From: Anolis carolinensis | Taxonomy: Eukaryota | Reading direction: 5' to 3' | Assembly: GCF_035594765.1 (NCBI RefSeq) | Contig: NC_085841.1 | Span: 246,594,689-246,658,688 of the forward strand | Length of the DNA: 64,000 nt | In this document: in pieces, positions 1 through 64,000 of the stretch | How the letters are laid out: every line of letters begins with the position of its first letter | Numbering within the stretch: the first letter of the stretch is position 1 | Position numbers and translations under genes: made by a program | The notes under the pieces: generated by a model | What the model saw: the letters and a program-made list of their open reading frames with translations, nothing else | What the model was told of the DNA's origin: nothing | The model's database searches: none

Positions 1-836
1 AGATGTAACAATTGGAACCCAGGAGCTGGCTTTTATATGTCACTGGATATATAGTCCATTGCTTCCTTTGTTCTTGGCCAGTGGCTTCATCTAGTGAACT
101 TGAGCCAACCTTTCCTTTCCTGTTCATCAAAATGACAATTGAAATGAAATTTATCATTTTCTTGGCCGTTACAGATGGAAATGGCTGAAATAAGTATTTC
201 TTTCTCTTTTGTGCTCAGAATGACTGACCTTTCAAATGTCCTACTGAGTCTTGTCATTCAGTTCTGAAGGGGAAACTAAAACTACTGCAAAACAATCTCA
301 CTAGGAAGGAGAACGAGAGAATAATTCAGAGAGCCTGGAACAGCCTCATTTCTAAGAAACCAACCCAGTTTAAATGGATGCATACATTACAGAGCAATTT
401 ACATCTGATATTGTATAATGATGCAAAATTAGTTTTGACTTCAATTCGGCCAGCTTCCTCTTCTCTTGTTCTCATTATCATCATGCTGAATACCTTTTTA
501 TAGCATTTCTCAACCATGTGTGATGGACTATTTTGCATTAGAACTACCATTGATTATCATAGAGCATCTGAGATTGGAACCAAAATGTTATTTAGGAAGG
601 ACTCTGAGCAATGAAAACATGACGAGAGAGAAAAAGAACTGTCTAATATCTATTTTGACTTCTTTTGTTTGTTTATAATACACAAAAGCCCTGAATAAAC
701 TGAAAAGTTCAGAACTGGCCTATATTACTTGGCTTCCAAAATAATAAATCCAGTGTAATATTCCCTTTCATCATGAAGGTCAGAGTGGATATTAATATCT
801 ACCCTTCCAAGCAAAAAAAGAAAGGAGTATTATGGC

Positions 837-1092
837 AGAGAGGAGACATGATATCCATGTATAAAGATGTGAGGGGAAGTCATAGGGAGGAGGGAGCAAG
901 TTTGTTTTCTGCTGCCCTGGAGACTAGGACGCAGGACAATGGGTTCAAACTACAGGAAAGGAGATTCCACCTGAACATTAGGAAGAACTTCCTAACATGA
1001 GAGCTGTTTGTTTAGCAGTGGAACTCTCTGCCCCAAAGTGTGGTGGAGGCTCCTTCTTTGGAAGCTTTTAAGCAGAGGCTGGATGGCCATCT
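837..1092 (+). mobile_element. CR1 LINE, 3' part of ORF2 (5'-truncated, degenerate)
   Basis: Translates to [48 protein letters not shown], the CR1 ORF2 C-terminus; closely matches the copy at 61473-62048. Confidence 0.9.
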
Positions 1093-2239
1093 TGAATACA
1101 TCCCACCTTGAATACAACATTTCTATCCCACCTTACGATACGTGGTTTCAGCCATTTCTATGTGCAGTGAAAGCAGTGAAGTTGATTGTTCACTGGCTTT
1201 AAAAGCTCAAGTTCTCTTCACTTTAGAAACAATATTCACCGGAACCAGTCCTGCATTGTTTGATGGGCTCTATAGGACTCTGTCTTTAAAATGAAGAGAA
1301 ACTATGAGAAGACAATTCTCCCTCGTCCCTGTCCTCCCCAATGGAATGATGTCCTAGGATCATCTAGACAAGACAACTTAAGCATAATGACACCACACAG
1401 CCTGAGAAAATATAATAGCCCATGTCTATGAATTAATAGCAATTATAACAGTGCATGGGAAAAGTGGTGAAGTGCAAACTTCAAAAGCTTTCTTTTCCTT
1501 TCTTCAAATACATGCAAGAAAGTATTGCCTTGCCAGAAGCTGTTAATTTCTCTGTCTTTTTATTTTATTTTGCATTCTGAGCAAGCAGAATCATACACAT
1601 ATCATATCTAAAGCACTATAAGTGGTTTTGTAAAGGAAAAAAAAATCCAGCTGCAAAAACAGAAGGCGGAGAATTTATATATAACTGGAGTGAAAAACAC
1701 AGCTTAATTTTAGAATGCAGCAAAGCAGTAATTTGCTAGCCATTATGAGCAATCAGACTTCAGTACAGAACCTGGGACTTGCAAACCTGAAATGTAAGCA
1801 GGTGTCTAGCTAGTAACTGGAGAATCCCGTTCCAACTATATATTTTTCTGGATAATTTGGAAGCAACAGACACATCTAGAGCTTGGGGAATTATGTGCTT
1901 GAGATAAACAATGGAAATGTCATTTTCCCCATAATTTTGCAGTATATTGGGACAGGAATTAATAGGATCTCATGGACAGTAGCACGGGTAATAGAGGAAT
2001 TTATAAAAACCTTGCCTTTTCCTACACTGCAAGTGGCTATGGCTTCATAGGTATGAGAACTGCATATTTTAAGGAAGGTTTTTTCCAGAGTGGCAGAGAA
2101 GCAGAAATTCCTGTTGCTTCAAATGTTCCAAAGTGTCCAGTGACTAGTGTGATTCATGTTGAGCTGTGGTTCTATATTCATGCTTTGAGGATAACACAAG
2201 TTCAACTAAGAACAGGCTAGGCTGAGTTTCTTTTACACA

Positions 2240-2505
2240 ATTCCAAAAACCCAAAACTATTCAGACAAGCAGCTGAGATAATGACATCTTGGTTTTCTGG
2301 TAGTTAAGTGTACACAAACATTGTTTCTCATAAAAAATTATTTAAAATAGTATATAAAATTGCCTTCAAACTATTTATGAGTTGTATATGAAAAATAAAT
2401 GAATTTTGTGTGCCACATTTCCAGTATTTCATTAAGTACATATTTACAAATACATATATTCCAAAATCTGAAAGAATCCAAAACCCAAAACAGTTCTGGT
2501 CTCAA
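2240..2505. mobile_element. Degenerate TcMar-Tigger (Tigger4/MER46-like) non-autonomous DNA transposon
   Basis: Ends in TTCCAAAATCTGAAAGAATCCAAAACCCAAAACAGTTCTGGTCTCAAG, resembling the Tigger4/MER46-type subterminal sequence; recognition only. Confidence 0.5.
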
Positions 2506-2581
2506 GAATCATAGAGTTGGAAGAGACCTCATAGGCCATCCAGTCCAACCCCCTGCCAAGAAGCAGGAAATTGCCATCAAA
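2505..2581 (-). mobile_element. CR1 3' tail fragment
   Basis: AGAATCATAGAGTTGGAAGAGACC..GGCCATCCAGTCCAACCCCCTGCC, the same reverse-complement CR1 3' end seen at 26579 and 61387. Confidence 0.85.
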
Positions 2582-4211
2582 GTGTGGGGGACATAGTTTT
2601 AAAAGGGACTTTTCAGGGGTACTTGCAATGACTATAAGTCCCATATGTCCTGATTTATGTTTGGATGTTACTTTTCAAGGATAAAAGTACATCAAGACAG
2701 AACTGGTTAGCTAGTACTCCCTAAGTTTCCCAGCCATTTTGGAGTTATGCTTGCAATGGAAGTAGATAAGCCTGGCTGGAGGATACTATGCTCAGGGTCA
2801 GTGCCATGAAAATACTATTGTCTAAAGAATCACATGTTGTTTCATGATGTTGTTTTTTTGCTTCTTAGAACAGAGAAACAAATGGAAATGTATGTTAGTT
2901 AAGATGCTTGTGGCGTAATCAATTTTAGACCAAAGAGATGATTGATCTTTGAAGACCAATAAGAATGTGTTTTCAACTTTCTATGAAAGTAATAAAAAGC
3001 CTTGCAACCCCATTTCAGGTTGCGACAAAATCTTTGATAGCATTCCTGTATGCATTTTGTTGTTATTGCTATGGCCACGCAATAAACAGCCTTTTTGCAT
3101 TTTGAAGATCCAACTTTCATGGTGTCCTTCCTCGCCCTCTCCACTGGAAGAGGGCTCCTGCTTTTGAACTTGGATTAAAGGAGTACTTTTTGCATCTTTG
3201 CCCCTTCAAGAGCACCCCTGACAGATGGCCATCCAGCCTCTGCATACATATGACTGAGGCTAGTGAACATTTTTCACTAGCAGACATTGAAGATATGTAT
3301 ATGTTCTCCCAAACTATTATGCATAATACCTCACTACAGCTCATTGTTCATTCTCCGTTCAGAGCATTTGAAGTTTGTTCTCTATTCAGGCTGCTTGATT
3401 GGAATAAATTGGTCTAATTGTGAAATGAACTGCCACTTTTCTTTCCCCCTTCACCCCCTGCCCCACTCCTGGATTAAATGAGACTATGGCAAATGAGTTG
3501 CTTTTTCAGGCTGACACCTATCGCAATAGCAAATACTACCTATAACATAAGCTTTATCTCTGAGTTGAAATGACTCCATCCAAATAAAGGACATATTCTA
3601 TTATCCTCGCTCACATTTTACCTTAATCTCCAATTTTATTATGCTTTCTTTTCTCTTTTTCTGATTCTAATGGCAGTGCCTCCTGCATTTCTTTTAAGTT
3701 GCCTTAAGCAGATGTTGTCATTCAAAAGTATTTTGACAGGAATCAAAGCCAGACCAAAAATGATGATTGACTCCTGTGATTCTGTAAGTTTTCCTTTGTT
3801 TACATGCAACTCCTTCTGTCCAAATCACTTTGATTGAGGTTCTGATGTTTCTAATTTAAAGACAATTGCTATATCTTAGAGGCATGAATGATCATTCTAT
3901 TACTGAAAGAGCAGACAGCATTGGGCAGGCTCCAAATGGCTTCTTCAAAGCAATGCTGGAAGAAAAAAAGCAGTTCTTCCCTACCGTGTGCATCTGTGAA
4001 GATGCTATCTCTGGACTTGGATAATATTGCTGGATCTTTTACAGCCTGTGTTCTTCTTTGACTTCTGAGACCTCGTTTCATATGCTCCCCAACTTCTCTG
4101 ATTGATCCTCATTTATGCCGTTCAACTTTTTTAACTTCCAAAATGAATTTATGGAACTTATGTGTGGAAGTATAGATTTTCAGCTTTACTTCACATGTCA
4201 GAATTCAAAGA

Positions 4212-4407
4212 CATAGCTGTATTAGTCTGGAATATCAATATGAAGAGGGATCTTGTAGCACCTTAGAGGCTAACTGGGAGAACAAAGTTGATAGCGTAAG
4301 CTTTTGTAGAGTAAGTCTGAGGAAGTAGACTTAGTCTATGAAAACCTAATCTACCAATTTAGTCCTCTCAGATAGTCTCTAAGGTACTGCTGGGTCTTTT
4401 TGCACAC
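4212..4407. mobile_element. Penelope-like element remnant with inverted pseudo-LTR arms
   Basis: Imperfect inverted repeat (ACCTTAGAGGCTAACTGGGAG.. vs ..CTCTCAGATAGTCTCTAAGGT); right arm starts with the hammerhead-type core CTGAGGA-stem-GAAA. Confidence 0.6.
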
Positions 4408-4431
4408 TTCATAGGTTAGGATAGAATCCAA

Positions 4432-4686
4432 CTCTACCTAGAAATCAAGATGACTAAAGTGAGACTGTCATACTTTGAACACATCATGGGAAGGTATGGC
4501 TCATTAAAAGATGGTAAAATGGGAGACAGTGGGGGGAAATGGAAAATTATGGTCCAGACACATACATTCAGTCAAGGAAGTCATGGCCTTAAATTTCCTA
4601 GATTTACAGGGCTGATGATAACAAAGATCTTTCATTCATGGGGTGCCATAGACTGAAGTTGATTGGAGGCAATTAACAGCAACAAC
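4432..4686 (+). mobile_element. RTE/BovB-type LINE 3' end, old
   Basis: LE.KMTKVRLSYFEHIMGR resembles the RTE ORF C-terminus (cf. LEAKMKYF.. at 24915); ends in a CAA-type tail. Confidence 0.7.
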
Positions 4687-4864
4687 GCCTGGCCTTCCAG
4701 ATACTCACAGCAACCCTAGCCAGTAGCCACCATTGCTGGTTGTGAGATAGATTTAGAGCAGGAGTCTAGCAAAATCTGGAGAGCCACAGAACTTTCACAT
4801 TTAATCTACATTATAGCAGGGAACGGAAATATTCTTCCTTTAAGACTTTGAAAGGGAGACAGAA

Positions 4865-5078
4865 TGTTACTGTAATGGTAGACTCTAGAAGACTGGGGAA
4901 ATTGAATCTCAACTCAGCAGTGGATATATCCACTGAGTATCCAAGGAAAGTGAGTATCCAAGGAAAGTGAGTATCAGAGGTAGGGGACGGCAAACCTCTA
5001 ATGAATAAATCTTGCCAAGAGATTCCTCTCATAAGGTCACCATAAGTTGGTTTCATGAAGGTAGAACGCAACAGCAAA
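4865..5078 (+). mobile_element. Old tRNA/CORE-type SINE with RTE-like tail
   Basis: GGCAAACCTCT..GAATAAATCTTGCCAAGA..GGTCACCATAAGT..GAAGG..CAACAGCAA; contains a local 17-bp tandem duplication GAGTATCCAAGGAAAGT x2. Confidence 0.5.
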
Positions 5079-7223
5079 ATTTCTGAACACATTAAGAGGA
5101 AATATATTCCTAGCCAAATCACTGACAGCACTAAATGTTATCCATGACCAACCTATGGCCTTCATTAGGTAGTAAAAAAAAGAAATACCTTCAAGTGAGA
5201 TTGTTTACTAAGAATTTCTTTCTTTCAATTGCCACACTAAAAGAGGAAGAAGAAATGCTACAGGTTTGTTTACAAATCTATAAATGATGGGCTATTAGAA
5301 AACCCTGCTTAATACACTGTCCATCTGCTAGCTTCTAAATATAAATGTGAAAATGTTTTTTCTTTCCCTTTTCACATTTACTAGCACAGTATCTCAGCAA
5401 CTGTAGATTTGTTGTCATTAGACCATGAACTATAGCATTTGCCATCAACACTGATGAATAAATATTCCAGCTTAATGATTTATTCATGATGAATGATAAT
5501 GTGACTGTACACATACCACAGAATGCTTATAAGCAAGTCAGCCAAAAAAAAAAAAACCACCTTAGAAACAAATAAGTTTTATTTGGCACAAGCTTTTGTG
5601 GGCCAGAGCCCATTTTATCATTCTATAGATGTGCCACGAATGCCCAAGCTTGTTAGTCTGCAATGTGCTCAAACACTCCTTAATGCCCTTTGTTCTGACC
5701 GACTAAAGTGACCACACCATAAAATGATTGGAAAGTTGTAGAATCTAAGGTGATTTTGCACACCCATACACATACCAGTCTCCAACACTTCCGGCATCCC
5801 GATTTTTAATTTTGAGAACATGGTCAATTTCCCCCCACATTCCTTAGGGGCAACTTTGTCATGGAGCATTTTAACATTGGGACAGCCTTTTTAAAAAACA
5901 GGAATTGGCTTTCATTCAACTTTCGGTTTAAAAAAAAGCCTCTCCAGAACCTAAAAAGGGTAACGGAGGCAAAACCATTGGTAAACTGTATCTCAGTACT
6001 CTCTCTGGTACATGAAAGTCATTTCCTTTCCCTATCAATGAAAGTTTAAAAGTGAAAGTGAAGTTAGTCAGTGGAAGAATGTGCAACTTTTCAAAAAACC
6101 ACTCACCTTCCATGAGGTGTTAATTCTCTTCTTGCTTCTGTCCACATCTCCTAGGAAGCAAGAAAGTTCTTACTCATTAATGACCCAGATAGGGCGAGGA
6201 AGGAAATGTAGTATTTTGACTGGATTGGCATGCCACATTAAGCACACAAAAAAAACCTGGTTATGTGTATTCAGTCTGCAAGAGTTGGTGCATACAACCC
6301 ACTTAATTTCACTTTACTAAACCCACTTGCATGACTAGCCAAACAAAGACATAGCTGGTTACTGGTATACCTTCTCAGTATCCCAATTTGCCCAGTTCAG
6401 TTCCTACTTATCATCTGTCATCCCGCTTTTTAAGATACTTTTAAAGTATTCCAGCTGTTCCAGTTGCTGTGAACTGAATTCAAAGTACAAGAATAGTTTT
6501 CACCTCGTTAACTCAGGAGTGTGGAAAAGAAGAAGAGACAATGGAATCTTGTCCTTTCATGTAGGCTCAGGAAAAAGCAAACCCTTTCTAGGTTGTCTTT
6601 TCTTCCTCCCTTCCTTCCTTTCCCCCCTTCCTTCCCAAAAGGTTATGAGCAGAGAGTCTATTTAAGTTTGTAAAACAAGGGAAATATATCATTTTTGACT
6701 GTATATTTATATAGGTTTGTTTCATAATCTGAGGCATGATAATCTATTGAGCTAAGTGAGGCATTCACTTGAGACAATGGATGCAGTAGATCCACTGATG
6801 ATATTTATCAATGCTTCTTAAAGAGTTTTGATTTTAATGAGTTGTCAGTAAGCCTTCCACAAGTACAAACAACAGGACAAGCCTGAAGAAAGGTCCCATG
6901 TGCTACAAGGAAGGTGCTGTGGAATTCAAAGAGTAGAAATAGGATTTGTGACTGCCAAAAAGGATGTGTATGTCCCCAACAAGATATGAGTTGTCTATTA
7001 CCTGGTCAAGCAGGTTTCACCCAGATTCCCCTTATTCTTATTTCTCCAATCAGCCAGTGCCAGAACATTCCCATTGATTCCTTATTGACTTCTGATTACA
7101 AGAACCCAACTTGTGATCTCAGGTCTCATCCCTGAAATCTCAAGGAATGGGAAACAGCTGAATTGGCTTCTCTGGTGGCTGCATCAGGATAGCCTGACAA
7201 GTTGAGCTGCGTGATAGTGTTTG

Positions 7224-8709
7224 TGTTGTGAATGCGCCTTCGGAGACTGTGAATGATAGTGGTGGGATCAGGAGAGGAAGGAAAAACCCTCGTGAGGAGG
7301 GCTCGTTGGAGGATTTGTTTAGGAAAAGCATCAGGGAGACTGATGGGGAGTCTTCTGAGGAGGATTCATGTGGGGATCCTGAGGTGGAAATGGATGCTGG
7401 GGAACAGGTGTTAATGGAGGAATTGGGTACAGACTGGGCACGGGCACCGGAGATGCTTGGGGATGAATCGGAGTCCATGGATACTGCTGATGCTGGAGAA
7501 GCTTGGGTGTCTTCAAACGCAGATCCCACTTGGTCTGCTTGGAGGAGTGAGAGGGGGTCCACAGGTATGGATAGAGTTGGGCATGGGCAGGATGACTGGG
7601 ACTCTGATGAGGAATTCGGAACACTTGACCCAAGGGCATTGGCTGTGTGGAGTTCTGATTCAGATTAAGAAGTTGAGACACCTGCTCTTTGAGCGTGGAT
7701 AGTTTGGAAGCCCAGGGAGACCTGGATATATTGGGGTTGTTTGGCCATTATACCTTGTGTGTGGCAAGGTGTTGCTGGGCACCATTGGATTTCTTGTGTG
7801 TGTTACTGAAGACTGGACTTGGACTTTGCAATGGATGTAAGTTTAATCTGGGTTATTCTGCAACGGAGAGCTGGAATTGTGTGGGTTTTCCTGGATTGCA
7901 CTGTTATTACTATTTTGTATTAGCTGCTGTTAGCCCTCGTTGCTTTGGCTCTCTGTGCCATTTCATGTTGTGACCTTCTTGGATGACTTCAACCTCTCGG
8001 ACCTTGGACTGGTACTTGACTCAGCTTTGCTCTTCGCTCTCAATCCGTGGCTTGGTGTCGTTCTCTATTCCGTGGCTGTCTGCTGTTGCTGACTATTACC
8101 TTCACTCCTGATACCGACGCTGTCTGCTTATCCCGACTTTGGACTGGCTTGACGACATTCTCCCGCTCTGCTCCTTTAACTCCTGGCTTGGCGTTTGCTT
8201 CTGCAGCAGCTTGGCGCTGCTGGTTTATCCCGACTTCGGACCGGCTTGAAGACGCTTTCCCGCTCTGCTCCTTTAACTCTTGGTTTGGTGTATGTTCCAG
8301 CAGCGGTTGCTGCGAACTCGCCAGCATCTCGCTGTTTTGCTGGCTTTGCTGCTCTCAACTGGGAGTTCCCTAGCTCAGTTTGGGCATTTGTTTGTTTTGA
8401 ACTCCTATTTGTACTTTAGAGTTTTGGGAAAGGTTTGTGGGCTTCAATACTACTTACTTTAGTTCATGCCTCCGTTTTTCAGCCCATTGTGAACTTTTGG
8501 GTCAAGTTCTAGAACTTTAAATTTAACCTGGATTTAACTCTAATCCGGATTATTTGCCAGTTCTTGTTTTTTGGGGTTTTACCCGCTTGTTCTACTTAAT
8601 AGCACTGAAAGTTAAGTGTTTTAAGTCTTTTTAGTTTGTTGAGCTATTTTTTGGACTGTTGCTTTAATAAACTCTATTTTGCTCTCTAATTGGCATCTGA
8701 CTTTTGACA
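7224..8709 (+). mobile_element. Solo LTR (1486 bp), LTR retrotransposon, probably Ty3/Gypsy
   Basis: Begins TGTTGTG, ends TTGACA; exact 5-bp TSD GTTTG at 7219-7223 and 8710-8714; AATAAA at 8666-8671; internal ~97-bp direct repeat at 8128 and 8225. Confidence 0.85.
7228..7668 (+). CDS. LTR-borne acidic ORF (146 aa, GTG start; frame open from LTR nt 2)
   Basis: ORF track; D/E-rich with basic patches RRGRKNPR and RKSIR; lies at the very 5' end of the solo LTR. Confidence 0.4.
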   Translation: MNAPSETVNDSGGIRRGRKNPREEGSLEDLFRKSIRETDGESSEEDSCGDPEVEMDAGEQVLMEELGTDWARAPEMLGDESESMDTADAGEAWVSSNADPTWSAWRSERGSTGMDRVGHGQDDWDSDEEFGTLDPRALAVWSSDSD

Positions 8710-10754
8710 GTTTGGGAGAAGATCAGATGTGTTCCTGATTTAAGACAGAAGACCTTTGAAAAATATTTCAAAAGGTCAGAAGATTCCAGGAGCTTTGTGT
8801 CCTGGAAAGTCCTCGTTCCAATGGAAGCACTAAAGATGGGCAGTATGTGGCTCTCCAAATCTTGGATAGTAACCGTAAGTATCTTAACTATTTGCTCTGC
8901 TGGTTAAGGCTCAGGGGAGTAGCAATCCAAGAACATCTGGGGACCACATCTGCCCCATTCCCTGCTCCCTAATATTTTCTTGACTTAAGGGAGATGCATA
9001 TAAGTAGTTGATTTCAACAAGCTTTTAGAAGCTTTAATGGAAACAAATGTATAGAATCAGCCTGCCTATCTTGTGTCTCATTAACTTCTATGCCAGAAGT
9101 TTTGAGTTTGTAAATCCTCTGGTGACACAAACCTCTTCAGTTTTATTTCTCCCAGCAAAGTGCCTGGAGTGTTTCATTGGTACCTACATCAGCAAAATAC
9201 TTTGAAAGCTCTCACTCTTGACAACTAAAATGCAATTGTGTCATTAAAGTTGCTTGCTTAAAAGTTCTTCAAAAAGAGTTTCTAAATCTTTTTTTAAAAG
9301 GATCAGATGTCAGGGATTTTTTTTTTTAAACCAGTCATTTCCTTAATACTGCCCCACATATTCTGAAGCATATGATGTCAAAAAGGATCAAGCTATTTTC
9401 ATTAATATCTGCCCTGTGGATAGTTGAATAGTTCAACAGAATGTCATTACAGCTTATTTAATTATGAGAAAAGAATCACATGAGAGATTTCATATTTAAT
9501 CCCTGAAAACATGAGTGGCATGGTTCTGAACAGTTAGGAAACAGATTTTCTTTTGATTTTATATAGATTGGATTGATACAAGATTTTTCTTAAATTGTGG
9601 AGCAGCATGAGTCAAAAATGGAATATCTTCTCTCCTTTACTAGCAAGTTTAATGCTATTGTGTAACTGAGTGCTGGCACACAGGAAGTTCATAAAACAAC
9701 TGGATTTATTTAAAGGAGTTTAAAAAAAAAAAGAAGATGATATACAGGTAGCATCTCATTCCAGAAAAATTGGTCAGAATACATAAGACGTGTTTTTTAA
9801 TGTCTGTTGGAAATGTGAAACACTCAGATGTACATAGGATGCTTGACCTGCCTACTAAGTAAAGCTTTCATTTTTAGACAATTGAAAGGCTATGCTAGTC
9901 CTCTAAACACAGAGGCCTCCAAATGTTTTCATTTGTTCTGAAAAAAAGAGACAAAGGTAGCTTGAATGGATGAAAATGAAACTAAAATTCATTCATGCAT
10001 TCACATTCAACTGGTCTGCACTGGATGCATTCTTTGGCATTAATGAAATAGATTAGAGCTCTTTGTATAGGTCACAGAAAAGTCATAGAATTGGAGGAAT
10101 CAGAGAGTGAATGAACAGTAAAAACGGAAGTGTGCCAAATTCAGTTTAATTTAGATAACTGTATCTGGGCACCTGCACATGCCATGCTACGCCATGCCAT
10201 TAGGGTCAGCCATACAGAAGTTGCAGCCAAAGCTAAAGCAGCTGGGACTTACCACTCAAAATGATGTGAAAATTTTAGAATAGCAATGAGAAAACATGTG
10301 GCTCTCCAAATATTGTTGTACTTCAACTCCTGTCAAGCATATATGCTATGCTTAACAGGTAGGGGCTTGGGGGGTTATTGCTCAATATCTGGAGCAGCAG
10401 TTCTTAACATTTTCTATTGTTGTTGCTGTTGTTGTTGTTATTATTGTTTATTATGTTTATTTGTACCACACCTTTTCTCTCCACAAAGTTAGTTTCTTTG
10501 GCATGGACTCACTTTAAATGTCTTTTGTTGCCACAGATCATCAAGATTTAACTTGAGATTTTTAAAAACCCTAAAGGTAATCAAATATTTATTTAAAGTT
10601 GCTTGTATGTACGTCCTCCTATTACACTATTTTATTAGAATACAATAACAACAGTAATAATTACACCAAATGTTTAATATTATTTAATACTTTTAATTAA
10701 TTGATTAATTATAAGTCCTGGATTTCATTTACAAACTTTGTTATAACAGGTTTA

Positions 10755-10870
10755 GGGAGCTTCTACACAACCCTAAAACCCATGCTGAAGTGGGATTAAA
10801 TAACCCGCTGTGTCGTGGGTTCTTGTGCCCACTCACCCACCCAAACCCTGGGCTTGCCTGAGGGATGTGT
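10755..10870. mobile_element. Terminal fragment of a non-autonomous DNA transposon (same family as the element starting near 45788)
   Basis: GCTTCTACACAACCCTAAAACCCA..GGATTAAATAACCC resembles GCTTCTACAGAGGGCAAAAACCCA..GGTTAAAATAACCC at 45790. Confidence 0.45.
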
Positions 10871-10942
10871 GTTGCTAATATCAATATTTCTATAAGCTTT
10901 CTATTCCTTTCTGCTGTGAATCCCACCAGTTCAAACACATTA

Positions 10943-11265
10943 CAGTTGAGTCTCACTTATCCAACATAAACGGGCCAGCAGAATGTTGGATAAGTGAATA
11001 TGTTGGATAACAAGGAGAGATTAAGGAAAAGCTTATTCAACATCAAATTTGGTTATGATTTTACAAATTAAGCACCAAAACAGCATGTTATACAACAAAT
11101 TTGACAGAAAAAGTAGTTCAATACGCAGTAATGCTATGTAGTAATGACTGTATTTACGAATTTAGCACCAAAATATCACGATGTATTGAACACATTGACT
11201 ACAAAAATGCGTTGGATAATCCAGAATGTTGGATAAGCGAGTGTTGGATAAGTGAGACTCTATTG
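10943..11265. mobile_element. Tc1/mariner MITE (323 bp)
   Basis: TIRs CAGT(T)GAGTCTCACTTATCCAAC / GTTGGATAAGTGAGACTCTA(T)TG with flanking TA; near-identical to 17309-17631. Confidence 0.92.
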
Positions 11266-12280
11266 TAATTGAAAATAATGCAAGCAAAAATCTAGGAAAG
11301 GTTTCACAGGTTTCATTTTATTTCAAGTCCTCACATGGCCAAGATGGGAAATACCCTCTGCCTATGTTAAAATCACTCAATACCATCTCAGCTAACAAAT
11401 TCCCAGTTATAATATAGGCCTCTGACTGGAATAACATCTCAATTTTTCTTTGGTATGCTCTTTGACATGTTTGCCAGATGAAGAAGCCGGTGTAGCTTCA
11501 AGAACTTACAACAGTTACTGGAAACCTATGTTTCTTGGCTTGTCCACTATTGTCAGTATTTTTTTAAAAAAAATCAATATTTTTTATTGGTAAATTTTTT
11601 AAAAATGAAAGCAAAGAGTATAAATAAACCTTTTACTCCTATTTTAATGTAATGTTAGTCACATTGTAAAATCACAATAAAATAAAATAAATTGAAAAGG
11701 CATGAATAAAAGAACTTCTTTAAGCAAACAATGAGATTTGTCTGAGGAATGAAAGTGCATGTATTAATGCACATGCATTTACCATTTTTTTGTACACAAC
11801 CCATTAAAAGTGTGGGTGATTATTAGACTTGTGCAAATCAGCTGGAGGGCAATCTGTTTTTGGTATCTGAATTTTGTTGGGTACCCAGATCCATTTTTGG
11901 GAGCCTCCCGAAAATTGGCTAATGGAAAAATCTGTTTTCAGCTAAGCAGTGGAAAGATCTGGGAAGATTCAGCCCATTGGTTGCAAATGGGGAACTTATG
12001 AGGCTCCATTTTTCATTTCTGGGATCCTTTCCTTTCTTCCCTTCAGGGAAACCTAAGTTTTAGGAATGAGGTTGAGGAAGCACCCTTCCTGGGCTCCTTT
12101 TCTTTCTTCCTTTCAAGGGAGCCTGGGTCTTAGAAATGGGGTTAAGGAAGCATGAACCTCATGCTCCCAAATAGAAGGAAAGAAATTGCACCCAGCAGCC
12201 AAGGGGCCACTTTGGGTGAAAAAAACATGGAGGCTGAGCCCTTCGGAGCCATTTGGAGGAGCCAAAAAAGCTATAGAATC

Positions 12281-12476
12281 CAGGGCCGTAGCCGGGGGGG
12301 GGGGGGGGGGTTAAGGGTTCCACCCCTCCATACCAAATTGAGTCAGGTTAAAAAAACATGGTTTAGTCATTAATTTTAATTGGTTAACCAATTGATGATT
12401 AAACCAGTTTTTTTTTAATCTGACACATTTCGGGGGGAGGGGTTGAACTTTTAACCCCCCCTCAGCTACAACCCTG
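12281..12476. mobile_element. hAT-type MITE with poly-G/poly-C subterminal tracts
   Basis: CAGGGCCGTAGC..GCTACAACCCTG termini; degenerate 8-bp TSD ATAGAATC / GTAGAAGC. Confidence 0.75.
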
Positions 12477-14771
12477 GTAGAAGCTGAAGGAAAATGGCTA
12501 AAATGGATCCATTCACTAGTTTAGTGATTATGTTCCACCCACCAAATAGCTTTTAGACTTACATGCACATTTCCCAAAATATTTTGAGAAAATCTGGGGA
12601 ACCTGTTACAGTCTATGCCTGGCAAGTGATGTGTGGCTTGATAGAAAACCAGGCTGGGGAATGGGGGGGGGGGGGTCAACATTGGAGACCCCATTCAAGA
12701 ATGAAACTTCTGTCTAATGTTTTTTCTGAATCCACCATTTCATTTTGCAATGTCACTGGACTCCCAGAAAATGCTGCAGGTCAGATACGAAGCCAAGCAG
12801 AAGTAGAGGAAGATAGAATGTCACCATCTTCCAGCTTCTTTCTTCATGTATTTATTATGATCAAAGCCAAAGTTTCCAAATAAGGCATCATTTGCATACT
12901 GATAATATAGGAAGTGCATTCTGCATGTGTTAAAATAGTACCACCATCCCCATTTTGTAGGTTTCAGGTTAGTGCTTGACTTCAAAATAGAATCTAAGTC
13001 TATGTTCCTGTTTTACATTGATATGACACAGGAAAAGTATATAATAGCATCATTTGCCTCTAGAGTTTTATTATTATAGGCAAGAATATGAGATATGTAC
13101 CTTTAAATTTCAAGGTAAGAGAAGAAAGATTGCTCTCTAATTTATATGAATGAACTCCCTGCTTTTTCCTTCTGTGTCAGCCCCCAACACTTCATTCTGT
13201 TCTGCAGATACATGACTTTGTGCTCTGTGGAATCTGCAAAATTTGTACAAAGTACAATGTATTTACAGAGGTTGAAATACCTTAAGGGGATGTTAGGGTT
13301 TGTTTTGCTGCCTGTGTACCTGTTCAGAAGATTTCATATCACTATCTGTCCCTGTGTTCATTGGATTTTTTAAAAATTGGCTTGTTGTGGAAACAAGGAT
13401 GTGTGATAAAGCTTCAGTGGAGGCACCTTTTCCCATGATAACTCTTCCAGGAATAAATCTTTTTTCTGTGGGGAAAATTTCTCTCACTTCCTGTTTTCTC
13501 TCTCACACACACACATACACCCTGCTCTTAACTATGAGTCATTTGTAAGTTAAAGGTTGCTTACAGGAGCTGTCTGTACTTTGATGTGAAACATTCAGCG
13601 AACACCAGGGGTTGTAGATTATATTTCAGAGAAAGAAATTGACTAAACCTCTTCTGATTATTCCTTTGAAATTCATGGGGCCAACAAAAGTTGACAGGTG
13701 ACTTGAAGACCCACATTTCAACAGATATCCATAGGAATCAGCATCCATCAGCATATAGCACTTGTATATGAGGGTTATTGCAATCAATGTTTGAACCTTC
13801 ATCTTCCCTCCCTAAATTCTGAATCAGCGGAAGATGGGGAAGGCTAATTAACAGCATTCACACATTTAATTAACAATCTTCTGTTCCCATCCGCAAGCTT
13901 TGGGAGAGAACAAAAATAACAAGGTCATTAAAATAAATAAACAAATACATAAACTGTTGAGATCTTGTCAAACTTTTCAAAATGAGCAGTTCTTTAAACA
14001 CTGAGGAATGTTGAAGTGTAGATATAATTTGATCAATTATTAAACTTTACTAAATGAATTTTTTTAAAAGGAGACTACATCTGGACTAATGTATCAGTTT
14101 AAAGCATGCTGCTATAAATACAGTGATTTCAAATGAATTGCCAGTAAGTGCCTTTTTGCTGAATAAAGGCTTGCTGACAACTAAGCTTGTTGGTTTTAAT
14201 ATCACCCAGTGCTTCCTTTTCTTAATGTATGTGGTCATTAATAAATTAATAAAGTGTTTCTGAAGTGATTGAGTGCCATAAGGATGTCAACTATGCTAGT
14301 TGGAGAGATATTTATAGATTGGAGAAGGAAGAATATTGCCAACAATCCTAACGGTTTGTGATCACCCAACCAAAGGACCGTCCAAGAAATTGTTTTAATT
14401 AAACATGTTCATTGGTGATAACACTGAAGTTGAGATGCAAATAATAACTTCCTTACCTGCTTGATAATATGTCTGTATCAGTCTAGGCCAATCTCAAATT
14501 AATGAAAGTGATATGACCCATTACTGCCCTGAGATTGGGTTGAGGAGAAATCTAGGGTGGCAGAATAACGGTTATATCCAAAAGTGCTCCAGAAGAAGTC
14601 ATTTTGACTACTACTAGTATCAATGGATTTATACCAATTTACATTCATAAAAGGCCAAGGGTAGAAATAAATGTTCATTGAGAGGGATGCAGAGGCATAG
14701 GTACCTTCTTGGGCATATTTTGTTGGGGGGGGGGGGGGAACAGGAGAAGACCTTCTCTAAAGTTCCTCCAA

Positions 14772-14895
14772 AGGTGCATCTACACTGTAGAATTAGTACA
14801 GTTTCATATCACTTTAACTGCCATAGGTCAGTGCTATGAAATCATTTTTACTGCTAATGAATGCCAAACTACAACTCAAAGGATTCCATAGCATT
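14772..14895. mobile_element. PIF/Harbinger-type MITE remnant
   Basis: GGTGCATCTACACTGTAGAATTA.. terminus; the reverse-complement terminus of the same family lies at about 23560-23625. Confidence 0.55.
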
Positions 14896-15498
14896 ATCTT
14901 CTTTTGGAGGCTGGACTAGTTCTCTCCTCCGTGTCCTTTTTTGTGATATGAAGACTTTTGTAGTCTAGCAGGCTTTAGGAAACTAGTTGCTTTAGATAAT
15001 GAGTTTTCTTTTTTACATCTTGCTCAATTTTTAATCTCTGCTTTTACATGAATATTTTATATGGCTGCAAACTATAGATAGTTTGGTATTATGTAACCTA
15101 AACCTTTCCTATGATTTTAGCTACATGTGATTTTACTAATACTTCTTTTTATTCTGTATGCCACCTTGCGGTTCCTGCTTGAAGAATGAGTAGACATTAG
15201 GGCTGTGCAAAATTTCAATTGCCTGTTTTAAGTCGGATCTAATTTGATAGAGCCGTAAATACAACACTCAGGTGTTGCCCATGCCAAAAATTTAAGAATC
15301 AAACTTTCATCTGGTTTTTTGTAACTTACGTAATGTTGTAACTCTCTGTGGTGCCGTTTTAATTCACAATGCAACCAAGCATGCTGCTCAGCCAATCAGG
15401 GCTGAGGGAGGGGGAAGAGGAGCTGGAGGCACAGCCATTGCTGTTTAAATTCCCAAGTGCCATGCCGCAGCCTCCATTTGTGATCAGGTAGGGAAAGT

Positions 15499-15557
15499 GG
15501 GAGCCCTCAGTAGCGCAGTGGGTTAAACCACTGAGCTGCTGAACTTGCTGACCGAAA
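15499..15557 (+). mobile_element. Sauria SINE 5' head only
   Basis: GGAGCCC..GCGCAGTGGGTTAAACCACTGAGCTGCTGAACTTGCTGACCGAAA matches the heads of full copies at 32433 and 39634. Confidence 0.85.
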
Positions 15558-16504
15558 TCATTCTGGAAAGAAGTGACTAGTGGAGTGCTGCAGGATTCTG
15601 TCCTGAGTCTGGTGCTGTTCAACAACTTTATTAATGACTTAGATTAATGTTTAGAGGGCATTGCTTATCATGTTTGCAGATGACATCGAATTGGGAGTGT
15701 AAACTAATACTTCAGAAGACAGGATCAGAATGTAAAATGACCTCAACAGATTAGAGAGCTAGGCCAAAACTAACAAAATGAATTTCAACAAAGAGAAGTG
15801 TAGGATGCTTCAGTTAGGCAAAAGAAATGAAATGCACAGATACAGGATTGGTGACACCTGGTACATATAAAAAGGATCAACAGTCAACAGTGTGATGCAG
15901 CAGTTTAAAAAGCCAATGGGATTTTGGGAGTATAGTATCTAGATCGAGGGAAGGCATGGTGCCTATCTTCTCTGCTTTGGTTAGACCTCACCTGGTAAAC
16001 TCTGTCCAATTCTGAGCACCACAATTCAAGAGGGATATTGACAAGCTGGAAGGTGTGCAGAGGAAGGCAAATAAAATGATCAAAGGTCGTCTTTGGAGGC
16101 CATGTCCTATGATGAGTGTCTTAAAAAGCTGGGGATGTTTAGCCTACAGAAGAGAAAGTTGAGAGGAGACATGATAGCCATTTATAAATATGTAAAATGA
16201 TGTCATAAGGAAGAGGGAGCAGGCTTGTTTTCCACTGCTTTCGAAACTAAGACTCAGAGCAATGGGTTCAAATTACAGGAAAGGAGATTCTACCTGAACG
16301 TTAGAAAGAACTTCCTGACCATGCGAGCTGTTCAACAGTGGAACTCTCTGCCTCAGAGTGTGGTGGAAGTCCTTCCTTGGAGAATTTTAAACAGAGGCTG
16401 GATGGCCATTTGTTGGGGGTACTTTGTGCTTTTCTTGCATTGTAGGGGGTTGGACTAGATGGCTCATGTGGTCTCTTCCAAGTCTATGATTTTACAATTC
16501 TATG
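15558..16504 (+). mobile_element. CR1 LINE, RT domain to 3' tail, degenerate
   Basis: SGV.Q.SVL..VLF..FINDLD and FADD RT motifs; [11 protein letters not shown]-terminus; CTATGATTT..TTCTATG tail. Confidence 0.92.
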
Positions 16505-17308
16505 CTGAGGGTTAAAGTGCCAGCACCTTTTATTCCTATTCAGAATCTTTCCTCCCTTTGATCAGCCTTTCTTGTCTTTTCTGCTTTGATCCCATTTTAA
16601 TGGTGCTACGTGATGTCTGTGTTCTAAAAATCTATCTATAACATTTATGGATTTGGCAGTGATAAATCTTGTCCATCCGTAACATCTCCTTTTATATTGT
16701 AGACAAACTATTGCTGAGATAGATGCTATGTAGCAGTTCTGTATAGGAAGATATTTTAAATATGCTTTACTTCCCCAGTCCTTTCTTGTTATACTGCAGT
16801 TTATTTAATGTTGATTAGTAAAGAATTGTTCTGACCATTAGGGTCATATGGAGTATACAACTTCTGTGATTCCAGTTTATAAATGATTTCAAATACTGAC
16901 TAATAGCTACATAAACAGCTTAGGTACAGAGCTCCCAGGATGATTCTCCCAGTCCTCAATTACCAGGCAGTAGCCACTGTGAGCAATGGGGGCCTGTTCC
17001 TGTGCCAATGACTGACATTTCCATCTCCTCCCACAAGTTACAGTCCTAGATGGTTCTAGACAGGGCTGGTCCAGCATGGAGAATGCTGGACCAGCCCCAG
17101 GATGGTTTAAACAACCCAATCACCCTGACTACAAAGGTGTGAAGGCATTTTCACCATGCACAAGCACTGACTCCAGTTTGGAGCTGTCGGACAGCCACTC
17201 TTACCATCCCCTCAGTTCTTCTCACTGGAGTGGCTTGTGGAGTGATGTTGGTTGGGGCACCAGAGTGCCTCAAGAGAGGAGATATGTGAAATGACCCTTT
17301 AGTAAATA

Positions 17309-17631
17309 CAGTAGAGTCTCACTTATCCAACGTAAACGGGCCGACAGAACGTTGGATAAGTGAATATGTTGGATAATAAGGAGAGATTAAGGAAAAACCT
17401 ATTAAACATCAAATTAGGCTATGATTTTACAAATTAAGCACCAGAACATCATGTTATACAACAAATTTTACAGAAAAAGTAGTTCAATACGCAGTAATGC
17501 TATGTAGTAATTACTGTATTTACGAATTTAGCACCAAAATATCACGATATATTGAAAATATTGATTACAAAAATGCGTTGGATAATCCAGAATGTTGGAT
17601 AAGCAAGTGTTGGATAAGTGAGACTCTACTG
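17309..17631. mobile_element. Tc1/mariner MITE (323 bp)
   Basis: Perfect TIRs CAGTAGAGTCTCACTTATCCAAC / GTTGGATAAGTGAGACTCTACTG, TA on both sides. Confidence 0.95.
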
Positions 17632-19055
17632 TAGTTCAAATCTGATGATTCAAACATTGTAATTCATCAGTGAGGAGAGAGTAATACATAAGTAGCATTT
17701 TTACAAAAATCCAGCAAAATGCATTCTTGCAAAATTGCTTCATTTAATTAATTAAAAGAGTATGTTCTAAAGAGGCAACAAATGTTTACTTTCCCAAATG
17801 AAGGATTTTTGTAAAATTACTCCTTACTTGGATTAATTAATCAATATTAATTTGTGCTGAAATTCCAACTTAAGACAATCATTTTAGTTACAATATATTA
17901 CATTCTCTCTTTTGTTAGACAAAGTTGAACACAATTCATAATTTAATGTATTTTACTTAGTTCTTGAACTTTTGCAAGATATATGCATGCAAAAGGCACA
18001 TACAAACATACATACACAAGTTTTACGAACATGAACCAACCATATTTTCCATTTGCCCAGCACTGTTTTCTCATAAATCATGGCTTAACAACATGAAAAA
18101 GGTCCCCTTTGTACTCTTCCTATAAAAGGAGACTGGAGGACTGAAAAACATTGCAGGTATTGGGTATATGGAAAAAGGAGGATCTTATGTCCCCCACCCT
18201 TACATTGTTATCATAATATAAAAAATTATCCTATTAACTAAGAAAAGTAGCCAGTGGATACAATTAACATTGATTGGTTGGAAAGAACCTCTTGCCTCAT
18301 TGATCCAAAGTCAAAATAGAAGCTTATACATTATTAACATGACTGACCAACCTTATTATGGGCTTGTTGGAGTATTTAATCATTTGCATTTTAATTAGTA
18401 TTGGCAGGTGGCCCTCTGTATTTTCCCAAGGATCTTGCCAAATTTCAAGGAATGGTATTCACATTATTGAAAATTATTTTACAGCTACAGGGGTGGCCAT
18501 TGGCACATAGACACCTTCACTAGTCCTTCCTAGTAAAGGTTAAAGAGGAGTTTGAAGCCTTTGGGTGGTGTATTTATCTCCCAGCTTAGGAACAGAAGGT
18601 GGGCAAGGATTGATTAACATTCATTTTCTGCTCTAAGGAATGCTCTCCACTGCTTTGCAATGGAAACAAAACTTTAAAATAACCAACTCCCTTTGAGTTC
18701 ACAGAGGAATGCATTTTTATTCCAAAACAGAAAAACAAAGAAGGAAGGAAACTTGGTTTACTTTTTTAAAGCCTCAGTTACTACTCTTCATACTGTGAAA
18801 CCCCATTGCCACGTGCTGAAGGCTTCATGAAAATGCCATGGATCTTGTTTTTGGAAGATTTTATTTCAAACATCCAAAGGCCCATCCCATCCTTAGCTTC
18901 TCCTAAACTACTTTAGGAGTGGGGATATCTCTCCAGCGGGCTGGAGTAGGCCTTTTCAAAATAAGATTTCTGCCCCCCCCCCCCCAACATTTCCTTTAAT
19001 CTCCAAATGTCTGCCATTGAAATAATGCAAAACATCAGCTGAGCATTTAGAAATG

Positions 19056-19440
19056 AATCATAGAATCATAAAATAATAGAATTGGAAGAGACTACATGGG
19101 ACGATCTAGTTCATCCCCCTGCCATGCAGGAAAAACACAATCGGAATATTGATGTAAAGCTGACAGGATGGTAATTGTTTGGATCCTCTTTTTTCCCCTT
19201 CTTGAAGATAGGAACAACATTTGCCCTCCTCCATTCTGCTGGGACTTCTCCTGTTCTCCAAAAATTCTCAAAGATTATTGTCAGTGGTTCTGAAATTACT
19301 TCTGCTAGTCCTTTCAATGCTCTTGGATGTAGTTCATCTGGTCTTGGACACTTGAATTCATTCAGAGTAGCCAGGTATTCCTGGACTAATTCTTTATATA
19401 TTTTGGGTTGCATTTCCTCCTATTACCTCATCCTCTCCAT
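19056..19440 (-). mobile_element. CR1 LINE, internally deleted (pre-RT ORF2 segment joined to 3' UTR)
   Basis: ORF 19111-19413 (PDELHPRALK.LAEVISEPL.IIFE..WRTGEVPAEWRRANVVPIFKKGKKEDP.NY.PVS) runs directly into the CR1 3' tail. Confidence 0.88.
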
Positions 19441-21789
19441 ATTGCTCAGATGAGAAATAAACTACTTAAATGAAAAAAAATTTAAAAAAATTTCTCCACC
19501 TATCCCTAGGTGAAATCACATTTATTTATTTAATGTCAACTTTCTCTCAAAGCAGGACCTAAGGCATTTCTTTTTTAAATAGACATTTTAATTTCATGAC
19601 TTGTTTTTGGAGAAAGACGTGCAAGCTTCATCAAAAATAATCCAGCATTTTCTACACCAAAGTATTTTGGTGCTTTTTTCCCGAACAACTTTGATGACTC
19701 CCAAAATGTGACAAATCTTGTGGCATTTGACCATTTCTTCATAAGGTAGCCCTGATTTTTCCAAACACCTTGTCTCACTGAGGCTAAATATTTTGCAAGT
19801 ATTTTGTATAATCCTGCCAAAAAAAAATGATTGAGGTTCAGTTTCTTCTTTTCAATAATTAGTGAGTTGTGTAAAGAATATTTGTGTTTGTTCATATGCT
19901 TCTGAATTATAAATACACATGTAAATATATCAAGAAAATATCATGGTATGGTTGGAATTAGCCAGTCTATTTGATTTAACCCTTCGTTTATTCTGGATTT
20001 CTACATTCCCTTCTATCAATCACACAGAGACTTTTTTAAAAATAGTCTTGTTTGTCCATGTGGAGCCTGACAGTTAATTATGACTCTCAGCTTCCCTATG
20101 GCAAACAAGAAGCACAAAGGGATAAAACTGTTTGCTTTTGCTTTACAAGGAATTAGGGGATGTGTGCAGTGGATTTGCCAGCATAGAAAAGTCCTTCCTG
20201 TGGCTTTCAGATTTAGAAAGCAATATTTAATAGATCATTTTAAGGCTTAATAAGGAAAATGTCATTTCCTTTCTTAATATATTTCCCCTTATCAAAACTG
20301 AAGAAACTAGAGACTGCTGTGAATTCCCACCCTTGGAACTTGAGTAGAGACAACATGGAAATGCTCTGCACAATATCAAAGATCTCAAAAAGACTGCACA
20401 TAGAAGTCTCTGGTTGACTGTCTTGACTGGGAATGTGACATTTGAAGACGTTCCAACATTTTGCAGATGAAAACCAGAACACATATCTCCAAACAATCTC
20501 AGAGTGTGACTAAGATGGTAAAATTTAGTAATGAAAAGGAAGATACCAGTTACGTGGGACTGTAGAAGTTTGCTTTTGCCTGAGCCATTTGGGAAGGGAA
20601 CAGTTTTACTCCCTCCTCTCCACTTACCCTGCTGAAGTTAATTATCTCCAAATTACATTTGCACTTTACTTTCAGTTTCTTTCAAGAAACCAAAGTATAT
20701 AGTCCCCTATGTAAATATTAACTGTATCTAAAAATTTAGCTTCAATGTACATCCTGTATCATGCACTCAATTCCACAAGCAAGATGTAATAGAACTGCTT
20801 GCTGTAATAAAGAGCTATCCAAGGTTAAGCCCTCCTTCTGAAAGAATAAATAACCAATACTGTAAGAGTAGTTCAAATCAACAAAAAGGTGTATCTTTGA
20901 AGAGGGTAAAATTTCTCATCTTTGAAACCGAATGAACAACTGTAAGTGCCCACCGTTCAGCTTTGGTATTTCCGTTTTTAGTATGAGAACTGTGGCTTCT
21001 CAGTAGCACAATTTTCTGTTATCTTAGCTCCAGAGAGATAGCAGGATGTTAATGCTGAATACGTCCTGGAAAATAACATTCTACGCATTGAAGCTTTTTA
21101 GCAATGCATCTTCAACTGTTCTTACTTAAATATTTCTGTCCCTACTCCATTAGTTAAGTGAGGCTGATAAAATGAAGTGGAAGGCCCATCTATCCAAAAT
21201 ATAGCCTACAGAAAAGGTCAAAACTAGAGCGGGTTTCTATAATTCACAAGTAAACCAAAACACTAAGACATACTGCCTCATTCATATTAGAAAGGTTGTG
21301 TCAAGAAAATAAAGCAGCACAATATTTATCCATTCCTATTACTATGTTTATCAAAGAAGAGAGTAAAGCATAAAAAAGCCATTTTTCTTACATAGGGAAT
21401 GTCTTCTGCTTGTGTTTTTCCCTTTCTTTTCCTATCGCTCTTTGGTGTTAAGTTGCAAAATAAAACAGAGGCTTAAACTGTTTTAATTGACATGCCATCT
21501 CCTCCGGAAATTTTCAAAACTACACTTTTGCAAAGTGACCCATGATAGATCATTCTTCGCATCCTTGCCAATTTCCACAGAATTCTTTGAGAGAAGCCAT
21601 GACAACTCAACATTAGGCTTGCTCAAATAATTCGTTTTCCCCGTTAACCGTTATTAATTCGTTATTTTCATTTGTTTTGAAGCAATTTTGAAGCATTGGT
21701 TGTCACACGTCTGGATATCGCGGTTTCGAATCGCGAGAGGCCGTTTTTCGTTATGTCGTCGTTTTTTTCGTTAGGAAAAAAAAGCTTTT

Positions 21790-22572
21790 GCAAAGCACCC
21801 AAACTCCCACCATTCAGGCCCTTCCCTTTTGCCCCTCAGCAAAAGGGGCGTCACGGGCTCAGCCAATGGGAGGGGGCGAGGGGGAAGGAGGCCGAGGAGG
21901 AGGAGGAAGACGGAGGGGGGAAATGGCCGCCGCCGCCTCGCCTCAGCAGCTGATAATAATTTATTATTATTACCTCCCAAGGGTGATCTCCCAATAGCCT
22001 ACCGAGGAAGGACTGGGCCAGGTTTCTGTCTTCGGGAGGGAGGCTCTCGCGTGTCAGCGCCCAGGAAGGCGAGGCCCGCACGTCTTTCCTTTCTTCTTCC
22101 AGGAGGGAAGGAGGGGGAGAGGGAGGTCCCCCCTTGGTTGCCCTCTTTCCCTCCCGAAGTGGCTCTTGAAAATGGGGCGCTTTTCCCCTTCCCCTCCCGC
22201 CCTTCCCGCGACCTTCCCCAAGGTCTCCCCCGAAGAGCCCACCGACCTTTCCTTTCCTTCGGGCGGCGTCCTCTCCTCCTCCTCCTCGGAAGCCTTGCGG
22301 GGAGGATGGGGCTGGGAGGGAGGGAGGGAGGGTCGCTTAGGAGGCGGAAGGCGAAGGCGGGCGAGGGGCGCGGGCGGCGCTGCTCATGCCTCCCTCACTG
22401 CCTGCCTCTGCTTCTCCCTCTGCCGCCCCCTCCTCCGCTTCCTCCGCCTCCTCCTCGCAAGGCGCATCCAGGCGGGCGGAGGCGGCGGATCGAGACCCCT
22501 TCCCCTCTGCTTCGTCCTCCTCCGGCGGCTGTCCTCCCTTCGCTCGCTCGCCCTTCCCTGCCTGCCAGGCCT
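21790..22572. promoter_or_regulatory. CpG-island / promoter-like segment carried inside the hAT element
   Basis: Very GC- and CpG-rich against an AT-rich background; GGGGCGTCAC, CCAAT (21863-21867), GGGGCG boxes, YY1-like AAATGGCCGCC. Confidence 0.5.
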
Positions 22573-22575
22573 GAT

Positions 22576-22826
22576 ACTCAGAGGTTTTGACGTCTGTGCG
22601 AAGCTAGGCAAGTGGGGTTTATATATCTGTGGAAGGTCCAGGGTGGGAGAAAGAACTCTTGTCTGTGGGAGGCAAGTGTGAATGTTGCAATTGGTCACCT
22701 TGATTAGCATTGAATAGCCTTGCAGCTTCAAAGCCTGGCTGCTTCCTACCTGGGGGAATCCTTTGTTGGGAGGTATTAGCTGGCCCTGATTGTTTCCTGT
22801 CTGGAATTCCCATTTTCTGGGTGTTT
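22576..22826 (-). mobile_element. Penelope pseudo-LTR fragment nested in the hAT element
   Basis: Reverse complement aligns by eye with 59520-59750 (TTCCAGACA.GAAACAATCAGGG..GACAAGAGTTCTT..CACAGATATATAAACC..AACCTCTGAG). Confidence 0.88.
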
Positions 22827-22986
22827 CTGGGAAGGTAATGGCACTCCATGTAGTCATGCCGGCCACATGACCTTGGAGGTGTCTATGGACAACACTGGCT
22901 CTTGGGCTTAGAAATGGAGATGAGCACCAACCCCCAGAGTCAGACATGACTGAACTTAACGTCAAGGGATACCTTTACCTTTACCT
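22826..22986 (+). mobile_element. Sauria SINE 3' half nested in the hAT element
   Basis: GGAAGGTAA..CATGACCTTGGAGGTGTCTATGGACAAC..GAGATGAGCACCAACCCCCAGAGTC..(ACCTTT)n tail. Confidence 0.9.
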
Positions 22987-23757
22987 ATACACACACACAC
23001 ATTATGCAGGGACTATATATTATATATATACACAGTATATATCACACACACACCAATTTAACAAAGTTTCAGCCACAAAAACAAAGTTTCTGAAGTAGAA
23101 CAATGACTTTCACAGTAAAGACAACCCAATTTAACAGGAAATAAGACTTTCAAACCAGGAACAGATTTCTGCAATTATTAAAAAATGGTTTATTATAAAA
23201 GCTATGAAAATTTGCCAAAAATCAGAGGATAGGGGAAACGTTCCAAATTTTGGTGAGCTATCAGTTTTAAATGTGTTCTACCACTGTACCAAGTTGGAAG
23301 AAGATCACTCAAAAAGTGAGGGTGGGAGAGTCCTGTAAAGTCCTCTCCCTCTGTGCTGTTTTTGGGAATTGCGTATGCGCGTCCGCCATTAACGAATTAA
23401 TTTAGAAAATAACGAATTTTCGTTAATTTCGAAAATTTTGGGGGGCCAAATTCGTAAATAGCAACAAAAACGAAAAACTGCCCCCTCTAGTTTTGAAACG
23501 AGTTTAGAATCAAATTTTTCATGGATCGATCAAGCCTACTCAACATGTGTAAGTAAGCTGATAGCACTGAGACATGGCAGTTAGTGGTGTCAAATTGAAT
23601 TAATTCTACAGTGTGGATGTACTCACAGTTTTATTATTTGTTTATTTATCCCTCCTGGTCTTCAGGAAAAAGCTAAAGACCTGGCTCTGTGCACACGCAT
23701 TCAGGGAGTAGGATAATATGGAATTGGACCTCAACCTATCAATCAAATAATGCCTAT

Positions 23758-24682
23758 TGTGATGACTCATGGGCCATGTAGTCCCGTTCCCAGCACTGTT
23801 GAGACAGATGAAGAGGAAAACTTAGGTTTCCCACCGTTTCAGCCAGAATTGGAGCTTTTTCAGCCAGAATTGGAGCCCTTGCACCTGCAGGAGATTTGCC
23901 TTCCAGAAGTCTGCCAAACAAGCCTTGAGCCGAAATCTCCCCCATTTTCTCACCGTGATTATTATAAACAACAGAAAGGCGCTCAGGAGGCGTCTCGCAG
24001 GAGCGCTAGGATTGCTGCCAGGCATTCAGCTGATTAAGCCTGCTTCCCATGGGAAACTTTAGGGAGTCATGCATCTGGACACAGAGAAGGGCTTTCGGTT
24101 CTGGTTCCCCAGAGAATTGTTCTTTGGCGGGGAAACGAGACCCTATTTAGTTGTTTTGCCCACGTAGGAATCTTGCGGAGTCAATTCGTCAGCTTCGGGA
24201 GTAGGTTGTGTGTGGACTACGCTACTCCCGCGTCCTTTGCTCCCGTTTCCAGCCTTGCCTTGCTTCCCAGGACCTTGCCTTGCTCCACGGACCTTGCCTT
24301 GCCTTCCGGACCTCGCCACGTATTTGCCACGGATCCTGTTCTTGCTCCTCGTTTCTTGTTGCCTTGAATTAAGCCTAGTGTTCCAGGAATCAAGTTTACT
24401 TCCTAGTCTTGCTTAAGCTTCATGGACTAAAGGACCTTGTCATCTCCCCTCACTTTGCTTGGCAAAGTGAGTGTTTCGGTTACTGGATTACAACTTTGGA
24501 CCTTAATATTTCATATTGGACATTGTTTCTTTGGACTAATTTTGACCTTTCCTGAAAGGTCTACTTCTGGACTATTTTCTACACTTGTTTTTATTAACTT
24601 TATATATTTCCACAATAAAGATATTAGATAGATTCTGGCCTCTGTGTATGGTTATTGGTGCTCTGCAGCCTGGGTCCTGACA
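23758..24682 (+). mobile_element. Solo LTR (925 bp), probably Ty3/Gypsy
   Basis: TGTGATG..CCTGACA; exact 5-bp TSD CCTAT at 23753-23757 and 24683-24687; AATAAA at 24614-24619; homologous to 43853-44781. Confidence 0.92.
23762..24037 (+). CDS. LTR-encoded 91-aa acidic peptide ending in RRSARIAAR (intact frame)
   Basis: ATG at LTR nt 5; collinear homolog at 43857-44132 with synonymous codon differences. Confidence 0.55.
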   Translation: MTHGPCSPVPSTVETDEEENLGFPPFQPELELFQPELEPLHLQEICLPEVCQTSLEPKSPPFSHRDYYKQQKGAQEASRRSARIAARHSAD

Positions 24683-24786
24683 CCTATAGGAAAATCAAGA
24701 AGAATGGAACTCATGACTCAGCGCTTTGTATGTTTTTAATCTGTTTTATTGTATTTATATGTTTTAACTGTTTATATGTTTTAACT

Positions 24787-25172
24787 AAGGAAGATAGACA
24801 CTTTTGAACTCTGGTGCTGGAGGAAAATCCTGAGAGTGCCTTGGACCGCAAGAAGATCCAACCAGTCCATCTTCCAGGAAATAATGCCCGGCTGCTCACT
24901 GGAAGGAAGGATATTAGAGGCAAAGATGAAGTATTTTTGGCCATATCATGAGAAGACAGGAGAGCTTGGAAAAGATCATGATGCTGGGAAAAATGGAAGT
25001 AAAAAGGAAGAGGGACCGACCAAGGGCGAGATGGATGGATGAATGGTATCCTTGAAGGGACTGGCTTGACCTTGACGGAACTGGGGGCGGCGATGGCTGA
25101 CAGGGAGCTCTGGCGTGGACTGGTCCATGAGGTCATGAAGAGTCGGAAACAACTACGTGAATGAAGAAGAAA
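24787..25172 (+). mobile_element. RTE-BovB LINE 3' fragment
   Basis: RKIDTFELWCWRKILRVPWTARRSNQSI.QEI.P.CSLEGRILE, the BovB ORF C-terminus; typical GTCCATGAGGTCA.GAAGAGTCGGA 3' end. Confidence 0.93.
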
Positions 25173-25329
25173 AAGATGTTTTAATTGTTTTAAAATTTAA
25201 TATGGTTTGTTTATTGTTATGTATATGATGAAGCACTGAATTTTTGCCATAGTGTGTATGTAAATAAAGAGTTTAAATTATTAGAACCAATCAAAAACTT
25301 ATTCACATAGCTAAAACTCTTCACAATGT

Positions 25330-26100
25330 CCCTTGGCTTGATCTTAAAAACTTCTTCAAAAGCCTGCCTGAATAAAAAGGTTCTAATCTGCCATGAGAAG
25401 GACAGCAGGGAAGGGATCATTCTGGCTTCCTTGGGAAGAAGGGAGTTTCAGAGTCAAGGGCAGCCACAGAAAAAGCCTCTCTTGAATCCTCACCAACTGT
25501 GCTTGTAATGGTGGTGGGTCTTTCTTGTGGATCTCAGGGCCAAAGTAAGTGCGTACAGGTAAATGTGACCAGCCAAATAGCCTGGGCTATAGGTCATAAC
25601 CAGACTTTGAATTGTGTCTGGAACCAAACTGGTAGCTTGTGAAGTTGATGTATCAGGGAGGTGGTGCACTCCCTGTAACCAGTGAACAATCTGACCACAA
25701 CTCTTTGGACCAGCTGGTTTTCAAGCACTCTTCAGAGGCAGCTAGACATAGAGTGGGAACATAGAACAATACAAAAGCGATGTAACTAAAGCATGTACCA
25801 CCATGGCCAGATCCGGCCATGGTGGTACATGCCTTAGGAATGGGCACAGTTGGTGCACAAGTTTTAAATGTGCTAAGGTATTCCTGCTCAGCACAGAAAC
25901 CTGGCCCTCCAAATTAGATGCCAAATCCAGGATGACTGTTAGATACTGCAAACCTGTGTCATCAGGGGAGTGTAACCCCATCTAGTGTAGGCTGGATCCC
26001 AGATGTGCCTTCTGACTAACCAGGAGCACCTCTGTCTTGTTTGGATTAAGTTTCAATTTGTTTACCCTCATTCAGTCCATTACTGATTGCAGACATTGCT
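25330..26100 (-). mobile_element. L2 LINE ORF2 3' fragment, degenerate
   Basis: Minus-strand peptides PDLAMVVHALVTS and FLFRQAF; homologous to 62605-63500. Confidence 0.85.
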
Positions 26101-26201
26101 AATAGAGCAATGAGAAAGTCCTGAATTAATTAGGTCATAAAGAAAACTTGCCAATTTGAAATAAAAATCTAGAGAGTCCCACTACCCGTGAAGTCAATAT
26201 A

Positions 26202-26480
26202 TCATCATCATCGGTAATTCTTCATGGCCAAGTATGATTCTCTTCCAGAAGTAGTGTGTTGGCAATTGGTCCATAAGTGACCGTGTCCACGTGATCTTTC
26301 ACAGTGGGGACATATATTTCTAGATGAAAGGTTGTCTTGACAAGGGTTTGCTTGATGCGTATTCTTCTTGGTATGTTTTCCCCTTTTGCTCTCTATTCAT
26401 GCCTCTTCAAAATCCACAGCACTGTTGGTAATAGCTGGTCTCAGTTATAATGCTTGGCAGTTCTCAGTGTTTATTTCACA
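26202..26480 (-). mobile_element. RTE-1-type LINE 3' end
   Basis: (GAT)n tail on the minus strand; reverse complement reads as an RTE C-terminus with a Cys/His knuckle (CPHC..). Confidence 0.65.
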
Positions 26481-26578
26481 TCAGCTCAAGTTAAGAAAAT
26501 AAAATGGCAGTGGACAGCAAACAAAATCTAAAGATGGGCTTAAAAATGTGGAATGAACACCAAGAACTGGGAAGTCAA

Positions 26579-26817
26579 TATAGAATCATAGAATCATAGA
26601 ATCATAGAATAGTAGAGTTGGAAGAGACCTCATGGGCCATCCAGTCCAACCCCCTGCTAAGAAGCAGGAAATCGCATTCAAAGCACCCCCGACAGATGGC
26701 CATCCAGCCTCTGCTTAAAAGCCTCCAAAGAAGGAGCCTCCACCACGGCCCGGGGGAGAGAGTTCCACTGTCGAACAGCTCTCACAGTGAGGAAGTTCTT
26801 CCTGATGTTCAGGTGGA
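26579..26817 (-). mobile_element. Young CR1 3' end
   Basis: (ATAGAATC)n tail; only about 8 differences in ~225 bp from 61387-61613. Confidence 0.93.
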
Positions 26818-26929
26818 ACAACATGAATCAGTATAAAAGCAATTTATTCAGTAATTTGAATATCTTAACTCTCAGAGAAGGAAATGTGGTCTTTCTGATG
26901 GCTGATAAACACTGGATTTTGAAACTGTT

Positions 26930-27400
26930 TCAACTATCTCTGCGATCACATCTCCCCCTATGAACCGGTGTGGGCCTTGAGATTGGCCGGGGAGGCCCTC
27001 CTCTCGCTCCCACTGCCGTCCCAAGTGTGGTTGGTGGAAACAAGGCTTCTCGGCAGTGGCCCCCCAGCTCTGGAATGCCCTCCCAAAGGAAATCAGGCAA
27101 TCCCCTGCTCTGTCCACATTCCGTAAGGAACTGAAGACCTGGTGGTTCTGGCAGGTTTTTGATTAATCTACTCTGGTATACTGCCGACCTTAGGCACTGA
27201 AATATACTGTACAAGACTCAGCTATCCCTAAATGGACCATGTTAATATAATTGGTTCATGATCCCCATCCCCTCAATCAGGGTTTGTTGCAATTGTTATT
27301 TATTGTCTATTTTAATTGTATATTTTTATCTTGTTTTAATAATGTGTTTTATTATGCTGTCTGAGTCCCCTCGGGGAGATAAAGTGGTATATAAATAAAG
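26930..27400 (+). mobile_element. L2 LINE 3' end
   Basis: YL.D.ISPYEP..ALR..GEALLS.P..AVAPQLWNALPKEIRQ..FRKELKTW; L2 tail CTGAGTCCCCTCGGGGAGATAAAG.GGTATATAAATAAA. Confidence 0.88.
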
Positions 27401-27419
27401 TGTTACTTTTTTTTTTACT

Positions 27420-27570
27420 AACAAGGGAGCGATATCTTTTCTATAACTGCTTCCAGTCAGAACTTTGGCCACAGCACTTTGTAGCTGCTGACATTTCTGA
27501 ACTGATTCCAAGGTAATCCCATGTGGAATAAATCACAGTAGTCAAAAAGGGATGTAACGCAAACATGTGT
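27420..27570 (-). mobile_element. L2 LINE fragment
   Basis: Minus strand H.CVTSLFDYC.L.HMGLP, a degenerate HALVTSRLDYCNALYMGLP. Confidence 0.7.
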
Positions 27571-28359
27571 CCTTCTGAACTTCAACTGGTTGTAGTTTGA
27601 AAAAAAAACCCGATTTCCCAAATTCAAGCTGGGTATTAGGGCATAAATAAAAGCTGCCAAATTTGAAAGTAAGATCTAGGTGAGCCCAGTGCTCATGTGG
27701 TCAATATAGGAATAACATAAACTGGTATAAAAACAATTTATTGCAAAAATGTGTTTTGTTCACAGTCCTTAACCAAATCCCAGAAAAAACATTTGAAGGA
27801 CAATACACACAGTACAGGTAAATATCTTACTTAAAATAATTTACTCAAGTAAGGATTTTTCCTCCTTAAATTAGACCTTTATGACACATCAGAGGAGGAG
27901 TAAAAACAATTACATTCTAATCACAATGATTAATATCACTTAGCACTTTTACCAAGCTTTTCATCCTCAAAGCTCTTTGCTAATTAATCTTCACAACTGC
28001 ATCAGGATGAATTACATGGTGTGAATAAATTATCTGACAAACCAGCTCTGTCTTTGTTCATGAATAATTAGGAATGGTCCTGGTTTTGTATGTCTATGTA
28101 ATGTTTTCAATATTTAGAAGTCTTGGGCCCAGTTCCCATCCCCATTCAATATAGTATTGACCACAAACAAGAACCCATCACAATAGATCAAGTAATTTGG
28201 GAGATTTCCTCTGACCTCAACTTCTTTGTGGATTAAGAATACAATACGGCCCACATACACCCCATAACCACAGCTCCTTGAATGGTCTTGCTGCATCATA
28301 GAGAAATGAATGATTACCATAATCTATCCATCTTGTCCAATGTAGCACATCAATACATT

Positions 28360-29095
28360 GCCTTAAGAGTTTTATTCATTCTGTGATTGAGCTCTAAACT
28401 CAAAATGTTCTTGTCTCAAAGCAATTTTTCCAATTGAAATGCTATCAATCTGTTTCAGCCCCCTGACCCCCCCCCATTTTTTAAATATGTTTTTAAATAA
28501 AAAAGTACTTTTACAATTACAAATAATGTATGAATGCACATTCACATCAAACAATAAAAAAAGAAAGAGCAACTTTAAAATGGTAGCAAGGAAGCAAGTT
28601 TGAGGCAACAAAATGGTGTTGGCTAGTTTAACTGCAAGGCAAAACCTGCACATTCACATATAACAATAAAGAAAGATCAACTTTAAAATGGTAGAAGCAC
28701 AAAGTTGTGACAAGGAAGCACAAAGCACAAAGTGAAGTGGCAGAATCATAGTTTTCTTCATACTGTGCTCATTCCAGCCTCCCTCCCTCTCTTGCTTCCT
28801 CTCTCTTTTCATGAAGCCAAACATACCAGGAATAAAAACCACACAAAATCAACTAACCCAAAGTTTTTCAAAGTCAATAAAAGGAAAGCGGATAGCAATC
28901 TCCCAAAGTGGACAAGAGCACAAGACTTGGAGGCTGTTCGCTTGAAGCCCTAAAGCCCTGTACTCTCATGCTAGTGCTCCCTCTGGCACTAACTGTTAAC
29001 TCTGCTCTTATATCAAAGCAAAACTTGGGCCAAGTGACAGCTCTTAAGTTAAAATGCTCTTAAGTTGGGATGCTCTTAAGTAGAGGCTCCACTGC
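28360..29095. mobile_element. TcMar-Tigger-type non-autonomous element, degenerate
   Basis: Right end GCTCTTAAGT repeated three times then AGAGGCTCCACTG; internal ~110-bp direct duplication (28537 / 28648). Confidence 0.55.
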
Positions 29096-29454
29096 ACTAT
29101 TTTAAGTTGGTGGCTTCACTTTGTTCAATGACAGAATCAACCTCTTACCACTTAATCTTGAAAGGCTATCTTTTAACACAGGAAGTTATGAACATCTGTT
29201 TATAGTGTCCGAAGGGAAAACTCTAATAAAAAGCATCAAATCACATCATTGACATAATTTTAATTATTAAAGGCTGCTAGTGTGACCAAACTCAAAGAGT
29301 GATCACCAATTGATCCTCTTCATCCTGGAAAGAAGTGACTAGTGGAGTGCTGCTGTGTTTTGTTCTAGGCCCCGTGCTGTTCAACATCTTTATTAATGAT
29401 GAAGATTTAAAGATCGTACTTATCAAGTTTGCATATGACACCAAATAAGGAGGA

Positions 29455-29720
29455 TGTCAGGACCATGAGGCAAGAGAAGGAAGAGGAGGCTTGCTTTCCA
29501 GCAACAGAGTCTGAGCCCATTGTGAAGGAACAGCCTGACATGACAAAGAGTGCTACTGCTGAGCAGGAGCCAGGCCCTGCAGAAGCAGCCGAGTGTGGGA
29601 GCAGGACTTAATGCTCCCTGACCAATTACAAATCAGGGCGGATGCAATTCAGCTGCCCAGGTCAAAGAGGTTGGCCCAAAAGAAGAATGACCAGCTGTAG
29701 AACTTTTGCAGCAGTAAAAG
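29455..29720 (+). mobile_element. Probable 5' fragment of an LTR inserted in CR1
   Basis: Starts TGTCAGGA; non-CR1 sequence; acidic frame from nt 2 (VRTMRQEKEEEACFPATESEP..) and, after a frameshift, RSKRLAQKK then stop; no 3' end or TSD seen. Confidence 0.5.
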
Positions 29721-29929
29721 TTGGCTAATACTTCAGAAGACAGGATCAGAATTCAAAAGGACCTCAACAGATTCAACAGCTGGGCCAATACGGGGAAAAA
29801 ATGAATTTCAATACAGAGAAGTATAAGATACTTCACCTAGGCAGAAAAAAAATAAAATGCACAGATCCAGAATGAGTGATGCCTGGCTCAACAATGGTAC
29901 ATGTGAAAAAGATCTGGAAGTCATAAAAT

Positions 29930-30279
29930 CTCATCAGAAAGCCCAGGTGAAGTGTCCCGCTTTGCCAGACTTCTGTGAAGAAAGAGGAAGCAGTGGGCAA
30001 ATCTTTTGCCCCATGTGCAGCTCCCTCTCAGCAACACTTTTCTCATCAAATGAGGAAAGTGTTGCCCTTGTGGGGAGACCTGTGCTGATGCCAATGGAGC
30101 CAGCACAACACAGGAAGCCTCCTGTGTTAGGGTGCAAGTGTCTGGCCATGCTTTCACCCCAGTTGAGAGTGGGGCCTCTGCCAGATATCACACACCATTA
30201 TGCGACGTCCAGTACCAATCTCTGTCCCCCAGACAGGTGAAAGTGTCCTAGAATGCCCAAAATTGCCCCTTCTGATGAG
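29930..30279. mobile_element. Non-autonomous DNA transposon (Harbinger-like) nested in CR1
   Basis: Perfect 10-bp inverted ends CTCATCAGAA / TTCTGATGAG; the CR1 sequence resumes after it. Confidence 0.65.
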
Positions 30280-30670
30280 GAAGTAAATGGACAAGTTGTA
30301 CATGAGTCAACAGTGTAATGCAGCAGCTAAAAAAGCCAATGGGATTTTTGGCTGCATGAAAAGGAGTATAGTGTCTAGATCGAGGGAAGTCATGGCACCT
30401 TTGTATTCTGCTTTGGTTTGACCACACCTGGTAAACTGTGTCAAATTCTGGCCATCACAATTCAAGAGGGATATTGAGAAGCTGGAAGGTGTGTTGAGGA
30501 GGGCAATTAAGATGATCGAAGATCTGGAGATCATGCCCTATGAGGAGCATCTTAAAGTGCTGGGGATGTTTAGACTGTAGAAGAGAAGGTTGAGAGAAGA
30601 CATGATCGGCATATTTAAATATTTTAAAGGAAAAGGGAGCAGGCTTGTTTTCTGCTGCCCTGGAGACTAG

Positions 30671-30795
30671 GGCTGGATCTACACTGCCATATAATTCATA
30701 TTATCAAATCAGATAATCCAAACTGAGTCCACACTGCCATATAATCCAGTTCAGAGAAAATAATCTGGATTTTATATGTCAGTGCAGAAGGAGCC
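30671..30795. mobile_element. PIF/Harbinger-type MITE nested in CR1
   Basis: GGCTGGATCTACACTGCCATATAA..TTATATGTCAGTGCAGAAGGAGCC inverted ends; TAG/TAA flanks. Confidence 0.75.
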
Positions 30796-31063
30796 TAAGA
30801 CTTGGAGCAATGGGTTCAAATGATAGAAGATTCCACCTGAACATTAAAAAGAACTTCCTGGCTGTATGAGCTGTTCAACAGTGGAACTCTCTGCCTCAGA
30901 GTGTGGTGGAAGCTCCTTCTTTGGAGGCTTTTAAACAGAGGCTGGATGGGCATCTATTGGGGATACTTTGTGCTTTTCCTGCATGGCAGGGGGTGGACTG
31001 GATTGCCCATGTGGTCTCTTCCAATTCAATTATTCTATGATTGTACAAAGTAAGTTATTCATT

Positions 31064-31566
31064 ATATATAAAGCCCTAAACGGTTTCAGCCCAGCTTACC
31101 TGTCTGAATGTATCTTCCTCTATGAACTACCTCAGAGATTAAGATAATCTGGGGAGGCCCTGCTCTCAGTCCCGCCTCCCTCCAAGCGTGACTGGCGGGG
31201 ACAAGAGACAGGGCCTTCTCAGTGGTGCCACCTCAGCTGTGGAACTCCCTCCCTAGCAACATTAAATCAGCCCTCTCCCGCCTAGCCTTCAGAAGGAAAG
31301 TAAAAACCTGGCTCTGGGATCAGGCTTTCAGAGAATAGTGAAGTGCAATAACAGATTTAGAATATGTGACTATGATTTCTGGATGGTGTGATCTCAATAT
31401 TGAATGCAATTTTTAAATGTTTAATATGTATTCATTTTAATTCAAATTATTTTAAGCTCAATGTGTTGTATGTGTTTTAAGGCATTGAATAATTGACATA
31501 TGTAAGTCGCCTTGAGTCCCCTTCGGGGTAGAGGAAGACGGGATATAAATAGGGTAAATAAATAAA
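31064..31566 (+). mobile_element. L2 LINE 3' end
   Basis: YKALNG..PAYL.E....YE....LR..GEALLSVPPPS..RDRAFSVV.P.LWNSLP; tail GCCTTGAGTCCCCTTCGGGG..(TAAA)n. Confidence 0.88.
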
Positions 31567-31696
31567 ATTATGCTATGTTATACCCAGTACCAGCAAGTGC
31601 TTTCTGTGTTGAGGATGCTTTAAATCCCCAACAGATATGAGTGACCTAACCAACATATTAAACCGTAACCTCCAAAATCAATTCAGCAATTTAGAT

Positions 31697-31830
31697 CAGT
31701 GGTTCTCAACTTGTGGGTCCCCAGGTGTTTTGGCCTACAACTCCCAGCAATCCCAGCCAGTTTACCAGCTGTTAGGATTTCTGGGAGTTGAAGGCCAAAA
31801 CATCTGGGGACCCACAGGTTGAGAACCCTG
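31697..31830. mobile_element. hAT MITE (134 bp, palindromic)
   Basis: CAGTGGTTCTCAAC / GTTGAGAACCCTG termini; exact 8-bp TSD ATTTAGAT at 31689-31696 and 31831-31838. Confidence 0.93.
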
Positions 31831-32432
31831 ATTTAGATAATCCCTTTAATGTTTGGACTAAAAAATCACCACCCTACTTAAATCAAAGTTACCATTTCTC
31901 ACAGCATTTCAGTATATCCTTATTAGCATTTCATTTAAATTTTAGGCTTCCTGTTTAAGACTCCTGTCCTTAGATGCTTCTTTTTTTTTCAAGTGATGGT
32001 TGTCTTCAGACATGTAAATAAATAAATAGTATGGCTGACCAAAGTTTGTACTGCCACACAATTCTGCCCGCATGCAAAAGAAACAACCCCCGATGGAGTA
32101 GCTCCATCAATTATGGGTTTTCTCCTTTGCATGTAGTGTTAACAATTACCTGAATCTAATTCATTTTTAATCAGCTACAGGAACTATAGTAGCACTACCC
32201 AGGCTTGTCCTGCATACAAAATGGTCTTAACCCCTAGCAGTTGGGACTTGGAGTTTTCATCAGGACACTACTTATACTCCCTTCATTACTGCACACAACC
32301 CTGAGGTGTGTATTCAGAAGTGCTAACTCATACATTATGCGTGTTATTGCTTATTTATTGCAGGAAACCTGTCTGATGGAAGAGCTGACATTTCTTCCAT
32401 CAAAAAATTATCTCTCAAAACTGCCTCTCAAA

Positions 32433-32752
32433 AGTGGTGCAGTGGGTTAAACCATTGAGCTGCTGAACTTGCTGACTGAAAGGTTGGTGGTTCGAATCCG
32501 GGGAATGGAGTGAGCTCCTGCTATTAGCCCCAGCTTCTGCCAACCTAGCAGTTCAAAAACATGCAAATGAGAGTAGATCAATAGGAACAGCTTCTGTGGG
32601 AAGGTAACAAAGCTCCATGCAGTCATGCTAGCTACATGACTTTAGAGGTGTCTATGGACAACACTGGCTCTTCAGCTTAGAAATGGAGATGAGCACCAGC
32701 CCCCAGAGCCAGACACAACTAGACTTAATGTCAAGGGAAAGCTTTACCTACC
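32433..32752 (+). mobile_element. Sauria SINE
   Basis: tRNA-derived head with B-box GGTTCGAATCC, Sauria core, CTTTACC tail. Confidence 0.92.
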
Positions 32753-32959
32753 TTGCTTTCAACCTGCATATTCTCTGAGCACAGACACATGTGCAGGAGA
32801 GAACAGATTGGGCTCTACATTGAGACCTTTACTTTTAAGATAAAATTGACAATGGGATGCATGAGCCCACATTTCAGAGACTGTCATGAGTCAATAATGC
32901 CACCTGAAGCCATACACTTGATCTGTAAATCAACATTAAACTACTGGTTTTGCATTTGT

Positions 32960-33290
32960 GGTCCCTTTCACATGACCCAGTTATAGCAGTATGATTTCAT
33001 TTAACTATCATGGCTCCATCCTAGAGTATCTTGGGATGATTATTTAGATGTCTCGGCTAATGAGTTACACATAATACAACTGAACAGTAACTTACAATTA
33101 CATCCAAAGCAGAAGTAATAACTTTTTCAAGGTTCAGCAGTCAAATGCAACATAATTCTGACTGGATCCTAAATTTGTAATCCAGAGCCTCACTGGACTC
33201 TAAATTGCAGGAGTCCATAGGATCTAGCCATGCAGTTGAAGTGCAATCATGCTACTGGAACTGAAAACTGTGTAAGATTCCTGTGTTCTA
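32960..33290. mobile_element. Old Harbinger-type MITE
   Basis: Degenerate inverted ends (TTTAACTATCATGGCTCCATCCTA vs TAGGATCTAGCCATGCAGTTGAA). Confidence 0.45.
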
Positions 33291-33540
33291 GCACAGTTAC
33301 CACTCCACAAGTATATAATGATGTTATAAAGCTCTGGATCAGTGTGCTTTGAGAAGGAAAGGATGCTCTTCTGTTTTGTCCTATATTGTGTAATTCTTAA
33401 TGGATGGAAAAATCTGTAATTCCTTTCCACTTAATTTGTGAAAACATTTCTGAATTATGAATTTCTTATTTTTTAAATGAAATTTCTCACCCCAACTGTA
33501 CTAGCCAAATTCCATACAGATCCATATTGTACTCACATAC

Positions 33541-33873
33541 TAGTAAAGGTCAAGGTTTTCCCCTGACATTAAGTCTAGTTGTGTCCGACTCTGGGGGGTT
33601 GTTGCTGATCTCCATTTCTAGTCCAAAGAGCCGGCATTGTCCGTAGACACCTCGAACATCATGTGACCAGCTTGATTTCATGGAGCACCGTTATCTTCCC
33701 ACCGGAGTGGTACCTATTTATCTAATCACATTTGCATGTTTTCTAACTGCTAGGTTGGCAGAAGCTGGGGTTAACAGTGGAGGTTCACCCTAGTCCCCGA
33801 TTCGAACCGCCAACCTTTCAGTCAACAAGTTCAGCAGCTCAGCGGTTTAATCCGCTGCGCGATCGGGGGCTCC
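33541..33873 (-). mobile_element. Sauria SINE, full length
   Basis: Reverse complement of the Sauria pattern; TSD CACATAC at 33534-33540 and 33874-33880. Confidence 0.92.
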
Positions 33874-46430: not shown

Positions 46431-47214
46431 GGTGATGGTAATAATGATCAATTACATTATTTATTTGTTTTTTAAAAACACACTCACATTTCTATTGACC
46501 TAAAGAAATCAGTTGCATGAGGCTAGATATTGTACATTGTGTACAAGCATGCACTGGGCATAACAATACATCTTGTGACATATGGTGTTTTGGGTCAGTT
46601 GTGAAACTTTATCATTCAACAAAAGGATTGTATAGCATATTAACAAAAGTTAATAGAAATTTTTGCTTGTGAGATTTACACCTGGATCTGAGTAATTGTT
46701 TTGTTGGCCACTGTTGGGGGGTGGGTGGGAGGGAGATTTGTTCATCAGATTTCCCAAGACAATATGGAACAGATGAAATCATTCTGGAACAACAGAGTAT
46801 AACATTTTTTCATCCCACTTAAAAAACAACTTAGGTAAAACAATTCCACCAAACAACCTTAAAATTAGTTTTAAGTAGACATGGAAAGTAATATTGTCTT
46901 GAGTACATACTAGAAGCTCAGTAAGGGATGAAGCTAGCCTAACTTCCCTTAGAAAGCGATTCTACAATTGGATTGCTGTTCCAGAGAAATTCCTATCTCA
47001 ATACCAATGTAGCCTCTCAGGAAAAGAGGAAATATAACAAGGTGTCAGTTTCCCAGCAAGGTCATTTTAGGGCAGCCAATGTTTTAGATTCCCTGAAGCC
47101 ATTTAGGGTTCTGTAGGTCAAAAATAGGATATTAAATTGGTTTTGGAATATACAGGAAGCTGGTGCAACGAATATGAGAGCTGAGAAATGTAGAGTCTAA
47201 AAATTGCAGCACAC

Positions 47215-47392
47215 AACAGTCTGATTGCCGCACCTGTTGCTGCCACCACAGCATTTGCCAGTTCCCCTATAGTTTTGCGATGGAGCCCCGCTGGAAGTAG
47301 TTTTATGTCATGTGATGGGAGCCATTAGGCTCTGTCGCAAAACTATAGAGGAACCAGATATGCCACCAAAAGTTACCCTGTCTGATGAGGTC
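47215..47392. mobile_element. Foldback MITE remnant
   Basis: Inverted repeat 47261-47287 vs 47328-47354; ends TCTGATGAGG, like the element at 29930-30279. Confidence 0.55.
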
Positions 47393-48523
47393 ATAAGGCT
47401 CTAGAATTTGTCTTTCCCCTTAATTTTGCAACAAAGCCTGGGGGACTCTCATGGAGTTCCAGAAATTACATTACAACATTTGGCTCGATGAGAGCAACAG
47501 TAAGAGTGAGAGGCAACAAACAATGCTTTCTGTGTATTAGAAACAGAAAGTTGCATGTAAAAATTTTCTTGGAACTTCTTGGTTAGTATCCCCCCTCCCC
47601 CAGCCATGTTCAATATGCTAGAGAAATCCTTGGCTCAACAGTTGCTTATTATTTAAAAGCGTATTTCTGAAGTACCAAGGTCTTCCTCCCCTCTCATCCC
47701 ATCATCCTTGCCTTTGAAGGTTTTGTGACTGATTGAACTGAATATTTCTACCAACTGCATCAAACAAGCAAAAAGAAGATCTGAAGGACTCTCTATTTTA
47801 TGCCAGTGCAGACTTCCTCTGTTTTTCAGTTCTAGACACAAATTTGGGCTCAGACATACTGCTGTTTGTGCTGAGCTGAATTCTTCTTCCTAAAAATATC
47901 AGGAAATATCCGGGTGCATATGTAATTTACCATCATATATGGTAATATTTCAAAAGTACGAAAAGGAAATAGTATATGTATAAAGTAACAAAATGAAAAA
48001 AAATCACTGTGCTCTGTAGAGAATATTTTCATTACAGAGAATATCTTTGAAAAAGCTGGGGGAAGTAATACTTTCTGCCTGAGAATCAATACAAAATACA
48101 TGTAACACTTTAATATCCTACTTTTCATGCAGAGATTTCCTAATCTGGATGAGATTAATCATGCACAACATGAAACGAAGATGGGCTCTGGTTAAATACA
48201 TTCTGGTGTTTTCTACAAAAGTTGCTTTATTCGTAAATGTTAGAAATACCAGAAATAAGCTTCAAAAAAACCCTGAGACAATTCAGAGACTATTACAACA
48301 TAACAAAAATATGTACTGAAGAAAGGGTCTAAGACAAAAAAACAAACAGTTCATAAATTGATGAGTAATATCTATATTCTACATGTTATATTTTTGAAAG
48401 AGTAATATTGGCCCACATTACTGTTCCTGTTCTATACAGATGTTCTCTGAAATAGGTTCTATTGATTTTAAATTAGATAATTTTCTAACTTAATCTGATT
48501 TTTCTCACTTTTCAACGTAATTG

Positions 48524-49280
48524 CTTTTCAACATCTACATGAAATCACTGGGCGAAGTCATCTGGAGTTTTGGAGTTCAGTGCCACCTCTATGCAGATGA
48601 CACTCAACTACTACTACTCTTTTCCATCAAACTCCAAGGAAGCCCCTCAGGTCCTAGACCAGTGTCTGGCCGCTGTGATGGGCTGGATGAGGGCTAACAA
48701 GCTGAAACTTAATCCTGACAAGACAGAGGTCCTTCGGGTCAGTCATTCAGCCAATCGGAGTATAGGGTGGCAACCTGTGCTCAATAGGGTTACACTCCCC
48801 CTGAGGACACAGGTCCGCAGTCTGGGGGTCCTTCTAGACTCAGCTCTGACTCTTGAAGCTCAGGTATCGGCAATGGCTAGGAGGGCCTTTGCATGAGTAA
48901 AGCTTGTGCACCAGCTGCGACCGTACCTCGTGAAGTCTGATTTGACCATGGTGGTCCATGCCTTACCTCCAGGTTGGACTACTGCAGCCCTCTACATGGG
49001 GCAACCTTTGAAGACAGCCTAGAAACTGCAGTTAGTGCAAAGGGTGGCTGCCAGGCTGTTAACTGGAGCAGATTACAGGGAGCAATTGACCCCCTTGTTC
49101 AAACAGTTCCACTGGCTGCCAATAAGTTTCTAGTCCCAAATCAAGGTGCAGGTTATCACCTATAAAGATTTAAACAGTTCAGGACCTGCCTATCTTCGTG
49201 ACCGCATCTTCCCTTACAGATCTGCATAGTCTCTAAGATCCTCTGAGGAAGCTCTTCTCTCACTTCCACCCCTGTCACAG
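48524..49280 (+). mobile_element. L2 LINE RT fragment, frameshifted
   Basis: [26 protein letters not shown]; [17 protein letters not shown]. Confidence 0.93.
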
Positions 49281-49962
49281 GACACATTCTGCTCCCAATA
49301 TCCATGTTGAATATTTGTTTCTGTGTAAGGGGAAGAAATAACCTATGTGTTGCTGTTCCAGATTAATAGAACATAGCAGAATCTTCTGCACATCACCTGA
49401 TAATAGATAATATTGTGAATCCAGTTGATAGTGTAGAATTAAATAAAAACATTAAGAATTTTCCACATTGATATGCCAGATGAGTCTGGCAGGAAACCAG
49501 GCTATAGAAAAGGCAAATAGTTCCCATTAGACAATTAATTAACCAAAGAAAACTTAGTAAAGATCCTTTCCATTGCTACTTCTAGTTATAGGCTAATATC
49601 TTGATTTTGTTTTGAAATCTGAAAATATTTCACCATGGGAAATACCGTAATAACCTAGAGGGGAAAATATGCCTTCAAAATCACGAGAATGACAAACTGC
49701 TTATGCAGCCTATTGTGAAGCCTTTGACGCACGTAGCTGAAGAAACTGCAGAGAAAAAGGAACTGGTCCATAGATTTCCCAGTGAAAATACTATATCCAC
49801 TTGCAGGCATGGAAATAGAAATGAAAATAGAATTCCTCCAGCAGTGTTTTGCATATCACAAGATTTGCTACATTGCAAGATCTGTTATCGAAGTATATGT
49901 ATATGCTTTTCTTTCAATGTATATGCTTTTCTTTCATTGTTCACTGTGATGTACTTCTTGGG

Positions 49963-50660
49963 TTTGTTGTTATCCACCATCGAGTCAACTTCTATTTATA
50001 GTGGTCCTTTGAATGACAGATATTCAAGTCACTTTTGCATCAATAGCTGCTTAGCTGTGTCTATCCATCTACAATGTGGTCTTCCTCTTTTCCTATCACT
50101 TTCAATTTTGTCAAGAATTATTACTGTTTCTAGTGAGTGATGTCTTCTTATGATAAGACCAAAGAACGACAGTCTCATAGTCATTATGGCTTCTAGGGAG
50201 ACTTCAAGCTTGATTTTCTATTTGTCCTTTTGTCAGTCCAGGATATCAGCAATACTCTCCCCCAGCACCATACTCTCACCATAAAGTGAACTTATTCTCT
50301 TCCTATTAGTCTTCTTCACCAGCCAGCTTACACAACCATACATTGGAATTGGAAATACAATAGCATGAACAGTCCTGACTATTCAATATTATATCTTTAA
50401 CTTCAGGAACTTATCTAGTTCTTTCATACCTGTCCATATAGATCCCAGTCTTCTTTTGATTTCTAGACTGTAATCTCCATTCTGATTAATGACTGAGGTA
50501 AGATATAGGAAATCTTGGATTATCTCTAATTGTTCATTGTCTACCTTAAAGTTATGTATTTAAAGTTATTTTTTGTTTTCTTCATGTTCAGCTGTAAATC
50601 TGCATTTCCACTTTCTTCTTTGACTTGCTCCATAGTTGTTCCAAGTAAATTTTGCTAACA
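49963..50660 (-). mobile_element. Old RTE/BovB-type LINE fragment
   Basis: Recognisable reverse-complement BovB-like segments (TCTCCCCCAGCACCATA..TCTTCTTCACCAGCCAGCTTACACAACCATACAT). Confidence 0.65.
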
Positions 50661-53293
50661 TAGTGTAGTCTTTTTTCTTTTTTTCACAAGGCAAGACTGT
50701 TTTGTAGTGTTTCCTACTGCTGCATGGTTTTGCATAGATAAAAAGCTTTGAAAATAAAACTACGTATCCCTATTGAAGAATAAATGGAATGGCCTTTTAA
50801 TTGCAAAATGCTTCTTTATTTCTAAAACATTTGTATGGATGGTGCTTTGGTACTTTGAAAACCTGAAAATCCAAAGGGCACAGCTCCAAACCTCTAAGAC
50901 AGTGAAGATCTATCTTACAAGATTATGATTTATTGAAGATCTGCAATTCTCACAGAAAACAAGGGGGGCATGTATGAAGACAGGGAATATACAGATTGAG
51001 AGGAGTTACATTCCTGTGGCTGCGGTGAACTAAATGTGCTTTCTGCTTCCTCAAAATGCTCTCAATAAGTCTAGGGGCAGTTCCGAATATAACTTTTATG
51101 TGTGCCCAATCAGGTTTTAAAAAATGATTGGGCAACATTACAGTTCACACATCACACACGAACACCACAATTTCCTGGGAGAGGGTGTCCAGACACAAAA
51201 GAACACCCCATGAAAAGTCTTAAAAAGAAAAAAACTTATCAGGCCAGCATTTTCCTGCTGCTGGCCCTCTCCTGGCGCATAGAAATGGCAGCAGGGAAAT
51301 GCCGACCAGATAAGTTTTTTTCTTTTTAAGGCTTTTCTTTGAGGTTTTGGGGAGGGGATTAGAGCTCTCTGAGTTTTCTGGGCTGATTCAGCCTGGAATA
51401 CATGGAGGGCTGTGCAAACTTCTCTCTCAGAAGTCCCAGAACTTTCAAGGGGGCAATCCAGAGAGTGGCCATAGTGGGTTAGACCTGGGTCTTTCAAGAA
51501 GACCCAGATCTAATCCACTATCAAATTACTTTGGGACAAAGCAGAGTTTTTCTACTTTGTCCCAAAGGAATTCATTTTTATGTGGGGTGTCATTTGGATG
51601 CCTCACATGAAAACACGGGAGCTTGCAAATTTTGCGAGTTGTCTGGGTGCGCCCTGGGTGCCATAAAAAGAGGGGTTATGCAAGCATACTCCAAGATGGG
51701 TTTGCAACAGCAAAAGCTATCCTATTATAAGAGCCTCATGTGACAAGGTTTTTATTCTGGCTCCTCGGCAAAAGCCTGTCTGGTATGGAATAACCTACCA
51801 AGAGCACTGCTGACTCCAACATAGCCTCTTACCTCAAAGAAACATGCAGCCCTACTACTCCTGAAAAGTAATGTCATGGTAGGACCTCTTGGTTAGATTA
51901 TTTCTAATGAAGGGAACAGGAACTAAAGAGTTGGAAATCAACCACTAATTAAACCCTAAAGTTTTGAACTGGCTACCTGAAACCTCTGGTTTATTCTTTC
52001 TTTACAATACTATTTTCCATCAAAAAAATTTCTCACATTTCCATAATTAATCTTACTTTCACTGAGTTTTAACACAGCCAAGCTTTTTTGTCCTTTCTTA
52101 ATATTTGTTCACTCCCACTTTAATAATATATGAGAGATTCTATATATGCATACACGTGAAAAGACACAGCATTAGCAATGTTCTCAAGGCAGGATGAGGG
52201 GTATTTTGGAAACATAAAACTTTCATAGACAGCAGATTAGGTAATTGTGTGTGAGAGAGAGGCAGGGAGCATTACAGGGAGAAAAACCAAGAGCCAAACT
52301 AACATATTGCACTGCCAATTTCTTCTCTGCAGTCCTGACAGTTCCCCATATACATGTGCTAAATGGCTGCCAAATTATTGAATGGAACAGATGTTAAACC
52401 TGGCATCCTTTCCTGGTAAGTAAGGAATTTCTAGATAAACTTTACTCCCACCTGGGCTGGCTGTGCTTAATGAGCACATCAGAAAAGCAGTGAAGAATGA
52501 CTTTCCAAATTAAACTTTTTTTCTCCCATGTTTTAAAATCCATAGCTATCTCTCTTACATTCTTAGAATGTTTCTGACAAAAGACCACTAGCACGAGACA
52601 AATCATTTGATGCTTCCTCCACCATAGGAATGCCCACCTTGGGCTTTTCCATACATTTTAATCACTTTTTCTTGCAGTAGATACATTAGTATGATTTTGA
52701 AATTACCTATAGTATCAAACAGGAATGTTCTCTTAGGGAGGAATAGTTATTTTAGAGAGGAAGATTTTCAATTCCCACAAAGACAATTTACAAAGAATTC
52801 TGGTACCTATATGCAGCATTCTATCCCTGTGAGATGTTCCTAGAGAAAGTGCCAACTAAACTCTGCTCCATTTTTTAAAATGGAATTGCTATCTTTTGAT
52901 CAAATGAAATGATATTGCTGGTAATCTACCATCTCAAGATGAATAAGGAGGAGGAGAGCATGACCTGTGGGTGCAGCAGAGAAAAATACAATGCACTTTA
53001 CTTTATGATTATGAGAATTTGCTTATTTCTTCTTGGTTTAACAGTTTACCAAATATTATTGGGAAATTCTAGGCCATCAATGATCCAGATTCTATCCAAG
53101 AATCTAGGAGAGGATCGACATTGACCTGCAATCTTGCATTTGATCTGGCATAGCAGGTACCCTCCTGGCTGCTGTGGAGGTGGAAAAGAGACCTGATCAG
53201 ACACTCTTATTATCCCCTCCCATCCTCTGTGGTGCAGGAGTCTCCAGCCACAACATGGTAGTAACTTAGCAACTGATCAGCTATCACCTGGAG

Positions 53294-53583
53294 CAGACAT
53301 GTAGCTGGGGGGGGGGGGGGGGGGGCTTGAGGGGCTTCAGCCCCCCCCCCCCTAAATTCCCAGGGTGGTCTGCGAAAAGGCCTTATATTTATTATTTAAA
53401 CTGTTATGTTTATTCATATCATGATCTGATCACCATGCTCAATATATCCCATATGCATGGGGGTATTGGGATAACGATACAAAAGGTTTGCTAGGGTAGA
53501 GCCTCTCTCACTCAGACTCAACCCCCCCCCCCCCGAACCAAAGTCCCAGCCCCTCCCAAACCAAAATCCTGGCTACGGGCCTG
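53294..53583. mobile_element. hAT-type MITE with poly-G/poly-C tracts
   Basis: CAGACATGTAGC / GCTACGGGCCTG termini; exact 8-bp TSD ACCTGGAG at 53286-53293 and 53584-53591. Confidence 0.9.
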
Positions 53584-54104
53584 ACCTGGAGTGATGACAG
53601 GGCAATGAGAGTGGGATGAGAAAAGGAATTGCCTCTTCCTCTCCCTCTCCCTCTCCCTCTCCCTCTCCTTTCCCTGATCATCCAGTCATTCTCACTGACA
53701 TCACTCCAGAAGATGGACAACCGGTAGGACCTATGTCATAGCTGAACGCTGCTGTGACATGGAGAACAAGAGGGAATAGTAAATGCTTTCGCATGACCCT
53801 GGGCTACTTGAACTCAAAAAACACAGAAAGAACAGTGAAAACAGTTGCATCCCATTCCAACTTGGAACTACTCTAACTATTTAGATGAACCCAAAGTTGG
53901 AGAATACTTTGAATTCTGGGTCAGGATTCAGACTATCCCCTAACTTTGGTTAATGTGGATCAAATCTACATTGTGATGGCCATTGCAATGGATCAGTTTA
54001 GATGTGTCCTAAAAATCAGTGAGGTATGATCAGATAATGTGGCATGTTTAAAATATTGCCACTTTTTGGAATTGTGCTTATGTCTGGAATTATTTTGAAC
54101 AGAA

Positions 54105-54515
54105 CCATAAAATCATAGATCAGGAATTGACCATAAAGACCATCCAGTCCAACCCCCTGCCATGCAGAAATACACAGTCAAAGTATTCTGATATATGGCC
54201 AACCAGACCCTGTTTAAAACCTCCAGAGAAGGAGACACTTCCACCCTTCAAGGCAGTGTATTCCATTGTCAAATAGCTTTTCCTAACAGGAAGATGGTGG
54301 TTTGAATCCATTGCTCCATGTCCTGCTCTCTGGATCAGCAAAAAAACAAGATTGCTCCATCTTAAACATAATAACCTTTTAAATATTTAATATGATTATT
54401 ATGTCATTTCTTAACTCCCTTTTCTCAATCTCTCTAAACTACTCTTCACAGGACTTGGTTTCCAAATATTTTATCATTTTGATCCCCATGCTCTGGACAT
54501 GTTCCAGCTTATCCA
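54105..54515 (-). mobile_element. Old CR1 3' fragment
   Basis: CATCCAGTCCAACCCCCTGCCATGCAG tail region and degenerate ORF2 end. Confidence 0.75.
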
Positions 54516-57237
54516 ACTTCCAGTCATTTTTTCCCTTAGAGATATTGAACCTCCATTTGTATGTGTTGATATTTCACAATAGTTCTCTCTCTATTTTCCA
54601 GTGATTGCCAAACCCCATTATTCCCTTGTCAGCAATTGTATTCATTCTGTCCCCTTTCCCCAAAAACAAGGAGTCAAGACGAAGATCAGGCATCCAGGTG
54701 ATGGAAACCTCTATTAGATAGATGGCTTAGGTGTTGTGGAGATGAAGTTGTTGATCTTGGAATGAATTCTAAAACATGGCCATAGTAGTTCTTTGGTCTC
54801 CACCCATTTGTCACCTTCACCATAAAGAACTAATGAGGATGTGCTCTATTGATAAAAGAAATGGGCAGTTAGAAAAACAAAGATAAATGGCTGTAAGCCT
54901 GAGCATAGGTAGTTTGCTTAAATCCTATTGACTTCTGTGGGATTTATGCAGCCTCACTGAGCAAGGAACTGTAGCTAATATGTACAGAAGTCAGCAGAGA
55001 GAGAAAAGGTAGACAGGAGGAGGGGAGAAAAAGAGAGCAAGATGTACACAAGCATACTTTAAATGAAAGGAAGTAATAAGCCACCTGGACGTAAGAGTAA
55101 GACATCATCATTTTTCTTCATATATTTCCCCCAATATTTCATCTGCAATCAGGAGGAGAGAAATCAACTTTTAAAGATTAAATCTGATCACTTTACAATT
55201 TGAAAGTGTGCAGTTTGCAGAATATGAGCTTCTCAGTACACAAACCAATTTTTCATGTCTTTTTCTTTAACACAGTCTGTTCCTGACAACTGCTTTTCTC
55301 TGACTGTGAAAAGAGGGTGTGGGGAGAATTGTTTCCAACATTGGATTTCATTGGCCTTTAACCATCTTCCTTTGTTACTCAGAGCAAATCTTCTTCACCA
55401 TTGCTTGCAGCATTTTTGCAAAGGACAGAGTAAACTGTCAATTTCATTTTCTCTCTCCTGCCCCCCCTTTGCTGTCCTCTCAGTCGTACGTTCCATTCAT
55501 TCTGCTTATGCTTCATTTCGCAATTCTTTTAAAAAATACTTTTAAAATACTCTGTATGAGTTTTTAAGATATGTTTCCCACTAGAGAATTTCCTTTATGC
55601 AATTTTCCTTCATAGGCACATTTTTGACAGCGATTTCCTCTAAGACAATGCATTTTGGATGTTAACTGTTACATAAATACACATATTCACTCAAAATGTG
55701 TGCTTTTAAAATAATTTTGCTTGATTGTTAAACTGTTTTGCAAAACCTAGAAAGGTGTGAATACCACAGGCTTATTGTGTTTCAGTACTGCTTTTGGTTT
55801 GGAAAGTGAAAATTAATTAGGATCACATGAAGACGTAAACTGAACACATTTTGTCACCATCTTTAATCTTTGCAGTTGCAGAACAGAAAGACATTAGCTG
55901 AGGTGTTTGGTTGGTGGTATGGAAACTGTCAAGCATTTAGTGATATGCTGTTGAAGCACTCCAATCTATTAATCCCCCCCCCTTTATTAATTAAGAATGA
56001 AAAAGTTTGAAAGGCACCTTATGTGTCAGAATTGGGTGCAAAGACTCTGAGGTCTTAGTTGGACTGTATGCAACTTTTGTTCTCCAGTGTTGAAGAGAAA
56101 TCTAAACACAGCAGCTGGCGAGAGCCTTCTGTGGAACTCCACAGCCTTTGGGTTGGGGCCAATATTTGCTAGAGTTCTATCTAATTAGTGGAGCTTATGT
56201 AAAATATGAACACAGTTGTGTAACAATCCCAGAGCACTGTGAACATTGCCCAATTAGCAGCCTTTACAAATCATCTGCATTTTAGATTTATGAAGTTATG
56301 AGCCCGCTTGTATTTGAGCGGGTTTTCTGTCCTCCTTTTCCCTCATTCTCTTTGAAATAAACCCCTTAAAGCTTGAGTAAAGAAAGAACGCAAAGCCAGA
56401 AAAGCCCTGATAAGACTTCATACAATTTATCACATACATTATGCAGGAATTAATTTCTGGCGCTATCAACCGCAGCATACCACAATAGGTTCAGGTACCA
56501 TTTTAAAATGATAATGATAGCAACATTATATTATAGCTTCACAAAACTGCTTTGTTGCTGCTGCAGCAGCTATTGTTGGTTTTGTTGTTTCCATCTGTAC
56601 CCTGGTCTTTCTACATTGCTTTCTGCCATAGTTAACTGATATGCAAGTTGGGACGTGTAATTTGGTTGCCTTCCAGAATCTCCTTATCTATTAAAATACT
56701 GAGAGCTCAGGTGTTTTGTGAATGGTGTGTAAATACAGGTGAAATTACATATAATATTTATTTGTACTTAGAAAACCTAAACACAGCTGTTGAATAGAAC
56801 ATGCTATTCAAATGATGATCCATGGAATGGTGCCAATCTCTTAGCCATCGGCTGCTTGTTCTTAGTGGATTTAAGGAGAAAAAAATGTAACCAATCCAGG
56901 TCTTTGGCTCAATGGGAAATAATGCTGCCCCCCCCCCCCCCATCTGACTGCCTAAGAAGAGAAGCACTGATGTAAAAGATAAAGCAAGCAAAAGTCAAAG
57001 CAATGGAGATAATTACAATGAAAGAGAATGGTCTGTAACAGTCTTATCTACAATTCCTTTTCAAAAAAGGAATTTTCATCAGGACTGAATTGCATGGGGA
57101 AGTTACAAGTTCTTTGCTGGCATTCCTCTTCCCCAATGACAGTCCTATGTTTTGAGTATTGTCATTAGAAAAAAAGGTACCCAAGCAATAACACAAGAGA
57201 GCTTTGCATGTATTGTGGGAGACAAGTGGATATGAAG

Positions 57238-58264
57238 TGGGACTGTACACAGATCCGTTTTTCAAAATGGGTTCCGGATGATTCGGCATTTTTGACCGCC
57301 AGATCAGCTGTAATGGCATAGGCAGCACAGTCCTATTTCATATTCATATTCATAATTTTCGGCCACAACAAAACACACAGTTGCCAAAAACGGCTGCTTT
57401 CAGTTTCTTTTGGCTAGATGTTGAGCACGGAAAGGCAGTCATATGTGCGCGCTGGTTTCCCTGTGAGGCTGTGAGCCCTGCTGTTGTTGTATTATTGGAT
57501 TGTTGTATGCTGGTATTGAATGTTTGCCATGTGTAAACAACACTGAGTCCCCATGGGAGATAGAGCGGTATATAAACAAAGTTTTGTTGTTGTTATTGTT
57601 GTTGTTGTTGTTGTTGTTGTTGTTTCTGCCTGCCTGAGCCAATCAGAAGAAGAAGGCCATTCGCGCGCTAGTAGCTTCATGTTCTATCTCAGTGCCATCA
57701 CTGTTCTTAGGATTGCTTCACTTGCTTTTGGATTCCATTCCAATGTTTTCCTTTGGCAATTTAAATTGATTTTCTTATTTTAATATCTTTAACTCCTTTT
57801 TTACTATTTCATTAGGGAAATGAAGATGAGTGGGTGTTTGGGGTGGGCTGTGAAAGGGCATTTTGTGGGGGTGTTTGTTTACATATTGGCATGGTTTACT
57901 AAGGGAGAGGATAGCCTGACCCCCTTGAGTCACAGGGAGAATTCAATTCCTCCCCAGCCCTATCTTCTTGCACCTGCAATCCTCCTCCCAAATATATATA
58001 TTTTTAATTACAAATTTCCAAGTGTGGGCATTTCATCCCAATAGCCATCCATCAATGATGGAAAGGGGAGCCTTGGAAGTCCCTCCCCCCATTGCTGCCA
58101 AGAAGCCAAATCTTCTTGAAGTGAAAACAGATCTTCCAGCTGCTGAATCAAAAAGCAGCATCTTGGCCTCCTGAATCCAGGGAGCTCCCCCAAAAAATTG
58201 ATCACTTCCAGCGAAAAACCGGACACCCAAGCGGAACAGTATTTACCTGAAATGCACACCCCTA
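57238..58264. mobile_element. Old hAT-like non-autonomous element (boundaries approximate)
   Basis: Right end AATGCACACCCCTA resembles TAGGG.TGTGCA-type TIRs also seen at 15197 and 43010-43023; left end degenerate; no TSD found. Confidence 0.35.
57445..57622 (+). mobile_element. L2-tailed SINE 3' part with (GTT)n tail
   Basis: ATTGAATGTTTGCC..CTGAGTCCCC..GAGATAGAGCGGTATATAAA then (GTT)n; related to 39880-40107. Confidence 0.7.
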
Positions 58265-59147
58265 ATATGAAGGCCAACATCATTGATAGCACTGGAGACT
58301 GAAAAAACAAATGAATGGTCAAATTTGCTACCAAAAATGGAGTAACAGTGACCAATCTGGATAACCTTACAAGGGTTTATGAAGAGTGAGTTGATGGCCC
58401 AGTTCATAATTCTTCTGAACAATGTGAGGTGGACAAATTAAAATACCAAGACCTGACAGATAATGCTGAAATTTAACAACATAGCTGCGCCGTTCTGCAA
58501 AGTACTATTTCCTGAAACAATTTCTCAAAATTCTCAAAGTTAATCCCAATGGAGGAGCTACTATCATGTTGATCACATGTTAAGAATTGTTGCCAAAGTG
58601 ATAGTCACTATTCCTCTAAGTTATTTAATGGAAAGGGATCCAGAATGGTAAAGTGGTTCAATGTTCAACTACATAGTATCCCAGGGACAAGTTTTAATCT
58701 CTACTCAGCTGTGGAAACCAACCAGGTCATCTTAAATAAGATATTCTCCCTTGGCTTTAAACATAGATAATGGAAACTTGCTTTGAATACCATAGATCTT
58801 GCAAAGAAAAAACTTCTTAAGGCATTACCTGCTTTTCAACAACTTGTCTTCTGACATTCTGCTGTTTTGACAGATCTAAATTACTGCTATGTACTGTAGT
58901 TTCAACCCCAGTCTGCTTTTTTAAAAATATGGTCTGCGTTCCCTCCCTCTTTCAGTCTACTCAGTGCCACCTAAATCTGGGCTGTGCTTTTCAACCATTT
59001 TCACTTTATGACAGCATCCTAGTCTCTAACCTGTTAAATACGCAGAGGGTGCTTATATAAAGATGTTACCAGATGGAGTTGACTTGAAAGGCCAGCCTTC
59101 GTCCAAATATACAAATAAAATTGATACAAGGCCCAACTTGTAACATG

Positions 59148-59868
59148 CCTCTCACCTCTGCAGGAGTCTACCATATGCCATGCAGCTGTGGACAAGTCTA
59201 CATAGGGGCCACCAAACGCAGCATTGCCCAAACACGAATCTAGGAACATGAAAGGCACTGCAGACTAACCCAACCAGAGAAATCAGCCATAGCAGAGCAC
59301 TTGATGAACCAACCTGGACACAGTATATTATTTGAGAACACAGAAATGCTCAACCAGTCCAACAACTATCATGTCAGACTACACAGAGAAGCCATTGAAA
59401 TCCACAAGCATGTGGACAACATCAACAGAAAGGAGGAAACCATGAAAATGAACAAAATCTGGCTACCAGTATTTAAAAAACTCAAAAATCAGAACAGTAA
59501 ATAAGAAGCAACACTCTGAAAACAGAGGAGTTCCAGACATGAAACAATCAGGGGCAGCTAACGACTCTGAAGAAAGAATGCCCCAGGCAGGAAGAAGCCA
59601 GGATATGAAGCTATTCAATGCTAATTAAGATGATTAACTACAACATTCACACTGGCCTCCAACTGACAAGAGTTCTTCTCTCACCCTGGACTTTCCACAG
59701 ATATATAAACCTTCCTTGCTTAGTTTCTGCATACCTCACAACCTCTGAGGATGCCTGCCATAGATGTGGATGAAACGTCAGCAGAGAATACTTCTGGATC
59801 ATGGCCATACAGCCCGGAAAATATACAACAACCCTGTGATCCCGGCCATGAAAGCCTTCGACAACACA
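59148..59868 (+). mobile_element. Penelope-like retroelement 3' part: GIY-YIG endonuclease remnant plus pseudo-LTR
   Basis: AGVYH.PCSCGQVYIG.TKRSI.QTRI*EHERHC..SAIAEH..REAIEI is a GIY-YIG domain; followed by a pLTR with TATATAAA and a hammerhead core. Confidence 0.93.
59742..59785 (+). ncRNA. Minimal hammerhead ribozyme motif (Penelope type), stems partly decayed
   Basis: CTGAGGA at 59745-59751, stem II, GAAA at 59772-59775, then C-GTC cleavage triplet. Confidence 0.65.
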
Positions 59869-61386
59869 TATTTCTACCTAGTTTCTTCTTTTATCCATCT
59901 GTTTCATTGACAAATATTGTAAGCAGTTAGAAAAGAAGGTGAAATCAATTGGTATGAATGACAATTCTTTTCATTATGACAAGATGATCGTGAGGAAGAC
60001 ATTACTCTCCTTGAGTGACTTTAAAAGCTAAGCCAAATAGGATTTTTAAATGCAGCATGACTGTCATAACTACTCAAAAATAAGCAAATAGCAAAACAAT
60101 AACAGAAGTCCAATTATGATTTATTTCCAAAATAAAGCATCTTGAATAGTGCAGTTTTGATCTAATTTCTTGTTTTTTACTATAATAGCTCAGGTGGGTT
60201 ACTAGAGGCCATTCATATTATCATTGAAGAGTCTGAGAGAATATACTACCCACGGTGTATGCCTTTTGTAACAAATCTTATATAAATGCCGAGCTACAAA
60301 GTAATCTTTCTAGGGTATTGCCATGTCACTCTGGAATAAAGACACAAGGCATTATCTTGGATTTGAAATATCTACACTGCTATAGAAATCTCAACAAACA
60401 AATTAAGTTTATCATAGCCTACTTGAAAAAGGCAGTAGCATAAAGACCCAACTAGTTTTCTTTTATTCCTATGAGTCATAATTCAAAGAAAGGAAAGTCT
60501 CCAAACCTCTGGCCTCCTTTCCCAACCACTCAGACTGGTATGCCTTATGGTGCTGGAAGGCAGAAAGGGTAAACCTTATCCAAGTGTGGCATCTCATAAT
60601 GCTTACTTGGATTCCCTGAACTATAAACTATGTTCATAACACCAAATATGATAAAAAATATGAAGAAAGAGAAATGCCGATTCCAGCTGACCAATGCTGC
60701 CCCCATCTACTCAGAACTGTTAATGCAATTTGCCCCATATCCATAATAGGGACTGAAATAACATTTAGGATTATTCATTCCCAGGTAGAAAAATAGATTT
60801 CCAGCCGTCAATAAACTCCATCTGGAAGAATAATAGATCAGCAAGAACTCCATGCAATTTCCTCCTGCCATTCGATATCACAAGGTGTTATACAACCATT
60901 TTCTATGGAGAAAAACATATAGTTTTTTGTGCAAAAAAGGCCACCTTATGTTTAGAAAATAAGTATCGTGTGCTGAAAATAGGGGAGGGGTTACACCAGA
61001 AAATGTATTTCCTCTGTAGAATTATTCCTGTTCAACAATTTAGAGGGTTCAAATACAGGGAGAATACTGCTGAGAGGTATTTATCTGCTTCTACAGTAGA
61101 AGGAAACTACTTTATTTCCCCTCACAAGTAAGGGCATATTCTTCGAAGTCTTACATCCCTACTGTTTAATGGGTGAGTGGGTGGTTAAGATGGCATCAGG
61201 CCCTTAATAATCCCCATAGTGCTACCTCTCATTTAGAAGACTTGGAAGACTTGGAAATCTGAGGAAACTTCATTCAAGGCTCTGAAGGATGGAGGGGTAA
61301 CATCACTCCCTTTCCTAATGATGCAACTAACCTGTGAGCAATTCAGTAGTAAACAGTGTCCCATATATCACCCACTTACCAATTAT

Positions 61387-62125
61387 AATCATAGAATCAT
61401 AGAATAGTAGAGTTGGAAGAGACCTCATGGGCCATCCAGTCCAAAACCCTGCTAAGAAGCAGGAAATCGCATTCAACGTACCCCCGACAGATGGCCATCC
61501 AGCCTCTGCTTAAAAGCCTCCAAAGAAGGAGCCTTCGCCACTGCCCGGGGGAGAGAGTTCCACTGTCGAACAGCCCTCACAGTGAGGAAGTTCTTCCTGA
61601 TGTTCAGGTGGAATCTCCTTTCCTGTAGTTTGAAGCCATTGTTCCGTGTCCTAGTCTGCAGGGCAGCGGAAAACAAGCTTGCTCTCTCCTCCCTATGACT
61701 TCCCTTCACGTATTTGTACATGGCTATCATGTCTCCTCTCAGCCTTCTCTTCTGCAGGCTAAACATGCCCAGCTCTTTAAGCTGCTCCTCATAGGGCTTG
61801 TTCTCCAGACCCTTAATCATTTTAGTCACCCTCCTCTGGACGCTTTCCAGCTTGTCAACATCTCTCTTCAACTGCGGTGCCCAAAATTGGACACAGTATT
61901 CCAGGTGTGGTCTGACCAAGGCAGAATAGAGGGGGAGCATGTCTTCCCTGGATCTAGACGCTATTCCCCTATTGATGCAGTCCAGAATCCCGTTGGCTTT
62001 TTTAGCTGCCGCATCACATTGTTGGCTCATGTTTAACTTGTTGTCCACGACGACTCAAGGTCTTTTTCGCGCACACTGCTGTCAAGCCAGGCGTCCCCCA
62101 TTCTGTATCTTTGATTTCCATTTTT
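61387..62125 (-). mobile_element. Young 5'-truncated CR1 with intact ORF2 C-terminal frame (191 aa)
   Basis: ORF 61473-62048 ([39 protein letters not shown]..); (ATAGAATC)n tail. Confidence 0.95.
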
Positions 62126-62604
62126 AAGTTTATACATTTCTTTCACTAACCAACAAAGTAAAGCAAACATAAAACATCCAGGAAATCTATTCATTCTTGC
62201 CATTGGGACATGTTTTTATTTCAACCAGTGGAAAACATTGGGTCAAACTTTTGAAGTGAAAACTGGTCCAAAGAAACAGATTCAAGTGTTCATCATACAG
62301 AGTTCTCTTTCTAGAATCAAAAAAGAACTGGGGACATATACTTCCCGTAGTGTATGTCCCCAGTTCTTTTCATTCAGAATTGTTTTTATATCTCAGCCAA
62401 TTTAGAGTTTCAGAGTTTTATAAAAAAAATTCCCATAATGTTTTTCTGACCATAGAAGAGAACAAGAGGAAAACCCTCAGTCAATTTGCTAGAACATCCA
62501 CATATTGTCTAAAATGCTTCATTGTTTCTACTGTCCAACAACTATTAACAAAATAACTAGGTTGTTGCACTTGTTTCTGAAGGATTGGAGAAATGCCATG
62601 ATGC

Positions 62605-63500
62605 CGGCCTGACCTTGAACCTGTGCCTGTCAGCTGTGATGGACTGGATGAGATTGAACAGGTTGAAATTGAATCCAGACAAGACAGAAGTATTCCTGGT
62701 CAGCCGTAGGGCTGATCAGGTGTTGGGTTGCAACCTGTGCTGGATGGGGTCACACTCCCCCTGAAGGCACAGGTTTGCAGTCTGGGGGTCCTCCTGGACT
62801 CAGCACTGACTCTGGAGGCCTAGGTGTCGGCAGTGGCTGGGAGGGCCTTCGCACAGTTAACACTCGTGCGCCAGCTGTGCCCATACCTTGAGAATCCCGA
62901 TCTGGCCATAGTAGTACATGCCTTAGTCATATCCAGGCTAGATTACTGTAACGCACTCTACATGGGGCTGCTCCAGAAGAGCGTTTGGAAACTTCAGCTG
63001 GTTCAAAGGTCAGCTGCTAGACTACTCACTGGAGCAGGATATAGAGAAAGAATTACTCCACTCCTGAAGCAGCTACACTGGCTTTGGGTTTGTTTCTGGG
63101 CGCAATTCAAGGTGCTGGTTTTAGCCTACAAACCCCTATATGGTTTGGACCCAGCCTACTTGAGGGACCGTATCTCCTTCTACCAACCCATTCAAGCCCT
63201 GAGATCCTCAGGAGAGGTCCTTCTCTCAGTCCCACCACCATCGCAGGTGCGTTTGGTGGGAACGAGAGAGAGGTCCTTTTCAGTGGTGGCCCCGTGGATC
63301 TGGAACTCCCTCCCTAATGAGGTACAATCAGCTCCCTCCTTAATGGCCTTTCGTTCGCAAATTAAAAACTTTCTTTGGAGCCAGGCCTTCCCAGATGAAT
63401 GAAAATAGGCACTGCCAGTTTGATAACAGGTTATGGATATCTTTAATATGGTGCTTGTTTTGAGTTTTTAAAAATTGTTTTATTTGATATTTTAATTGAT
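62605..63500 (+). mobile_element. L2 LINE 3' part
   Basis: WMRLNRLKLNPDKTEV; ORF 62824-63402 with VVHALVISRLDYCNALYMGL..LHWL..FSVVAP.IWNSLP. Confidence 0.94.
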
Positions 63501-63508
63501 TCTCGTTG

Positions 63509-64000
63509 ATGGCAAATAACTTTCCTCAGCATAATACCCCTGGGGAGGAAATTAATATCATTGGACATAACTCAACAGAGATCAGTTGGCCCTCAGATAT
63601 GATCGGAAAGGGAGAGATTGGACAACATAAGGGTAGCAAGGATGAAATACTAGGCAATGGGGAAGCTGAGGGAGGAGGAGATCTGTCTGGTGAACAACAT
63701 GGACAGGGGAAAGATGAGAGTATGGATTTTGAAACGGGAGCACCAAAGCAGATAATGAACACTTCGTTGGGGATGGACTTTCCCCTCTGGTCTGCAGGAT
63801 GCCATTATGACCATCCGTTTCAAGTGGAACAACTGGCATTTGATATCAAAGACTTTCAACTGAATAGAGGCAGATGGACCTCAAAAAGAGGGATTCGGAG
63901 GTCCTTGGCCCAAATTCTTTCTAGGAGCCTGAAAAAAATCAAGATTAAGACCATCTCTTGGCTTCACAAGGACTTCCAATCCTATGATCACTCGACTCGC
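63509..64000 (+). CDS. Uncharacterised ORF of at least 164 codons, open to the window edge; possibly LINE ORF1
   Basis: ATG at 63509 and no stop through 64000 by manual translation; acidic Gly-rich N-terminal part, then basic/hydrophobic QLNRGRWTSKRGIRRSLAQILSRSLKKIKIKTISWL. Confidence 0.5.
   Translation, partial: MANNFPQHNTPGEEINIIGHNSTEISWPSDMIGKGEIGQHKGSKDEILGNGEAEGGGDLSGEQHGQGKDESMDFETGAPKQIMNTSLGMDFPLWSAGCHYDHPFQVEQLAFDIKDFQLNRGRWTSKRGIRRSLAQILSRSLKKIKIKTISWLHKDFQSYDHSTR

Follow-up and report, generated by a model that had tools for sequence, protein, structure and literature searches.

Coding sequence that overlaps the U3 region of an LTR is known from retroviruses, in which HIV nef and MMTV sag are separate genes, and the foamy virus Gag protein is a viral chromatin tether that places a short arginine peptide on nucleosomes. 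For LTR retrotransposons, the closest described layout is that of the plant CRM group A, in which the polyprotein frame runs into the 3′ LTR and a putative targeting segment is located there, according to the available text of two reports (PMC3059260, PMC3605345). The Tf1/Sushi group has been described as self-priming, the PBS pairing with the 5′ end of the mRNA (accessible parts of PMC4600332 and PMC6317226).

Among nucleosome-binding proteins, the HMGN sequence RRSARLSA and the Dsup sequence RRSSRLT bind the acidic patch through an arginine anchored at H2A E61/D90/E92, together with an additional contact to H2B Q47 (available text of PMC12487698). Yeast Dot5 binds the acidic patch through RRSARIAT, with R6, R7 and R10 needed for nucleosome binding, and KSHV LANA, a viral chromatin tether, is named in the accessible portion of the same source (PMC13347269).

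Two solo LTRs and their parent element

The window, i.e. the whole analyzed stretch of 64,000 nucleotides from Anolis carolinensis, contains two solo LTRs, each flanked by a 5-bp TSD. The following features were assigned to them:

23758..24682, + strand: solo LTR copy 1, subfamily S1; TG...CA; TSD CCTAT at 23753-23757 and 24683-24687
23762..24037, + strand: U3 frame of copy 1, C-terminal tail of Pol; 91 codons plus stop, open from LTR nt 2
23837..23878, + strand: 21-bp tandem duplication, in frame, common to the copy 1 subfamily
23996..24019, + strand: motif RRSARIAA, copy 1 tail residues 79-86; HMGN/Dot5-like, predicted acidic-patch binder
24144..24149, + strand: TATA-like hexamer TATTTA, located upstream of the putative transcript start by about 31 nt; deduced from the sequence
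24175..24184, + strand: self-primer 10-mer of copy 1, complementary to the PBS that full-length elements carry; putative transcript 5′ end and U3/R border
24614..24619, + strand: AATAAA polyadenylation signal of copy 1, LTR nt 857
43853..44781, + strand: solo LTR copy 2, subfamily S4; TG...CA; TSD CATGA at 43848-43852 and 44782-44786
43857..44132, + strand: Pol-tail frame of copy 2; 91 codons plus stop, interrupted by TGA at 43986-43988
44091..44114, + strand: motif RKSARLAA of copy 2, as read in the sequence
44279..44288, + strand: self-primer 10-mer of copy 2, located by the PBS complement search

The two ORFs of 91 codons plus stop, with one internal TGA in copy 2, were found exactly as the initial annotation had described them, and its ungapped comparison of the copies, with 29 of 91 identities of which 14 are encoded by different codons, was reproduced. 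The differences between the two tails at codon positions 1, 2 and 3 numbered 50, 42 and 61, respectively. The internal TGA (codon 44) is private to copy 2, the codon being open in all the remaining 29 of the 30 DNA relatives closest to it. In the DNA alignment of both copies the best match lies at the LTR's 3′ end, and all 40 scored DNA matches of the copy 1 LTR in the genome showed 99-100% identity. The copy 1 tail has an acidic start, followed by a disordered Pro/Ser/Glu spacer and a basic end. Its length equals that of copy 2 by coincidence, as had been suspected, since the tails of the subfamilies comprise 84, 86, 90, 91 or 96 codons; equal length was therefore dropped as a signal. The 21-bp duplication, previously ascribed to copy 1, exists but is common to its subfamily.

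Both solo LTRs belong to a young Ty3/gypsy chromovirus group. A full-length element of 6.3 kb with LTRs of 930 nt (L031) contains, according to Pfam, gag with a zinc knuckle, followed by PR, RT, RNase H, IN, SH3 and a chromodomain. The part from PR to the chromodomain is encoded in a single frame of 1370 codons from stop to stop with the tail at its end, and the chromodomain (PF00385, E 4.5e-9) occupies codons 1204-1252. It aligns with HP1, and its F/W/F residues stand opposite the Y/W/F positions that we take to form the HP1 aromatic cage; the aromatics are kept, and on this assumption the cage was called intact.

The family is characterized by TG...CA LTRs, a PPT and a 5-bp TSD, and by its structure, rather than by RT phylogeny, the element fits the Tf1/Sushi group. 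The 5′ and 3′ LTRs are 99.1-100% identical in 14 of the 16 full-length copies and 97.2-97.6% identical in two copies of the copy 2 group; with this range of 97.2-100% the family was recently active. A pattern for the PPT/LTR junction resulted in 3,790 exact matches in the genome and in none with the reversed control. At one locus (L028/L029, C2:229683304-229694364) three LTR matches lie about 5.4 kb apart, apparently as tandem elements with common LTRs.

Directly downstream of the 5′ LTR, a perfect 10-nt complement of an LTR-internal site could be identified in 15 of the 16 full-length copies, and a complement of only 7 nt in the remaining one. The internal site is located at LTR nt 401-425 in 11 of the 16; four S2 copies have an equally long complement at LTR nt 321, likewise downstream of the ORF stop. 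The self-primer 10-mer is present in 222 of 237 full LTRs. Transcription would start at about LTR nt 418, approximately 140 nt downstream of the ORF stop (nt 280). Since this putative start lies beyond the stop, the LTR's own promoter could not express the ORF, which would be present only at the 3′ end of the genomic RNA, before the AATAAA. CCTTG repeats occur just downstream of the putative start in both copies (24253-24310 and 44362-44427), and that of copy 2 has grown into a pure microsatellite.

Fusion to Pol and selection on the tail

The search of the genome with the copy 1 peptide gave 150 scored matches, several of which are located inside open frames of about 1370 codons. In ten of ten copies, chosen for their long open frames, pol stays open as far as the LTR junction and across it. 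Chromodomain and tail share one frame through the terminal motif in 29 of 30 junctions (the first by genomic position among the PPT-junction matches), the sole failing one having a rearranged LTR, and the PPT itself forms codons of the pol frame. Junctions of the copy 2 type have the same phase, with 331-963 open codons upstream in L055/L090, L074, L109 and L120; in L079 and L047 stops were found shortly upstream of the junction. A database search with a tail profile, covering longer proteins only, yielded six matches, all from A. carolinensis and all with an integrase or chromodomain. In UniRef, the tails are present, unlabelled, at the end of predicted Anolis Pol proteins of 1,211-1,212 aa.

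The initial annotation had offered two alternatives, a stand-alone microprotein and a C-terminal Pol tail whose frame is read across the PPT into the 3′ LTR. The recovered full-length elements, in which the pol frame runs through the chromodomain and crosses the PPT in phase into the tail, establish the latter and speak against the former. The tail would be translated only from the 3′ LTR of the genomic RNA and would stay attached to the integrase.

For the analysis of selection, natural copies were grouped into 35 clusters at 96.5% identity, of which S22, S24 and S26 (false regex matches) and five truncated or frameshifted single copies were left out. The main estimate is based on one natural copy from each of ten clusters with at least four members, private differences being masked. 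NG86 was saturated at synonymous sites between the two main groups, so that a tree-based codon model (GY) was used instead. For the Pol frame (90 codons, ten subfamilies), omega was determined to be 0.34 (LRT 55.7 against omega = 1, p 9e-14), under a single-tree model that is violated by mosaicism between lineages. The values for two subgroups were 0.32 (p 1e-8) and 0.41 (p 4e-4), and omission of the attachment-site codons changed the estimate little (0.35).

The controls were near or above 1, with 1.1-1.8 for the shifted and reverse frames of the tail (shifted frames 1.5-1.6) and 0.77-1.26, none significant, for the remaining LTR read as pseudo-codons. The purifying selection on a protein that the initial annotation had proposed is thus confirmed by the comparison of the tail with the rest of the LTR across subfamilies, one of the checks it had suggested. 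Indel lengths, another of these checks, agree: in DNA-only alignments between subfamilies, all 3 gaps in the tail have lengths divisible by three, compared with 8 of 40 elsewhere in the LTR. Within subfamilies, 0 shared indels other than multiples of three were counted in 2,778 nt of tail and 41 in 6,370 nt elsewhere; these biased counts were not relied on, since tail similarity had served to select many of the copies and a microsatellite lies in the remainder of the LTR.

Constraint varies along the tail. Omega was 0.37 for the acidic start, 0.65 for the middle spacer (p 0.14, not distinguishable from neutral), 0.21 for the SP.F block and 0.24 for the basic end, giving 0.21-0.24 for the last 35 codons. 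In 14 junction copies the values were 0.10 (IN core), 0.18 (SH3), 0.10 (chromodomain), 0.44 (PPT linker) and 0.36 (tail), i.e. the constraint on the tail is weaker than that on the IN core or the chromodomain. In 103 of 105 non-independent pairs, the tail shows more synonymous divergence (pS) than IN, and the pN of the tail reaches 0.41.

In some pairs (S2-S10, S7-S28) the divergence is confined to a few hundred bases of U3. Similarly, L164 and L200 as well as L199 and L204 are about 99% identical in the integrase and the distal LTR and differ by 11-13% only in LTR nt 100-400. These sequences suggest that U3/tail segments may have been exchanged between lineages.

Private variants were analyzed in 27 non-junction copies of family 2 picked by DNA. 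The 16 synonymous and 36 non-synonymous changes and 3 stops are close to the 14.0, 39.2 and 1.8 expected (pN/pS 0.83); family 1 provided only 8 private variants. As the private variants are neutral in these solo or 5′ copies, selection acted in the replicating lineages, and the copies in the window are relics. Solo LTRs would merely inherit the frame and then decay neutrally.

Terminal motif and rival explanations

The tail ends in R[RK]SxR[IL], in which position 4 is free. Among 238 copies with tails of intact length, the first R and the S were identified in 237 each and the second R in 236, encoded by several different codons; position 2 is K in 47 copies. In 26 of the 27 clusters carrying it, the motif begins 13 codons before the stop, and its shuffle probability was 2e-4 in a post hoc test. 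The copy 1 sequence RRSARIAA matches RRSARIAT of Dot5 at seven of eight residues. In-phase fusion, selection and motif conservation identify a real, selected Pol tail inside U3, of which we are practically certain.

In the AF2 model the chromodomain is folded, residues 64-138 are disordered (mostly pLDDT <50), and a terminal helix of 27 residues holds the motif (pLDDT 60-72), in contrast to HMGN and Dsup, for which a short segment was observed. A complex model of tail residues 56-91 with H2A and H2B of this genome reached 0.78, compared with 0.23 for the best of three controls. The runs agreed in no fewer than 89% of contacts, with a partner pLDDT of 60 or more. The calibration of this mark (51 of 78 solved versus 2 of 108 mismatched microbial pairs; 39 of 65 versus 2 of 126 eukaryotic pairs) was made on sets free of peptides and disordered chains. 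The modelled contacts are H2A E61, E64 and D90 and H2B Q47, E105 and H109 (mature numbering), with tail R83 at H2A E61 and R79 at H2B Q47; H2A E92 was not among the confident contacts. The program may have reached the mark by having memorized solved complexes with HMGN or Dsup, and the model is taken to support the likeness to acidic-patch motifs, not binding.

The tail is predicted to be a nucleosome tether, a reading to which we assign a probability of roughly 0.6. The disordered spacer would, on balance, let the motif reach H2A-H2B while the chromodomain with its F/W/F cage reads methylated H3, and such a grip on nucleosomes would likely help the element to dock on chromatin. Points against a tether on the integrase are the helical AF2 model, the requirement of Dot5 for R7 where the 47 tails mentioned above carry K, and a possible removal of the tail by the protease.

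The selection is also compatible with a Pol/integrase tail whose basic end serves nuclear import or DNA binding, or forms a helix that binds a non-histone partner or the integrase itself. The helix over the last 27 residues in the AF2 model would fit such an amphipathic helix, and a tether leaves unexplained the SP.F and H-G-P blocks, whose conservation equals that of the motif (omega 0.21 and 0.37, invariant columns). With respect to import, the classical NLS consensus is K-K/R-x-K/R, to which the motif does not conform. For CRM integrases, NLSs are reported in the available text of PMC3605345. The invariant R1, S3 and R5 with a free position 4 correspond to the HMGN/Dsup/Dot5 pattern, and the complex model places the motif on the acidic patch; in view of both, another purpose of the basic end appears possible but rather doubtful.

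It could further be assumed that Pol simply lost its stop and that selection keeps only a soluble, harmless and stop-free extension. This would suit the near-neutral spacer and a tail that evolves faster than any other coding part (pN up to 0.41), but it is very unlikely given the omega of 0.21-0.24 in the last 35 codons, the invariance of the motif residues across different codons and the fixed distance between motif and stop; the segment-wise omega values largely refute it. Hardly credible is a stand-alone protein in the manner of nef or sag, made from the nt-5 ATG of the LTRs or of a spliced RNA. This ATG is indeed nearly invariant (M1 in 16 of 16; another codon in one copy, L099), and the Anolis gene models P0005, P0007 and P0055 end in the tail. 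However, this ATG belongs to the terminal TGTGATG integrase-attachment end, and in full-length copies the open frame extends upstream of it. The stand-alone protein was rejected on account of the fusion to Pol, the putative promoter downstream of the ORF and the neutral private variants of the 27 family 2 copies, although it might conceivably come from a spliced sub-genomic RNA.

Distribution and comparison with known systems

At the sequence level, homologues of the tail were found in the databases for Anolis only, every named match being from A. carolinensis. Pfam assigned 0 families to the tail alone, and the ESM Atlas search with it gave no usable match. The motif was absent from all 85 stretches (at least 40 aa) downstream of single-chromodomain matches, many of them gene-model chimeras, and is therefore not general. 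In proteins of Rhineura, Podarcis, Salvator and Crotalus, acidic extensions follow the chromodomain behind a comparable junction (SVM, GVM or SVV), and in two of these four squamate proteins the extension has a basic end. This hints that read-through may be more widespread.

The literature searched gave neither a description of the tail nor one of an HMGN-like motif on a retrotransposon integrase, Repbase reports and most subscription papers lying outside this search, and the available text of PMC3601003 and PMC11011659 does not mention the tail. Pol running into the 3′ LTR with a putative targeting motif is already known from plant CRM; for the candidate HMGN-like integrase tether no precedent was found in this literature.

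Predicted host gene models (P0005, P0007, P0055; one P-type ATPase) end in the LTR tail. They are probably annotation chimeras, exonisation of the motif being possible. The Pol-tail frame explains Anolis gene models with this LTR as last exon.

A third solo LTR of the window (7224-8709, TSD GTTTG) is apparently unrelated to copies 1 and 2. It contains an acidic open frame of about 147 codons from LTR nt 2, in the phase of the Pol tail and with no ATG near its start. Among 150 scored relatives (86-93% identity; protein-picked and biased), most have this frame open. A full-length parent of this family was searched for in the genome and not found. Copies of the third LTR (L257:6272-7834, L258) adjoin a long C2H2 zinc-finger array, and the unit of LTR and array is repeated on three contigs (C18, C19, C26).

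Few tethers are known by which Ty3/gypsy integrases choose and hold chromatin, and the tail represents a short, evolutionarily validated candidate. U3 is protein-coding and selected in a vertebrate LTR family that is large and was recently active; this bears on LTR annotation and on the use of LTRs as neutral clocks.

Compared with the Tf1/Sushi group (V-clade), the element shares the gypsy domain order, the chromodomain, the 5-bp TSD and a PBS complementary to its own LTR (available text of PMC6317226 and PMC4600332), but differs in the selected extension of 84-96 codons into U3. The R-x-S-x-R core in a disordered context and the predicted contacts to H2A E61/D90 and H2B Q47, as in Dsup, are similar to HMGN, Dsup and Dot5. 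In contrast to these, the lizard motif stands at the C-terminus of the polyprotein of a transposon; its position 2 is K in some subfamilies, and binding is so far a prediction. With nef and sag the tail has the coding sequence in U3 in common, and with LANA and foamy virus Gag the short arginine peptide holding nucleosomes; nef and sag are genes of their own, whereas the tail is fused to Pol, without sign of an own transcript.

The layout is most similar to CRM group A, likewise a chromovirus with a Pol frame into the 3′ LTR, a putative targeting segment there and the LTR start TGATG, as far as the available CRM text describes it. In CRM, however, the CR motif replaces the chromodomain, whereas the lizard element has an HP1-like chromodomain upstream of the PPT, to which the tail is added. 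The hosts are plants on the one side and a vertebrate on the other, with putative self-priming in the lizard element, and the likeness described here is one of layout. With its canonical chromodomain and its database matches in Anolis, the element is not a member of CRM group A; the layout is common to both. There is about an even chance that the integrase would grip nucleosomes at two points, by the chromodomain and by an acidic-patch arginine anchor in an exchangeable, HMGN-mimicking tail encoded in U3. Such a tail would have provided thousands of solo LTRs with the frame of a preformed nucleosome-binding peptide and would be the vertebrate counterpart, by convergence, of the CR motif in plants.

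What the first reader, a model, noticed from the sequence alone, without database searches (positions are those of the whole stretch)
23996..24022. HMGN-like RRSAR[IL]AAR motif at the end of the LTR-encoded peptide
Seen: the best-conserved block is RRSARIAAR (23996-24022) vs RKSARLAAR (44091-44117). A third LTR-like fragment ends in RSKRLAQKK (about 29658-29685). Established: RRSARLSA is the core nucleosome-binding motif of HMGN proteins, which docks on the H2A-H2B acidic patch, and arginine-anchor tethering is used by KSHV LANA and foamy virus Gag. Inference: an acidic disordered spacer followed by an arginine anchor could tether the integration complex to nucleosomes or mimic HMGN. A plain nuclear-localisation signal is the simpler alternative.
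Basis: partly seen in the sequence, partly recalled or inferred. Interest (0 to 1): 0.72.

Follow-up and report, generated by a model that had tools for sequence, protein, structure and literature searches.

The report
Possible nucleosome hook on lizard integrase
The short peptide is the tail end of a lizard jumping gene's DNA-inserting enzyme, and it ends in a conserved motif almost identical to one that other proteins use to grip nucleosomes, so this element may steer its insertion with a second, untested chromatin hook.

Summary
The motif is real: RRSARIAAR (23996-24022) and RKSARLAAR (44091-44117) lie in two solo Gypsy LTRs with 5-bp target duplications. The peptide is not a free-standing LTR product. 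It is the last ~90 residues of an Anolis chromovirus integrase (core, SH3, chromodomain, then tail) whose frame runs through the polypurine tract into the 3' LTR. These two solo LTRs have no integrase upstream, and copy B has a stop. All 35 full-tail models carry the motif; the anchor-position arginine is in 35 of 35, and 33 of 35 end 13 residues after the motif starts. Over the last 33 gap-free codons, A versus B identity is 18/21/8 by codon position (p=0.001), a sign of protein-level selection. RRSARIAA matches the tested yeast Dot5 acidic-patch motif (RRSARIAT) at 7 of 8 positions. Binding was not tested. The motif is absent from 12 non-anole vertebrate tails and 57 metagenome tails, and the rattlesnake tail looks more like a bipartite NLS. 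The third fragment is not shown to be homologous. Verdict: a known element class with a probably undescribed integrase tail; acidic-patch tether about 55%.

The parts
23758..24682 (+). Solo LTR A (925 bp, TG...CA) of an anole chromovirus-type Gypsy element
   Evidence: Termini and flanking CCTAT duplication; no integrase core anywhere in the window by tblastn; contig depth rises from about 40 in the flank to 10^5-10^6 at 23742-23783, which is not a copy number
23753..23757 (+). Left 5-bp target-site duplication of LTR A (right copy 24683-24687)
23759..24037 (+). Integrase C-terminal tail coded in U3: 92 codons plus TAA; acidic spacer (12 D/E, 1 K/R in residues 8-59), SPPF block, basic end. Open but has no integrase upstream in this copy
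   Evidence: 82 of 85 residues identical to the tail of integrase model P0017, apart from a 7-residue insertion
23996..24022 (+). HMGN-like motif RRSARIAAR, 13 residues before the stop
   Evidence: Dot5 motif comparison
24144..24149 (+). TATA-like box (TATTTA), candidate U3 promoter downstream of the tail frame
   Evidence: pattern match only; function inferred
24614..24619 (+). AATAAA polyadenylation-signal match in LTR A
   Evidence: matched by 44715-44720 in LTR B
43853..44781 (+). Solo LTR B (929 bp, TG...CA), divergent subfamily, flanked by CATGA duplication (43848-43852 and 44782-44786)
   Evidence: 79% identity to A over the 3' 215 bp
43854..44132 (+). Integrase tail frame of LTR B, same phase as A, broken by an in-frame stop at 43986-43988
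   Evidence: 49% identical to the tail of integrase model P0058, E 3e-19
44091..44117 (+). RKSARLAAR motif, 13 residues before the stop
29455..29717 (+). About 260-bp insertion in a CR1-like repeat, starting TGTCAGG; acidic frame, then RSKRLAQKK (29659-29685) in another frame. Possibly the 5' piece of another LTR; homology to A/B not shown; right end approximate
   Evidence: no tblastn hit from 10 integrase models

Best explanation
SHOWN: both sites are solo LTRs of an Anolis chromovirus (Ty3/Gypsy). In full elements the pol frame runs integrase core, SH3, chromodomain, about 30 linker residues that include the purine-rich GLEEGDS junction, and then ~85-97 residues coded inside the 3' LTR U3. 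It stops 13 residues after the start of an RRS[A/L]RIA motif that is under protein-level selection. INFERRED (about 0.55): the motif is an HMGN/Dsup/Dot5-type arginine anchor. Its fifth residue would insert into the H2A E61/D90/E92 pocket, so the integrase holds nucleosomes twice: by the chromodomain (methyl-lysine, inferred from three kept aromatic positions) and by the acidic patch, on a flexible acidic leash of about 130 residues from the chromodomain's YLIDW. This would help capture or retain the integration complex on chromatin. The motif serine could switch binding off by phosphorylation, as modelled for HMGN2 S24. The two window copies are remnants and probably make no peptide.
For: Fusion: (integrase models of 511-517 aa, 60-79% identity over 100% of the peptide, E to 2e-40), (Pfam rve, SH3_Tf2-1, Chromo above cut-off in 3 of 3 long hits). 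Conservation: of 64 Anolis models, 35 have a full tail and all 35 carry the motif; R5, I6, A8 35/35; R1, R2, S3 34/35; position 4 A 20 / L 15; 33/35 end 13 residues after motif start despite tail lengths of 85-97. Selection: gap-free last 33 codons of A vs B are identical at 18, 21 and 8 of 33 for codon positions 1, 2, 3 (Fisher p=0.00095). In contigs of 4 runs, 11 of the 22 listed variants in the frame are synonymous against 0.22-0.31 expected (p 0.003-0.047), and the 12 indels shown of 21 all lie after the stop. Motif: Dot5 RRSARIAT needs R6, R7, R10 and the acidic patch for nucleosome binding (PMC13347269 passages); HMGN2 R26 and Dsup R367, the fifth motif residue, are the anchors (PMC12487698). 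Kept S, I/L, A, A are not needed for a purely basic signal (inference).
Against: No binding test was possible. 0 of 12 non-anole vertebrate tails and 0 of 57 metagenome chromovirus tails carry [RK][RK]SxR. The two rattlesnake-type models keep the junction, acidic spacer and basic end but not the motif. A low-confidence single-sequence model puts the motif at the end of a helix (residues 563-586, pLDDT about 57-61). RRSxR is short and, from recall, common in basic disordered regions. Nucleotide-only alignments of A vs B give a weaker codon-position signal (p 0.06-0.17). The 35 tails are closely related gene models, many found through tail similarity, and are not shown to be expressed. Only 40 of 102 substitution rows and 12 of 21 indel rows were shown.
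Confidence: 0.55

Rival explanations
1. The tail is a nuclear-localisation signal for integrase (importin-alpha type, possibly bipartite with the R/K pair about 14 residues upstream), as at the Ty1 integrase C-terminus. The HMGN likeness is incidental.
For: Ty1 integrase ends in a bipartite NLS whose linker includes acidic residues that matter for import (PMC7459421 passages). The rattlesnake-type tails end in two basic clusters about 14 residues apart with no RRSxR. All 12 other vertebrate tails are basic.
Against: The anole motif lacks the lysine-led K[KR]x[KR] core of a classical NLS (recalled consensus), and non-basic S, I/L, A, A are as conserved as the arginines. The upstream basic pair is less conserved (column identity 0.75 and 0.32). 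The two roles can coexist, as NLS and targeting domain do in Ty1.
Confidence: 0.23
2. The tail is a basic helix that binds DNA, RNA or another acidic host partner, not the acidic patch; it fills the same role as the RGRP-containing tails of fish and frog relatives.
For: Predicted helix over the last ~24 residues (low confidence). 5 of 12 non-anole vertebrate tails carry RGRP after the chromodomain; that this is an AT-hook core is recalled.
Against: Sequence specificity matches the HMGN/Dot5 pattern at the contact positions. The preceding spacer is strongly acidic, which disfavours plain DNA binding (inference).
Confidence: 0.15
3. The stretch is conserved as DNA (a U3 enhancer or promoter element) or by chance, and the tail peptide has no role.
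For: The frame lies in U3, where regulatory sites are expected (inference). Non-coding LTR sequence after the stop is 69-75% identical between A and B, no less than the frame. The motif is lineage-limited.
Against: Within the motif A and B differ at 8 of 27 bases, 5 of them third positions, yet keep 7 of 9 residues with 2 conservative changes. Third-position identity is at chance level (8/33) while positions 1-2 are 39/66. The stop is held at a fixed distance.
Confidence: 0.04
4. The LTR makes a free ~90-residue peptide from its own ATG (LTR position 5), including from solo LTRs, which could compete with host HMGN proteins.
For: An in-frame ATG sits at 23762 and 43857. VM is invariant in 8 of 8 representatives. 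Some host gene models end in this tail (P0002, P0014, P0042).
Against: The ATG is part of the TGTGATG terminus that integrase needs (inference) and lies upstream of the TATA-like box at 24144, so LTR-initiated RNA would not contain it. Copy B has a stop. The host-fused models are single automatic annotations.
Confidence: 0.03

Closest known systems
Chromoviruses (Ty3/Gypsy elements with an integrase chromodomain)
   Same: Integrase zinc-binding, rve, SH3_Tf2-1 and Chromo domains in order; TG...CA LTRs, 5-bp duplications; three aromatic positions of a type I chromodomain appear kept (F, W, F by eye).
   Different: An extra 85-97-residue acidic-then-basic tail after the chromodomain, coded in U3. 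Metagenome relatives end at a median of 53 residues from the YLxxW motif, against 143 in P0017.
Plant CRM group A centromeric retrotransposons (CR motif)
   Same: [quoted passage not shown]
   Different: The CR motif replaces the chromodomain; here the LTR-coded tail is added after an intact chromodomain. Sequence similarity to the CR motif was not tested.
HMGN / Dsup / Dot5 nucleosome-binding motif
   Same: RRSAR core identical to HMGN2 22-26; 7 of 8 identical to Dot5 RRSARIAT; fifth-position arginine invariant.
   Different: It sits on a retrotransposon integrase; 15 of 35 copies have L at position 4; no Pfam HMG14_17 or other family hit for the tail; binding untested.
Retroviral and herpesviral acidic-patch tethers (PFV Gag CBS, MLV p12, KSHV LANA, HCMV IE1)
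   Same: An arginine anchor used by a selfish element to hold its genome on chromatin; loss of PFV Gag binding redistributes integration sites (PMC9040877 passages).
   Different: Those are Gag-derived or latency proteins with different sequences. The review names no retrotransposon (0 occurrences) and lists the PFV intasome as the exception that does not use the anchor.
Ty1 and Ty5 integrase C-terminal targeting peptides and the Ty1 bipartite NLS
   Same: Short linear motifs at the far integrase C-terminus direct import and site choice (PMC7459421 passages).
   Different: Copia-type elements whose partners are Pol III AC40 or Sir4, not the nucleosome surface.

Membership tests
Chromovirus (Ty3/Gypsy) LTR retrotransposon | Integrase with core domain, SH3/GPY-F region and C-terminal chromodomain | tested here: met
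   Pfam hits above cut-off in P0003-P0005, which contain the window peptide as their C-terminus
Chromovirus (Ty3/Gypsy) LTR retrotransposon | LTRs with TG...CA ends and a short target-site duplication | tested here: met
   A: CCTAT, B: CATGA
Chromovirus (Ty3/Gypsy) LTR retrotransposon | RT-RNaseH-integrase order and placement in an RT tree | tested here: inconclusive
   Precomputed domain lists show RT, RNase H, integrase and chromo in one related model (P0047); order and tree were not examined
Solo LTR | Single LTR inside one target duplication, with no internal coding region | tested here: met
HMGN-like nucleosome-binding motif | RRS-x-R-[L/I] with arginines at positions 1, 2 and 5 | tested here: met
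   R1 34/35, R2 34/35, S3 34/35, R5 35/35, I6 35/35; window B has K at position 2
HMGN-like nucleosome-binding motif | Acidic-patch-dependent nucleosome binding in preference to free DNA | not testable with these tools
   Needs a binding assay. No eukaryotic histone sequence was available for a complex prediction, and PMC12487698 reports that AlphaFold 3 gives only low-confidence HMGN2-nucleosome models
HMGN proteins (family membership) | Stand-alone small vertebrate protein with the HMG14/17 domain | tested here: not met
   0 Pfam families for P0001 and P0002 at E up to 1; the peptide is an integrase tail
CRM group A elements | CR motif in place of a chromodomain, coded in the 3' LTR | tested here: not met
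   A true chromodomain is present upstream of the LTR junction
Classical bipartite NLS | Two basic clusters that drive importin-alpha-dependent import | not testable with these tools
   Sequence fit is poor in anole and better in the rattlesnake-type tails; consensus recalled

The most novel reading that the evidence does not exclude
An abundant lizard retrotransposon family evolved, within its own 3' LTR, an HMGN-type arginine anchor on integrase. This would be an integrase that docks on the H2A-H2B acidic patch directly and bivalently with a chromodomain, for which my searches found no precedent. The post-chromodomain slot would be a swappable chromatin-binding module across vertebrate chromoviruses (RGRP in fish and frog, basic clusters in snakes, HMGN-like in anoles), possibly under phospho-control at the motif serine.
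Probability: 0.45. Interest if true: 0.72.

Novelty: new variant of a known kind. Interest (0 to 1): 0.55.

Why it matters
Acidic-patch tethering is known for foamy virus Gag, MLV p12, LANA and IE1, but seven library searches listed no paper whose title or abstract start describes it for a retrotransposon integrase or describes this anole tail. If the motif binds, it extends the recently widened HMGN-motif class (Dsup, Dot5) to mobile elements by convergence. It also gives a cheap peptide-level test of how vertebrate chromoviruses engage nucleosomes, and shows an LTR U3 doubling as coding space for a targeting module, as in plant centromeric elements. If it is only an NLS, the result is a modest annotation gain: many short 'LTR ORFs' and chimeric anole gene models are integrase tails.

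Tried and rejected
Whole-genome search: no genome is held for this window, so no genome-wide copy census, tree or dN/dS. Viral contigs: no relative of P0017. PDB sequence search with the last 30 residues: 0 hits at E up to 10. ESM Atlas: chromodomain clusters only for residues 425-590, no usable hit for the tail alone. Profile-free search of 1.84 billion representatives: 5 hits, 4 of them Anolis tail-bearing models and one low-complexity match. AlphaFold2 single-sequence model of P0017: mean pLDDT 37, used only as a weak hint of a terminal helix. Expression: no RNA holder listed; two runs guessed to be RNA cover the LTR but not the unique flank 23700-23741, which says nothing firm either way. 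Fragment C as a third homologue: rejected as unsupported. Host gene: 125 of 384 frames of 55 aa or more were scanned against Pfam; only two sub-threshold hits (RVT_1 at 48543-48893, TRIC at 3574-3834), so no host gene was identified. Earlier scan findings: none by place, words or sequence. Gao et al. 2008 (PMC2259100) is not held and is cited only through other papers.

Full report
Observation. Each lies in a solo LTR: A at 23758-24682 with a CCTAT duplication and B at 43853-44781 with a CATGA duplication. Both frames start at the second base of the LTR and stop 13 codons after the motif begins. A is open for 92 codons; B has a stop at 43986-43988. The tails are homologous (0 of 500 shuffles reach the score). 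The third site, RSKRLAQKK, starts at 29659 inside a ~260-bp insertion in a CR1-like repeat (repeat name recalled), in a different frame from the acidic stretch before it. Read with X at the break, it is not significantly similar to A, B or three other tails (102-518 of 1000 shuffles), so I give it no weight.

What the peptide is. A search for longer proteins returned 4 hits among 34 candidates, all named Anolis carolinensis. Three are 511-517-residue integrase models that match the whole peptide at 60-79%. They carry Integrase_H2C2, rve, SH3_Tf2-1 and Chromo above Pfam cut-offs, then a junction GLEEGDS|VMTHG where VMTHG is the LTR start. The tail of one model, P0017, is identical to window copy A at 82 of 85 residues, apart from a 7-residue insertion in A. 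So the peptide is the C-terminus of a chromovirus integrase whose frame crosses the polypurine tract into the 3' LTR. The read-through rests on protein models; I could not view a full-length element's DNA. No integrase core is coded in the window (10 models by tblastn), so these copies are remnants. The frame lies upstream of the TATA-like box at 24144, so LTR-initiated RNA would not include it (inference). The window is very probably anole, judged from these protein names.

Conservation and selection. I examined 64 Anolis models; cluster listings showed 15 of 33 and 15 of 17 members for two clusters. Of the 64, 18 lack the chromodomain, 7 lack the junction, 4 are cut short and 35 have a full tail. 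All 35 carry the motif: RRSARIAAK 13, RRSLRIAAK 11, RRSARIAAR 4, RRSARITAK 2, five singletons; 33 of 35 end 13 residues after it begins, though tails span 85-97 residues. By position: R5, I6 and A8 35/35; R1, R2 and S3 34/35. Among 8 representatives below 80% identity the motif is the best 9-residue window after the LTR terminus (0.78 against 0.41 in the spacer). In the gap-free last 33 codons of A and B, identity is 18, 21 and 8 of 33 at codon positions 1, 2, 3 (p=0.00095). Nucleotide-only alignments of the whole frame show the same direction but are not significant (p 0.06-0.17). Contigs of 4 runs show 22 listed variants in the frame, 11 synonymous against 22-31% expected (p 0.003-0.047); the two listed inside the first eight motif codons are synonymous. 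The 12 indels shown all lie after the stop. These tables were cut (40 of 102 and 12 of 21 rows). Caveats: the models are related, partly found through the tail, and not shown to be expressed.

Range. None of 12 non-anole vertebrate tails has [RK][RK]SxR; 5 of 12 carry RGRP. Of 80 metagenome loci, 58 had a readable chromodomain, 57 a stop, and 0 of 57 the motif. Two rattlesnake-type models (P0089, named Crotalus; P0141, same cluster) keep a DSV junction, a long acidic spacer and a basic end, but with two basic clusters and no RRSxR. The architecture is thus shared with a snake while the motif is anole-limited in this small sample.

Mechanism. In HMGN2 and Dsup the fifth motif residue is the arginine anchor in the H2A E61/D90/E92 pocket, and the first or second arginine contacts H2A E56 and H2B E113 (PMC12487698; passages and section 8). 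Yeast Dot5 uses RRSARIAT; its three arginines and the acidic patch are needed for nucleosome binding (PMC13347269; passages). The window motif matches Dot5 at 7 of 8 positions and its invariant residue is the anchor position. I therefore favour (0.55) a second nucleosome contact on integrase, on an acidic flexible leash behind a chromodomain that appears to keep its aromatic cage (by eye). Shown: fusion, conservation, selection. Inferred: binding, its use in integration, phospho-control. Rivals: NLS (0.23), supported by Ty1's C-terminal bipartite NLS (PMC7459421; passages) and the snake tail; a DNA-, RNA- or other-partner-binding basic helix (0.15), weakly supported by a low-confidence helix prediction; DNA-level constraint (0.04); a free peptide (0.03).

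Comparison with what is known. The element is a chromovirus by domain content. Integrase frames that extend into the 3' LTR and carry a targeting sequence are known in plant CRM group A elements (PMC3059260, PMC3605345; passages), but there the CR motif replaces the chromodomain. Acidic-patch anchors are known in LANA, IE1, PFV Gag and probably MLV p12 (PMC9040877; passages), not on integrase; PMC5053271 (passages) mentions chromodomain steering only. It is not an HMGN protein (no Pfam hit); it may work like the HMGN motif. Searches pairing chromovirus or retrotransposon integrase with acidic patch, arginine anchor or HMGN-like, and searches on Anolis or squamate Gypsy elements, listed 1, 0, 4, 0, 10, 3 and 1 papers; I read passages of three of these and saw only listings of the rest, and none described this tail. 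The library omits most subscription papers and repeat databases, and I read no supplements; element sequences of this family are probably already catalogued.

Verdict. A real, selected motif on a known class of element, reinterpreted as an integrase tail. New variant of a known kind; interest 0.55, held back by the lack of a binding test and by the narrow range.

Noticed in passing
window 7112-8709 (+): Another LTR-like element (TG...CA ends, AATAAA near 8667, two ~90-bp copies 97 bp apart at 8118-8304) with a 156-codon, very acidic open frame at 7198-7668 in its 5' part and no basic end; no matching target duplication seen; no similarity to LTR A/B; no Pfam hit.
   Followed up: partly
P0094, P0105, P0106, P0108, P0155 (fish and frog chromovirus integrase models; P0094 unnamed): 5 of 12 non-anole vertebrate-type tails carry one or two RGRP motifs just after the chromodomain, like AT-hook cores (recalled): the post-chromodomain slot may hold different chromatin-binding motifs in different lineages.
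   Followed up: partly
P0089 / P0141 C-termini: Rattlesnake-type integrase reads on past a DSV junction for about 100 residues: acidic spacer, then two basic clusters that resemble a bipartite NLS.
   Followed up: partly
window 23936-23947 and the matching block in LTR B: An SPPF block 20 residues before the motif is the second conserved island in the tail (column identity 0.71); possibly a proline-directed phosphorylation or partner-binding site.
   Followed up: no
P0002, P0014, P0042, P0043: Several Anolis gene models are chimeras that include this LTR tail or an integrase piece (one is named calmodulin-lysine N-methyltransferase isoform X1); probably annotation artefacts, possibly exonisation.
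   Followed up: no
window 21700-22600 and 23625-23666: A G+C-rich, CpG-island-like stretch about 1.2 kb upstream of LTR A, and a pyrimidine tract ending in CAG just upstream of LTR A that resembles a splice acceptor; the LTR may sit in a host exon. Host gene not identified.
   Followed up: partly
window 44358-44426: A (CCTTG)n pentanucleotide run inside LTR B; LTR A has a shorter, interrupted version at about 24254-24305.
   Followed up: no
window 29455-29717: Insertion in a CR1-like repeat that starts with TG and opens an acidic frame in the same phase as LTRs A and B; may be a 5' piece of a third LTR family, unresolved.
   Followed up: partly
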